Shown: positions 1-63,061, numbered from the whole stretch's first letter. The stretch is 63,061 nt of DNA, filler included, from Globobulimina sp. (GCA_003354225.1; 21 parts of 21 records of this genome joined end to end with filler, not necessarily neighbours in it); one strand, 5' to 3'. The notes: generated by a model not told the origin, from the letters alone. Numbers and translations are program-made.

Positions 1-220
1 CTATATTAATGCTAAATTATGTATTAATATAAAATAAAAGCATTAATATGATGCATTAACATAGCATTAATAGCATGCTGTTTTTTTAGCATTAACATAT
101 GTTCATCTTTTATGTTAATGCTATGAAAATAGCATTTTCAATATAGATTTTTGCATTATCATAGCATTAACATAGCATTAACACAAGAAAATAGCATTAA
201 TATAGCATTAATACGAATGA
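1..220. repeat. AT-rich degenerate repeat built from ATAGCATTAA units (dispersed family, second copy at 24409-24455)
   Basis: Many AGCATTAA/TTAATGCT units in both orientations; about 172-216 is nearly identical to 24409-24455 on another contig. Confidence 0.7.
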
Positions 221-323
221 ATCTATATATACCTCTGGAAAAAATAAATACTTATTTGGCACAAGACACGCTTCAAAATGCAAGAGAAAGATAATTCATT
301 ATTTATGTACATTTTTACTTATG

Positions 324-2147
324 TCATTGTAGAATATATTTGTTATAATTATTATTATTCTCACGTTTAGCAATTGCCCATCCACAAAGTGTAGCCCATG
401 CAGCGAATAAACAGCCACAAGCAACGCCAATCCATTCTAATCTTTTTGCCCAATGAGTTGTGGCAATAACTTGGTTTGAAAATGCTTTTGCTTGTTTTTC
501 CGGTAATTCTGTACATTCTGACATTTCAATCATTGGTACAACCAAATCATCAGCAATCCAATGCAATGATTTATTCCCCCATAACGCTCTGTTTTTAGCT
601 GAACGATCAAAATAAATTTGACTCTCCGTAAATGGCACTGACCGATTAATATCGATCGAATAATTGAATGGTAGCGAATGAATCACCGTATTTAACTGCA
701 ATGACTTATTTGCTTTATATATGCCTCCAGTCCTTGGCTCAATGTCAACATACGGCAACCAGTCCCATGGCGGGTTCTCAACCAATCCCATTTTCGTATT
801 ATTTACTATGAAATCATCAGCCCCTAAAAACTCAGGAAACGATACAAATATTGGTAACTTCATACATGATGTTAAATTTTGCACTCCTGACGTACCAAAT
901 AAATTAAATTGCTTATTCGGTGGCCACATTGAAGCATTGGCATATTGCGGCAACATTTGCACCGTATATCGATATAATTCAATGTCATGCTTCCAGTTGT
1001 AACTATAATTATAATTCAAAGCAATGTTTTTGTACAATGTGTTGACAAAAATCGACTGTTGGTCATGTTTCCGAACATTGCCAACTCCAAAAAATGTATC
1101 CTTGGCTGGCCATATTTGCATTGGCGTATCATAGCAGTCAATCCATCCCTTTTCCTTTCCGCCGTAAAGTAATACCTCTGCCATTCGGTGCGGCGCGTTA
1201 TGTCCGGTGTGAGCTACCTCATACGTCGAATTATCAGGACTTCCGGGCGCTGTTCCGTTGTCTAACAGTCCTTTATTCAGATTTATTGCCAATAGATGAT
1301 TACCTAGCACAGTGATGTTAATTTGTGAAATATTAAACAATATTTCCTCCGCTGTGCCCTCCCAGAACAATAGATTTGGATCAACGTTGTTTAGCAATTT
1401 ACTCAATTCGTGAGCACCATATTTCCGTAATGCCGAACCATTTTTGGGCCATAACCACTCGTAATATAATGCGCCAATAATGGGGGAGACGATAACAACG
1501 TGCGTTTTAGGACCGATTTGTTCTCGGTACATCTGTTTTTGTCTTAATTAGTATCAGAAAATAGTGCGTATATTGTACATTTTGCGTCAGTGTGTACATA
1601 GTACATACGTTACGGTATAATATTTCCAGGTTTTATATTCAACCCATTCCGAGTTTTCCGACAAATTATTGAAGCTAAAGTTTACAGCATATTTTAAATA
1701 CATCTCATCATAGATTAAGGGTGGCGTTAAATGTAATTTTGGAAATGTCCAATTTGCGTCAGGATCAGTGGGAGGATTTAAGATTTCATCTTTATTTGTT
1801 ACATTAAAAAATCTACATTCCACCCAAATTGGAACTGCATCGTCGCCGTAGACATTGGTAAGCCAGGTTAGATAGTGTGAGTCATCCGGTTTTGCTGATG
1901 TAAATATTAATGCGTCTTCTATACCACTTGAAACTGCACTCCTTAATAAAGCAGGTAAAAATGTGGCTTGTACGGCAAAAAGAAATAAAAATGTTCCACA
2001 AACGCACCACATACAGCGAAAACATTTTGGATATTTACCACAATATTGGTCATGATCACTTTTCACAGATTCTAATGCAGAAACTTGTCCATTTGCCAAT
2101 AAATCTGGTTCATTATTCAATTTGTCGTTGAAAGTTGCCCCTGACAT
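324..2147 (-). CDS. CD36 / scavenger receptor class B (LIMP-2-like) protein, 2 exons (intron about 1533-1610)
   Basis: N- and C-terminal TM helices, FFNVTN, PIFVSFPEFLGAD, YVDIEPRTG and SLQLN motifs; GT..AG intron between the two ORFs (exact splice sites ambiguous). Confidence 0.88.
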
Positions 2148-2426
2148 TGTCTTTATGCAGGTTGTTGCTTGCAAATAATGATTTTTTAAGAAAACTCAAA
2201 ATGCCTATCTCCTGACTCTGTCCATGACTACTAATATTTTATTAGTAGTCATATATATTATCTCTAAGTTCTTTTCAACGATGTTATGAATAATTTATTA
2301 AATTTAAGTATTTAACAAAAAAACAAAGCTAGAAATAAATAATATTATAAAATGTTTTTTTTTAATGTCTAACCGCAGACACGACTCAATTATTTAATTT
2401 AATTTGTCTTGAACTGCGCGTAAAGT

Positions 2427-2909
2427 TTATAATTTACTTCGTTTTGGAACATGATGCATTAACATATCCATATAATTTCTGCATTGACTCCAAATTAAAA
2501 ATTTATTAATAACATTTTCTTTACCCGCAATGGCTAATTTCTTCATTTGGGTTTGGCCATTTTCAATCATTAAATTAATTGCATGCGCCACTGATTTATA
2601 ATCCGTAGGATCATAAATCATAATTCCATTCTGTTTATGAAAAACCTGCGTTTTTATACCACCAACATTCGACGCAATCGTCGGTGTCCCTTTATACATT
2701 GCCTCAGTTACAGTTAACCCGAATCCCTCCATTAAACTATTCTGGATCACAATGGATGATAATCTCTGCAACGCATTGATAACAAAGGCATTCTGATCCG
2801 TGTCATCCATAGGAATCGACATAATATAAATTTGATCTTGAATGCTTTTATATTTCTGGCCTAATGACTGATAAAACGCGCATAAATCAGCAAAGACTTT
2901 GACGACTTC
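2427..2909 (-). CDS. GT4 glycosyltransferase, TreT / trehalose phosphorylase-like, C-terminal part (5' end cut by contig edge)
   Basis: NALQRLSSIVIQNSLMEGFGLTVTEAMYKG..IASNVGGIKTQ matches the TreT-type NALQR...S.REGFGLTVTEA.WKG motif; frame is open to the contig edge. Confidence 0.8.
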   Translation of the reverse strand, partial: EVVKVFADLCAFYQSLGQKYKSIQDQIYIMSIPMDDTDQNAFVINALQRLSSIVIQNSLMEGFGLTVTEAMYKGTPTIASNVGGIKTQVFHKQNGIMIYDPTDYKSVAHAINLMIENGQTQMKKLAIAGKENVINKFLIWSQCRNYMDMLMHHVPKRSKL

Positions 2910-2910
2910 C

Positions 2911-3010
2911 NNNNNNNNNNNNNNNNNNNNNNNNNNNNNNNNNNNNNNNNNNNNTTAATTAATTAANNNNNNNNNNNNNNNNNNNNNNNNNNNNNNNNNN
3001 NNNNNNNNNN
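2911..3010. other. Artificial contig spacer N44-TTAATTAATTAA-N44 (first of 20, about every 3 kb up to 60057-60156)
   Basis: Identical 100-nt linker with stops in all six frames; contig lengths fall steadily from 2910 to 2905. Confidence 0.99.
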
Positions 3011-3039
3011 TACTAGTTGACACTTTACTCAATTCTGTC

Positions 3040-5229
3040 ATGTCGTCGCACAAAGAAGAAGAACTGTTGAAAAAGATACAATTATTACACAATAATATAC
3101 ATTTTAAAAAGGTATATTTTCATATGTTAAACAAATTTAAAAATGCATTTTTGTGCTATTGAGGATGGCTATATGGCAATGTCTATAAATAAACTACCAA
3201 TTCTAAGAGGTAGTTTATTTGTGGACACTGCCATGTGATAATGTTGTTGTTACACTGCGCAATTAATTGTAATCAATTTTAATTATGCAGTGTATATATA
3301 TTCCATTAGCGTTAATTAATATCGGATTTATTCCTCGTATTAATTCAATGACCAATTACTTTACTAATAGCTCAAAAATACATTTTTAAACTTTGTAACT
3401 CACTAATTATCATTTTGTATTGTGTCATTTGTGTGCAATTTACCAACTCACTAATATATATATATAACAAAACAAACAAAAAGAATCAATTAAATATAAC
3501 GATTCAACATATTGAGCAGAATTGTACCGATATGCATCAACATTATAGAAATATGTGCAGTGCGTTGCATACTTCCTGGAAATATAAATGTGATCAATTA
3601 CAAAAAGATAACGATAAAATCAAACAACATTTAAAAACATTAATCTCTGCACAAAGCAAACCAACAAACCGAAAAACGTCCGATGCGCAAACAAAGGAAA
3701 CATCGCAAACATACTCAGAACATATCCAACATGTTATTAACCCGCAAAATCCACCAAATAAAAACAGTAATAACAAACAACAAAACGAAGACAAACCTGA
3801 TATTATAACTAAAAAAAAGAAAAAGAAAAAAAAGAAATCTAAAAAACAGAAACCTGAGAAAAAAGAAAATATGGACGATTTACGTACAACGTTGACTGAT
3901 ATATCTAAAGTATTCAAATTGTTTGAAGATAAAATCGGAAAGAAACCAAGCAATTTTATGCAATTTTTTAACTTTATAAAACAAGAAAATCTTAACCATA
4001 AATATGCGACAGTCAAAAAATGGTGGGAGCAGAACCCAGATAATCAGACCAATGACACACCGAAAGTTTTAACAAACAAAATAAATAAATCAGAAATAAA
4101 AAAGCCGCCACCAATCAAAAGAACGAGGAGTAAACGTAAAAACTGTGAATTGTTATTATTTAATCGTAACAGATTCGTAAAAAAATTAAAAAACGAAATA
4201 AAAATATACAAATTAATATTGGCTAATTATAGAGATGCGATCTTTAATGAAAACAATACGAAATTTATTAGTAAATTGACATCAAAATATGCATTGTTTT
4301 TGAATAAATTGGTACGATTAAAGGATGAGAAGAGCGTTAATATTTACTTGGAAGCCAATGGTAAGTCATTGCATTGTGATGTGGCGTTATTGTGGCGGAT
4401 ACATTTAATTAATCCGTTTTTATATAACAAACATTGTAACACGTTATTTGGTTTTGTATTGTGTCCAAAATACGAATATATCAATTTCAGTCAAGAAAAT
4501 ACTAAATCTACGAAACGTAAACACAAACACAAAAAGAAGCCGTTGTTAATTAAAAAAATATTAAATGGCATCAATTTTGACAATCAGATCAAATCATACT
4601 TACTTTTTATGGATAAAATATTAAAATTATATGAAAATGATATTATTACCAAAGATATTATAAAAGATTATGAGAAATATATTCAATTTCTTGAGAAAAC
4701 TGTTTTTGTTAACTCGGATCATGAGGAATATATTGAAAAATACAATGACTGTGCCAGGTTTGAACGAATTTTGAGTCTATCTCAGTTTGTGCCAGGTTTG
4801 AACGAATCATTTTTATGGTATACACATATATTATTTCCAAACATATTTTTAAATGAAATTGATCATAAAATGAGAAATCAATTTGAAATTTATCAATATA
4901 AATTTATGGATTTGAATCATATTATAATTCAAAATAAAGATAAAACAAAGGAGATCTGGGATAAAATGAAAGATAAAAATATTGCAATTGACGATAAACA
5001 TCAGATTTTGGCAACATTGTATAGCCAGCACCATAATGAATTGTTAATATATGGATTTGTTGATGGTATTATCAAAGATGTTAATGATGGAGAAGTTGAA
5101 TATATTGTTCCAGTGGTTGTTGTAGATAAAATTATTATATTTTATGAGGATAATGCTTCAATGTTTGCAGAATCCAATCAATATCGTTTTCGAATGAATA
5201 GGATAAGTCGATGGAGGCAGTGTTTCTAA
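3040..5229 (+). CDS. GRDP-like (DUF1399-type) protein with coiled-coil and Lys-rich N-terminus; exons 3040-3111 and 3484-5229
   Basis: DVALLWRIHLINPFLYNKHC..LFG and a second FLWYTHILFP motif resemble the paired GRDP W.xH.L.P motifs; ATG exon splices in frame (AAG|GTATAT..AAAG|AAT). Confidence 0.6.
3171..3236. repeat. Intronic imperfect hairpin with ~26-bp arms; second hairpin at 3251-3294
   Basis: atggcaatgtctataaataaactacc / ggtagtttatttgtggacactgccat. Confidence 0.8.
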
Positions 5230-6020
5230 AAATTGTATAAAATGACATAAAAATGATTGTTAACGTTTATTGTAAAATATACTCATAAAAATGAAACGAC
5301 CATGCACGTGGAAACGACATGCGGTTTTTTACCGTGGACCACTATCCTATACTAAATTAGCTCATGCAATAGTTGTGTCCACAGTGCTTTGTTTTGGGAT
5401 TAATCGACGCTGTTTGGGATATATACATGCAGTATTCATCCAAAAAATATAATATAGTTCTAGGGATTTTGTTAACATATTCTTATTCAATGAATTATGT
5501 ACATTTGTGAAGATCAAAATAATTTATGGGTGCAAAAATCCCTAATGAGACGTTGGTTTCTGTAAATACACGTGCTGCCGGTAAATATCAGTAGTTCCTA
5601 TTCGATTCTTAACATTTTTATTCCTTCAGGTTGTTCGGAGTTCAGAATTTTTTAAGTGTTTTGAACATAATAAACACGGCACTGCATGGTCGCATGGAGT
5701 TTTAATTACACATTAGATATTAACTCATAAATACTGTGAAACAACATGATTATGAAAGTATTATTACTGTACAAATGGACGACGACATTGAACACAAATG
5801 CGATTCGTGTATTTCGTTTCTAGAAAAAGATTCATTGCACGGTTGGCTATACGGCGATGATAATGATTGCAAATCGAATCAAAAAGTGATTAAAAAGAAA
5901 ATAAAATATAAGATTAACTTNNNNNNNNNNNNNNNNNNNNNNNNNNNNNNNNNNNNNNNNNNNNTTAATTAATTAANNNNNNNNNNNNNNNNNNNNNNNN
6001 NNNNNNNNNNNNNNNNNNNN

Positions 6021-7883
6021 AAAGAGAATGGATTGTCTTTGTTGCCATCACATTTGTAAAAATGCTACTAATTCCAACATACCATAGCACAGATTTTGAA
6101 GTGCATCGAAATTGGTTAGCAATCACACATTCATTACCTTTGGATGAATGGTATATCGATGAAACATCCGTATGGACATTAGATTATCCCCCACTCTTTG
6201 CATGGTTTGAAAGCTTTTTAGCTTATTTTGCCGCTTTTATTGATCCCCAAATGGTTGTATTAACAAATCTAAATTATGCATCGTTTGAAACTATTTTGTT
6301 TCAAAGATGTACTGTTATCATATCTGATTTGCTGTTACTTTATGCAATAAGAAGGTACATTTACTACATTACGTTACGAAATGATGTGCGCATTTTAGTT
6401 GAATTTCCGATGCATTAATTTAACTAAAATGTGCATAGTCAGCTGAGAGCTCAATATTTTAAAATGAATCGTGTCTTCAGATATACATACACGTGGCCAG
6501 CGGATAGAGACTTTGGTAGATTCATGTTTGAATCATGGAGTCAACGGAAGATGGTCGCAATATTAATATTAACTTTTTTAAATGCTGGATTATTATTTGT
6601 TGACCATATCCACTTCCAATACAATGGTATGTTAATTGCAATTTATTTGCTATCCATAGCATCAATTCGCGATCGTGAACCTCGTGGCGCTGCATTCTAT
6701 TATGCAATCTTATTAAATATGAAACATATTTTCATTTATGTAGCTCCCTTATATTTTATCTATTTACTATCCTCATATGTTTTTGCGGAGAAACTCGGCC
6801 AATCATTTTGGTCCTGGGAAGAGTTTACAATCTCTTATCGTAACAAAAGATATATATTGCGGTGGACCCATTTATTCTCGCTGGCATTTGTTGTGTTAAC
6901 ACCTTTCATTGTGGCATTTGGCCCATTCATTGCGTTCGGACAAATTATAAATTTATTCAACAGGTTATTCCCTTTTGGTAGAGGTCTTACGCACGCTTAT
7001 TGGGCACCGAATGTGTGGGCATTGTATAATTTTGTTGATATCATATTAACGAAATTCAAATCTGCAAAATCCAGTCAAGGTGAAGTAGTATATAACTATA
7101 TGTTGATTAGCTGCCTCAGCGCAGCATTCTGCTGGATTGATTTATGAATTTTGCCTAAAATGCTTCCAATGATGCAATTTTATGCAAAATTATTCTAGCA
7201 AGTTAGTCAACATATTGTTGTATGTATGCATGTATGCAGTGACTCGAGGGTTGGTTGGCGAGTATGTGACATCAACATTGCCAGCCGTGTCACCAATGCA
7301 TTGTTTTGTGTTGACATTATGTTTTATGTTACCGGTACTATATAATGTGTGGAAGAGACCAAATCGCAAAACATTTTTGCCAGCTTCGTTATATGTAATG
7401 ATGTGTTCATTTATGACCGGCTATCATGTGCATGAAAAGGCGATATTAATGATAACTGTGCCTCTTTGTTTAATTAGTTTGGATTCAACGACACACGCAC
7501 AGTTTTCATTTATTTTTAATATCATTGCGAATTGTTCACTGTTGCCGTTATTACCCAATATGCAAGAAACACCAATCAAAATTGTGTTGTTGCTCATTCA
7601 TTCGCTGGTTTTATATCTTGTTTTGAATACTGAATTGAAAGTATATCAAAATGCAAATAATATTATTGAATTGGGATTGAATATAAGTAAAATGCAATGG
7701 TTGTATGTATCGGGATTTATATTTATTCAATTATTTTACAGTATAATTCAACCATTGTTTTTACCCAAATGGCAATTTCTACCATTGATGTTGTTCAGTG
7801 TTTACGGTGCATTTGGATGTTTATATTGTTGGTGGAAATGTTATACTCTCTTCTTTGAGACAATGAACATTATACGTAACTAA
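6021..7883 (+). CDS. ALG8: Dolichyl-PP-Glc1Man9GlcNAc2 alpha-1,3-glucosyltransferase; introns 6355-6480 and 7080-7239; 5' partial
   Basis: [61 protein letters not shown]; both GT-AG introns restore the frame. Confidence 0.95.
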
Positions 7884-8214
7884 CCACAGAGTTTTTTGAG
7901 CTTATAAAAAAGTTTTCTCTTTGCAAGTTCGCATGTACAAATATAAACATTTGTTAAGTACCAAGATGCAAATGGTGATGTATATATATTTACTATTTAG
8001 CGCTAGCTTCATAAACTTGATGCAATCAAAGCTGTTGCGACCCGTTGTTGCTTACTGGAACAAGGCACTCCAATGAGGACAAAATGGGAATGTACTGACT
8101 ATTTTTTTATAGATGTACATGTATGGACAGTTATTAGTTATCGTTATGGAATATTTACCACATTCATAATTTTTATAGTCATACGTCATTTAATATTAAA
8201 AAATTAATGCGAAT

Positions 8215-8538
8215 ATGGCAAAATATGAGAATGATAAAATTGCAGAAAGATTGCGATCGATAGAATCAAGTCAAAAAAAAGAGAATATGTACATCCCGCC
8301 ACAATTCAGAGTGAAAGATCCAATCTCAAATCAAGTGTTGAAAGATCACCCAATGTTTATCCCAACGTCAAGAGATTACGGATTAAAGGCAGTCACAAAA
8401 GAAACGCAAGTGATTAGATTTCCAAAATCAAATAAATTCTCATCGGGATTAATTGGTAAAACATACGCAAATAACAGTTTAAACACTAACTTAGATCAAC
8501 AAACAGTTACAGAGCCAAATGCTTCCTTATCATTCTAA
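8215..8538 (+). CDS. Pierce1/Pierce2 (FAP182-like) ciliary microtubule inner protein
   Basis: HPMFIPTSRDYG...FPKSNKFS..L....Y.NNSLNT fits the family pattern; 107 aa. Confidence 0.75.
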   Translation: MAKYENDKIAERLRSIESSQKKENMYIPPQFRVKDPISNQVLKDHPMFIPTSRDYGLKAVTKETQVIRFPKSNKFSSGLIGKTYANNSLNTNLDQQTVTEPNASLSF

Positions 8539-8778
8539 TACATATACAAATACTGTAATAATTTAAAAAAAATCTACAAATACAATAATATAGTTTTATC
8601 TCACCATGACAATGGATCTTACATTTTTTACTATTTTATCAACACAATTTAATTTTGAATTGTGTTTTATTTCCAATAAAATGTTCGCTTCCTCGCTGTA
8701 TCGTTTCTCTTATTGTTTTTTTTTTGCATTGCTTTAGTTTATAGAATTTTCGTTGTATCCTTGCACTCAGAAAAAAGC

Positions 8779-8930
8779 ATGTCACAGTCAAGTGCTAATC
8801 AACAAGCAGTCGATGAAAGCCATATCATCAAACAAGGATTGCTCCAAAAAAAAAGTTAAATAGTAATTATATATTATCAAATTGATTCGTATTTGACATA
8901 TGATCTGTAGGCAGATATATTGGTTCATGG
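8779..8930 (+). CDS. N-terminus of a PH-domain protein (intron 8855-8910), 3' truncated
   Basis: Spliced translation MSQSSANQQAVDESHIIKQGLLQKKSRYIGSW gives PH strands beta1-beta2. Confidence 0.65.
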
Positions 8931-9031
8931 NNNNNNNNNNNNNNNNNNNNNNNNNNNNNNNNNNNNNNNNNNNNTTAATTAATTAANNNNNNNNNNNNNN
9001 NNNNNNNNNNNNNNNNNNNNNNNNNNNNNNA

Positions 9032-9549
9032 AAATCTGGCACACCATTACAATATGGAATTAGCTCAGAGTCACGGTCCAGTACATCAGCAATAACCATA
9101 TCGGTCAGTCCACCGCCACCGCCACCTATTCGAAATATTGCAGGTATATAGCTGATTGTCTTCAAAATGTATACAGTTATAATTTTGTATTTGACCAAAA
9201 TACAGAGAGAAAACATGATTCCAATGAGACTGAACAGACTGCAGCTGATAATAAAGAGATTTATAAGGAATTGGAGAGAATGAAAGGACTCCATTTGGAT
9301 TGTATGAAATTAAATGAATTGGTCGAATTAGAACAGGTATTATTTAATTCATTGCAACGTGTTCGAAATAAAATGAATGAGAAACAAAAAAGTTATCAAC
9401 TGTGCATAATATGTTTTACAAATAATAAGAATATGTTGTTGCGACCATGCAATCATTTGTCAATTTGTGCAAAGTGTTCAAAGAGAGCTGGGAATCAATG
9501 TCCTTTGTGTAAAGCCGATATTACTGATAGGATAATAGTGTTTAATTAA
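9032..9549 (+). CDS. RING (C3HC4) protein with a K-box-like coiled coil; intron 9144-9205; 5' partial
   Basis: CIICFTNNKNMLLRPCNHLSICAKC...CPLC; upstream exon splices in frame. Confidence 0.85.
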
Positions 9550-10148
9550 TGAGTGTATACAACACGCAATCAACGATCAACAATGAATGATGTACTTACA
9601 AATATGAGAGATAAATTTAGGCATTTAATTTCATAAATTCTCCATGTTCCGAAACTTTCCCTAAATCCTTCGTCTGGTAACGTGCACAAGAATATTGGAT
9701 GGAAATTGCGTACGAAAAGAAATGTAATTATAATAAAGAAATCTTTAATTTAAAGAAAAAAATGACGTGTAACCGTGTTGCTTGATGATGGCCAATATAA
9801 ATTACAAAATGTTTAAATAAATTCATAAAAATGGTTCATATTTCCCTTTGTTTTTGATGAAGATGTTATATAAATTCATATAAACGACATGGACTGCTGT
9901 TTTATTTCATGCGTTCTTTCGAATGTTTGTACTTGAATCATGATCAATAATACGAAGTCAATGTTTCTAGATCTGTTGTCGTTCGAATGTTTTCGAATTT
10001 CGGCTCTAATTTCTCGTTGTTTACTTGTTGAAAATATATTAAAAAACACAGTCCACTAAACACAAAAATGCAACAGCTATACAAACATGTTTGCACGGCC
10101 AGAACATCGGAAGTTTATACATTATGTGTCTTGTACATATACAATATT

Positions 10149-10529
10149 TTATAATTTCGATTGTAATTTTTTATTTAATTTATATGTTTTAATAGCATTT
10201 TTATGAATCATTTTATCAATATCTGGTTCAGTATACCCCAATTCCTGTAATATTTGAATATATAGATCCCAATACATATCATACTCTCCGTGTGGTTTAT
10301 CCACAGGAAAATTACTTGCAAACAAACAACGATCAACACCAAATGATGAAATAATTGTTTTTATAATATACGTCATTGTCTCTTTATTGAATTTTAAATC
10401 CGCAATACACCATCCACTCAATTTAATATATACATTTTTACATTGTCCTATTAATTTTATACCATTCTGCCAAATTACTAAATCATTTAAATGTTCAACC
10501 AATGGATAAGCACAATGATTTATTACCAT
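10149..10529 (-). CDS. Amidohydrolase family 2 (lactonase-like), last exon only
   Basis: VINHC, NVYIKLSG, FGVDRCLFASNFPVD, NAIKTY; preceded by a TTTTTCAG acceptor; upstream exon not found. Confidence 0.85.
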   Translation of the reverse strand: MVINHCAYPLVEHLNDLVIWQNGIKLIGQCKNVYIKLSGWCIADLKFNKETMTYIIKTIISSFGVDRCLFASNFPVDKPHGEYDMYWDLYIQILQELGYTEPDIDKMIHKNAIKTYKLNKKLQSKL

Positions 10530-11072
10530 TCTGAAAAAGTGAGATGATGTTATTCACACTGCTTCCATTACAATTCCATGATTCGTTTGCTTACTTTCTG
10601 GCTCATTTATGGAATTGTAATGAAATCATTCATCTCATATTTGTTTGTAATTAAAATCTCCGTCTATTTGTATGCATAAAACGAAAAGTTTTGATTCTGT
10701 GCAGCTAAAATATTAATAAATAGTGGCTGCATTACCGTCTCTTCAATTTGAATGCTCAAACATTTCGCAATCTGGCGTATTGGTTGAGATCTCGAAGAAA
10801 GGCTCCAGATTTGACTGTCCTATATTTTTTTATTGGAACGATAGAAATTTCATTTTATTATTAGATATTATCAAGATATGCCTCAAGAAGCAGAGATCAA
10901 CAATTATATATATCATTCAATAACATACATTTAAAATCAAGAGTAAATTTAATGTCCAGTCGGAAAAGAATTTAATTGACTTGAGAATGTTTTTGGAATT
11001 TTTGAAGAATTTAATGTTTTTTTTAAGAATTTAAGCTAACTTTTTTAACTACAAATTTCGTCATTTATCTCT

Positions 11073-11744
11073 ATGGCGATCCCTATGGCGAAAGCCAAAA
11101 CTAAAAGTCACACCAAACCAACCGGTCATTGCTCCAAATCAATTAGTCGCTGCAAGAAATGCGCCAAATACCTCTGCGCTGAATGCCATATGGTCGATGA
11201 CAAGCATTATTTAAAGAAGAAACCAGAATATAAATCAAACACAAGCAAGCCGTGCACATATAAAGGGAAACAATCATCGTATCCCAAACATAATAAACAA
11301 TATCACGGTTCAAAAAACAAGCATAAGGTTGGCTGGGTATTAACTATTAACAAAAACCCATCGTTTTTTAATAAATATAAACACAAAGCGCCTCCCGGGC
11401 CAATTGCACTACCAACAACAACAAACGAAGAAGAAAAAGATGAAGACATTGATTTATCGGATATTATACACCCGGACCATACACCCGGTTCCAATGCAGT
11501 CAATTCAAATATGGATAATAGACGACGCGGAACGAAACGAAAGCGTTCAGAATTTGAAACAAATTCAAATTTACGTGTTGTTAAACCAAAAATAACACAC
11601 ACAAATACCAATAACTTACACACATTGCAATCCCGCCAATCCGCAATCGCAAATACCAATAACTTACACACATTGCAATCAGCTTACAGTAAAATTCAAT
11701 CATTTAATACGTATTCCAAAGGGCACCTTTTTTGCGGAACATAA
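11073..11744 (+). CDS. Hypothetical protein with N-terminal Cys/His cluster and an internal 30-bp duplication; possibly a decayed RING downstream
   Basis: CSKSISRCKKCAKYLCAECH; NTNNLHTLQS twice; GHLFCGT* followed by KCPM in another frame. Confidence 0.45.
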   Translation: MAIPMAKAKTKSHTKPTGHCSKSISRCKKCAKYLCAECHMVDDKHYLKKKPEYKSNTSKPCTYKGKQSSYPKHNKQYHGSKNKHKVGWVLTINKNPSFFNKYKHKAPPGPIALPTTTNEEEKDEDIDLSDIIHPDHTPGSNAVNSNMDNRRRGTKRKRSEFETNSNLRVVKPKITHTNTNNLHTLQSRQSAIANTNNLHTLQSAYSKIQSFNTYSKGHLFCGT

Positions 11745-12039
11745 GTGTGGAGCTTTTGTGGTTGTGAAACAGATTTGCGGCAGTCTAAAAACTTTTCCGC
11801 AAAACTGTCTGCATGGTAACATTAAATGCCCAATGTCGAGCATGAAGCAAACATCGGTTCCGCTATTTGGTACAGTTGAACCACCACGGTCCAACACAGT
11901 GTTATCCTCACCAACGCAAAAGCAACTGGGTCACCACGTNNNNNNNNNNNNNNNNNNNNNNNNNNNNNNNNNNNNNNNNNNNNTTAATTAATTAANNNNN
12001 NNNNNNNNNNNNNNNNNNNNNNNNNNNNNNNNNNNNNNN

Positions 12040-13004
12040 ATCCGAGCTTCAATCCAACGTCAGATCCGACTTCAGATCCAACAAACGAGCCAACACAACC
12101 CAGTACACAACCAACTTCAGATCCATCTCGTGCTCCCACTGTAACTCCAACCGATGCACCATCCATGACGCCAACACCACGGCCAATCTTAGATGTTATA
12201 CCGACTCCAAAACCGACAAATATGCAGCACACAGCAACTACAGCGGCTGTTACAGTCGCAGAAACACGAAATAATGCAACAAAAAATACTGATGACACAT
12301 TCGGATTATTATGGACCGTCATTGGAGTGGCCTTGTTATTGGTGGTGGTCTGTTTGATTATAATGATTGCTGTCTTGTGTGGTGTGGTTCGATCGAATAA
12401 GAAAAGGAAACGCACCATGCCGATGATGCCGGTATATGCCAATGAAGGGGGCGCACAAATGACATTTCCTGCGAGTGCCAGTTTGAGCTCTCATCCAATG
12501 ACACCAGTGGGTATTCCTCAAACTGTTCCCATTTTATCAGGCGCCATGTATCATAGTGCCAATTTAGTAAATCTGCAGCTGCAGCGTATTGTGTCCATGT
12601 CATCGGACGCGGGAATAGCGATTACCCCGATGACGTTGCGGGAATTTCCTATGAGTTTTAATACTGTCACGGCAACGTGCACGGCAACGACGCAACAGAA
12701 TGATAATTTGGAGATATATGATGATCCATTGGAATTCGAAGCAGATAATGATGAGGATAATGCATTGTATGGTAAAGGGGATATTACCACAGGCGGTGGT
12801 GATGGCAATGTGGTTAATGTTGCAGGAAATGATAATGATGAATAGTTTAAGTTTTATATTATTATATTGTATGCATGTGGTGTGTTTATATTTTTTTACT
12901 GTATATTTAGTGAGTATTATGAAGAGGAGGAAGAAGAGAGCGATGATGGCGCTGAGATGTATTCACCGAATTTAAGGAGTGTAACTCAAGGACGTGGACA
13001 TTAA
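12040..13004 (+). CDS. Type I membrane protein with PT/PS-repeat stalk and acidic Tyr-containing tail; intron 12845-12910; 5' partial
   Basis: PSFNPTSDPTSDPTNEPT repeats, one TM helix followed by KKRKR, in-frame last exon EYYEEEEEESDD...GH*. Confidence 0.75.
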
Positions 13005-13184
13005 TTAAAATATCACATTTGTTTTTTGTACATAATATACTAAATATAGTAAATATTGTTTAAGCTTAATATTTTGTAGGCATGTGTTTGTGAATTTTAT
13101 TTAGATATAGGTGTTTTCTATATTTGTGTTGTCATTTTTAATCTTAGTCCAAAAAACATCACATGAAAAACATCAACCTTGATA

Positions 13185-14732
13185 ATGGCAGCTGTGACAG
13201 TCAAATGGATTATTTGGTTGTTTTTTGGATGTATCTGTTGGTTTTGTCTAACCCCTACAATCTCTTATTTTATTTTCAAATTCTCCAAATACAAACATCC
13301 CGTCATAATGGATAAACGTCATCGAAAATTAACAATTGTTTTAGCCGCATTCGCCGTAATCAACATCTGTATAGAATTCCCCTTAACGTTATTGACATGG
13401 ACCCTCAATGAGAAAGCCGTCGACCACATCGATATCCATCATAACCATACCACCAACACCGTATCGATTGTTATTTACTACGCCGAGCTAATATGCAAGA
13501 ATATGACCATCCATCCTTTATCTTGGCTGTTACTGTTAAAATATTGGCTAATTCATTTTAATGTGGAATGGACAAAAAATTCATTAGACAGCAAATGGAA
13601 AATACATTTAAACCATAAAAAATATAAACAAAATTGGTATTTAAAGCACAACGCAACATACGGCAAATTGTCCTATACATTGCCAAGAATGTTCCTATTT
13701 TTATCCATATGTATTGCAGCAAATATATTCCTTACCATCGTCATCTATGGCAATGGCGTTGCCCTCGTTACTTTTCTCAATGTCTCATTACACTTTTTCC
13801 CAATGCTCGCAATGATGATTTTATTTTTTAAGATGCGCAAATTCAAAGAAAACTTCCATATCATCCAGGAAATGGGGCAAATCACATTAATATGCATGCT
13901 TAGTTTGATTGTTTATGGGCTAATTGGATTAATGTCGTATGTTGGTATATTACCATTGTATACACGCCATGTTTGCGTCACTGTATTAGGCACAATCTCT
14001 CTGTTTATCACATATATGGTACAGTTGTGGTGGGTGATGCGTATTATTGATATGGAAAATATTGATTCAGTGTCTGTTAACGACTCTGATTATGATGAGC
14101 TGGATTTCAATGCGTTGGGTTTGGTGTTGGAAAGAAAGGAATCATTGGAAGTATTTATTGAGCATTTATGCAAAGAATGGAGCTTGGAAATATTATTGGC
14201 GATAATTGAGATGAGTCAGCTGCAGGATTTAATAAAAGGAGATCTAGATATTGGGAATGTAGAGATGTGTACGTTACAAAGCGTGCAACAAAGTATATTG
14301 TCGAGTGAGTGCATTCCGCAGTCATATATTGTATGTCATGAATCTGTGAAAGAATTAATAAATGAATATGGTATTAATATTAATGTTGACGGAGTGGAAG
14401 ATAATATTTTTGAATTTAAAATAAAATTATATTTGCTGTATAGGAAATATATTGATGATATATCTGAATTTCAATTAAATATTTCTGGTAAAGATAAAAG
14501 TAAATTCGATTCGTTGATGAATAATGTCGGTTGTTTTATTAATCAAATAAATATGACAAAATATGAGTTATTTACAGTGTATAGCAGTACTGTCAATGAG
14601 TTGATATTATTGTTGTTTGTGTCTTATATGAGATTTGTATCAAACCAAAATAAAAAAGATAATATTGGTGTTCTTAAATTGGTGGCTGACATTTCAATGA
14701 GTTCAAGGTCCCCATCAGAATGTCACCTTTAA
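13185..14732 (+). CDS. Multi-pass (7TM-like) protein with C-terminal RGS domain
   Basis: About 7 hydrophobic segments, then FIEHLCKEWSLEILL and LYRKYID..SEFQLNIS RGS motifs. Confidence 0.8.
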   Translation: MAAVTVKWIIWLFFGCICWFCLTPTISYFIFKFSKYKHPVIMDKRHRKLTIVLAAFAVINICIEFPLTLLTWTLNEKAVDHIDIHHNHTTNTVSIVIYYAELICKNMTIHPLSWLLLLKYWLIHFNVEWTKNSLDSKWKIHLNHKKYKQNWYLKHNATYGKLSYTLPRMFLFLSICIAANIFLTIVIYGNGVALVTFLNVSLHFFPMLAMMILFFKMRKFKENFHIIQEMGQITLICMLSLIVYGLIGLMSYVGILPLYTRHVCVTVLGTISLFITYMVQLWWVMRIIDMENIDSVSVNDSDYDELDFNALGLVLERKESLEVFIEHLCKEWSLEILLAIIEMSQLQDLIKGDLDIGNVEMCTLQSVQQSILSSECIPQSYIVCHESVKELINEYGININVDGVEDNIFEFKIKLYLLYRKYIDDISEFQLNISGKDKSKFDSLMNNVGCFINQINMTKYELFTVYSSTVNELILLLFVSYMRFVSNQNKKDNIGVLKLVADISMSSRSPSECHL

Positions 14733-15132
14733 CTTTCATTTAGTTTCATTAAATTAATATATGAATTAATTATTTTCCCTTTGTTTCCGCAGATTTGGTA
14801 TACACAGCACTTCTCTCATGGCATGGCTTCATGACACTTTTAAATTATACAAATTTTTGGCAGCATATCAAAGTGGATATGAGGCTGGTTTTAAAATGGG
14901 TTTACTTGAACGCCACCTTCAAATACAAACTAAACTACCACCGATCGANNNNNNNNNNNNNNNNNNNNNNNNNNNNNNNNNNNNNNNNNNNNTTAATTAA
15001 TTAANNNNNNNNNNNNNNNNNNNNNNNNNNNNNNNNNNNNNNNNNNNNGCCCATGGTCAGCAAACTTAGTTACAAAGTGAAGCACTCAAATGTTAGTAAA
15101 AATAGAAAATTTAAATGTTGATTGAAGAAATG

Positions 15133-15341
15133 AACTTTTTTGGCTTAGTTTCGTTTCATTTCATTTCAACGATTAGCAAAGTTTTTGGGTTAGCTAGAGT
15201 GCTTTTCAACTTCGAATACTAGGATTACTAGGTTATCGAATACTAGATCAACTTCGAATACTAGGTTGAAAACCACTTTAGCTAACCAAAAACTTAGCTA
15301 ATCGTTGAAATGAAATGAAACGAAACTAAGCCAAAAAAGTT
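15133..15341. mobile_element. Foldback / MITE-like element with ~78-bp inverted arms
   Basis: aacttttttggcttagtttcgtttcatttcatttcaacgattagc... is mirrored at the right end; core of repeated tcgaatactag; no clear TSD. Confidence 0.75.
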
Positions 15342-15880
15342 AACTGAGGCACTGATATAAATAATTTCGTTGTTGGTTTAATTTTTAGACAATGAGACGG
15401 AAATTTGAGATAGAATCAAAATTTTATTAATACAATGTGTGATAATTGATGTGTTAAGCACCTCCTGCTTCTATTATATATTTCTGATGAGTTACTATAG
15501 CTAGTGTTCTAGCAAATGTCGACTAGCGACATTTCTCTATGATGAATGTCAAGCAATGTGTTCCACTACATTAATGCCAGTGAATTTGAATCAGAAACAA
15601 TTGATTGAAGTGACAAATAAGCTTTTCACATTTTACTAACACAGGAGGAAGATACCACCATCTTCCAACAAAGATTCAATCAACATAATATTATTTCAAT
15701 CATGAGTTTATATTAAATGGTGTGCAGCTGAAAATACATAATCAACAAATCCGGATATAGCAAATACCGCTAAATATAGAAAATCACGGGACACAACAAA
15801 ACACCAATTGCAAATCACGTGACACAACAAAACAAAGCAAGCGAACTAGGTCATTATTTTGCATTTTCTCAATCAAAGAA

Positions 15881-16783
15881 ATGAATCCGGATCTGCCAAA
15901 TTGGAAATCATGCATTGCTGCGGCAATGTACTTGTTTCTGATCATATCATCACCGATTTTACCTGTATTGATTTGTAGCATTTTCACCCCAATTCCAACC
16001 ACACTCATTGTATTGGGACACTGCAGTTTATTGTTCTTCTCAAGTTGGTATTTAAATTTTCTTAGAATGATTTTAAAACCCATCAGACTCAAACTGGAAT
16101 ATTTGACGATGACAGATTATTTTCGCTCTCAAAAAAAATTGGAAATGCCAGCTTATTACAAAGATTTACGGCCCTACAAAAACATAAACGAAATTTTTGC
16201 TAAAAAATCGAAATCAATGCGGAAAAAGAGAGTGAAAATGTTGAAAACTGTCCCCAACAAAATGAAAGAATTGGACGTAAAAATCAATAAGCTTGAATCT
16301 GAACAATTGATGATTAAACATGAACACATCAAATTATTATGGGATCACTGTCATCATACGCATCGAAACAACAGAACATTAGGTTTGTTTATATTTTTGG
16401 CAGAACTGATTGCTTTAGTGATATTTGCACCAGTAATGATTATGGAATTTGAAATTCACAACAAAATGGTGGCGGTTGCTACCATTCACTGTCGACACAA
16501 AACGTGGACCAATCATGTGTTTGCCTGTCACCATGATTATATGAAATGCATGTTGTATTTCGAAAGTTACAGACAAATATACACTGAAATTCTCAACAGA
16601 GACAATGTACATTTTTTCTTCGCTGGATCGGCTTGGATGAACAATGATGGACAAATTAATCAAAACACACTGAGGGCAAAAAAAGCTGCAGGTTTAGATT
16701 TGTTGAAATTGTACGAATTAGATGAAACAAAGGAACACGAAAAGTTGTTTGACGAAATGATGTTTCCGAGTTTAAATCAATGA
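15881..16783 (+). CDS. Membrane-anchored hypothetical protein, possible GNAT/FemAB-like fold
   Basis: Intronless 300-aa ORF with N-terminal TM hairpin; C-terminal MVAVA...LYFESY...FFAG...AKKAAG pattern (weak). Confidence 0.45.
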   Translation: MNPDLPNWKSCIAAAMYLFLIISSPILPVLICSIFTPIPTTLIVLGHCSLLFFSSWYLNFLRMILKPIRLKLEYLTMTDYFRSQKKLEMPAYYKDLRPYKNINEIFAKKSKSMRKKRVKMLKTVPNKMKELDVKINKLESEQLMIKHEHIKLLWDHCHHTHRNNRTLGLFIFLAELIALVIFAPVMIMEFEIHNKMVAVATIHCRHKTWTNHVFACHHDYMKCMLYFESYRQIYTEILNRDNVHFFFAGSAWMNNDGQINQNTLRAKKAAGLDLLKLYELDETKEHEKLFDEMMFPSLNQ

Positions 16784-19091
16784 AAATTCCCCTAAAAGTC
16801 CGACGTTTTTATTTTTGAATCTGTAAATTTCGATCGATCAAATTTCCTTGACTTGATTTTTCAGGAATTCGGACCAAATGTTTGCTTTCTCTTCGTATGA
16901 CTTTTCAAAGACGCTTTGAGTGTGAATTTCTTGTGACAGACATTAAATTTGAATCTTATTGCGATTGATGAAAGATTGAGGAATTAAGTGGGTATTGAAC
17001 TGACTGGACATTTAAATGTGGTTTCTGATCTCTTTAGAATTTCAGAAAACTTTCAAGTCCTAGTCCTTTCAATAGCCGTTCGAGTTTTTAGTCTAACGCT
17101 GCTGACACGTCTACCATCGATACAATCTCTGTCTTCCGTCCTTGGTTAGTCAACACAAATGCTCCAAATCCGAGTATCAATTTCTCAGAAACGATAATAA
17201 TGTATTTATCATTGCAAATTTGAAACATTGACAATCATTGCCTGATTGGAGCGAGTTTGGAATACATGAATGATGGATTAATATTAATTCGAGTGTTAGC
17301 AAGCAATACATGCATACTATCACTCCTTCAAATCTCCTTAGCATCATGCGATCACAAGTCAATGCAAATCATTCAACTCCTAGTCGCACAGTGTCAGAAA
17401 CGTTAATAAATTCCAAATTCTGAAACACAAAATCTATCATTATTATTAATACAATCACAATTGGAACGAGTTTGGAATGCAACTTTGGCCATTGTCGTTG
17501 GTATATCCACATTTTTGTTTCGGTATGTATCAAACCCTGCGATATGTTTGTTTGCATTGTTTACTGTTTCTGTTGTCAGATAGGCAATAATTTGGGGGAA
17601 TCGTGACTGACTATTTGTGGAATGTCTGTGAGAGAGGCTTTTGAATGAATGTGACGAAGACATGCTGAGTTACTGTAGCAAGTGAAGTTTTTCGGAGATG
17701 ATGAAAATAATGGGCTCGATCACGGCACAGAATGCCACAGATTCAACACACATTACGACACGACACCACAAACATCAACCCGAAAAATCAAACATGAGGA
17801 TTGAGACTGAAGCCGAGAGAATTTACAACTGAGAAATGGCAAAAACACACAAACACGCGCAAAATGTGATCCGATATCACTGTTCGCATAAACGAATGGG
17901 ATATGGGCATCTCTTCCATGGCGACGATCTCTCGAATGTTTCCATCATTGTAACCATNNNNNNNNNNNNNNNNNNNNNNNNNNNNNNNNNNNNNNNNNNN
18001 NTTAATTAATTAANNNNNNNNNNNNNNNNNNNNNNNNNNNNNNNNNNNNNNNNNNNNCCTGTTAACTAAACTTATGGTCAAACTTGTTGACAGATGGTCT
18101 TATCCATGGTTGCTTGCAGCTTTACTTTCACTCGATCTCACCAAATTGTCATCATTATTTGTAGGTTATTATTTTGTACCATTTACCCATTTATTGTTCA
18201 TCATCGTTTATTATAGCTTGATTCGGCTTGGATTAAGGGTGGCCAGGATGTATTGCAGCCTTTTATTCGAAGCAGTTTGTTGTCTGCAGCTTCGCCATAT
18301 GTCTCAGTTAGATGTCTCCGTGGTTTGGGCACTCATTATGATTTACTTGCACATGGCATATCTAATTGTCTGAGTGAAGGATCATTTCACATTCGGTTGC
18401 GTTGTGCTCTTCTGATGCCAATTGATCAGGTAAAGCCGTTGTATATTTTAATGCATTTAGATTTCATGTAAGTGCATGGCTAATTATACCGTATTTTTAT
18501 TGTTTTTATTTCAGTTTATGTCCATAGTCTATTGTTTTTACAAAACCCAAAGCACTGGAAGAAGGCGGCGGCAGTTAACAGTCGACTTTTTAAGAATCCC
18601 ATCGACAGCCGGACATGACGATAAGCAAAATATGATATGCCTCAGGAAATGTATTGCTACATTTTGTTTTATGAATCGTATTCAAGTGAATTTTTTTGTA
18701 AATTGTTGGGGTGCAACTGGAGGTTCGTGGTGCGTGATGAAAAGGGACTTGGAAATTGTACGACTAGTAAGAGCTACGGGGACTTGGTTAGTGTACGATT
18801 GGTAAATGCATTTTTGCATAAATGCACTGTATATACTGTATTATGTACATAATGAACCATGCTGTATCATTTGATTGTAGTTGGACTATGTGCATGTTTA
18901 ATGTGCCCTTTCTCTCTTTTACATATTTTATGCGGAAATCGTACAAGATACATTGTACAATGTAGGGGAGAGAGATGAGCTCAGTCATCATGATGCAGTG
19001 CCAGTTTTGTCTTTTTTGAACAAGTCTAATTTAAATATCCATCTTGTCTCTATTTTATCTAATTTTTCAGTACAACTTGTACTCTTGTTTT

Positions 19092-19182
19092 TTTATGCTT
19101 GGGCCAACTCTAGTATGTGTCTTACTGTATGATGTTTATGCTTGGGCCAACTCTAGTATGTGTCTTACTGTATGATGTTTAT
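19092..19182. repeat. Perfect 43-bp tandem duplication
   Basis: tttatgcttgggccaactctagtatgtgtcttactgtatgatg twice. Confidence 0.95.
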
Positions 19183-19486
19183 TGAATTGTGCTGGACTAA
19201 GTTGATTTGTTTTTGGACAGATAAAAGTAAAAGTGCATATCTCCAGATCTTAGGAGAAGAACTTAGGGTGCGTAAAGTTTTATGTATGCATTCTATCCAC
19301 ATTTTTGAAGTACATTGACGTGATCTTGTATAAAACATTTTTTTAATTTTGCCAAGAACCCTTTATTCAAATTTTATTCAGTTTAATTCTGTATTTTTAT
19401 TTACTATTTATTCACTATACTTTTGGCATACTTTTGCATAATATGTATTTTTGTGTATACATAGTTTCGTCAAATCATTTTATTCA

Positions 19487-20697
19487 ATGGCCGAATCAAA
19501 GTCAGTTGAGTCCGACATTGATGAATGTGAAATTGGTCCTTGTCTGCTGCCCTTGTCCCATCAGGACATGTCAAATAATGTGGTATCTCAGCAAGTACGC
19601 CACAATTTTTTACTGTTAAATTTACACCGTACCTACTTACTTTAGAGAAATGATGATGTTGAAAGTGGAACTGCTGATGAGACTGAAGAATTGCCGACAG
19701 GAGTTCTTTATGGCCGAGAACATTTCTCTTACTCCATTACTGATCATATATGGGTACTCAACCCTGGCTACTTGACCTCTAATAAACCAGTAATTTAAAT
19801 TTTATTTTTTATCTAAAGTTTTCGTTGCGCTGAAGCGCCGGAACACTAAATGACACTTTGCTTTGGAATTAGTGTGTTGTCCTACATACTTACTGTACTT
19901 GTACGTACAATATACAATGTACATTACATAGGTCATGTATTTTATGTTTCAGGTTCATCGGTATCTCAGTCATCATGTGGAAAGTATTGGAACTGGTGCT
20001 GTTGAACGACAAACGAGCAGCATCGCTAGACCACCATTCCCAAATCGACCACCAAGGCCATTGATCGCTAGACCACCGTTCCCAAATCGACCACCAATGA
20101 CATTGATCGCTAGACCACCGTTCCCAAATCGACCACCAAGGCCATTGGTCGCTAGACCACCGTTCGTGTATGTGTAATCACTACCTATGTTTATCTTATG
20201 ATACCGATAGAACGACGCCAATCTAAAACTCATACTGTAACGTAACGTTTATTAAACTGACTGATAGTCACAAAAAGTTGAAATGTTAATAGACTGACAG
20301 TGAAGAGTGTTGTTATGCATTGTTTATTTTAGTGTAGCAAATTCGTCATGTCCAGAGCCAAAACAATATATACATAGAACTGGGAATGTTGTGGAATATG
20401 ATGAAAATTGGTACCTAATAAACATAACATAATATTGGACTTCTAATAACAAAAAAACATTTTAGGCGACTTCCGGATGAATCGTACCCTGATATTGTGG
20501 CACTCAATGAGCAGTATGTACAAGTGTACGACAATAACGATTATAATGACACATTTGGATCAAGTACATCTGCTGAATCGCTCACATCGGAAGCCAATGA
20601 TCACTTTTACAATCAACAAATCAAGGACTATGACAGTGACAACGGACGTCGGGAATGTCGCGGTTTTTGCAAAAGAGGACATTTCTATATAGATTAG
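19487..20697 (+). CDS. Five-exon hypothetical protein with Pro/Arg repeat (exons 19487-19594, 19646-19789, 19953-20167, 20333-20410, 20466-20697)
   Basis: Four GT-AG introns join the short ORF pieces into one uninterrupted frame. Confidence 0.65.
20022..20165 (+). repeat. Coding minisatellite, 42-bp unit about 3.4 times (IARPPFPNRPPRPL)
   Basis: atcgctagaccaccgttcccaaatcgaccaccaaggccattg repeated. Confidence 0.95.
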
Positions 20698-21519
20698 AAT
20701 GGTTTTTACATACTGCATTACTAAATTGTTTTCTGCTTTTCGCTTTGTTTTGCAAACTTTTGTTAATATTTAATGTATATGTTGATAGACTAAGATTATA
20801 ACTTTAACAGCCTTAATTCAAAGTTTGTTTCAGTTTGATACTGTGTATTTTATACTGAATTTTTACCTTCACTGTGATTGCCATTGTGACGGTGACTGTC
20901 AGTCACGCACTATTACTGTGACTGTAACACTTTGTCACGAACTGTGACTAATAAATTGTGACTGTGNNNNNNNNNNNNNNNNNNNNNNNNNNNNNNNNNN
21001 NNNNNNNNNNTTAATTAATTAANNNNNNNNNNNNNNNNNNNNNNNNNNNNNNNNNNNNNNNNNNNNGGCTATCTGCCGCGTGTCGCTCAGGTAGAAAACG
21101 TAGCAATCGTCATTTATAAAGCCGAACCACCCTATTCTCCCTCTCCCATATTTAATGGAGATGGGATTGTAGTTGATTTAAAAAGAGTTGCCAAATGATT
21201 AATTCCTAGTAATGTAAACAGTACAATCAGTCCTGGAATGATATCAAAGCAACCTTTTTGGGACGCAGTTGGTGGTGGTATACGTTCCATATTTTCTTGA
21301 GCATAAAACCACGGTGCAACATGAGAATAGTGTTCATTGTTTGATTCAAACTCTTTAACATGATTCCATATTATATTCCAGTCTTCAATGGAACAATTGC
21401 AATGTTGTAAAAATCCGTTAAATCGTTCAAATTTGGCGATAGTAGAACATGATCGCCTTGACAAAGTTTTTAATTTATGTAAGTTTTTCATTTTTTGACA
21501 TTTTTTTGTTGCAAACCCG

Positions 21520-22639
21520 ATGGACACCTTCGAAGCTGCTGATAAATGGATTACAATCTCAAACAATGGGAAAACTGTCACAAATAATGGTAGTTGGTAT
21601 GGCAATGCATATGGAAGTATAGGAATTGAATCAAACAGCAAAAATAAATATAAATGGAGGTTAACATGTAAGAAAAGGAGTGGTTCGATGTATATTGGTA
21701 TTCAATCAAACAGGAATGTTAATGGTGGCCATAAAAAGATAGATTATGGATACAGCGGATATACCGATATAGTGGCAAGAAATACAATTTATGGAAAAAG
21801 GAAGAATATGGAATTGAATGGAGTTCCTGTGATGTAATTGAAATGAGAGTTGATTTTGGAAAACAAGAAATGGGATATAAAGTAAATGGAATTGATCAAG
21901 GAATTGCTTTTAGGAATCTTCAGTTGGGAAAAACATATTATTTGGTTGTTGGAATGGTATGCTATGAAGATAGCATTTTTTTAAATGATTTTAATGAAAT
22001 TGAAGAGAAAGAAAATGATTTTAAACAAAGTGAAATTGCCAAATTAAAGGAGAAAAACGATAAATTAGAAAAAGAGAAAGCAGTCATCACCAACCAATGT
22101 GAGAGGATATTAGATGAAGCAATCAATAATCAACAAAATCAAGTTGAAACATTTTACTTTTCTTTCTTTATTTTGTATATAAATCAACATAAAAACAGAA
22201 GAAACAATTTGATGCTGAAAATAATGCATTAAAACAGCAAATAAATGGAATGAGAGAAGAAATAAATAAATTAAAAAGAGAAATAAATAATTTATTGGAT
22301 GATAAAAAAGAAATGGAATTGGAAATAAATCGGAATAATTTGGATTATTCGTTATGGCGGGAATGGGATTCAAAAAAAGTATTTTATTTTATTATGAACA
22401 CAGTGAATGATGACTCCTTAAAACCATATCAAGAAAATATTAAAAAAGAAATATTTGGATCTGAATACACTGGAAAAGATTTAGCAGATATTGAAAAAGA
22501 TGATGTTAAATCAATGGGAATTAAAAAAATCAGTGCAAGAAATGTTGTTAATAAAGCCATTCAAAAACTTATTCAAAATAAATCGCAAATGAATGAAGAA
22601 ATTGCTTCAAACGAACCAACTCCATACATTTCACATTAA
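21520..22639 (+). CDS. SPRY + coiled-coil + SAM-like protein; frameshift near 21795, intron 22143-22198
   Basis: ISNNGKTV..YG..KWR..YIGI, (shifted) YGIEW..DVIEMRVDF..YKVNGIDQGIAF; C-terminal WDSKKV..TGKDL..DVKSMGIK. Confidence 0.75.
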
Positions 22640-22852
22640 TTATGATAACGGCCGGTTTTCGAAATGATATTACGGCTTTTGGATAAATAAAAACATCATT
22701 TCGAAATCCGTAAATCTGGCTAAATTCATGGCCTTTTGTGTAACAAAAAAAGCAGTTTCGAGATTGATACAAGATTCTCCTTCGATAATTCTTGAATTTT
22801 CGGCAACGCTGAAATAAAAATTGAACCAACAAAACAAAACTTAATAATTAAA

Positions 22853-23815
22853 TCACATGACAATGCATTCTTGATTGCTGAAATCACGTAAGTTCTCTTT
22901 ATCAATTTGGAGTTTAGTGCTTTTACCATGAACCTTTAATTCATATTCAATTAATCGCTTAAAAAATCCTTCATTTGGTCGAATTCTTGGTCTACTTTGT
23001 TGACATAATTTATATCCATCATATAATGTATAATGTTTCCCTTTCATTAAATATGCCAACACCAATGTCGTAGATCGTGATATTCCCATTTGGCAATGTA
23101 TAAAAACACTATTATCCTTATTTTGTAATGCAGCGTCAACAAAAACGACTGTTTTATCAAAATATTTTTCAATGGGCGCAGAAGGGACATCACCCAGTGA
23201 TATTTTCAATATTTCAAATTGATTCGTATCAAATACTTCTTGTGTAGCGTCAACAATATGTGTTATTCCTAATTCTTTTAAGCTTTTCATACTTTTTCTG
23301 TTCCACATATCGCCCAAATATAATCTATCAACGATATAATTTGGATATTTCTTCCATTTTTCTGGCGACGCGTTTGATTCCATTTTTTTGTACTCTTCAA
23401 CGGATAAGCACAAATATGGGTAACTCCTTTGAAACGCAGAAAAATCAAAATCATCTCTTGTCACTCGAAATGTTTTGCAATTTTTTACTGTTTGGCAATA
23501 AAGAAATAATTTTTCATAGACTTGATGATCCGTATTATTTTTGGAAGTATAGCAAATTATTTTTTTGGTGGATCTAATGAGTGCTTTTTCAGGATAATTT
23601 GTGTCGACATGAATTGCAGAATGAATATGTGATTTTTCATAATCATCCCACTCTCTTAAATCAAGAAATTGTGCTCCATTGACATAACCATTAAATACGT
23701 CATGTATATCACAATCATTCTGTATTCCTTTCTTATTTATGTTGTCAGCTTGTTTCAAATCATCCCCTTCAATTTTGTGCTCTACTGATTCTGTTGACGC
23801 TTTATTTTGCAGCAT
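22853..23815 (-). CDS. Dual-specificity (MAPK-type) phosphatase with rhodanese domain and C-terminal CaaX
   Basis: LDLRE..DYEKSHIHSAI, IHCQMGISRS, IRPNEGF; ends CIVM*. Confidence 0.92.
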   Translation of the reverse strand: MLQNKASTESVEHKIEGDDLKQADNINKKGIQNDCDIHDVFNGYVNGAQFLDLREWDDYEKSHIHSAIHVDTNYPEKALIRSTKKIICYTSKNNTDHQVYEKLFLYCQTVKNCKTFRVTRDDFDFSAFQRSYPYLCLSVEEYKKMESNASPEKWKKYPNYIVDRLYLGDMWNRKSMKSLKELGITHIVDATQEVFDTNQFEILKISLGDVPSAPIEKYFDKTVVFVDAALQNKDNSVFIHCQMGISRSTTLVLAYLMKGKHYTLYDGYKLCQQSRPRIRPNEGFFKRLIEYELKVHGKSTKLQIDKENLRDFSNQECIVM

Positions 23816-24408
23816 GAGCCAATTTTAAGTAAACCTTTTTAATTAGGGCTTTCCGATAAGTACTGTTTTTTTTTGCTGTTCAAAAACGTTTTTTGCTTTT
23901 TTTCATGATCCTGTCGAACACCTCACCAATCGCTATGTATGTGTCTTATCGTAATATATTATATTTAGTGGAGTTNNNNNNNNNNNNNNNNNNNNNNNNN
24001 NNNNNNNNNNNNNNNNNNNTTAATTAATTAANNNNNNNNNNNNNNNNNNNNNNNNNNNNNNNNNNNNNNNNNNNNAAAAATCTTTTGCCTTGTAAAAATG
24101 AACCAGAAACGCTTTGATATCCTTTTTGCTGAACAGAAGTCTTTTTGTTTTAAAATTCATATGTTATATATGAGTTGTAACAAAGACTTTTAATAAAAAC
24201 AAGTCCTTGTTCATTACATGTTGATGTTAATAAACAACACACGACTTTCTCATCAACGTTTTTTAATCAAATCATGATGAGAAACCAATATGAGAAACCA
24301 AACACATCATAATTAAATAACGATCAATCACCATCATAATAACAAAAATCTGAAAAACCAACGAGTTTCTCAATGGTTTCTAATGAGAAGGCACTATTTT
24401 GTAATAAT

Positions 24409-24455
24409 ATAGCATTAACATAAGAAAATAGCATTAACATAGCATTAATATGAAT
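24409..24455. repeat. Copy of the ATAGCATTAA repeat family seen at 1-220
   Basis: atagcattaacataagaaaatagcattaacatagcattaatatgaat. Confidence 0.7.
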
Positions 24456-24710
24456 ACATTTCTACCTACTTCAAAACAATCATTCTCACCATACGACACA
24501 ATTATTAGTCCCTTACGAACAATACATTCGCCATATTGCCTACATTGTCATTTAACTCGTGTCCAATCTTAAGACCATTAAATCCTGTCGTTTTTTGAAT
24601 AAATGCAAACGTTTAAAAACTGACTTTTTCTGTTTAAAAACAGATTTTTACGATAAAACAAAAATGCCTAATAGCCTCACCAATAAATCACTTTTTATGA
24701 AATATACAGT

Positions 24711-26936
24711 TTACATATTGTTATACACGGAAATATTAAGTCTAGGTTTTGCATTATTGCCAACCACAGAAACTAAATATGTTGCATTTAATGATCTTGT
24801 TTCCATTGGAAACACTGAAATAAAATTATCCGTCCAAATTATTGGTGTAATCGTAGTTCCATCATTATCCCGAACCATTTTACTCTGAATCATAAATGCA
24901 ACAACATTTGAAGTTGGATTTGTAATTTGCACATTTGTCTGGTAATATTCTTGTCCGTTATTTGTAATAATATTTGTTGTAACGTCTGTTACCAATTCAA
25001 TATTTTTTAAATTTTGTAACCGTGTAAAATCTGCATACCCTCCGTTTGAAACAGGTGTTTGATACCAATTTGACTTCCCCCAATTCAATGTATCCATTTT
25101 AGAGGATAGCCAATAAATGTTTTCATCCAAAATCATATCCTGATTCATCACTAATAAGTGCACCAAAAATAAATCCAAATTGTGATCCACATTCAACTCA
25201 AATAATTTCTTTGAATCATCATTTCCGATATCATTAATTGCGATGCTCATATTCCTCGAATAGACGATATGTCCACCATTCATAACATCGCGAATATGCG
25301 CAACACATAAAATATTATCAATATTATTATTTTTATTTCTATCAAGCATCTCATTATTCGACATAATCCAAATAGAATTATCATCGTACGAATACATTGC
25401 ATGATACCCATATTTATAATTTAATGCTTTTTTCGATGCAAAATATGCGCCATTCACATTCAAATAGTAATCATACAAATTCCATATAAAACCAGGCCAT
25501 CCATTGCTTAACATCCAATGTATGATACCTGTGGATGATACATATTTATTTCTGCCATATGCTTCAAACATTGCTCTATGCGATTCGTACGATGCTACAC
25601 TTGATTTATACGAGTATTCTTGTGCTGAACTGCTCGAACCATATCTTGCATTCAAAGCTATGAATCAATATTAATTACATATAAAATGTAAAAGTATGTG
25701 CATAACAATTTGAATATTATATACCTGGCGTAAAATACTTCAAACTTCCAAAGTTTCCCGTAGTAGCACCACAATGATAATTCCAAACCGAATCAATTGG
25801 CCACAAATCTGTCTCCGGTATGGTCAAAATCAACGAATCATACGACATTGGACTAGCTCCGGGACCGCCTTCCGTTAAGAATCCAAAAGCTCCACCAAGA
25901 TCAGAATGGGTCGTTGACGTCGATTGTAACCAATAATTTGGCGGCTCCCAAGCGTATGGCCCAGACATTTTAACTCCAGTCGGACCGCTTATGCTTGACG
26001 TCGCCTCCGTTGCTGCTGCAACAACCGGATTACACCATGCTTGGTCGGCAAATACTTTATTATATAATTGCTGTACATCTGTCGGTGGCAATTGATCCGA
26101 TGAGGCAAAGAAGGTGAAAATGGAGGGATGGATACGAAAGTTTTGAATGACAGAAGTAATGCTCGCTTGTGCAACATTGTGCTGTTCAGTCTTCCACGAT
26201 TTCCAATTTTGCCACGCATCACAACACTCAATGCCGGGCATGACTAATATGCCCATTTCATCCGCTAAGTCATACCACCATTTCGGAGGCCATTTCCCTT
26301 CCAAACGAATGGTATTCAGTCCCATATCTAAGACATATTCAAATTGATGCAATGCGTCACTGCGACTATAAATATGCAGCATATCTCCCGTATAACCACC
26401 ACCGAGGATTAATATGTTTTGATGGTTGAATTGGTATTGTAAATATTTATATTTTGTGGATAGAAATGCTGTGCTTTGGCGGATTCCAAACCTTGCGTTG
26501 TGTACAATTTTATCACCAATACTAAACGAAATGTTATACAATTTCTGTAACGTATCACCAAATTGATATGGCCACCATAAATATGCAGTATTTTTTAATA
26601 TCAATGCGGGGAAATCGTGGAAACTAAAAAAAACCTGTTTATTCATTTCGTTGGCTGCGACTGAAATTTGCTTGTTGATGGTTATGGATAATTCGTCGAT
26701 TTTAACAGTTAATGCCAAATCAGTTTGTGTGGAGTCATAGTTATTTACTTCAATCATAATTGTCAGGTTTGCATCTGATGCCTTTGATAAATTACTTATA
26801 TCCGCAACCTTTACTGATGCATTAACCATCGGATATCGCAAGTGAATATTTGGTGAACTTGACGAAGTATTAATTATCTCCAAATAGACCGGTTTCCAAA
26901 TACCCATTGATGAATCTGGTGGAGCTGGGTTCCAAT
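24711..26936 (-). CDS. GH2 exo-1,4-beta-D-glucosaminidase (CsxA-like); intron 25658-25724; 5' exons missing
   Basis: DWNPAPPD..MGIW, GGGY, IRLEGK, ECCDAW, GVKMSGPY.WEPPNYW, GFLTE, YESHRAMFEAY..STG.IHWML..WP..IWNLYDYY. Confidence 0.9.
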
Positions 26937-27565
26937 CTGTATATATATTTAAATGTAATTAGAATGGGAGTCGGATAGAAATGNNNNNNNNNNNNNNNNN
27001 NNNNNNNNNNNNNNNNNNNNNNNNNNNTTAATTAATTAANNNNNNNNNNNNNNNNNNNNNNNNNNNNNNNNNNNNNNNNNNNNTTCCCATTTTTATGGGT
27101 GTTTCTTTTAATTCCATGATATTTCAAATTCCTGTTAGTTATGGTAGATTATATTATTGTATTGTAAAAACTAATTTATTGTTTTTGTCACTTTCCGATT
27201 CTTTTCTTTTCGGGAGTGACGATATTTACATATCGTAAGCATTTTAGTTGTTTCCTAAGTATAGTACTTTAGTCGTTGCCTAATATACATTTATTTGCAT
27301 ACTATGTATTTTACCAGTTCCTAATGTAATGACTTGTTTTTTCTTATCTAACTTGTATCTCATTTTATATTCACTTTGGAATAAAACTGGAACGTGAGTT
27401 GTGGTCTGACTTTCTTTACTATCACTTTGACCAACTCATCGCGGAAGGAAGGGAGTGCAATCGACTCCGTCGATAGCTCCGAGGTTTGAATCCTCATAAA
27501 GAACAACCACAATTAATTCCCTTTCTATATTGTATTGTAAACTATCTTCGTCCAAAGGATACTAT

Positions 27566-27642
27566 CGAGGGTCTGGAGGAAGAGACTATCAAGAAAATAC
27601 TAGATAGTCTCTTCCTCCAGACCCTCGGTATTTTCTTGATAG
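27566..27642. repeat. Interlocked inverted repeats (25-bp hairpin plus a downstream 15-mer complementary to the loop region)
   Basis: 27566-27590 pairs with 27603-27627; 27586-27600 pairs with 27628-27642. Confidence 0.9.
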
Positions 27643-28408
27643 CATCTAAACGTTACTGCTGGTGCAGATTATAGCTTCACTGTGAGTTTAGTTACCACCA
27701 TCCAACCGGCATCTTGCTGAAGCTCATAAATTCGATGCTCATTGGTTAGCAGGCGCCTAGCGGCACCTTTGCGTTGGCACCCAGCCCAAGTGTATATCTG
27801 TCTTGTCTATCTATGTAAGTGTAACTACATACACAGTAATATATTCTCTTCTCTATCTAAGGCGACACATAGATCATAAAAACTCAGTTGCGCCAAAACG
27901 AACATTAGGCCTTTGTGCGTATTCTGTTCTGTTTCTGTTCCATTCCCCGTTACAGCTGCAGTTAAGCTTGGCTTGTTGTTTGTGCCTAATACAGTTCTTA
28001 TTATTTCCTCTTCCATGTTATAACAATTGAATTGAAAGGTTAGTTTAGTTTAGTTCCTACATAGTTTCATTGTTCAAAAGTTCTTTCTAATCTATAAAAG
28101 CTACATACAATTTTGTACAAGTGTAAAAGTAGTATGATCTCTTCTCTAACTATCTTTTGCCATTGTGTTACTGTATGTTCCGTTGTACCTTTGACGGACA
28201 GATTGTTTGTGTTTCATTCATTCTTCTGAAAGTGGCAATTTTTGAAGAGTTCTAAAATTCTTAACTCTATTCTTCTTCTTTTCACCAAATTAAAAGCAAA
28301 AGCAATGACTATCAGCATAGCATACAACAGTACATTATAGTTGTCTCCAGATATTTTTTCCTGTCATAAATTTCAAATTAAATTAATTTAAGCTAAGCTA
28401 GACCCAAT

Positions 28409-28932
28409 TAGAGCCCTTAAAAACGGCAATTGCCGTTTTTGCCGCGGCAAATGCCGAAAATACGAAATTTAACCGAATTTGCCGAAAGGCAAAAAATCGG
28501 TCATTTTAGCGGTTTTTTCCGTTGCAAACGCTGTCCGGTTGGAGATTTTGTTGCTAAAAATCAATATGGCCAAAATCGAACCTGAATTTAAAGAAAAATT
28601 TGGGCAATCTTTTGTTTCCAAATGTGACCATAGATTGAACTCCAAAATTAGCTGCCACAGCTTTGTTGAACTGTTCGTGTCATTTTAGCAAAAAATATTG
28701 ATGAACAAGTCAGTTTTTCAACGTTACAGACACTAAACGTTACTGTATGAGATAGAAATCATAAAAAATCACAGTTTAATGCGTAATTCGCCAGAAATTA
28801 GCGTTTTTAACCGCAAATAAAAATTGCGAAAATGCGAAAATCGTTGCCGGAAATGCCTAGGTTTGCCTGCCGAAAATGGCAAAGCAAATGCCGAAAATGT
28901 CGATTTTGGATTGCCGTTTTTTAAGGGCTCTA
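28409..28932. mobile_element. 524-bp MITE with TAGAGCCCTTAAAAA TIRs and a 12-bp flanking direct repeat
   Basis: tagagcccttaaaaacggcaat ... attgccgttttttaagggctcta; gctagacccaat on both sides; subterminal tgccgaaaat repeats. Confidence 0.9.
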
Positions 28933-29617
28933 GCTAGACCCAATCCTGAAATGATGAACGATGTTGCAAGCACTTCATATGGTCTATCCTTGTTTCAAAG
29001 TTTTCTTTTTCATTTTTTTTATTCTGTGGTGCCATTTAGAATTGAGCGTGGGAGCCGACTTGGCGGCTTGGCTTATCGCTTGGTGCAGGAACCTTGTCGC
29101 ATTGCGCATGGATTCGGTATTTCCAGAAATGAAAAAATTTCTTCCACGCGCAGACGTAAGCTGCGGGTTTCGCACGGAATAACGTTACCGAAGTCTGAAA
29201 AACCGCCAAATTCAAACGTGAGATTAGACAGATACTAGACAAACCATGTTTATTTAAAATTTTGATCGCGTTTTAAACTCGGTAGACTTTCGATCGATAT
29301 CATGTATCAATGTCTATCATTAAAATATCGAATATTATCAATTTGTGCTGTTTCGATATACATATGGAAATCGAATAGAAGTGAAGAAGCATATCGAAAT
29401 CGAAGTTTTGGGTTGTTTTCAATTTGAAATTTTTAGACAAAAATCCTGATATTTTTGGCTAATTTTTCATAAAATTTCACGGAAGGAAGGAAATTGAGAT
29501 TTATAAAGAATGGTAAGATGAGCAAATTCTATTTTCTATCTATTTCAGCAAAATGGCCAGAATCAAGTTGGACAACAAGTTCAAAGTTCAAAGAATCAAC
29601 TGATAGACTCGGATGTT

Positions 29618-29991
29618 ATGAATGCGAAATCCAAGAAAGAAGAGGAACTATCCATAACTGCAATATATCCAGATGTTGTCAATCAACAATGTAATGAATT
29701 GGTAAGGGAATGCGAATCTGAAGTACCCACCAGACTAAATATGGTATTGGATGATAAAGTTCAAGAAAGTGCAGAAAATACATCACAACCACTGGAGTTA
29801 CTACCATTTGGACAAAAGTTCTCTGCAGAAACATCAGAGGAAGACATTGAAAAGCCGAAAGTGCCTCATAGCGTAATTTTAGAGCCAACCATGCTGGGAA
29901 ATCAACAGAATAATAGTGTCACCCATGAAAATGCAGTAACGAATGCTATAGACATTGGACATAGCAGGCATTCAAATGATAATGGAAGGAC
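29618..29991 (+). CDS. Hypothetical acidic protein fragment, 3' truncated
   Basis: Open frame to contig end; no recognised motif. Confidence 0.35.
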
Positions 29992-30091
29992 NNNNNNNNN
30001 NNNNNNNNNNNNNNNNNNNNNNNNNNNNNNNNNNNTTAATTAATTAANNNNNNNNNNNNNNNNNNNNNNNNNNNNNNNNNNNNNNNNNNNN

Positions 30092-31072
30092 TTTATAAAG
30101 AAACTATGGATTCATTGCATTTCTATTTATTTCATTTATTTGATTGGGGACTTATGACCTTAAAAGGCATGGATATGGATATGAATGTTAACAATGGTGT
30201 TGATGACGACTATTATGATAAAGAATTATCACAAATACAAAATAATATGAACACAACAAAGAGAAATACATTACAATTTGACAGATATAATAATAAATCG
30301 CAGAATAAATACAGTATTATTGTAAATGATAAAAAAAATGATTGTCTGTCTGATGCAACATTTATTGAAGGAATACAGAATTACGTACATGAAATTAATA
30401 TGAATATTTTAGTCATTTCCAATTTTACCGATTTAATACAATTACAACAATATGATACGGATGCAATCGTATTTGATATTGATTTTGTAGTTAAAGGGAA
30501 TATAATGCGATGTATTAATAACACACAGAATTTCCATGCAATCCAACAGTTTATCAAAAATATTCAGTGTATGTATTCGTATTCACATATATTTCTGTGT
30601 TGGTTAATAAAAATGTGCAACAAATAGTAGAGGCAACGTCGTTTAACATAGGTTTTATTTTTTATTATTGGCCATATTTCAGTGGTATTGAGGAAATGGA
30701 ATCGTTTGATGAAGAAAATGTAAATGACCATCGTGGCCATGCCATTAAAGACTTATACATAGAAAGGAAATATTCAAATTTCAAGCAGGAAATACTGAGC
30801 TATGAATTTATAAACATTACAGATTACAAAGATATAATTGTCACAAAAGCGCAAAAATATTTAACCACTCACATTGTAAAAAGACTTAAAGCAGACCTGT
30901 TAAATGAAAATGTAACCCATTATGGAATTGCACAAGATTCAAAATTCTCATTCTCAAATATCGTATCACTTATTTTATACACTGATTTTAGTGATCATTC
31001 GGCTGATTTTAGCAGCACTTTCAGGAAAAAGACGCCGTTCGAATCATTGCAATCGATCAAAACAAGGAATAA
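30092..31072 (+). CDS. Continuation of an expanded-family hypothetical protein (intron 30569-30627), truncated near 31072
   Basis: SFNIGFIFYYW, KYSNFKQEIL, ILYTDFS..S..FSSTFRK..E...SIKTRN; overlaps the end of the 32191 ORF. Confidence 0.7.
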
Positions 31073-31550
31073 ATCGATTGCACATTTGTTGAATGAAAGT
31101 TGGAGGGAGTCTTACATCTAATGTCGCCTCAGTACTAATTTCGAGATCTGCCATGGAAGGGAAGTGAATTCGAGGAATCTCTGTGTCACGAAATACTAAC
31201 ATCTCTTCTTCAGTGATAATTCCTTGTTCTTGTGCTTGTTTATATAAATCTTCTGTGTTGGCATTCGGGTGCAATTCAATTGCTTTTGGATTGGTGCCAT
31301 CGTGTTTACGTATAAAGATTTGTATTCCTCCCTTCTCTGCTGTCAATCTGCGCATATTATCTTCGTTTCTTTGCGGACTTGTTCGAGAAATGATGTTTGA
31401 TTGGCTGATCAATAAAAATAAGCCAACTGTGCATGCGAGACCCATTAATAATCGAAATGCATAAGTGCAACTGAGATTTTTATTTTTTTGATGAGCATCT
31501 TTGATTGGTACTACACGTTGAGCTTCTGCGTCGGAATAACTTTGATTCAT
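31073..31550 (-). CDS. Type II membrane protein with a ubiquitin-like domain, probably 3' truncated
   Basis: One TM helix, then IQIFIRKHDG...IEL...TEDLY...LVF...ADLEISTEATLDV beta-grasp pattern. Confidence 0.6.
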
Positions 31551-32190
31551 TGTATTCTTTTGATGGTACGATTATGTATGTTGGATGTTGGTTGTCGGAA
31601 AAAGGCTTGAATTGCAAAAATAGAATGAGTTGAATGTATAAAACCATGTCATAATCAAAGTAGCTGAGTATGGATCTGAATATTCCATGCTTATTAAATA
31701 TTGGTGGTATAGAGAGTTCAATCATCTGAGTTTTAATGTCTGAGAATAGGAAGTCCTTAGATTGAATTGCACAATGACAACAGATCCACAAGAAATCCAT
31801 TCTAAATCTGTGACTTTTGTGACTTTACCATCCTAAAACTATTCCATTCTAAATGTGTTTACCATCCTAAAACTATTACTTCAAATTGGAAGGAATTTGA
31901 TGAAAAGAAATCTATCAAATAAATATCTGAAATTTTGCCTTTATTTTTTGCTATTTTGTACACTTTTGTATGTCTTGAATCCATTTAATTTATTCATAAT
32001 AATTAATACCAATACCGTGATGTATAGATGTTATATGCCAATATTAACGCAATCACAAATACCCAAAATGGTTGTACAATGATCAAGCATCCATTTATGA
32101 ACTAAACTTTTTGAGCTCACTAGGAATGCAGTCATGGCTTAAATATATATTTATACTTTCTTCTTTCTTCAAAAATCTTTTTTTTGCATC

Positions 32191-32999
32191 ATGGCGTCAA
32201 CTCGGTTTGCGTTTAATGTTATAAAGTCAAAGGAGTTTGTGATTGGAGATGAGATTATATTTGACTCAGACCCGGAAGATAGTGATGATGATGAATTACA
32301 TCTCCATAAAGGTGTAATTAAAGTATTTACACCAAAAAATCAAACTATCCAAGTAAAATCAAATGAAAATGGAGATGTATCCACATATTTTATTGATGAA
32401 ATTAGAATTAAATCAATATCACCGTCAAATGAAGCAAAAGAAACGGAATCAACATTAAAATCATGCATGAATTATGATTTCACCATTTTCGAACACGTCG
32501 ATGATTATCATTCGTGTATAATAACTGAAGACAGTAATGATATAATTAAAAATTGTAAATCATTACAACGACTTATTTCTGGTTTAGAATATTATTCCTT
32601 ATTAAATATATCCATTGATAAGTTACATCAAGATATATTTGCAAATTTTGTTGATAATATTTATAATGAATTAATGGATGATTTTAATCATTTGGATGAT
32701 ATTCACAAGCACCAATTACAGCAAATACATCAAATATTAATACAGAATAAAGTATTCTCAACATGTCAAATGAATAAATGTATATTTACCGCCAGACATC
32801 ACAATGCAAACACAAACACAAACGCAAACACATACACATTAGACGCATCATTGCGTTTTTATAAAGAAACTATGGATTCAGTGCATTTCTATTTATTCCA
32901 TTTATTTGATTGCGGACTTATGACGTTAAAAGGCATGGATATGGATATAAATGTTAACAATGGTGTTGATGACGACTATTATGATAAAGAATTATCACA
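32191..32999 (+). CDS. N-terminal part of the same expanded-family protein as 30092-31072
   Basis: CKSLQRL..L.YY, DDFNHL..IH, C....C.FTARH, MDS.HFYLFHLFD.G. Confidence 0.75.
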
Positions 33000-33171
33000 N
33001 NNNNNNNNNNNNNNNNNNNNNNNNNNNNNNNNNNNNNNNNNNNTTAATTAATTAANNNNNNNNNNNNNNNNNNNNNNNNNNNNNNNNNNNNNNNNNNNNA
33101 ATAATTTGAACTTCATGTATATTAACATTCATTTTTTTGTTATATATAATATTCTCTTTTTGTGTGTAGTT

Positions 33172-33301
33172 TAATATTGAAATTTGTTTCTTCCATCTTT
33201 TAACATTTATCAAAGTACGGAAATAGTTACTAATTAGTTACTAAATAGTTACTAAATAGTTAGTGTAACTATTTTTGTAACTATCTAGAACGCCCAGCCT
33301 C
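33172..33301. mobile_element. DNA transposon end (TIR ending cgcccagcctc) followed by the 8-mer aagattaa
   Basis: Reverse complement of 35573-35691 with one extra 11-bp unit; subterminal atagttac repeats. Confidence 0.85.
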
Positions 33302-34674
33302 AAGATTAAACCATCCAATTATCCAATATTTGAAATAAAAGATTTTAATAAAATAATATAATATGGTTTTTTAAATAACTATCAATATAACAACGTATAA
33401 AGTATAGAAATTTAGGACTGATATAGAGAAAAAGAACAAGTAAGTCTGTTTGAATAATTTGCTGTTACGTCTCGGTCTAAACGCTGACCTTTGAGAACAC
33501 TTAAATTTGAGTTTTATAAATTAATTAGAAAAACACTAGGTTCACACTAACAAATAGAAACCACTCAAAGATAAAAAGTAAGGAATAATTAAATAAATAA
33601 GTATATAGAACCCGGGCAGGAATAAAAAAATAAAATAGGGATCTTTTGCATGAAAAATCAAAATAAAACTCCCCCATAAACAATCAAAAAAGTGAAAATT
33701 AATTAAGAATATATATAAAACAATATATTCCAATCAAAAGTATTTATTTTAATCATAGAAACATAGAACAATTAAATTGAATAAAATTCAATAAATTTTA
33801 AAAATTGATAAAAAGTAATATTTTAAACACAAAAAGAAATATTTTAACACCTAAATAATATGGAAATTATACTCTGAATATACACAAAAATTAAAATTGC
33901 TCAGTAAAGCAGGTGCTAAATATGTATGTGGTTTTGGAATACACATAAATAAAAAGAAAAAAGTATACACAAAGTTTTGTATAATTCCAAAATGATAAGC
34001 AATCAATCAAATGATTTTTAATAAAACAATAAAAATGTTTTGATAAATTTGTAAATAAGAAAATAAAGTAAAAAGAAAAAAGTAAAGAAAGGATGCAAAG
34101 TATTAAACTTAACAAAAATATTTCGAAATAACATATTTTATACAGCTTCATCTAATTCACAGTGATTTGTTTTTGTGGTAATAGTGTTTTTTATGGTATT
34201 TTTTGCTTTTTTGTTTAATAATTTTGTTTTCTGTGTTTTGTTGTATCTTTTGGTGTATAATAACATATCTTTTTTATTGTAATTGATTTTGTGTAATTTC
34301 GATTGGTTGTAATCAAAATTCGATGTTTCTTTGTTTTGTAACCAATTAATGTTCCACATAGATTTGAATTTTCTCCCTCGTTCTCTCTCAATCATAATCT
34401 GTTTATTATATTTATTGAATTTATTGTTATAATTCCGTCGATTTAATCCTTTATTATTAAAATCTTTCTTGTCGTTTCCTGAATAAATATGTGTTAACAA
34501 ATCGCCTTGATATTGAATTTCTAATTTATTTAATCTTTGATCTGCTGCTTGGAATTTGATCTGCTGCTTGGAATTTGATCAATGTATATGACACATTCGC
34601 CGTCATTTCATAAATATAATTATGCATTATATTTAAATATCAACCGTCCAGAATATACATTTGACATTATTGTC

Positions 34675-35055
34675 ATGTCCGCCATGTCGTTAGGGGACAA
34701 AGAAGCACTCATTAAAAGATATACCGATGCAAAACACGCAGGTCGTACGTGTCCAGGATGTGAGGGATGTAGGAAACTAAAAACAAAAGCACCAAAGCAA
34801 GAAGTAAAAGAGGAAATAAATGAACAAGAATCAAAAAAGGAATCAACTGTGGCTGATAATAATTCAGTGAGTTTTGCTAATCAAGTTATATTCCGTAGAT
34901 GTGCATATTGTGGACAAAGTAAGAATATGTTACGATGTGGTGGTTGTCGTTCGGTTCATTATTGCAATCAAGACTGTCAACGGAATGATTGGAAGGCACA
35001 TAAATTAGTTTGTAAATTTCAATCAAATAAAACCAAAGAAAAACAATCTATATAA
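34675..35055 (+). CDS. MYND zinc-finger protein
   Basis: CAYC....RCGGCRSVHYCNQDCQRNDWKAHKLVC. Confidence 0.9.
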   Translation: MSAMSLGDKEALIKRYTDAKHAGRTCPGCEGCRKLKTKAPKQEVKEEINEQESKKESTVADNNSVSFANQVIFRRCAYCGQSKNMLRCGGCRSVHYCNQDCQRNDWKAHKLVCKFQSNKTKEKQSI

Positions 35056-35225
35056 ATGTACTGTTTTTGTACTGTTTTTGTGAAGTGTGAGATATGATTA
35101 TTACTTATTATTATTCGTACTGTTTGCAGTCCAATCACTTGTTTTATATTCATATCGCTCTTTCAATTAACGATGATATCAAAACATTGTTGGCGTGTCG
35201 GGTAATAAAACATTGTCATCTTTCC

Positions 35226-35572
35226 ATGGCAACCGATTTAAAATCGTGGTTAGAAAAGACGAATTTAGAGAAATTTTTATCGGCATTACAAGGCAATGGG
35301 TTTTATACTTTAAATGATTTAAAAGAATATTTGGATGACGAAAACTATATTGACAGTTTACTGAATGAAATTAATGTCGAAAAAAAATTTATTAAAAAAA
35401 AATTCAAAAAAGCATTACAAAAATTAATAGGAATTAAAAATAAGATTCCTGCTGTCAATGTTATTACACTTGAACCTGAAGAAAAACTGGAAAATGTTGA
35501 TCATAAAAAAAGATTAATTAATAATTTATCATTGTTATATGGGCGAAGACTAAATAGCAATGGAAAGATTAA
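35226..35572 (+). CDS. SAM-like domain protein interrupted by a transposon
   Basis: LKSWLEKTNLEKFLSALQGNGFYTLNDL...KKKFKKALQKL; frame runs into the TIR at 35573. Confidence 0.6.
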
Positions 35573-35691
35573 GAGGCTGGGCGTTCTAAATAGTTACAAA
35601 AATAGTTACACTAACTATTTAGTAACTAATTAGTAACTATTTCCGTACTTTGATAAATGTTAAAAGATGGAAGAAACAAATTTCAATATTA
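35573..35691. mobile_element. DNA transposon end (TIR starting gaggctgggcg) preceded by the 8-mer aagattaa
   Basis: Inverted copy of 33172-33301. Confidence 0.85.
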
Positions 35692-36107
35692 TATTATGAG
35701 GGGGGGATCTTATATTTCACTGTTTCTCACATATCCATTGGAAAACAATTGCAACCAAATGAATAACAATATATTAATTACTCATTTAGAGATCAACCAC
35801 GAATACCTCTTTTGAAAGTTCAGCACTTTCTCTTTCAACTTATAACGGTGGAAATCCTGAATTGGCCACGGCGCATTGATTATATACATTTTATGATGTA
35901 CATTTTTTATGATGTTTGAAAATTTAGAAACGTTTCTATGTATACAAATCACACGCAAACACTTTATATTCTGAATATTTTTCAGTGCTACAAACACCAC
36001 AAACTGANNNNNNNNNNNNNNNNNNNNNNNNNNNNNNNNNNNNNNNNNNNNTTAATTAATTAANNNNNNNNNNNNNNNNNNNNNNNNNNNNNNNNNNNNN
36101 NNNNNNN

Positions 36108-39014
36108 GCATCGAATTCAAAAAAAAAAGCAGATTGAGTCCCCAAATGACGATAAAAACCAACAAGAAATATCACAATTGAAAGACAAATTATTTGGTGA
36201 TATTGATATGGATGGAAATAATGACAATAAAAATAGGAAAAGGACCTTTAGTGAAATGGATGTGGACTCTGAACCCAACAATGATGATTTGGCCATGGAT
36301 CTATTTGGGATTACCACTGAAACACTGGCTGCAGCCGCCGAGAATGTGCATGCTCCGAAATCAAACAGTATAGACCCAGCAGGGAATAATTTAGTAACTC
36401 AGTCGCAATCAGACAGTTCTACAGCGCTAAGACATGACAGTTTGTATGGACCAAAAGTGAAACGAAGGAAACTAAGCAACACAAAGGAACTACAGATCCA
36501 CGACTTGCGTTTTATGAATGTGGTTGACTTTGACGATGATAAATTATTCGAATTGGAGCTTGCGAAAGAAAATCGGTCCAGACCCATATCAAACTTCCCA
36601 GAGGAAAATGTACAACAAAATAACGAAGATGAGGCACAATTGAAACAGTACCGATTGAATGAACAGATATTGCGCCAGAAATATGTGTTTAAAATCGAGG
36701 ATAAGCTGACCAATTTATCCCCCATTACGAGTGTAGTGATGAGCAAATCGCACGATCCACGTTTCCTACACTTTGAGTATATTAATTTAATGGCGTCCAC
36801 TGGCTTTGGTACACAGGCAAAGCTCTCCATTGTGCAGGAAGGCATTCGGCCGCAAATATTGGCCAAAACTAATACAAAACAGATCTTATCGGCGGTGAAC
36901 TGTTGGACATTATATGATGAGATCGCGAATAGGAATCACAAGTATTTGATCGCGACAGATTTATATCAAACGCAAGTGATTGACATTAGTGATAAAATTA
37001 AACCGGTTGTGCAGGAGAATGGGTTCAAGCGAGATATTCGGACTATAATCTGTGGCCATATTGGCGGGACACAAATGTTGACAGTACAAGTATATGCAAA
37101 TGGGGTGCGTTTATTGAATGACTTAACATTGATACATGAAAGGAAGGTGGATGATGGTGTAATTATGGATGCATATGTTGAAGATCCATTTATTTTGCTA
37201 CATTTGGAGGATAACAGCATGCGGCTGTTGACGTATGATGTGGACCAACAGATGTTTGATCTGAAAATACCGAATAATTTGGCACGGTATAAAGAGATCA
37301 ATGATATAGAAATACAGAGAAGAAAGAAGGAATTTGTGTCGCGTAGATGTAATCGTATGACCTGGGACGAATATATAAAATTAGAAACTTGCATTCATGA
37401 CTTTTTAACTCTATGTAATGCTAAAGATGTAAATGCAAACGCATTGATGGAATATATCGAAGCTACATTAATAAAAAAAGAATCCGATGAGAGAGTAGGT
37501 GCAAATGGAGAGGAGAGAGAGGAGAAATCAATGAAATCGTCGATGAAGGCAGAATTAAGTGACAGTGATGTTGAGATTGAATTAGCGGACGATTTAAAAG
37601 TCAAAACACAAATACCATCCACGGGCTGGCAAAATAATGACTGGCGGAAACCCAAAAAAATCAAAAAAACTTTATTCAATTTAAATTTAAATATTGAGGT
37701 TATATTATCGCGATTATATGGTAAGACAAGCGATATTTTGACTGCATATCGGGAGAATAAATCGGTAAAAGATATTTTATTGACTATGATTACCAAAGAT
37801 TTAGATTGTGGCGAAATTTGTAAAACGTTTTTATTCAAATATAATGGCATTAAAAGCAAGACATTAAAGCAACTCAATCTCGATTGGAAGCAGAAAAGCA
37901 AGCAATTAACACAGCAAAATGCGGCGACATATCAACAATTATTAAGCAGTTCCTTTCAAATCAAAAGATTAGACATTAAGACATTAAATACCACCACGAA
38001 AATCAAAAAGAAAACCACTGATAACAAAGAATTATTAACGGGATTGTTTTTTGGACAAAAAGATAATGAGAATGATCAAATTATGGCTGATAAGGAGCAT
38101 GATCAAAATATACAAGAAAGTGAGAACAGTGATGAATATTTTGCAGTGATTGCTCGTAGACGAGGCACATTACAAATTTTTAGCATTCCATCCTTCGAAT
38201 TAGTATTTGAATGCAGTGAAATTCAGATTGGACACAGCTTATTATGCAATAATTTAATTCACGACGAATCATTACAAATAATATTATCCAAACATCAGTT
38301 AACTAAACGGAAAAACTTAAAAGATTTCATTCAAATTGAAATTGACAATAAAGAGAAGAATAAGGAGCCCTATTTTATGGATGAGTTAATCCCACAAACC
38401 TTAAAAGATGAGCTATGGTGCCCTTCCACCAACATTGAGTATGATATTGTCAATGAAAACGAATTTGAGCATACTTTTGTAGAAGAAATATATGTGTCCA
38501 CTATTGATAACAATCCATATTTGTTGGTGATATTATGCAACGGCGATTTATTAATTTACCAAATGTTTGAATATTTTGTGGGTGGATCTCATTTAAAATC
38601 GAGCATTGCAACGGGAAAGAACGAGAATATGCAAGTATTGGCGTTGAGGTTAAATAGATTTAAACATACATTATTTACACGTAAAAACTATACAAATTAT
38701 GCAAATGCTGACATTAATAAAATAAAAAAGAAGATGTATGGCATGAATAATATCAATGGATTACGTGGTGTATTGGTGGCAGTGTCTGGCAATAACCCCG
38801 CCATCATATTATCCCATCGCGGTTGTCCTGTGATTCATAATTTTTCTATGAAGTGCGATATTCGTGGATTTGCCATCTTTAATCATGATAAAATCACCAC
38901 AGTGGCCCAAGATGATAAAGTTAAAAATGGCTGCATTTATTTCAATGAGTATGGATTGCACATTGCCACTATACCCAAATCAATGCATAATATTGCATTT
39001 TATGCTAATGTGTT
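36108..39014 (+). CDS. CPSF1: Cleavage and polyadenylation specificity factor subunit 1 (CPSF160), internal fragment
   Basis: DKLTNLSPI, STGFG...LSIVQEGIRP, VQVYANGVRLL, GTLQIFSIPSFELVF, GDLLIYQMF, SGNNPA, FNH...NGCIYFN. Confidence 0.85.
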
Positions 39015-39114
39015 NNNNNNNNNNNNNNNNNNNNNNNNNNNNNNNNNNNNNNNNNNNNTTAATTAATTAANNNNNNNNNNNNNNNNNNNNNNNNNNNNNN
39101 NNNNNNNNNNNNNN

Positions 39115-39260
39115 GTTGACTGATCCGACTAATTGCTTGACCAGTTGAGTCCTGTAAGTTGACTGATCCGGCTAATTGCTTGACCAGTTGAGTCATGTAA
39201 GTTGACTGATCCGGCTAATTGCTTGCAGTTGAGTCATGTAAGTTGACTGATCCGGCTAAT
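39115..39260. repeat. Tandem repeat, ~43-bp unit about 3.5 times, at contig edge
   Basis: gttgactgatccggctaattgcttgaccagttgagtcatgtaa. Confidence 0.9.
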
Positions 39261-39554
39261 CATACCTGCAGGACCTCGACCGCCGAGGGGGGGTCGAAAA
39301 ATTTGTCGGAGGGGGGGGAGGGGGTCAAAAATCGGTCGAAAATGATACTAAAATCGAATTTTTCGCGAAAATTTCGAAAAAAGGCCTACAATATTCTGCA
39401 ATCAACCATCCTCTACACTACCTTATAAGAACATATGTATGTACATGAGTCGGTGTACGGTAGATTACTGTACGTACAGTAAGCAGTATATGGTAAATTT
39501 CTATATGCAGAGTCAGTATATGTTAGATATTGTACTGATGTATGTATATTTAAG

Positions 39555-41208
39555 GCACATGAACTTCTGCCAGTCTCTAATGCATTCATGTATGATAAAA
39601 TTATACCATCACCTTTTGAAAAGGTGCCACAAGTCAAAAGAGAATATGGTGATGATACGATCGCAGATGCAATAAGTGAAGTTGGGATTAATCCAGGAAT
39701 TTTTGAAACCGCCGTCAGTCATTTGGTGAGTTGTATGTACTGTATTCTAACAGTTGTGTCAGTATACAGACAGTTCGTATACACTCGATTACTGCACATA
39801 CACTTGTATGTGCAGTAATGTAAAGTAGATTACGGTAGTTAACGTACATATATACAGCATGAAAGGTTACTGTAGGTGCAGCGGTCACTGTACGGTAGAT
39901 TACTATGTACAGCAGTCTGTATACAGTAGATTATTGTACCGGTGGTACGTATATATAGGCAGTGTATGGTAGATTAGTGTACATACAGCAGCCGTTATAC
40001 AGTAGACTACTGTATGTGACAGTCAGTGTATGGTAGATTAGTGTACATACAGCAGCCGTTATACAGTAGACTACTGTATGTACAGACAGTCAGTGTATGG
40101 TAGATTACGGTACATACAGCATTCAGTAGATTACTGTACATACAGCAGTCGGTATACCGTCGCTTATTGTACGTACAGGCAGTGACTGTTCGGTGGATTA
40201 CTGTACATACAGCAGTCGGTATACAGTAGATTACTGTACATACAGACAGTCAGTATATGGTAGATTTAGCTTACTGTACATATGTACAACAGTCAGTATA
40301 CGGTATATTAGTGTATGTAGAGTCAGTATATGGTAGATACTGTACTAATGTATGTATATTTAAGGCAAATCAAGTTAATGTGTCAGTGAATCAATTATGG
40401 CCTAATATGAATGTTGTTGGTGGAGTCGATTCTCCCATTTCCTTTCCCTCAATCCAGTACAATGTAATACATCCTTCTGTCACTTCAACAAGCAATATTG
40501 GTTCTAATTCTCAAACTGATCTGCTCGATCGATTGCAACAACATTTTGTCCAATCTGAAGTCGATGATGATCGCCCATTCATAGAAAGGCCTGACAGTGG
40601 TTTTGCAAGGTTCTTGGTCGACGAAGCTGCAGAAAACAACTGTTTAATTAACAAAGAAACCTTTTATGAAAAATGTGGAAGGAAAAGAAAATGTAAACAT
40701 ATTGGTGATGTCGATCAATCAGATGCTAATGAAGTTGTGAGAGAAATGTCAAGAAATTATGTTTGCTCTGCATTGAATGATAATGTCCTTTTCAAAGATT
40801 ACCATGAATTTTATTGCAACGGAATGTCTGTTACTGAAAAAGTTGAATTTCAATTAGCAAAGGTACAACAAATTTTTGTTTTTCGCTTTATTGAACATCG
40901 ATTACTGTATCGTACTGTATTTCGTTTGGTAACATAAGCAGTTTTCCGGCAGTAGTCAGTAAAAAAATAGAATAATGCAATTCTCTTAAGTCACTTTTAA
41001 TAATTTAATATGGCATTTGGTATGCAATTTCATTTTGCTGTTCTCGCTCGTGATTCGGGGCAAATCAAAATCGTTAAAATGTGAATAATAGCTGTCGTTG
41101 AATTACTGTACTCATATCTATTTTTAGGGTTCATTCAAAAACAAAGCTGTTTACACAACTTTTGCTCAAAAAGCCAAATTTGCTGGTGTCGATTTTAGAC
41201 AACAGTAG
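39555..41208 (+). CDS. Hypothetical protein, exons 39555-39725, 40365-40862, 41128-41208 (first exon uncertain)
   Basis: Phase-0 GT-AG introns join the exons in one frame; no family recognised. Confidence 0.55.
39726..40364 (+). repeat. Intron filled with a degenerate minisatellite (gtagattactgtacatacagcagtc...); same repeat in intron about 39441-39554
   Basis: More than 10 degenerate units; both introns share a near-identical 46-nt 3' end. Confidence 0.85.
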
Positions 41209-42121
41209 TATTGTCGTAACCCATGTCGGTTGGAAGCTATTCTGCGTCTATGTTGCTAATTACTTAAATATGTGCCACTTGTCATGTGTTGTTTTTTGAT
41301 CATTTAGCGTATTCATTTTTATTCATATTTAATTAAAATAAATATATATATATATTCAAAGTGCGGTGCCTTTTATTTGATGTCAATTTGGTGAACTTGT
41401 ATTGGTGATTTTGATGTCAATTTAGTGAAATTGCGTTATGTATTTATGTACATGTTTTTGTTGCGTTTTATATTTAAATAAATTTTCTGTACACAAAATT
41501 AGTAATTTGAATTGTACCAGCATTGTAATTGTAATTTCAATGTACTGTGATTATCGTTACTCGAAATTGCCAATTTTTCTGGTCTTCATGGTTTGGAATG
41601 TGGTTTACAAATCGTGAAAAGCAATGAAATCTGAAATCAAAGTGACTATTTGGCCTCCAAACGCATGAATGAATATTATAATATTTCTAATTTAATGTTT
41701 TTGTTGTTAAGATTAATAAACTGTCATTGTAATTTTAACGACAAAATGGCATTATCCCATCCACTTTAAAACCCGGGTAGAAAATATATGGAACAACAAG
41801 GACAAATAATTGTGCTATTTTTGGGGCGCCCCCTATGCTACCGACCATGTCCATTTCTTCGTACGTACGTACGCACGGGCGTGCAACTACGTACCGTACC
41901 CACTTTTTGTACAAATCTATTCGTTCGGTGACAGCTGAGTGGCGTATGTACACGAACAATGACAAGACAAGTTAAAGTGACACAACGGGACTGGTTTTGG
42001 TAATCGATCTAACGCCCTATGNNNNNNNNNNNNNNNNNNNNNNNNNNNNNNNNNNNNNNNNNNNNTTAATTAATTAANNNNNNNNNNNNNNNNNNNNNNN
42101 NNNNNNNNNNNNNNNNNNNNN

Positions 42122-42320
42122 AGAGGATGGTTGAATGGAAAACAAATCCAATATATTGCATGCATATAAAGACTAATACATCAGGGAATATGTCATTACA
42201 TTCGTCCTCTGCTTCCTTTATAATTGATGTACTGATATACGATGATATTTCTTTTCCAATGCTAAACACAGCCGGCACCACTTGCTTTGGTTCAGGTGCA
42301 GTGGCAAATATGCTACCCAT
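42122..42320 (-). CDS. N-terminus of a hypothetical protein, possibly entering a TLDc domain; truncated
   Basis: MGSIF start; FPDVLVFICMQY..FHSTIL resembles the TLDc lead-in (weak). Confidence 0.4.
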
Positions 42321-42381
42321 CGTTACTTGATATGTTGCTCTCTGATAGTTTTTCTTAGCCTCAAGTCAAAAACATGATGGA

Positions 42382-45027
42382 ATGTCAAGTCTAGCCTCAA
42401 ACAGAGTGGTTCTTATCAACGAGGCGTCATTTGATGCCAACAAGGATAAAAATTGGAAAAAACATAAATTATACAATAGTTTTGCTGCGAATCTAGACAC
42501 AGATTATAAACAATCATTAAACAATCGGCAACGTCTGCATCCGTCATATTTATCTGAATTGCATCAATCCCAAAACAGTTATCCATTATTTCAAATATAT
42601 TTGAAGATAATCTCCCAAATTGGCGAAACCGTCCATCATTTACAGTTTGAGTTTAAAACCAATAATAAGCCACACCCCCAAGTCAAATGTGTGGTGGATT
42701 TACATTACATATCGGGTTTCATACAAACCCTAATTATCCATAACACAAATACCAGCAAAGCTGCTCCCAAACCAAAACATGCAAACCTCAAACAAACAAA
42801 TGCCACATTAATCAATGCAGTCCAACTGCAACAACAAAACGCCAACAACCGCAATTATCCCCCAATCTCAATCAAACACAATCCGACCAAAGCAAACCCA
42901 TTACAGACCGACGTGGAATGGCCTCACAATTTCCATCATATCAAAGTTAAACCCAAACTATACAAAATGTGCCAGGATAAACCTTCTAAAATCTACACAG
43001 CAAAACCATGCAAACGCAAATAACAAAATGGAAATGGACGACGAAGACGAAGATGAGGAGAAATACACTATAAACCCCACTGAAATGAAAGCAGACAGCC
43101 ATAATTCGGATGAAACGAGTATTTTGTGGCGATTCTACGACAAAAAAAAGCATTTCACCACCATCGACTGGCCCACTTGTATGGACGACAGCTTTTTTCG
43201 CGACCGGCCTGATGTGGTGCGCAGCGATAAAGATTTGCGGCAATTTACGTTTGTAAACAACAATCCTGAATGGAATGAGCGAAGAGGGAATTACTTGGAC
43301 GAATGGAGCGATGTTGAAGATACCGAGAACAATGACTTGTCCATCAATTTCAGATCGAACCATCCCATTCCAAGCGAGATATTTATGTATTACTTTGAGG
43401 TGACAGTGTCGCATAATAACGTCCAATCACATAATGCGAAATTCAAACGTTGTTATTTTGGGCTAATACCACAATCAAAGATATATTTTCCGCCCAATGG
43501 TGACGATAACGACTGCGATGCGCAGATATTGCAAAATATATTGATCCCCAAAGCAGCAAATCTGAGTAACAGTGGCAATAAATATACGTCGACGGAAAAT
43601 AGGGAGAAAATGAATTTAGAGACCAAGAAAAGGAAACGGTTTCATATTAACAATTATCTGAGCAAAATTGGTAAGAATTTGGCGCGAAACCGAACGAAAT
43701 CGGATTCGATATCGAAGGCGCACGAACAGGAAAGTAACGACGATTCGTGGTTTGATTCGGAAGAGGAAGAACAGGAAGAAAGCGATGACTCAGATCACGA
43801 GAACGGGGATAAAAAAGCCGGCGATATGAATATGAGTGTAAATAATAAGAAGAAACAGAGGAAAGAACGCGAATTATTCAAACAAAAATGCATCAAATCC
43901 ATGCGAGACTGCGATAAGTTATTTTATAATCTGTGGAGTGATGAAAATATTATATATTCCACGGACGATGGCGATGACTGTGATGGAGATGGAGATGACA
44001 ACAAACATAAAGACGAAGTCATCGATGATAGGATGAATGTGTTACAGTCGCGATTGCGAAATAAATTCGAGCCGTCGCAATGTGCAAAAGATACGTTTGT
44101 GAGTCAGGTATTTGACAATAAACAGATTACAAACAACGCGATTTGCGTCAAGGTGCATTCCAACATTGTGAGCATTTCGAAGAAATTCATCTATAATGAC
44201 CAGTATTATAACCACATTTATCAGGATTCGATTTGGAACGAAGCCGGGAATAAAGAGCAGAAACCGGAGGAGGAAGAGGAGGATGTTGAGGATGAGGAGG
44301 ACGAGAAGGATATGATTGGAGTGGATGGATGGGAGAGGATCGACGATGAAACTTTTTATTTGACCAAACCTCAGAACTTTGAGAAGAAAATACATTTAAT
44401 GTCGTCGCGTGCACGTAAAAAAAAGGCGAAAAAGAAGAGAAATCCATTGCATTTTGCGCCGGATTCTGATGAAGAGGAAGAAGCAGAGAGTGAGGAGGAA
44501 GAGGCAGATGAAGATAAGTACGATGGTAATAATGTATTGATCGATGGGTTGGAGTCCTTTGGAGTAACGACACAAAGCTATGACGATGGCAATGCGTATA
44601 TAGACGCAAAGGGCGGTGCAGATATGGCTGAAATCCAAAAAAGATGGAAAGGAACGGACGAAGCGCAGGTAAAAAGACAGAGGAAATCGCGACATAATAA
44701 GCAAGTTTTTATTGTGAAAAAATTTGCAAATACCATCCGAAATAACGATGTTATTGGCATTGGTATAAATTTTCATTTACGGACGTTATTTTTTACAGTG
44801 AATGGCGAGTTAATCAATGACAAAAAGTATAATCTGCCCATGTTATTTTGTGACATATTTGTGGGTGAACCGTTGTATATATTTGGCATTTTAAAGCATT
44901 TTGGGAATCAGTTATCATTCAATTTTGGACAAGAAAAGTTCGCATTTGATTTACAGCGATATTTCGGCATTGAATATATCAAAATGATTGACAGAAATAA
45001 TAACTATGTACAGCGATTCAATACGAA
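42382..45027 (+). CDS. SPRY-domain (RanBP9-like) protein with long acidic insertions; +1 frame discontinuity near 43000; 3' truncated
   Basis: RSNHPIP...YYFEVTV...FG and NDVIGIGINF...LFFTVNG...FNFGQEKFAFD. Confidence 0.75.
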
Positions 45028-45127
45028 NNNNNNNNNNNNNNNNNNNNNNNNNNNNNNNNNNNNNNNNNNNNTTAATTAATTAANNNNNNNNNNNNNNNNN
45101 NNNNNNNNNNNNNNNNNNNNNNNNNNN

Positions 45128-47009
45128 ATGCCGTGCTACAGATTGTCATTCAAAATAAAAATGTCATGTCCGACAGTATAAAAGTTGGCAAATTAAACAT
45201 GATCGATTTGGCCGGATCTGAGCGTGCATCGATAACATCCAATCGCGGTGTCAGATTGTTGGAAGGTGCCAATATTAATCGATCGTTATTAGCATTGGCA
45301 AATTGTATAAATGCATTAGCGACCGGACAGCGAAAACGGTTTGTTCCGTATAGAGATTCTAAATTAACCCGCTTATTAAAGGACTCTTTGGGTGGGAATT
45401 GCCGGACTGTTATGATAGCAAATGCATCGCCTGCGGATTTTACGTATGAAGACACGAATAATACGCTAAAATATGCAAATCGAGCCAAGAATATTAAGAC
45501 TAAAATCTATGAGAATGTGATGACGGTCGAGAAGCACATTGATGAATATAATAAAATTATAAAAGATTTAAAAACGCAGATATTTAAATTGAAGAGCAAT
45601 CAGAGTGTCAATCAAGGAATGAATATTAACTTAAATCAGCAGCAACGGCATATTTTGAATAAAACACGCAATCAAATTATAGACAAGTTTTCTCATTTAA
45701 TGCATATAAAAAATAAGTATGTCAATATTCAAAAGGAAATAATTAGTTTAATACAAACAACTGACAATAATCTAATTATTGAAAATAAAATTAAGGAAAA
45801 AGACAAACTGTTTTCAGAAATTCAATTATTATCCGACTCCATACAACATTTCCGAGATAATACAATATCTTCTTCGTACTTTAAGGACTCTGCCAATACA
45901 TATTTGTGCAGAGTGATAGATTTAGAGTACAAAATACATAAAATGCAGACAGATCGTATAGACTTACAACAAAATACACAAATATTTCAGAATATTGTGC
46001 ATCACAAAGACATTGCAATTCGTACATTAGAAAATCAGATAAAACTTCGCGACAAATTAATATCAAAATATGCTCCAAATACAGACAAACAATATATGGA
46101 TGAAACCATTATAAATGTTGATAAAATTATGTTTAATAATAACACATTAAATCATTTGTGTGACAATAATAATGATAATAACAATGCTAACGATTCCAAT
46201 TTAAATTTATTAAATACAGATCAGTTAATTTTACCTTTACCAAATACTATGCCTTTACCTGTAAATAGCAACAACATCGACCAAAATGTAACCATATTAG
46301 CTTCAATTGATAAAGACAACAAATATCCAATTAAATGCCGTGGAACTACAAAAAGTACAAACAGCAATGTAGTGTCATCGGGTTTTAATACTAAAACAAA
46401 AACATTGTATCCCTCATTTGCCGCACTTCGTAAATACAAAGTGAACCAAACAGAAATGTATCGTAATAATCATTTAAATAAAATAAATAATAATAATTGC
46501 GCTCGACATGCGTATCGTAGAAATAATAAATTAAACTTCCACAAATCAGAAAACAAAAGCAATTGCCACGTATTTCCCAACCAAACAAAACCTTAAACAA
46601 AGATATAAAACAAGCAAAATATAAAAATATTAACATGAAACAGCGTATAATACCAAAGGATGCGCCAAAGTTTGATCGCTATGTAAATATAAAAAATAAC
46701 AAAAATGAAAACAAAAATAAAAACAATAAAAAACGCAATTTGGACAAAAGTAAAACAAAAAATATCAACGTGTTTGCAAGACACAAGAAATATATACGCA
46801 ATCAGAACAATTCAAAAATTGATAAAAGCGATAAAGAAAATATTCACATCAAGAAAATTCATAAACCGAAATTTGAATTAAATGTCAAATCATCTCCAAA
46901 AAATTCAAAACCTGAACAACGTGTTTTACTTCGACCCTTAGCTTCAAAAATGAAAACTTTGACGAGGCAAAAACAAAAAGAGAAACGTCTGAGATCTGTT
47001 TATTTGTAA
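45128..47009 (+). CDS. Kinesin-8 (KIF18/KIF19-like), motor C-terminus and tail; probable frameshift near 46580
   Basis: IDLAGSERAS..NRG.RL.EGANINRSLLALANCINAL, VPYRDSKLTRLLKDSLGGNCRTVMIAN. Confidence 0.92.
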
Positions 47010-47041
47010 TAAATAATAAATATAAGTCATTCATTTTGCAA

Positions 47042-47994
47042 TTACTTCTGTGGCGATGGCGCATTGAACCGTGACACACATGGTGGAGGACCGTGGAAGA
47101 CCGGAGGTAGTTCATTGAACACAAATGGCGGAGGTTCTAATGTTGGATCATCATTGGAAACATTGACTGACATTCTTGCTCGTACTCCCAATGCAACACA
47201 AAAATCATTCCCTCCGCAGATCTGATGTATTCGATGCGTTCTTAATTCATCAAACGACAATGGTTTTTTATGCATCTTTTTTGTGATTGGTTCAATTCCA
47301 AACATTAACAATGCTCCAAATTTAGTAATAACAAATGTTCGCTCATTCAGACATTGAGTTCGAACACATTTCACATTCCGTAATATCTCCACTAATTTTG
47401 GTTTATAAATTGTTTCTTCATTCCCATGTCCTAAACGATAACCTTTTCCTCGCCCAGTGGTATATAGTGCTTTGTTACATGTTATGAAACCAGAATGGAA
47501 TTTACCTGCAGATATCTCACTAATTCTATCGTCAAATTCTATTTTTATTGCTTTCCGCGTTGAATATATTTTGCTTTTAATTCCCATTCGACCATATTCA
47601 TTATAATTCCTGTTGTATATACGTCACCGTTTGTTAATAAATACAATGAATAGTGATTTGAAACAGAGATTGTATGAATTCCAACTTTATCACCATCAAT
47701 TTCGCCAACATATACTTGGCCAAATGACTTGTTTACATGTTGCAAACCCAGCCATGCTTCTAAAAACAAATAATAATATAATTTTACGCTAAAATTAAAG
47801 TACAATATACCTCTGAATATGCCACTGAATGAGTTGAGCAACAATCAATGTGTAATATGTTCAATCCATTTAAAAAAGGTAATATTTGAGGTGTATTCGT
47901 ATCATACTCTAAATTGGTTAATATTTTATGACCCCATCCAAATACACAATTATCTGCAGTTACAGCCATGCCATGCAGTGCTGAACACTTGTCA
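47042..47994 (-). CDS. RCC1-repeat protein, C-terminal part (intron and frameshift; structure not fully resolved)
   Basis: ISAGKFHS, GRGKGYRLGHG, CGGNDF, GDVYTTG.YNEYGRMG after a 1-nt correction. Confidence 0.8.
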
Positions 47995-48030
47995 TAGTCC
48001 AATGAATAATATATATTATTCATTGGACTA
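47995..48030. repeat. Perfect 36-bp palindrome at contig end (probable fold-back artefact)
   Basis: tagtccaatgaataatat|atattattcattggacta. Confidence 0.85.
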
Positions 48031-48133
48031 CGANNNNNNNNNNNNNNNNNNNNNNNNNNNNNNNNNNNNNNNNNNNNTTAATTAATTAANNNNNNNNNNN
48101 NNNNNNNNNNNNNNNNNNNNNNNNNNNNNNNNN

Positions 48134-49350
48134 CTATCCACCAGGTAATAAAACAGTTTGTTACTGGCCGCTGCTTCCACGGCAATATTATATTTCGCAT
48201 CGATCACAGTAAAATTCTCAATCAGCGCGCCATATAATCGCCCACTTAATTTGTATCTGCTTTCTTCCCCATTCAGCATAATGTCTTTCTGTATTCTTTT
48301 CATATGCATATAGCTCTGATATTGATTTAAATTCATTGTAAACCGATAATCATTCTCCGTTTTATTTTTGCTGCATCGCAACTCATCCAAATTCTTATTC
48401 AAATCATTTAAATTCTTCCATAATATCTTCCGTTCGTTTTGAAACTTATTCCTCTCTCTTTTATAATGTTCCTTCTTCTTTTCGTTTCTATCAAATAAGC
48501 CTTCATTTGCACTCTGTAACTTTTCTAAATCACGCAATTCATTGGCAAATATATTCAATTTATTATCCGTAGCTCCATTGCTGTCGCTCAAATTTGTACA
48601 TAACTTCTCCTGCTCAATGACTTCTTTTTTGTGAGTCTTTATCTCATTTTTTAACTGTTTGTTTCGTTCTTTTTTGCTTTTATACTGCCCCAAACGCTCC
48701 TGTTTAGCATATAAATCCTTCATTTTCTGCTCATTTCTTTTCAAATTCTCCCTATACTCATTCTCAGTATGTTTCTGCGCCTCGAATGACTCGGATATCT
48801 CGGCCAAAGTGACCCGAACACCGTCGATCTCTCCGTTAACTTCTTCTAACTCGGACTCATATTCTTCTTTTTTCCCTTTATACTCCGCATTATCTTTCTG
48901 CAGCGATCTATTTTTCGTCTCCAAGCTCACGATTAACCGCTCCGTCCCTTGCAACTCCTTACGTTTCTTCTTCATCTCAACCACTAATTTCTCCAATTTA
49001 TCATTCAACTCAATCCCCTCCGTATTATAACTGTCAATCTCTTGCTTAATCTGTTTCAATTCGCCATGTAACTCTTCATTTTTCTCATCGGTTTTCCCTT
49101 CGTTTAATTGCAACGCATCCAAAGCGCGCTGTGTCTCTCGCCGCTCTTTATCATAAATCTGATACTCAATGCTTCGTTTTTTAGTTTCCAGCTTCTCAAA
49201 TTTAGCCAATTCCTCCTTCTCTTCGCTCAATTCATCCAGTCGTTGTTCAAAATAGTCGATAACAACGCGTACTTTCTCTCGTTTATTATCAGCATTGCTC
49301 ATTAATTCGCAAGATTAGTTACGACGTCCATCGTACACACGCGTACCGAC
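48134..49350 (-). CDS. SMC3: Cohesin subunit SMC3, N-terminal coiled coil to start of hinge (fragment)
   Basis: GTRVYD.RR, RL.EL.EEKEEL..F..L...KRSIEY.IYDKE, LYAKQ.R..Q, YG.LIE...AVE..A.NKLFY.LVD. Confidence 0.9.
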
Positions 49351-50885
49351 TCCTTCAAATCCAATTTCCACTCATTTATTTGCTTGAATTTGGTGGTGTT
49401 ATTATCACCAAATGTTTACATTTTCATTCTCAATTCATTCATCTGTTGAGGCTGCCTCATGGATTGAACCTGAATCTTCTGGATCCATACATCCAGTGCT
49501 CTACTTGAGCCAGGTGACAATCCATATGCATACCAATTAACTGCCGTTAAATAAATCATGTCACGATGTTCATTCTCGTCATACTTACTTACAGAGTTAA
49601 GCAGTCAAAAGTTAGTGAAAATAGAAAATTTAAATGTTGATTCATTAAATGAACTAAAAGCAAAAACTCTATTCGAAGTAAATAACACAAGCTTAATTTT
49701 TTTTTCAAAAAATTCTAAGAATCAATTTTTTTCCTAGCTCCCTCAACACTAACCATACCTTCGCCATAAGTGAGTGGCGGTTTTATAATTCAACTAATGG
49801 TTGAGATTGCATCGTAATAAAGCCCTAATTTCTGATCATTTAGTTGAGCTGCTGTAGTTGATGACCACCTATAGCCAAATGTATTGAATCAAATCTAAAA
49901 ATTCTTTTTGTCCAATAAAAGATATTATTTATAAAGAAAAATCACACACTCACAAACTCACAAATGTGACTATATGATAGGAATCTCAATGATAGCTAAC
50001 CCCTGTAGAAGGTTGCGTACCCTACGGTCCTACTTTTGTCTTACGAGTCAATAAGGAGGCAATTTTTTTGCTAAGTGCGATTTTCTACAACCGAGTGAAC
50101 TGTTAAGTGGTCCACATATTTTTATGCTATATATTCTGCTCGTCTCGGTGTTTGATATTTTTTTCTTGGGTGAAGCAAACGCGCAATGTCTACAAAAATA
50201 CGGAACACATTTAGCAACAATATCTACTCCTGATGACAATAAATTAGCGCAACATATATGCAATACATTTTGCAATAATATCATTCACGGCTATCTCTGA
50301 TGCATACAATGAACAGACACCATGGTACCAGCCACCTGGCCAAGAATCAATACCGGTTTGATATTTACTTTTATAGTTAGTCTTCCAACTTTGTTGATCA
50401 GTTCAGGACGGCCGTACCATGTTGATCCATGATTGAAACATAATGCTTCTGGTTTTGCACAATGCGTTAAATTCAGTATGGATGAGATATTCATCAGCTA
50501 AAAAGTATTTGGTCTTTGCTTATCTTAAAAGATGAGTCTAGGAAGGAGTGCATCAAATTATTTGGGCAAACTCATCAAAATTTATTAAATTTAGAAACAC
50601 AAATTCAACATAAAAATAAAAATAGAAGGATACCATATAATGCGTGTTGTGTCAGTTATTTACAATCAAGTGCTTGTTTATAACATTAAACTATTATTCG
50701 TTATGTATATTTTTGTTTTCTTTTTTCCGTACATAGTGGTATTGTTTTTTGGTTTTGGTATTGTTGTTTTACTTTTTGAGTGTTACATTTCATCCTTGCA
50801 CAAGGAATTACTGAATGTATCCTTGCACACTATAATTATCTAAGAAATAATACTTATTTAGTAAATAATATTTACACAAAATAAA

Positions 50886-51038
50886 TTAAATTAATTTACA
50901 ATTCAAGTTTCCTGTCATGGCATGCAGCCATTGTTTATCCACAACTGGTAATATTAGAGCAGATGGATATTGTCCACCAAAATAAACCGTATTATTTGCA
51001 ACTTTATAATCTTTATCGCCATCCACCACAAAATTTCC
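50886..51038 (-). CDS. C-terminus of a CocE/NonD-family hydrolase
   Basis: Hand translation VANNTVYFGGQYPSALILPVV matches the family C-terminal motif. Confidence 0.6.
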   Translation of the reverse strand, partial: GNFVVDGDKDYKVANNTVYFGGQYPSALILPVVDKQWLHAMTGNLNCKLI

Positions 51039-51139
51039 ANNNNNNNNNNNNNNNNNNNNNNNNNNNNNNNNNNNNNNNNNNNNTTAATTAATTAANNNNN
51101 NNNNNNNNNNNNNNNNNNNNNNNNNNNNNNNNNNNNNNN

Positions 51140-54045
51140 CGTATTCTCTGCAATATTAATATTTGCGTATTCATGTTCGAAAAATTCATGTTTTACTTCT
51201 TCTTGCTTTGATTTGTGTTTTTGATTAAAATCTAAACCGGCGAATATCTTCCAATATAAAGATAAATCGGTAATTTTTATGTGTGTGATTGGCAATGGAT
51301 AATGTTGTGGCAGATTGGGATCGGTGGTTAAACCGTCAAATTTCTCTCGCAATTTCTTATCTAAATAGTTTACATCGACATATTTGTCCTTATACCACAC
51401 ACTCGATTGCTCATTCTCTTTATTCACTTTTTCTTCACATTTCTCTCTTTCTTCCTGTAAATCCACATATTCTCGGTTTGGAGACTTGGCCACGGATTCT
51501 TGGCTTTGAGTGCGTGCGTAATCTGTTTAGCATTATATAAGTTATTATAAAATGAATGATCTGAAAACACATTCGATCAATATTTAGAACCTGTAATAAA
51601 TTCGATACATTCATGGCCATCATCGTCGTCCTCATCATCTATGCCAATATTATCATCATCCACATTGACAAACATGTGTTGGTCAATATTGCCCAGAATA
51701 TTAAACCGCTTTATCTTCGATGTATCAATGACAGTGAGCGGACTATCAATAATCGGTGCATTGGCTTGACTGAGTTGGGTCGGACTGAGCTGTGGCTCTG
51801 TTATTAGTAATTCCACCTCTTCGATGGTGGGCTGCGTAATGATCTGATCAATAAAATATTTAATAATGGACAACAATGACGCCGTGGAATCTTTACACGT
51901 TTTGATTTTAATGCAACCGCCGGTAATTGAGATGTCATTCTTTGTCATTTGCTTGTTTTGTGAGATAAAGGCTTCCATCCAATCAAAATCTAAGATGCCG
52001 ACAAAGCCAATGCTATCTAAATGATCCGCTAATAAATTACCAGGCAATCTGTGCAAATATGGCGCTCGCAGCTCGTACGAATACTCATTATCCGGATGTG
52101 CCAATAATTGAAGCAAAGATTTACTAAAAGTTTTCAATGAATCCGGATGTAAATACACGGCACCATCACAGCACTCGATACTGACACTTACCATTGGCGA
52201 CAGGGCCACAATATTGGTCGAAATGCGTATTTTCTCAGAGGTAATTACCAATCTTTCATCCACTGCGACTGGATTGTATGATATGCAACAATCATAAGCA
52301 TTGACGTATACATTTGTGATATTTTGTAATGCTTTTTTATTGTTGTTATTTATAATATCACCGATATCAATATCGACAGAAAAGAACTCGGATAATTTAG
52401 TGCTCCATTCAGAATTTAACCGAAATTCATGCGATAATGCACGTAGATTCACCAAGGTAAAGATCTGTAAAAAAGTGTTATTATTATTATTATGATTATA
52501 TTCCACCTCTTCCTCATCATTGCCACTCATTTTATTCACTCGTAATGACAAAAATAAATGCAATACATCGGACTCGTCTTCTTTATCACTGTCGAATACT
52601 GCGTTTGTACCAAATGTTTGAGTCTCCAACGTTTTGAATAACAATGGACTGGCTTTCCCACAAATATCTGCCATGTTGTTGTTGTTATTGTTGTTGTTGT
52701 TATGCAGAGACAAGTATTGCTGTGATACATTGTCGGTAAATGGTTGCAACACTTCGTCAAACTCTAACAGACATAAATCATTTGTCCGCAGTATGACATA
52801 GGATACTTTAGATTGGCAGTTATGTTTTTGTGTTTTAACAATGTGTGTGACTTGCAAGGATTTGAAATCTAATCGAAATGTCTGTGCCTGTAAGGAGGAG
52901 ACGGTGTGATCCATAATTTCGATCTCTTGGATATTTTTATCATAATCTTCATTTATATCGATCCTGCCTTGCAGAATAATTATTTTTACCGAAGATATAA
53001 AGGGTGATATTTTATCCTCCGCAGTTAGCAGCGACATACTATTGCTTTGCGAGATGATTTCGTCTTCTTTTTGCATGATTTTAGCTGCAAACGAGGGCAT
53101 ATCTGCAAGATTCATAGAGGATGCCCTATGTGGCGCATATAAAGGCGCATAGCTCCGTGCTTCAATTTGTTGTAAACTGTCAATCGCTTTCATATAGAAT
53201 TCAATTAATAAGTCATATTGCTATATATTGTTTTTATGGATGTTAAATTTAGAAATATGTTTGCGAAAAATGTAACTCATCTCATCTGAACTGAACTGAT
53301 TTTGAGCAGGCCACAGTTGCTTTGGGTAATATAATATGAATATGCATTGGTGATAAACGTTGCGCAGACAATTCGAACTTGTGCGTAGTGGCTTTTTTAT
53401 CACCAATTGGAAACTTAATCTGTTTCGATTTTGTATTATCCGTTTGTTCCCACCATCGAAAGTGTGGTTGTTCCAAATGTGAAATATCCACAGTATCATC
53501 ATCGTCCTCCTTCTCCTCCTCTTCATAATGTTTATTATTATTTATCTGTATTTTTAATGAATTATTATCATATGATTTCAATAACAAATGTTTCTTATTC
53601 TCATACGCTAACAATACATTTAAATTTTTGCAATCTAAATGCCAGACATCACATCCTTTGGCTTCCCGTTTGGTTGTCACACTCGTCTCGTTGGTAGCAA
53701 TTAATTCATCAAATTCAAACAAAATGTTTTCTTTACGGGGCATATTATGGTCATCATTCACCGAAAAACGTATACAAATGCTCCATGTCTTGATCTTTAT
53801 GGTCTGTGTCATAGTATGCTCTGTTTTTTCCTCTCCGTCATTATCAGTGTCAGTATGTGTGGATCGTGCAATGAATGTGAATGCTTTGGAGATTTGATTT
53901 AAGCGGGCAAATAACTCAAAATCCAAATCGATTTTATTGGGTTGGATCTCTATGTTAATATCACTCCGTTTGTTGGAAACATTGCGTATAGAAATAATGA
54001 TTTGCGGCTTCCAATTTTCCAAATCATTGTTATTTTTATTTTTAT
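51140..54045 (-). CDS. ATG2: Autophagy-related lipid transfer protein ATG2, internal fragment; introns 53221-53296 and 51523-51590
   Basis: GFVGI...IKTCKDSTASL (TCADS motif) and YPLP....ITDLSLYWKIFAGLDF; introns join three ORFs in frame. Confidence 0.82.
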
Positions 54046-54145
54046 NNNNNNNNNNNNNNNNNNNNNNNNNNNNNNNNNNNNNNNNNNNNTTAATTAATTA
54101 ANNNNNNNNNNNNNNNNNNNNNNNNNNNNNNNNNNNNNNNNNNNN

Positions 54146-54384
54146 CGTAGCTCTGACGAATATGACTTATTTTTCGAAGCATATTCTTGTTTCATTGCAT
54201 ATAATGGCGTATAAACATCGACGCCCAATGATTTGGAGAACTCTTTGTGTTGAATATATTCATTCTTTATATCTGCAAATATAGCATTTAGACCGTTTAT
54301 TTTTGTTGATTCTGATGATTGTGGGATTAAATTCAATAAATTGTCACAAATAAAGGATGGTTCTGTGCGTATAAATCCGATCAC
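54146..54384 (-). CDS. F-BAR-like protein, upstream part (continues at 57051 through the terminal overlap)
   Basis: EYIQHKEFSKSLGVDVYTPL helix; reads SSELR into MISKTKK across the 39-bp terminal repeat. Confidence 0.6.
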
Positions 54385-54499
54385 CGAAAAGACATCGTTA
54401 AGATAAATGAAAAATTATTGCAGTCACTTACAAAAAACTCAAAGTTTTATTTATATTTTTCACAAACTTGCTAACCGATTACAATTAACTACAACAAAT

Positions 54500-56196
54500 A
54501 TGTCATTGAATGGTAATATATCAATAGAATTAGAAAATCCCATTGCCTCTCTAGTGTTTAGCATTGGGATTGGCAGCAACACCAAACCGCATAAAGTCAT
54601 GTTTGAGCTCGTATTGCTGACTCCGTTTTTTAATAAAGTATTCAATCCACAACAAACTATTAAATTAACGAACGGAAAATACTATAGACCTGATTATTTA
54701 TTTGAATTAGATGATGAGCATTTATGTCGATTGGAGATTCGGGATCGTGTTGGTTTTACACCGAAAGGACTGGAAACAGATAAAGAATCTAATTATGTCA
54801 TTGCTGAAGGAACTGGCAAGAAAATTGTTACATTATTTATTAGTATCAAAAGTTGTTTAAGAGATGGTACAATGAATAAATTAATGTCGTATGTGGTGCA
54901 AAGTATATTTTATATTTGTCGGCATTATAAAGAATTGAAATATGATCAACGCGGTGTTTTCTGTGAATATATTGGTTATCATAGAACCGATAGTTACGTG
55001 AAGAGAACGTATAATATTCTCCATTTTGTCGGATTACAAAGAAATATTTTGAATATGCCATCATATGAACGAAGGCGATTAACATTGACAAAGACAGAGT
55101 ATTACAATATTTATATTAGAAACTCTGAATTTGTACTTTCAGGTATATTGTAATGTAAATATCAAAGTATTTTTAAACGCAAATAATATAATAAAAAATA
55201 CATATATATTAAGGTAATTTTTACGTGACATCATTATTAAATCCCCCTGTTGGTTATCATGAGGATTTGGGTGATTTAGCAATGGCAGATTGCAGCAGCG
55301 ATGATGACATAAATGATACGCCGACATGTACTCGTAAACAAATTACAAGTGCGCAATGGAGAAAAAAATTAAATGCGAATTATAATCAAAATGCGAATTA
55401 TACTCAAAATGCGAATTATAATCAAAATGCGAATCATAATAAAAAGAAAAGAAAGAGAATGGAAACTGGTTTGGGATTACCGACAGCAAAAAAACAACGT
55501 TTAAATAATAATATTAACAATAATAATAAGGAACAATTAATTAATAAATCCGAATCAGAAAATGATACAAATAGCGAAAATGACATAAACGTGCCACAAA
55601 TTCCTGCCATGGCCACGCATCGTAAACCAGCATCAAATAATAATAAAGCAACAACATCACAAAAAATAATAATAAATCAACAAAAAATTGGTGATGAAAT
55701 AAATGGAGAAATTTCAAAGATTGTGAATGGTGTTGGATTAGAAATAAGTGCCGGTGGTGTTGCGATTGGACATATTCATATTACAAATTGTGTGGAAGAT
55801 ATTGAAATTGTGGACCAAATACCATTGGAGACGATGTTTAATATTAATACGGAGATTGGGAGTAAAATTATAGGTATTTGTTATGAGAAGAAAAAAGAGC
55901 CATTATTTATATTATCCATTAAACATTTATCGCGCGACTTTGCATATTGGGACGAATATTCATCATTAAGTGTAGGCTCATTCGTGACGGGCATAGTACA
56001 TAATATTGATGTGAATGGTGTTATATTTGTATGGTTATTATTTGATGTAAAAGGGCGAATAACTTGTGATATTAATGAGAGTCAACGGAGGGATATTTGC
56101 ATCGGAAGTGTTATGCGGAATTTACAAATTGTAATTTACAAATTGTATAAGATAATCGAATTATGTGTTTGTTTAAATTGCAGAGAAAAAGAATAA
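54500..56196 (+). CDS. Hypothetical protein with two S1-like domains and a NANYNQ repeat; intron 55143-55213 joins two ORFs
   Basis: IGDEINGEISKI...GHIHIT and LSVGSFVTGIVHNI...FV...VKGRI; 18-bp repeat four times near 55372-55440. Confidence 0.55.
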
Positions 56197-56334
56197 GTGC
56201 TCAATTAATTGAAAAACACTTGAAAAAAAGTAAATTGCTGATTTATTATAAAATATTTAATAATTTTTTGTTCGTTGGATAAATTAAATGTGCATTTTAA
56301 TATGCAAACAAAATGAAAAAATATAAGATGTTGA

Positions 56335-57051
56335 TCATATATCATGATTGAAAACCGTTGTTGAAATTGATTGATTTATTTCTGGTTCATAGGGCGTAAG
56401 TTTCCGGTGCAATTTTCTTTTTTTATTTGTAGCTGCAGTATCATTCAAATGTATTTTATATTTGGTAGTTTTGCCATTAATATTACTATTGTGATTCGTG
56501 TCTACTTCTGATAAAAATACAAGCCTTGTCATTGTCGCATCATTTTCCGGATATTTTGCCAATATATTTTCAATGTAGATTTGTATATCATTTTCGACAT
56601 TAATTGCAGTCATGGATTTTGCCAAATATTTATTATCATAGTTCCTGTTCGCTGTTAAATTTGTAATGAAAACCGCCATTTATTTAATGAGTCTTTCAAA
56701 GTTTCTCTTTTAAATTCTTCATTGTTTTGCATATCATTTAAGATTACACTCATTTTATTATTCAACACATTCTGTCCCATATTGAACATTTTTTCGTTTT
56801 CAATGTATTTATCCTTCCATAATTGCTGTGTTTTTATAGTACTGTTCACTTTCTGTGACAATTGCATTACATGTTTTGGTGTCACATAAACATCATTTTG
56901 CACTGTGATCAATTGCGTTGTTGCTACATTTGATTCTCTTAACGATTTATCATATTTCTCTTTGATTTTAATGAACTGATTCTCAGACACTTTTTTGGTT
57001 TTGCTAATCATCCGTAGCTCTGACGAATATGACTTATTTTTCGAAGCATAT
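56335..57051 (-). CDS. F-BAR-like protein, downstream part; 1-nt frameshift near 56677
   Basis: ILNDMQNNEEFKRETLKDSLNKW / AVFITN...INVENDIQIYI fits the F-BAR C-terminal helices. Confidence 0.65.
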
Positions 57052-57170
57052 NNNNNNNNNNNNNNNNNNNNNNNNNNNNNNNNNNNNNNNNNNNNTTAAT
57101 TAATTAANNNNNNNNNNNNNNNNNNNNNNNNNNNNNNNNNNNNNNNNNNNNCTAAGACCGCGAAGAATAT

Positions 57171-59996
57171 TTGAAATATATCCAAAATGATAAGATCATT
57201 GATTTGCAGCATGTTCGTGAATGTATCAGGAATGAAAGCGTACAAAAGATACAATGTATATTGGTATATAGCTCAGAATTGTATAATTACAGCGATTATC
57301 AGTACCGATGTCGTTTGTCGTCAATTAATAAGAAAAGAAAAGCGAAAATCAGACATAACTTTAGTACCAAATTAAAGTATGAAAAGATGGGATTTAATGC
57401 CATATTAAATACATTGCATACGTTGCATAAAAAGGGTGGCAAAGATATCGATCATTTTGACGAATTAACAAAAGCTGTCAATGACGAAGTGGAATGGCTA
57501 CAAAATAAAGTTTGCGGCCATGGCAAAAATAAGGATGATATTAAGAGCAATAATGAGCAGGAAACAGAGGATGCATTCACTTATAATACAGATTTAATGG
57601 ACGAGGAAGAAGAAAAGGAAATAAATTATAACTTAAGTGAGAAAGAAGCGATTTTATTGTCCGACTTTGATCATAGAATCGAAATTTCCATTTGCGAGAT
57701 ATTAAATATTGGTTCCTGTGCTCGATATAATGCCAAGCAACATATTTGTGTATTATTTCGAATGGAATTGATGTTTGGAACTCACATTATAATGAAGAAT
57801 GACATTATAATCCCGAAACAGTTTATAAATGGAAATAAAATCAGCATTCCCTATCCGCAATGTAACTTTTATTCGAATAAAAAAGAATTAAAATACTCCA
57901 TGTTGCCAAGAGAGTGCGTGTTCCAAATCACAATTTATGGACTCAAGAAAGATAAAACTGGCAAAAAAACGACGCAAAACCAGCCCAAATTAATACAGTT
58001 AAGCACAGAAAATAAGGATATCAATCGTCGGTTATCCAGCATGCAAAGCATCACTGCCTCCAATGAGTATAATGAATATTCATCCGATGCCATTGCCTTT
58101 TGTCGGGTGCCTTTGATTAATAATAAGCAGTGTTTGAATCAAGGAAAGAAGGAAATTTATTTATGGCCAATCCCCCAAAAACAAGCGCAATTTGACCCCT
58201 ATTCGACCAGTAATTTCTGTATCAGCAATGCAGAGAGTTTAGTAAATAACGAAAGGTCCAAAGCCAAATCAGTTTCGATTGTGGTGGACTTTTTCTTTCA
58301 GAAATATTCATTTGATGTCGTATCACCAATTGTTAATCCACGGAGAGCCAAGCATTTATTGCGCAAAATCAGACCATATGACGGGAAATCCGACTTTAAT
58401 GGAAAGGAATTATTAAATGACATCATTGACTTTAACGGCAAAACAGAATTGAATGAACGGGATAAAATGTTAATATCCAGCAATAAGTCCAAATTAATGA
58501 CAGATTCATCGTCGATATCGCCATTATACACATATTTACTATCGATTCATTGGACGGATAGTTATGAGCGGATGGAGTGCTACGATTACTTATCTGTGTG
58601 GAATGTGGATGAGATCAATGCAGAAGACTTTATTTGTTTGTTGGCGAATAATAATTTCATTGATAATCATATTCGTTTGTACGCAATTTCGCAATTAAAT
58701 AAATTGGACGATTACACTTTGCATAAATATTTATTTCAATTGGTCGAAGCTTTAAAAATCGAATTGAATCACGAATCATTTTTGTCTCGTTTTTTAATGT
58801 ATCGCGCGTTGCAGAATCCGTATCAAATCGGACATTATTTATTTTGGTTTCTAAAATCGCAGTTATTTGTAAACCCATTCTACTACGAACGATTTGCATT
58901 GTTACTGGAAGAATATTTGCATTATTTGCCGCAACATATTAAATATAATATGTTTAAGCAATACAATTTGATGAATAGTTTGAAGATTATCGCCAGTACA
59001 ATCCGACAGAAAAGGCATGAGATTGAAATTAAGGAAATTCGAAAATTGTTGACAAAACAGTTAATTTTATTAAATTGTCAGGTCTTTGGATATGACGAGA
59101 ATAATAATATTGCGGCAAATAATAATTATATCGAATTCCCGTTAAATCCATTGATAAAATTAAAACGCGTTAAAATATCAAAATGTTGCATACCTTCGAA
59201 TAAACGCATTATATTAACATTTGTAACCTATTCCAACAAAATGATATCTGTTATATTTAAATATGGCGATAATTTGAAATACGAGATATTGGCCACGCAG
59301 TTGTTATCAATTATGGATATGTTGTGGTTGAGAAACAATTTAGATTTGAAAATCAAAACATATTCAGCCATACAAACCGGATCAAAAACCGGTTTTATTC
59401 AAATTATAAACAATTCAAAACAGATTAAAAATGATGCGATTGGAATAAATTCGATCTTTGCCAATAATTCGCAAAGAAACGATAATGAGATTGAAAAACA
59501 ACGTGATTTGTATGCGCGGTCTTGTGCTGGTTATTGTGTTGGAACTTGGATATTGGGAATAAATATCAATAAGATTGACTGTAAAAATATTCATATTTTG
59601 AATAATGGACAATTATTTTACATCAATTTTGCGCATGCTTTGTTTAAAACGAATAATATGAATAAGGCACCGTTTTTATTTACAAATTACATGAAATTTG
59701 CAATCGATCAGCAATCCTCATTATATCAGCAATTTGAGATATGGATGTTTAGTGCGTACTGTGTGTTGAGAGACAGATATAAGTTATTTGAAAATCTATT
59801 GTTATTATCATCTCATTCGCATTCTTACTCTCATTCGCAAGCCCAACACATTAACAATGTCTATAAATATGCTCAGTACGATTTAAAATTTAAATTACGA
59901 TTCGATTTAAAGAACAGCAGAGTTAAAACAAGAGTGCATGTCCAAGATACATTAAATGCATGTCTTACTCATCAAGATAACAATAAAATAATATAA
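57171..59996 (+). CDS. Class I-like phosphoinositide 3-kinase homologue with a degenerate catalytic site; 5' partial
   Basis: C2 (LPRE..ITIYG), helical (FQLVEALK.E...LSRFL..RAL...IGHYLFWFLKS) and kinase (IFKYGD, SCAGYCV.T.ILGI) domains. Confidence 0.88.
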   Translation: MKYIQNDKIIDLQHVRECIRNESVQKIQCILVYSSELYNYSDYQYRCRLSSINKKRKAKIRHNFSTKLKYEKMGFNAILNTLHTLHKKGGKDIDHFDELTKAVNDEVEWLQNKVCGHGKNKDDIKSNNEQETEDAFTYNTDLMDEEEEKEINYNLSEKEAILLSDFDHRIEISICEILNIGSCARYNAKQHICVLFRMELMFGTHIIMKNDIIIPKQFINGNKISIPYPQCNFYSNKKELKYSMLPRECVFQITIYGLKKDKTGKKTTQNQPKLIQLSTENKDINRRLSSMQSITASNEYNEYSSDAIAFCRVPLINNKQCLNQGKKEIYLWPIPQKQAQFDPYSTSNFCISNAESLVNNERSKAKSVSIVVDFFFQKYSFDVVSPIVNPRRAKHLLRKIRPYDGKSDFNGKELLNDIIDFNGKTELNERDKMLISSNKSKLMTDSSSISPLYTYLLSIHWTDSYERMECYDYLSVWNVDEINAEDFICLLANNNFIDNHIRLYAISQLNKLDDYTLHKYLFQLVEALKIELNHESFLSRFLMYRALQNPYQIGHYLFWFLKSQLFVNPFYYERFALLLEEYLHYLPQHIKYNMFKQYNLMNSLKIIASTIRQKRHEIEIKEIRKLLTKQLILLNCQVFGYDENNNIAANNNYIEFPLNPLIKLKRVKISKCCIPSNKRIILTFVTYSNKMISVIFKYGDNLKYEILATQLLSIMDMLWLRNNLDLKIKTYSAIQTGSKTGFIQIINNSKQIKNDAIGINSIFANNSQRNDNEIEKQRDLYARSCAGYCVGTWILGININKIDCKNIHILNNGQLFYINFAHALFKTNNMNKAPFLFTNYMKFAIDQQSSLYQQFEIWMFSAYCVLRDRYKLFENLLLLSSHSHSYSHSQAQHINNVYKYAQYDLKFKLRFDLKNSRVKTRVHVQDTLNACLTHQDNNKII

Positions 59997-60301
59997 TAGT
60001 TTTTTTTCAAAATTTTTCTCATTTTTTTTTTTCTATTTTTTTTTTATATATATTTCNNNNNNNNNNNNNNNNNNNNNNNNNNNNNNNNNNNNNNNNNNNN
60101 TTAATTAATTAANNNNNNNNNNNNNNNNNNNNNNNNNNNNNNNNNNNNNNNNNNNNTACACGTGTATACACGTGCTAAAATTGGATGTGTATACACGTAA
60201 TAAAATACAAAAAATTGTGAAAAACAAATAAAAAGGCAATAATTACAAAAACATTTATAAAAATTATTTCCCAGTATAACTACTTAGGCCATGCTTATTC
60301 C

Positions 60302-60390
60302 TACCTGAATCAGGTTTCGGTCCATTATTGTCTAGACCTGATACAGAACCTGGAGCAGGGGGACCAGTCATCAGTAGACAACCTGCCAGG
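60302..60390 (-). ncRNA. Putative hammerhead ribozyme with non-canonical strand order
   Basis: CUGAUGA, GAAA and GUC core with perfect stem I (UUGUCUA/UAGACAA), stem II (GGUCC/GGACC) and stem III (AUCAGG/CCUGAU). Confidence 0.72.
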
Positions 60391-60848
60391 CTACTTATCT
60401 TATAACAAAAAGTATAAAAAAGAACCAAAACTAGTTAATTTTTGAGCTAGATTCTACTCTTAAAAAACTTGGAAAAGATAAAAGTTACGTTAAAAAAATA
60501 ATGAACCTTTACTTTGTGTTTTTATATAAAATATAAATGCAATCAAATGTAAGCAAAAAAATCAAATTAACCTCAATATCCGTCGTTACCTCATCCTCTT
60601 CATCTCCAGTTTCTCTAGGACGCTTGCTGGAATGTGACATATTTAATTCAAAACCATGCAAGATGCCGTCACCGTCTAATTTGAAAAGAATGAAAAATAA
60701 TTTTAGAAAAAAATTTTTTGCGAGAAAAATGGCGTGGTGCGTGTACAAATGTCTACTTTACGCTATCGATTTATGATATGCGCCACGACGCAATATAGAT
60801 CTGTAGAAACTTTAATTACTTAAACCATTGAGGTTATACACTAATTTT

Positions 60849-60934
60849 ATAAGACCACTGACCGAAGCCAGTAATAAGACCACTGACCGAAGTCAGTAAT
60901 AAGACCACTGACAGAAGTCAGTAATAAGACCACT
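60849..60934 (-). repeat. 25-bp tandem repeat, 3.4 copies, each forming a tetraloop hairpin on the element sense strand
   Basis: Minus-strand cores ACUGAC-UUCU-GUCAGU, ACUGAC-UUCG-GUCAGU, ACUGGC-UUCG-GUCAGU. Confidence 0.9.
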
Positions 60935-61083
60935 TTGAATGTATTTTATATATTTAAATAAGCATGTAAAATTGTTAGATGTTTGTTTTCAGGCATATTT
61001 ACTGCCTAAGGTTTTTTCTCCTCAGTGCACGTGCATAAATGCTATTTTACGCTATGCAATTTATCCACGACCCTGAAATTATA

Positions 61084-63061
61084 TTATCCAATTTGTGAGA
61101 TACAAAAGTTTGAAATTTTTTGCTTATTATCAAGCTTGAATTTAAGCAATAATGAGCTATATATGGCAGCGAATTTATAGAATGTGTAATACAGACTAGG
61201 TTTACTGTATCCATTATTTAATAATGTATGTACTAACTGTCCTATTCTTGGGGCAAAATCATTAAAGTTATTACAGATTCTGGCAATCCTGATTAATTGA
61301 GTATAGAATACTTTGTATCCCATTGCTGTATGTACATTACTCTGGGCAAAACCATATCTGACCACAAAAAAGTTGAAATCGTCTGTTTTATTGTAGACTG
61401 CTATTCTGTGCTTACCCGGACATATGTTGACCATGATGTCCAGGAAACAACTTTCATATTTTGATTTTCCTGTGTTTTCAAGTGGTAGACAGCTCGGGTA
61501 TATTAATTTTGCATATTCTAAAAAATTTTCAGAATTTATGGAAAGTATATCATCTATGTATCGCATTGTGTGACTAATTGTTCTAGCTATGTTTATGTTA
61601 TTAATATTGGTGAGAAACTCGTATTCCAACATACTCAATACAAGATCTGCAATTAGAGGACTAGCATTACCACCCATGGGTATGCCACATATTTGTTTGA
61701 AGATAAAACCAGCAAACTTAACATATGTCTCATTTATTATGTTGTCTATTAAAATTTTGGTCTCATCTTTATCCAAGCATGCTACATATTTACCTTTAGC
61801 TTGGTCAGCATAATAAACATTATTATATGTAACAACAACATATCTTTTGTTGGCATGTCCAAATAACATATCTATTAGTTTGAAAAGTTGCTTTTTAATA
61901 ATTTCATGTGGGAACATTGTATATAATGAACTGAAATCCGCAGTGCAAATGCTGTGTAAATTATTAGATTGTATTTTATGTTCTATACGTCTATGTGCCT
62001 CCAGACTCCCTTTAATTGACCAGTAACAATTATATCCTTTTCTTTTACTAACTGTGCTACAATATTTTTCAAAATGTTGTTGAAAATGGATTAAAATTCT
62101 ATGCAATATTTTTGACATTGGTTTAGTTGATGAATTACGCGCCCCCGCAATAAAGCGAAATTTATATGGGTTTTTGTGAAGTTTGGGTGTTGCAAATATA
62201 ACTGGCAAATTTTCATCTTCACTGTCAAATTTAATCAGTCCAGTTTGTGCGGTGAGGGTTTTATGTTTATCAATAAGTGTAGTTTCGTTAATAATACATG
62301 GTTTATAAACATCATTGCCAGTGACAGTACATAACCCATTGGAATCCATACTTACACCAAGTTCTTTACACATAATTTCCATGTAGTATTTTTTACATAT
62401 AAAAATGAAATTGTTGCTTGCTTTGTCAGCAGGTGCAATAATGAATTCTTTCTGGATATGTTGTAGCACCCTCATACTTGCTTTATCAGATAAACATGAC
62501 ATCTTCTCTGTATTTGGTATATTGACTGATAAAAATCTTATTCTGTTATCCACAATTTTTGAATATAAACTTTGATAATCTTTTAGCATATCAGAGATAT
62601 CAACATGTCTTCGGATTCTTGAGAAAGTTTTGTTGACATATTCTGTGGCTGCTACCATTGCTACTTCTCTAACTTCATTCCAGTCAAATGCTTTAGGTTC
62701 CCGAAACTTGGCACCCTTTCCAAAAAGATTTCTAAGTTTTGCATCTTTAATAATATTTAGATCACCAGTGATAACATGACCACAATGTCCATAGACAAAT
62801 CGTGAGGTTGAACATTCACATTGTTTATAAACTATATTATACAATTCATTACTCTGCAATTTGTTAAGTGTTTTATTGTAATTAAACAATTTACGACTAA
62901 TCGGAGGTTCATATTTATAAGTGATAATGGGTAACTCAGGTTTTTTATTATCAATAGAAACTATTTTTTGTAACCTTCTGTCTTTAAAAATGGTTTCAAG
63001 TTTAAGTAATTCAATACCCTTGTTTGGATATCCAGCCACAACAATGATACCCTTACGTTTG
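61084..63061 (-). mobile_element. Penelope-like retroelement, Naiad/Chlamys type (CxC linker + C-terminal RT); 5' truncated
   Basis: CEC..S.F.Y..CGHVITGDL linker, PADKA, PKLHK.P..FRFI, DFSSLYT, GIPMG...SPLIADL, RYIDD, FLD; ORF ends after the thumb with no C-terminal GIY-YIG. Confidence 0.88.

What the first reader, a model, noticed from the sequence alone, without database searches (positions are those of the whole stretch)
60302..60390. Hammerhead ribozyme with a new-looking kissing-loop topology downstream of a Naiad-type retroelement
Seen: the minus strand (element sense) reads CCUGG-CAGG-UUGUCUA-CUGAUGA-CU-GGUCC-C-CCUG-CU-CCAGG-uucugu-AUCAGG-UC-UAGACAA-uaau-GGACC-GAAA-CCUGAU-UCAGGUA. All core nucleotides are present and stems I (7 bp), II (5 bp) and III (6 bp) are perfect. 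The strands come in the order CUGAUGA strand, GUC strand, GAAA strand, which is not a circular permutation of types I, II or III. The CUGAUGA strand is the loop of one hairpin (CCUGG-CAGG / CCUG-CCAGG). Stem III closes a second hairpin, and the two loops pair to form stems I and II, with a 4-nt linker bridging their distal ends. Known: stems I and II lie side by side in the active fold, a single extra nucleotide between A9 and G10.1 occurs in some natural hammerheads (here there are two), canonical Penelope elements carry hammerheads, and Naiad/Chlamys elements were reported to lack canonical ones. Inference: this may be the missing ribozyme, overlooked by standard descriptors. Predicted cleavage is between 60335 and 60334.
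Basis: partly seen in the sequence, partly recalled or inferred. Interest (0 to 1): 0.93.

Follow-up and report, generated by a model that had tools for sequence, protein, structure and literature searches.

The report
Permuted hammerhead ribozyme in Penelope-like retroelement
The motif is a real self-cutting-RNA (hammerhead) design whose parts come in an unusual order; that order was already described in 2023 from two orphan sequences, but here it turns up as a conserved part of a family of retroelements that were thought to lack such ribozymes.

Summary
In detail: minus strand 60392-60304 carries every hammerhead core nucleotide and perfect stems I (7 bp), II (5) and III (6) in the strand order CUGAUGA, cleavage site, GAAA. 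It is the only such hit in the window.

The topology is not new. It is the "type CSG" non-circular permutation of Eckert et al. 2023 (PMC10085705). That paper knew it from two similar metagenomic sequences that cleave in vitro, with no biological context.

The context is what appears to be new. I fetched 39 related retroelement loci. Five carry the same type-CSG motif on the RT-sense strand, 0.55-1.05 kb 3' of the ORF stop, with different stem sequences. A sixth (L036) has it with a 30-nt two-hairpin insert between A9 and G10.1. Eleven more, from sister RT clades, carry a variant in which the CUGANGA block itself is split. There were 0 hits on antisense strands and about 0.04 (CSG) and 0.2 (split) expected by chance.

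The elements are N-terminal-endonuclease Penelope-like elements, reported to lack canonical hammerheads. Four contigs show tandem or pLTR repeats with one motif per unit.

Self-cleavage itself is untested here; no RNA data were available.

The parts
60382..60390 (-). Helix P0, 5' strand. It closes the CUGAUGA block into a hairpin loop. It corresponds to the helix that joins the far sides of stems I and II in Eckert et al.
   Evidence: all 9 pairs standard. An equivalent helix of 6-15 bp was found in 18 of 18 motif-bearing sequences.
60375..60381 (-). Stem I, 3' strand (positions 2.7-2.1)
   Evidence: 7 Watson-Crick pairs with 60328-60334.
60368..60374 (-). Catalytic core C3-A9 (CUGAUGA)
   Evidence: CUGANGA is present in 16 of 16 distinct motif copies; position 7 is U in 9, A in 4, G in 2 and C in 1.
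60366..60367 (-). Two extra nucleotides between A9 and G10.1
   Evidence: ins 2. Relatives have 0, 1 or 30 nt here. One diverged contig of run X1 lacks 2 letters at 60366.
60361..60365 (-). Stem II, 5' strand (10.1-10.5)
   Evidence: The G10.1-C11.1 pair is G-C in 16 of 16 copies, although the descriptor did not require it.
60349..60359 (-). Helix P0, 3' strand, with a 2-nt bulge at 60354-60355
60337..60347 (-). Stem III, 5' strand. The core 6 bp is 60337-60342; a possible extension runs past a U-U mismatch to 60347.
60335..60336 (-). U16.1 and C17 of the GUC cleavage triplet. The predicted cut is 3' of 60335, between 60335 and 60334.
   Evidence: U16.1 at 60336. The site is GUC in 7 of 7 CSG-like copies. 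Cleavage itself was not tested.
60328..60334 (-). Stem I, 5' strand (1.1-1.7)
60324..60327 (-). Short linker from the far end of stem I to the far end of stem II
   Evidence: 3-4 nt here. It is 0-5 nt in all 16 distinct copies. Eckert et al. report typically 3 nt in type SGC.
60315..60323 (-). Stem II 3' strand (60319-60323) followed by G12-A13-A14-A15.1 (GAAA, 60315-60318)
60304..60314 (-). Stem III, 3' strand (60309-60314, with a possible extension to 60304)
61084..63060 (-). Reverse-transcriptase ORF of the retroelement: 658 aa, open at the window edge, stop about 0.7 kb 5' of the ribozyme
   Evidence: Pfam RVT_1 match is weak, 19.6 bits against a cutoff of 29.6. It is 37-40% identical to ORFs of L001 and L034-L036, which align with the CxC and DKA motifs; L034-L036 have an N-terminal GIY-YIG domain.

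Best explanation
Minus strand 60392-60304 encodes a type-CSG hammerhead ribozyme. This is the non-circularly permuted, doubly pseudoknotted form named by Eckert et al. 2023. It sits in the 3' non-coding part of an N-terminal-endonuclease Penelope-like retroelement (PLE).

Shown by sequence and comparison:
- Helix P0 presents the block [stem I 3' strand, CUGAUGA, stem II 5' strand] as a hairpin loop.
- A long stem III presents [GUC, stem I 5' strand, 3-4 nt linker, stem II 3' strand, GAAA] as a second loop.
- The two loops pair to give stems I and II, and so the standard three-helix catalytic core.

Inferred:
- The RNA cuts itself 3' of C60335. This leaves a 2',3'-cyclic phosphate on the ORF-bearing fragment and a 5'-OH on the downstream piece.
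- Related elements lie in head-to-tail or pLTR arrays with one motif per unit. The ribozyme would therefore trim read-through transcripts to unit length, the role proposed for canonical PLE hammerheads.
For: Motif and statistics:
- All core nucleotides and 18 Watson-Crick stem pairs are present.
- It is the only hit in the window.
- The same C-S-G order occurs on the RT-sense strand in L001, L002, L021, L034 and L035, 551-1046 nt 3' of the ORF stop (window: 705 nt). L036 has it with a 30-nt insert.
- Across 208,572 nt (39 loci plus the window) there were 0 hits on antisense strands. A 64-Mb random control predicts about 0.04 type-CSG hits per strand.
- With the core requirement dropped, 105 sense and 83 antisense helix triples appeared. 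Only 3 had CUGANGA, all sense, and none had 6 of 7 core positions.

Conservation:
- Stem positions I 1-4, II 1-5 and III 1-3 are paired in 16 of 16 distinct copies, with 3-6 pair types each except G10.1-C11.1.
- G10.1-C11.1 is G-C in 16 of 16 and was not required by the descriptor.
- Helix P0 is found in 18 of 18 sequences.
- In an RT tree, the window and the four compact CSG loci included form one clade (SH-aLRT 91), with L036 as sister (93).

Published support:
- Two type-CSG ribozymes cleave at the expected site in vitro, with kobs 0.004 and 0.026 per min.

Tandem or pLTR repeats:
- L035: 1-780 matches 5276-6050.
- L036: 1-98 equals 5008-5105.
- L006 and L009: terminal overlaps.
Against: - No cleavage assay was done and no RNA data exist for this organism; no listed run is RNA.
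- The two-nucleotide insert between A9 and G10.1 is at the upper limit seen in known hammerheads.
- The nested minimum-free-energy fold (-32.4 kcal/mol, z -1.79) sequesters the cleavage site with the stem II 3' strand. By my rough sum it is about as stable as the ribozyme fold.
- Published type-CSG rates are slow.
- In a canonical PLE, hammerhead mutants did not affect insertion in vitro, and no reads ended at the cut site (PMC11167929, passages). The life-cycle role is therefore uncertain.
- 22 of 39 related loci show no motif. Seven of these have at least 600 nt 3' of my ORF call.
- My covariation counts come from descriptor-selected sequences, not from an independent alignment.
Confidence: 0.82

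Rival explanations
1. It is a conserved structured 3' RNA element of the retroelement, for example a pseudoknot recognised by the RT or endonuclease for template selection. On this reading it keeps a hammerhead-like sequence but does not self-cleave at a useful rate.
For: - Four helices are conserved, and the motif always lies in the 3' region of the element.
- Type-CSG rates in vitro are slow.
- In a canonical PLE the hammerhead needed protein to cleave and was dispensable for insertion in vitro.
Against: - Every catalytic nucleotide (C3-A9 except N7, G12-A14, the A15.1-U16.1 pair, H17) and G10.1-C11.1 are kept in 16 of 16 distinct copies, while all helices change sequence. A mere protein-binding fold has no known need for this.
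- Two type-CSG RNAs do cleave.
Confidence: 0.1
2. The motif works only between molecules or between tandem copies: the CUGAUGA hairpin of one copy docks on the site/GAAA hairpin of another. This would resemble the dimeric minimal hammerheads of canonical PLEs, rather than action in cis.
For: - The two halves are separate hairpins that meet only through loop-loop pairing.
- PLE minimal hammerheads are known to act as dimers (Lünse et al. 2017, seen only as a reference).
- Tandem arrangement is seen in relatives.
Against: - The two hairpins are 1-2 nt apart on the same strand.
- Helix P0 and the short stem I to stem II linker are the features Eckert et al. tie to cis folding.
- CSG-1 and CSG-2 cleaved as single short transcripts.
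Confidence: 0.06
3. It is a chance match to the hammerhead consensus with no function.
For: Extrapolating (one random hit at 17 pairs in 20 Mb, counts roughly halving per extra pair), a motif of this quality in some strand order might occur about once per 50-100 Mb. A scan of very many windows would therefore meet some by chance.
Against: - It recurs in 6 related loci at the same relative place and strand, with different stems, and with features the descriptor did not require.
- Only about 0.04 are expected.
Confidence: 0.01

Closest known systems
Type-CSG hammerhead ribozymes (Eckert, Friedrich, C. Weinberg, Z. Weinberg, NAR 2023, PMC10085705; I read sections 13, 15, 18 and passages)
   Same: - Block order C-S-G.
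- Full conserved core.
- Stems I-III form two pseudoknots.
- A helix ties the far sides of stems I and II together.
- A short direct link joins the stem I and stem II strands.
- Found in DNA (metagenomes).
   Different: - The published set was two similar sequences with no organism and no gene context; retroelements appear only in its reference list.
- Here there are six diverse copies plus L036, inside PLE retroelements, one of them in an assembled eukaryotic genome.
- I could not compare sequences with CSG-1 and CSG-2 because the supplements are closed. They may or may not belong to this same family.
Type-SGC hammerheads / HRIMA-1 motif (same paper)
   Same: - The same cyclic order of blocks.
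- The same four helices.
- The split variant seen here in sister clades also has site then GAAA then CUGANGA along the strand.
   Different: - HRIMA-1 is found in metatranscriptomes beside hairpin ribozymes and keeps stem II's 5' strand directly after CUGANGA.
- In the 11 split loci that strand lies upstream of the site block, preceded by a hairpin.
Canonical type I hammerheads in pLTRs of Penelope/Poseidon, Neptune, Nematis, Hydra, Athena and Coprina PLEs (Cervera and de la Peña 2014, known to me only through citations; Craig et al. 2021, passages)
   Same: - Same catalytic core.
- Same kind of host element.
- One motif per repeat unit, in non-coding or pLTR sequence.
   Different: - Those are nested three-way junctions, often minimal and acting as dimers, and are found by standard descriptors and Rfam.
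- This one is pseudoknotted and invisible to Rfam 15: 0 hammerhead hits at E up to 10 on window 60157-60600 and at E up to 1 on 15 motif-bearing loci.
Naiad / Chlamys N-terminal-EN+ PLEs (Craig, Yushenova, Rodriguez, Arkhipova, MBE 2021, PMC8557442; passages)
   Same: - The CxC and DKA motifs are in the window ORF.
- Relatives have an N-terminal GIY-YIG domain.
- No canonical hammerhead.
- Their Methods mention eight 'HHR_half_core' cases with the two core halves 35-50 nt apart on either side. The spacing here is 49 nt (46-58 nt in the other CSG copies by my count from the output).
   Different: - The host looks like an AT-rich, gene-dense, intron-poor marine eukaryote, not an animal or green alga.
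- Some relatives carry a C-terminal UCH/USP domain; the word 'ubiquitin' occurs 0 times in that paper's text.
- No reference sequences were available for a joint tree.

Membership tests
Hammerhead ribozyme (catalytic core) | C3 U4 G5 A6 N7 G8 A9, G12 A13 A14, the A15.1-U16.1 pair, and H17 not G | tested here: met
   All are present, and they are present in 16 of 16 distinct related copies.
Hammerhead ribozyme (catalytic core) | Three helices I, II and III flank the core, supported by covariation | tested here: met
   (18 Watson-Crick pairs). One search gives 3-6 pair types per position across 16 copies. Caveat: these copies were selected by a pairing descriptor. Its false-positive rate was measured.
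Hammerhead ribozyme (catalytic core) | Site-specific self-cleavage 3' of position 17 | not testable with these tools
   No RNA run is listed, and the laid runs were contigs only.
Type-CSG permutation (Eckert et al. 2023) | 5'-to-3' order is Block C, Block S, Block G, with each block uninterrupted (at most 1-2 nt inserted) | tested here: met
   order C-S-G with a 2-nt insert between A9 and G10.1.
Type-CSG permutation (Eckert et al. 2023) | An extra helix joins the other sides of stems I and II, and a short linker runs from stem I to stem II | tested here: met
   P0 has 9 bp plus a bulge. The linker is 3-4 nt.
Rfam hammerhead families | Match to an Rfam 15 hammerhead covariance model | tested here: not met
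   no hammerhead model matched, even at E up to 10 on the window segment. This is expected, because covariance models cannot hold these crossing helices.
N-terminal-EN+ Penelope-like elements (Naiad/Chlamys) | PLE-type RT with a CxC motif upstream and the DKG motif changed to DKA | tested here: met
   Read in the translation. Both are invariant columns in alignments A1 and A2.
N-terminal-EN+ Penelope-like elements (Naiad/Chlamys) | GIY-YIG endonuclease N-terminal to the RT | tested here: inconclusive
   The window ends inside the ORF, before that region. Relatives L034, L035 and L036 (37-39% identical) have GIY-YIG at residues about 110-235, scoring 28-30 bits against a cutoff of 22.6.
N-terminal-EN+ Penelope-like elements (Naiad/Chlamys) | Tandem or pLTR organisation | tested here: inconclusive
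   It cannot be seen in the window. It is seen in relatives L035, L036, L006 and L009 and in the upstream motif copy in L014.
Naiad as opposed to Chlamys | Zn-finger-like CCHH and upstream Cys motifs in the endonuclease; placement in a tree with reference sequences | not tested
   Cys and His columns are visible by eye in the relatives' endonuclease region. No reference Naiad or Chlamys sequences were on hand, so no tree was built.

The most novel reading that the evidence does not exclude
Non-circularly permuted hammerheads may be the 'missing' ribozymes of the whole N-terminal-endonuclease PLE superclade.

Their sister lineages carry a further permutation that I could not find described. Its order is: hairpin, stem II 5' strand, P0, site block, GAAA block, P0, stem I 3' strand plus CUGANGA. 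The RNA chain is therefore open between A9 and G10.1, so the CUGANGA block itself is split.

L036 is a connecting form. It has type-CSG order with a 30-nt, two-hairpin insert at that same junction.

If these RNAs cleave, the assumption that the three hammerhead blocks cannot be interrupted fails, and more than six permutations exist. Retroelement tandem arrays would also be a natural route by which such permutations arise.
Probability: 0.55. Interest if true: 0.85.

Novelty: new member of a known kind. Interest (0 to 1): 0.72.

Why it matters
Type-CSG hammerheads were the least supported of the validated permutations: two similar sequences, modest covariation, and no known host or role. This finding places them in a defined genetic element. 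It adds diverse copies whose three stems and extra helix all vary in sequence while staying paired. It also gives one copy in an assembled eukaryotic genome that can be tested.

For retroelement biology, it suggests that at least one clade of the PLEs reported to lack canonical hammerheads does have one ribozyme motif per unit, hidden by its topology. The eight 'half-core' cases noted by Craig et al. can then be checked directly.

The split-block variant and the L036 intermediate, if active, would widen the known design space of the hammerhead fold. They would also give a concrete evolutionary path between permutations.

Tried and rejected
- Whole genome of the window: none is held.
- Other copies in the window: none.
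- Rfam: no hits at gathering threshold on the window, and no hammerhead hits at E up to 10 on 60157-60600 or at E up to 1 on 15 motif-bearing loci.
- Viral-contig scan with the RT alignment: 0 loci.
- Sequencing runs: no RNA holder was listed. The four runs laid were contigs only, so no RNA ends, strand or expression could be read. No contig of run X1 bridges 60867-61089 at full identity, so the runs do not independently confirm RT-to-ribozyme linkage in this organism. Independent contigs of relatives do link them.
- MAFFT alignments of the motif regions (A3, A4) misplace the helices. I therefore did not run the count of structure pairs or fold_alignment on them. I counted pairs by anchoring on the core in a script instead.
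- My first scanner rejected overlapping stems and missed L001. This was fixed.
- A relaxed scan of the 22 motif-less loci gave 3 weak sense hits with very long spacers, which I judged to be chance.
- L023 has two CUGANGA sites but no fitting partners on its short contig.
- I searched for a stem II 5' strand downstream of the core in the split loci. Only inconsistent G-U-rich candidates turned up.
- Searching the five MAGs behind L034-L039 for more RT copies gave only short contigs without 3' regions, so no new motifs.
- Earlier findings of this scan held nothing related, only canonical rotifer Athena hammerheads.
- The protein atlas look-up of the neighbouring PI3K gave no usable host taxonomy.
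- Literature searches for a PLE link to permuted hammerheads found none in the held library. Subscription-only papers are not covered.

Full report
**1. What is in the window**

In hammerhead numbering:
- Stem I's 3' strand (60381-60375) runs into CUGAUGA (60374-60368).
- Two extra nucleotides follow (60367-60366), then stem II's 5' strand (60365-60361).
- After a spacer come stem III's 5' strand (60342-60337), U16.1 and C17 (60336, 60335), and stem I's 5' strand (60334-60328).
- A 3-4 nt linker follows, then stem II's 3' strand (60323-60319), GAAA (60318-60315) and stem III's 3' strand (60314-60309).

All 18 stem pairs are Watson-Crick. A fourth helix, here called P0, closes the CUGAUGA block into a hairpin loop. 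It pairs 60390-60382 with 60359-60356 and 60353-60349, with a 2-nt bulge. Stem III can extend past a U-U mismatch to 60347/60304. The predicted cut lies between 60335 and 60334.

The motif lies about 0.7 kb 3' of the stop of a 658-aa reverse-transcriptase ORF on the same strand. That ORF (63060-61084) runs off the window edge.

**2. Is it more than chance?**

- An any-order hammerhead descriptor finds this and nothing else on both strands of the window, even with stems relaxed to 4/3/3.
- In 20 Mb of composition-matched random sequence, 447 relaxed hits occurred and the best had 17 stem pairs. The window motif has 19.
- With my final descriptor, 64 Mb of random sequence gave 11 hits in this strand order, none above 15 pairs.

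A genome-wide or scan-wide search could still meet one such motif by chance. The test that matters is recurrence.

**3. Related elements**

The RT ORF has relatives of 32-36% identity that carry GIY-YIG and, in part, UCH/USP domains. An alignment of them (A1) was used to fetch loci:
- 33 loci from metagenome contigs.
- 6 loci from contigs binned into bacterial MAGs.
- None from viral contigs.

I ran a unified descriptor on all 39 loci plus the whole window (208,572 nt, both strands). Every hit fell on the RT-sense strand and none on the antisense strand.

Loci with the same block order as the window:
- L001, L002, L021, L034 and L035 have it with 0-2 nt between A9 and G10.1.
- L036 has it with a 30-nt insert at that junction. 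The insert folds into two hairpins, and the second abuts G10.1.

The random control predicts about 0.04 such hits per strand in this much sequence. In an earlier control I dropped the core requirement. That gave 105 sense and 83 antisense helix triples in this arrangement. Only 3 had CUGANGA, all sense, and none had 6 of 7 core positions. That scanner still missed L001, which was fixed.

The motifs lie 412-1046 nt 3' of the ORF stop.

In a quick maximum-likelihood tree of 24 long ORFs, the window, L001, L002, L034 and L035 form one clade (SH-aLRT 91), with L036 as sister (93). I left out L003, L017, L019, L021-L030, L032, L033 and L038 because their ORFs were short or broken. L021, left out for that reason, also has the motif.

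**4. Conservation**

Counts are across 16 distinct copies; L037 repeats L009 and L039 repeats L005.
- CUGANGA, GAAA and U-H are invariant. These were required by the descriptor.
- Position 7 varies freely: U in 9 copies, A in 4, G in 2, C in 1.
- The site is GUC in all 7 CSG-like copies.
- Stem positions I 1-4, II 1-5 and III 1-3 are paired in 16 of 16, with 3-6 different pair types each. The exception is G10.1-C11.1, which is G-C in 16 of 16. That is a known hammerhead preference which my descriptor did not ask for.
- Helix P0 (6-15 bp) lies within 0-7 nt of stem I's 3' strand and stem II's 5' strand in 18 of 18 sequences. In 12 of 18, at most 4% of shuffles reached its length.

MAFFT could not align these regions sensibly. 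The pair counts therefore come from core-anchored positions in descriptor-selected sequences, which is a weakness.

**5. It is a known topology**

Eckert et al. 2023 (PMC10085705; sections 13, 15 and 18 and passages read) divide the hammerhead into blocks C (CUGAnGA), S (site) and G (GAAA). They describe non-circular permutations of these blocks.
- Type SGC (their HRIMA-1 motif) is common in metatranscriptomes.
- Type CSG, which is the window's order, was found as two similar sequences, only in metagenomic DNA. Both cleaved at the expected site, with kobs 0.004 and 0.026 per min.

They also describe the helix that ties the far sides of stems I and II together (my P0) and the short stem I to stem II linker.

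That paper gives no gene context for type CSG. 'Penelope' occurs once, in the reference list.

I searched the held library for permuted hammerheads together with Penelope-like elements, for the type names, and for Naiad plus ribozyme since 2022. No paper makes the link. Rfam 15 has no model that sees these motifs.

**6. The host element**

- The window ORF shows the CxC and DKA motifs that Craig et al. 2021 use to recognise N-terminal-endonuclease PLEs.
- Its closest full-length relatives, L034-L036, have GIY-YIG at the N-terminus.
- The endonuclease part of the window's copy lies beyond the window edge.
- I had no reference sequences to decide between Naiad and Chlamys.

Craig et al. state that these clades lack canonical hammerheads. 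Their Methods, however, note eight 'HHR_half_core' cases with the two core halves 35-50 nt apart on either side. The spacing here is 49 nt. I could not open their supplements.

The neighbouring genes are cellular eukaryotic ones: kinesin, CD36, a DDB1/CPSF1-like protein, ATG2 and PI3K. They sit in gene-dense, AT-rich DNA. The source run holds many diverged copies of the element: 94 contigs laid at 80-100% likeness. A marine metagenome holds near-identical pieces.

One diverged contig over the motif differs by small indels. One of them removes 2 letters at 60366, which is the A9/G10.1 insert.

**7. A second, split form in sister clades**

Eleven loci (L005, L006, L009, L011, L014, L015, L024, L025, L026, L037, L039; nine distinct) carry the same four helices and core in a different order. 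It runs: stem II 5' strand, P0, site block, 2-5 nt linker, GAAA block, P0, stem I 3' strand, CUGANGA.

In this form stem II's 5' strand is not joined to A9.
- A 6-10 bp hairpin ends 0-2 nt before G10.1 in all eleven.
- No consistent alternative partner lies downstream of the core.
- About 0.2 such hits are expected by chance in this much sequence.

This is the same cyclic order as types CSG and SGC, opened inside block C. Eckert et al. assumed that junction could not be interrupted. L036, with its hairpin-bearing insert at that junction, looks like a connecting form.

The split form occurs in four other RT clades, so it may be the older state. That order of events is inferred from a midpoint-rooted tree only.

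**8. How it probably works**

Shown: the fold is compatible with the standard hammerhead core, and it is conserved.

Inferred:
- Self-cleavage 3' of C60335.
- A role in trimming read-through transcripts.

Relatives show head-to-tail or pLTR repeats with one motif per unit:
- L035: 1-780 matches 5276-6050 at 93%.
- L036: 1-98 equals 5008-5105, starting 8 nt before its cleavage site.
- L006 and L009: terminal overlaps.
- L014 has the motif upstream of the ORF.

Cautions:
- The nested minimum-free-energy fold of the window segment hides the cleavage site. It is roughly as stable as my summed estimate for the ribozyme fold.
- Published type-CSG rates are slow.
- In a canonical PLE the hammerhead was dispensable for insertion in vitro (PMC11167929, passages).

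**9. Limits**

- 22 of 39 loci show no motif. Most have under 500 nt of 3' flank, but seven have at least 600 nt by my ORF calls: L003, L012, L016, L022, L028, L030 and L031. The motif is therefore not shown to be universal.
- Nothing here tests animal Naiads or algal Chlamys.
- No RNA evidence was obtainable.

**10. Verdict**

This is a real, conserved hammerhead of the already published type-CSG permutation. To my searches, it is newly tied to N-terminal-endonuclease Penelope-like elements. An undescribed split-block relative in sister clades is the boldest lead.

Noticed in passing
L005:24-4055; also L004, L007, L010 and proteins P0001-P0016: Related PLE ORFs of 1176-1355 aa carry a C-terminal ubiquitin carboxyl-terminal hydrolase (UCH/USP, PF00443) domain after the RT. 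It scores 93 bits in L005. The word 'ubiquitin' does not occur in the text of Craig et al. 2021, so a deubiquitinase-bearing PLE may be undescribed.
   Followed up: partly
L005, L006, L009, L011, L014, L015, L024, L025, L026, L037, L039 (coordinates): A hammerhead variant with the CUGANGA block split between A9 and G10.1 and a hairpin abutting G10.1. All four helices vary in sequence while staying paired.
   Followed up: yes
L036:4934-5040: A type-CSG motif with a 30-nt insert of two hairpins between A9 and G10.1. The second hairpin partly repeats the stem I sequence.
   Followed up: partly
L034-L039 (record titles): Eukaryotic-type retroelement contigs are binned into bacterial MAGs (Flavobacteriales, Maribacter, Omnitrophota, Halanaerobiales, PVC group, Gammaproteobacteria). 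This is probably mis-binning. One MAG (G003) holds 10 RT matches.
   Followed up: no
L006:347-487: A signal-recognition-particle/Alu-like RNA match (Metazoa_SRP, 42 bits, below the gathering score of 70, E 1.8e-7) lies upstream of the PLE ORF. It may be an SRP-derived SINE.
   Followed up: no
window 60391/60900: One contig of run X1 joins 60391 to 60900, skipping 508 nt. The shorter side of the joint is only 21 letters. The joint lies exactly at the 5' edge of helix P0, which hints at copies with a different or shorter 3' UTR.
   Followed up: no
window 60340-60319, minus strand: An alternative hairpin pairs the cleavage-site region with stem II's 3' strand in the nested minimum-free-energy fold. 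By eye I saw no equivalent in one relative, L034. It may be an off-state or an accident.
   Followed up: partly
L001:2510-3075; L002:3461-3594; L021:957-1252: Internal tandem duplications (283, about 64 and about 124 nt) lie in the 3' non-coding regions of CSG-bearing elements.
   Followed up: no
window, every ~3 kb (e.g. 60057-60100, 60113-60156): Paired 44-nt runs of N recur about every 3 kb along the window, giving 1760 N in all. They look like masking rather than biology. They cut several ORFs and hide the sequence just 3' of the element.
   Followed up: no
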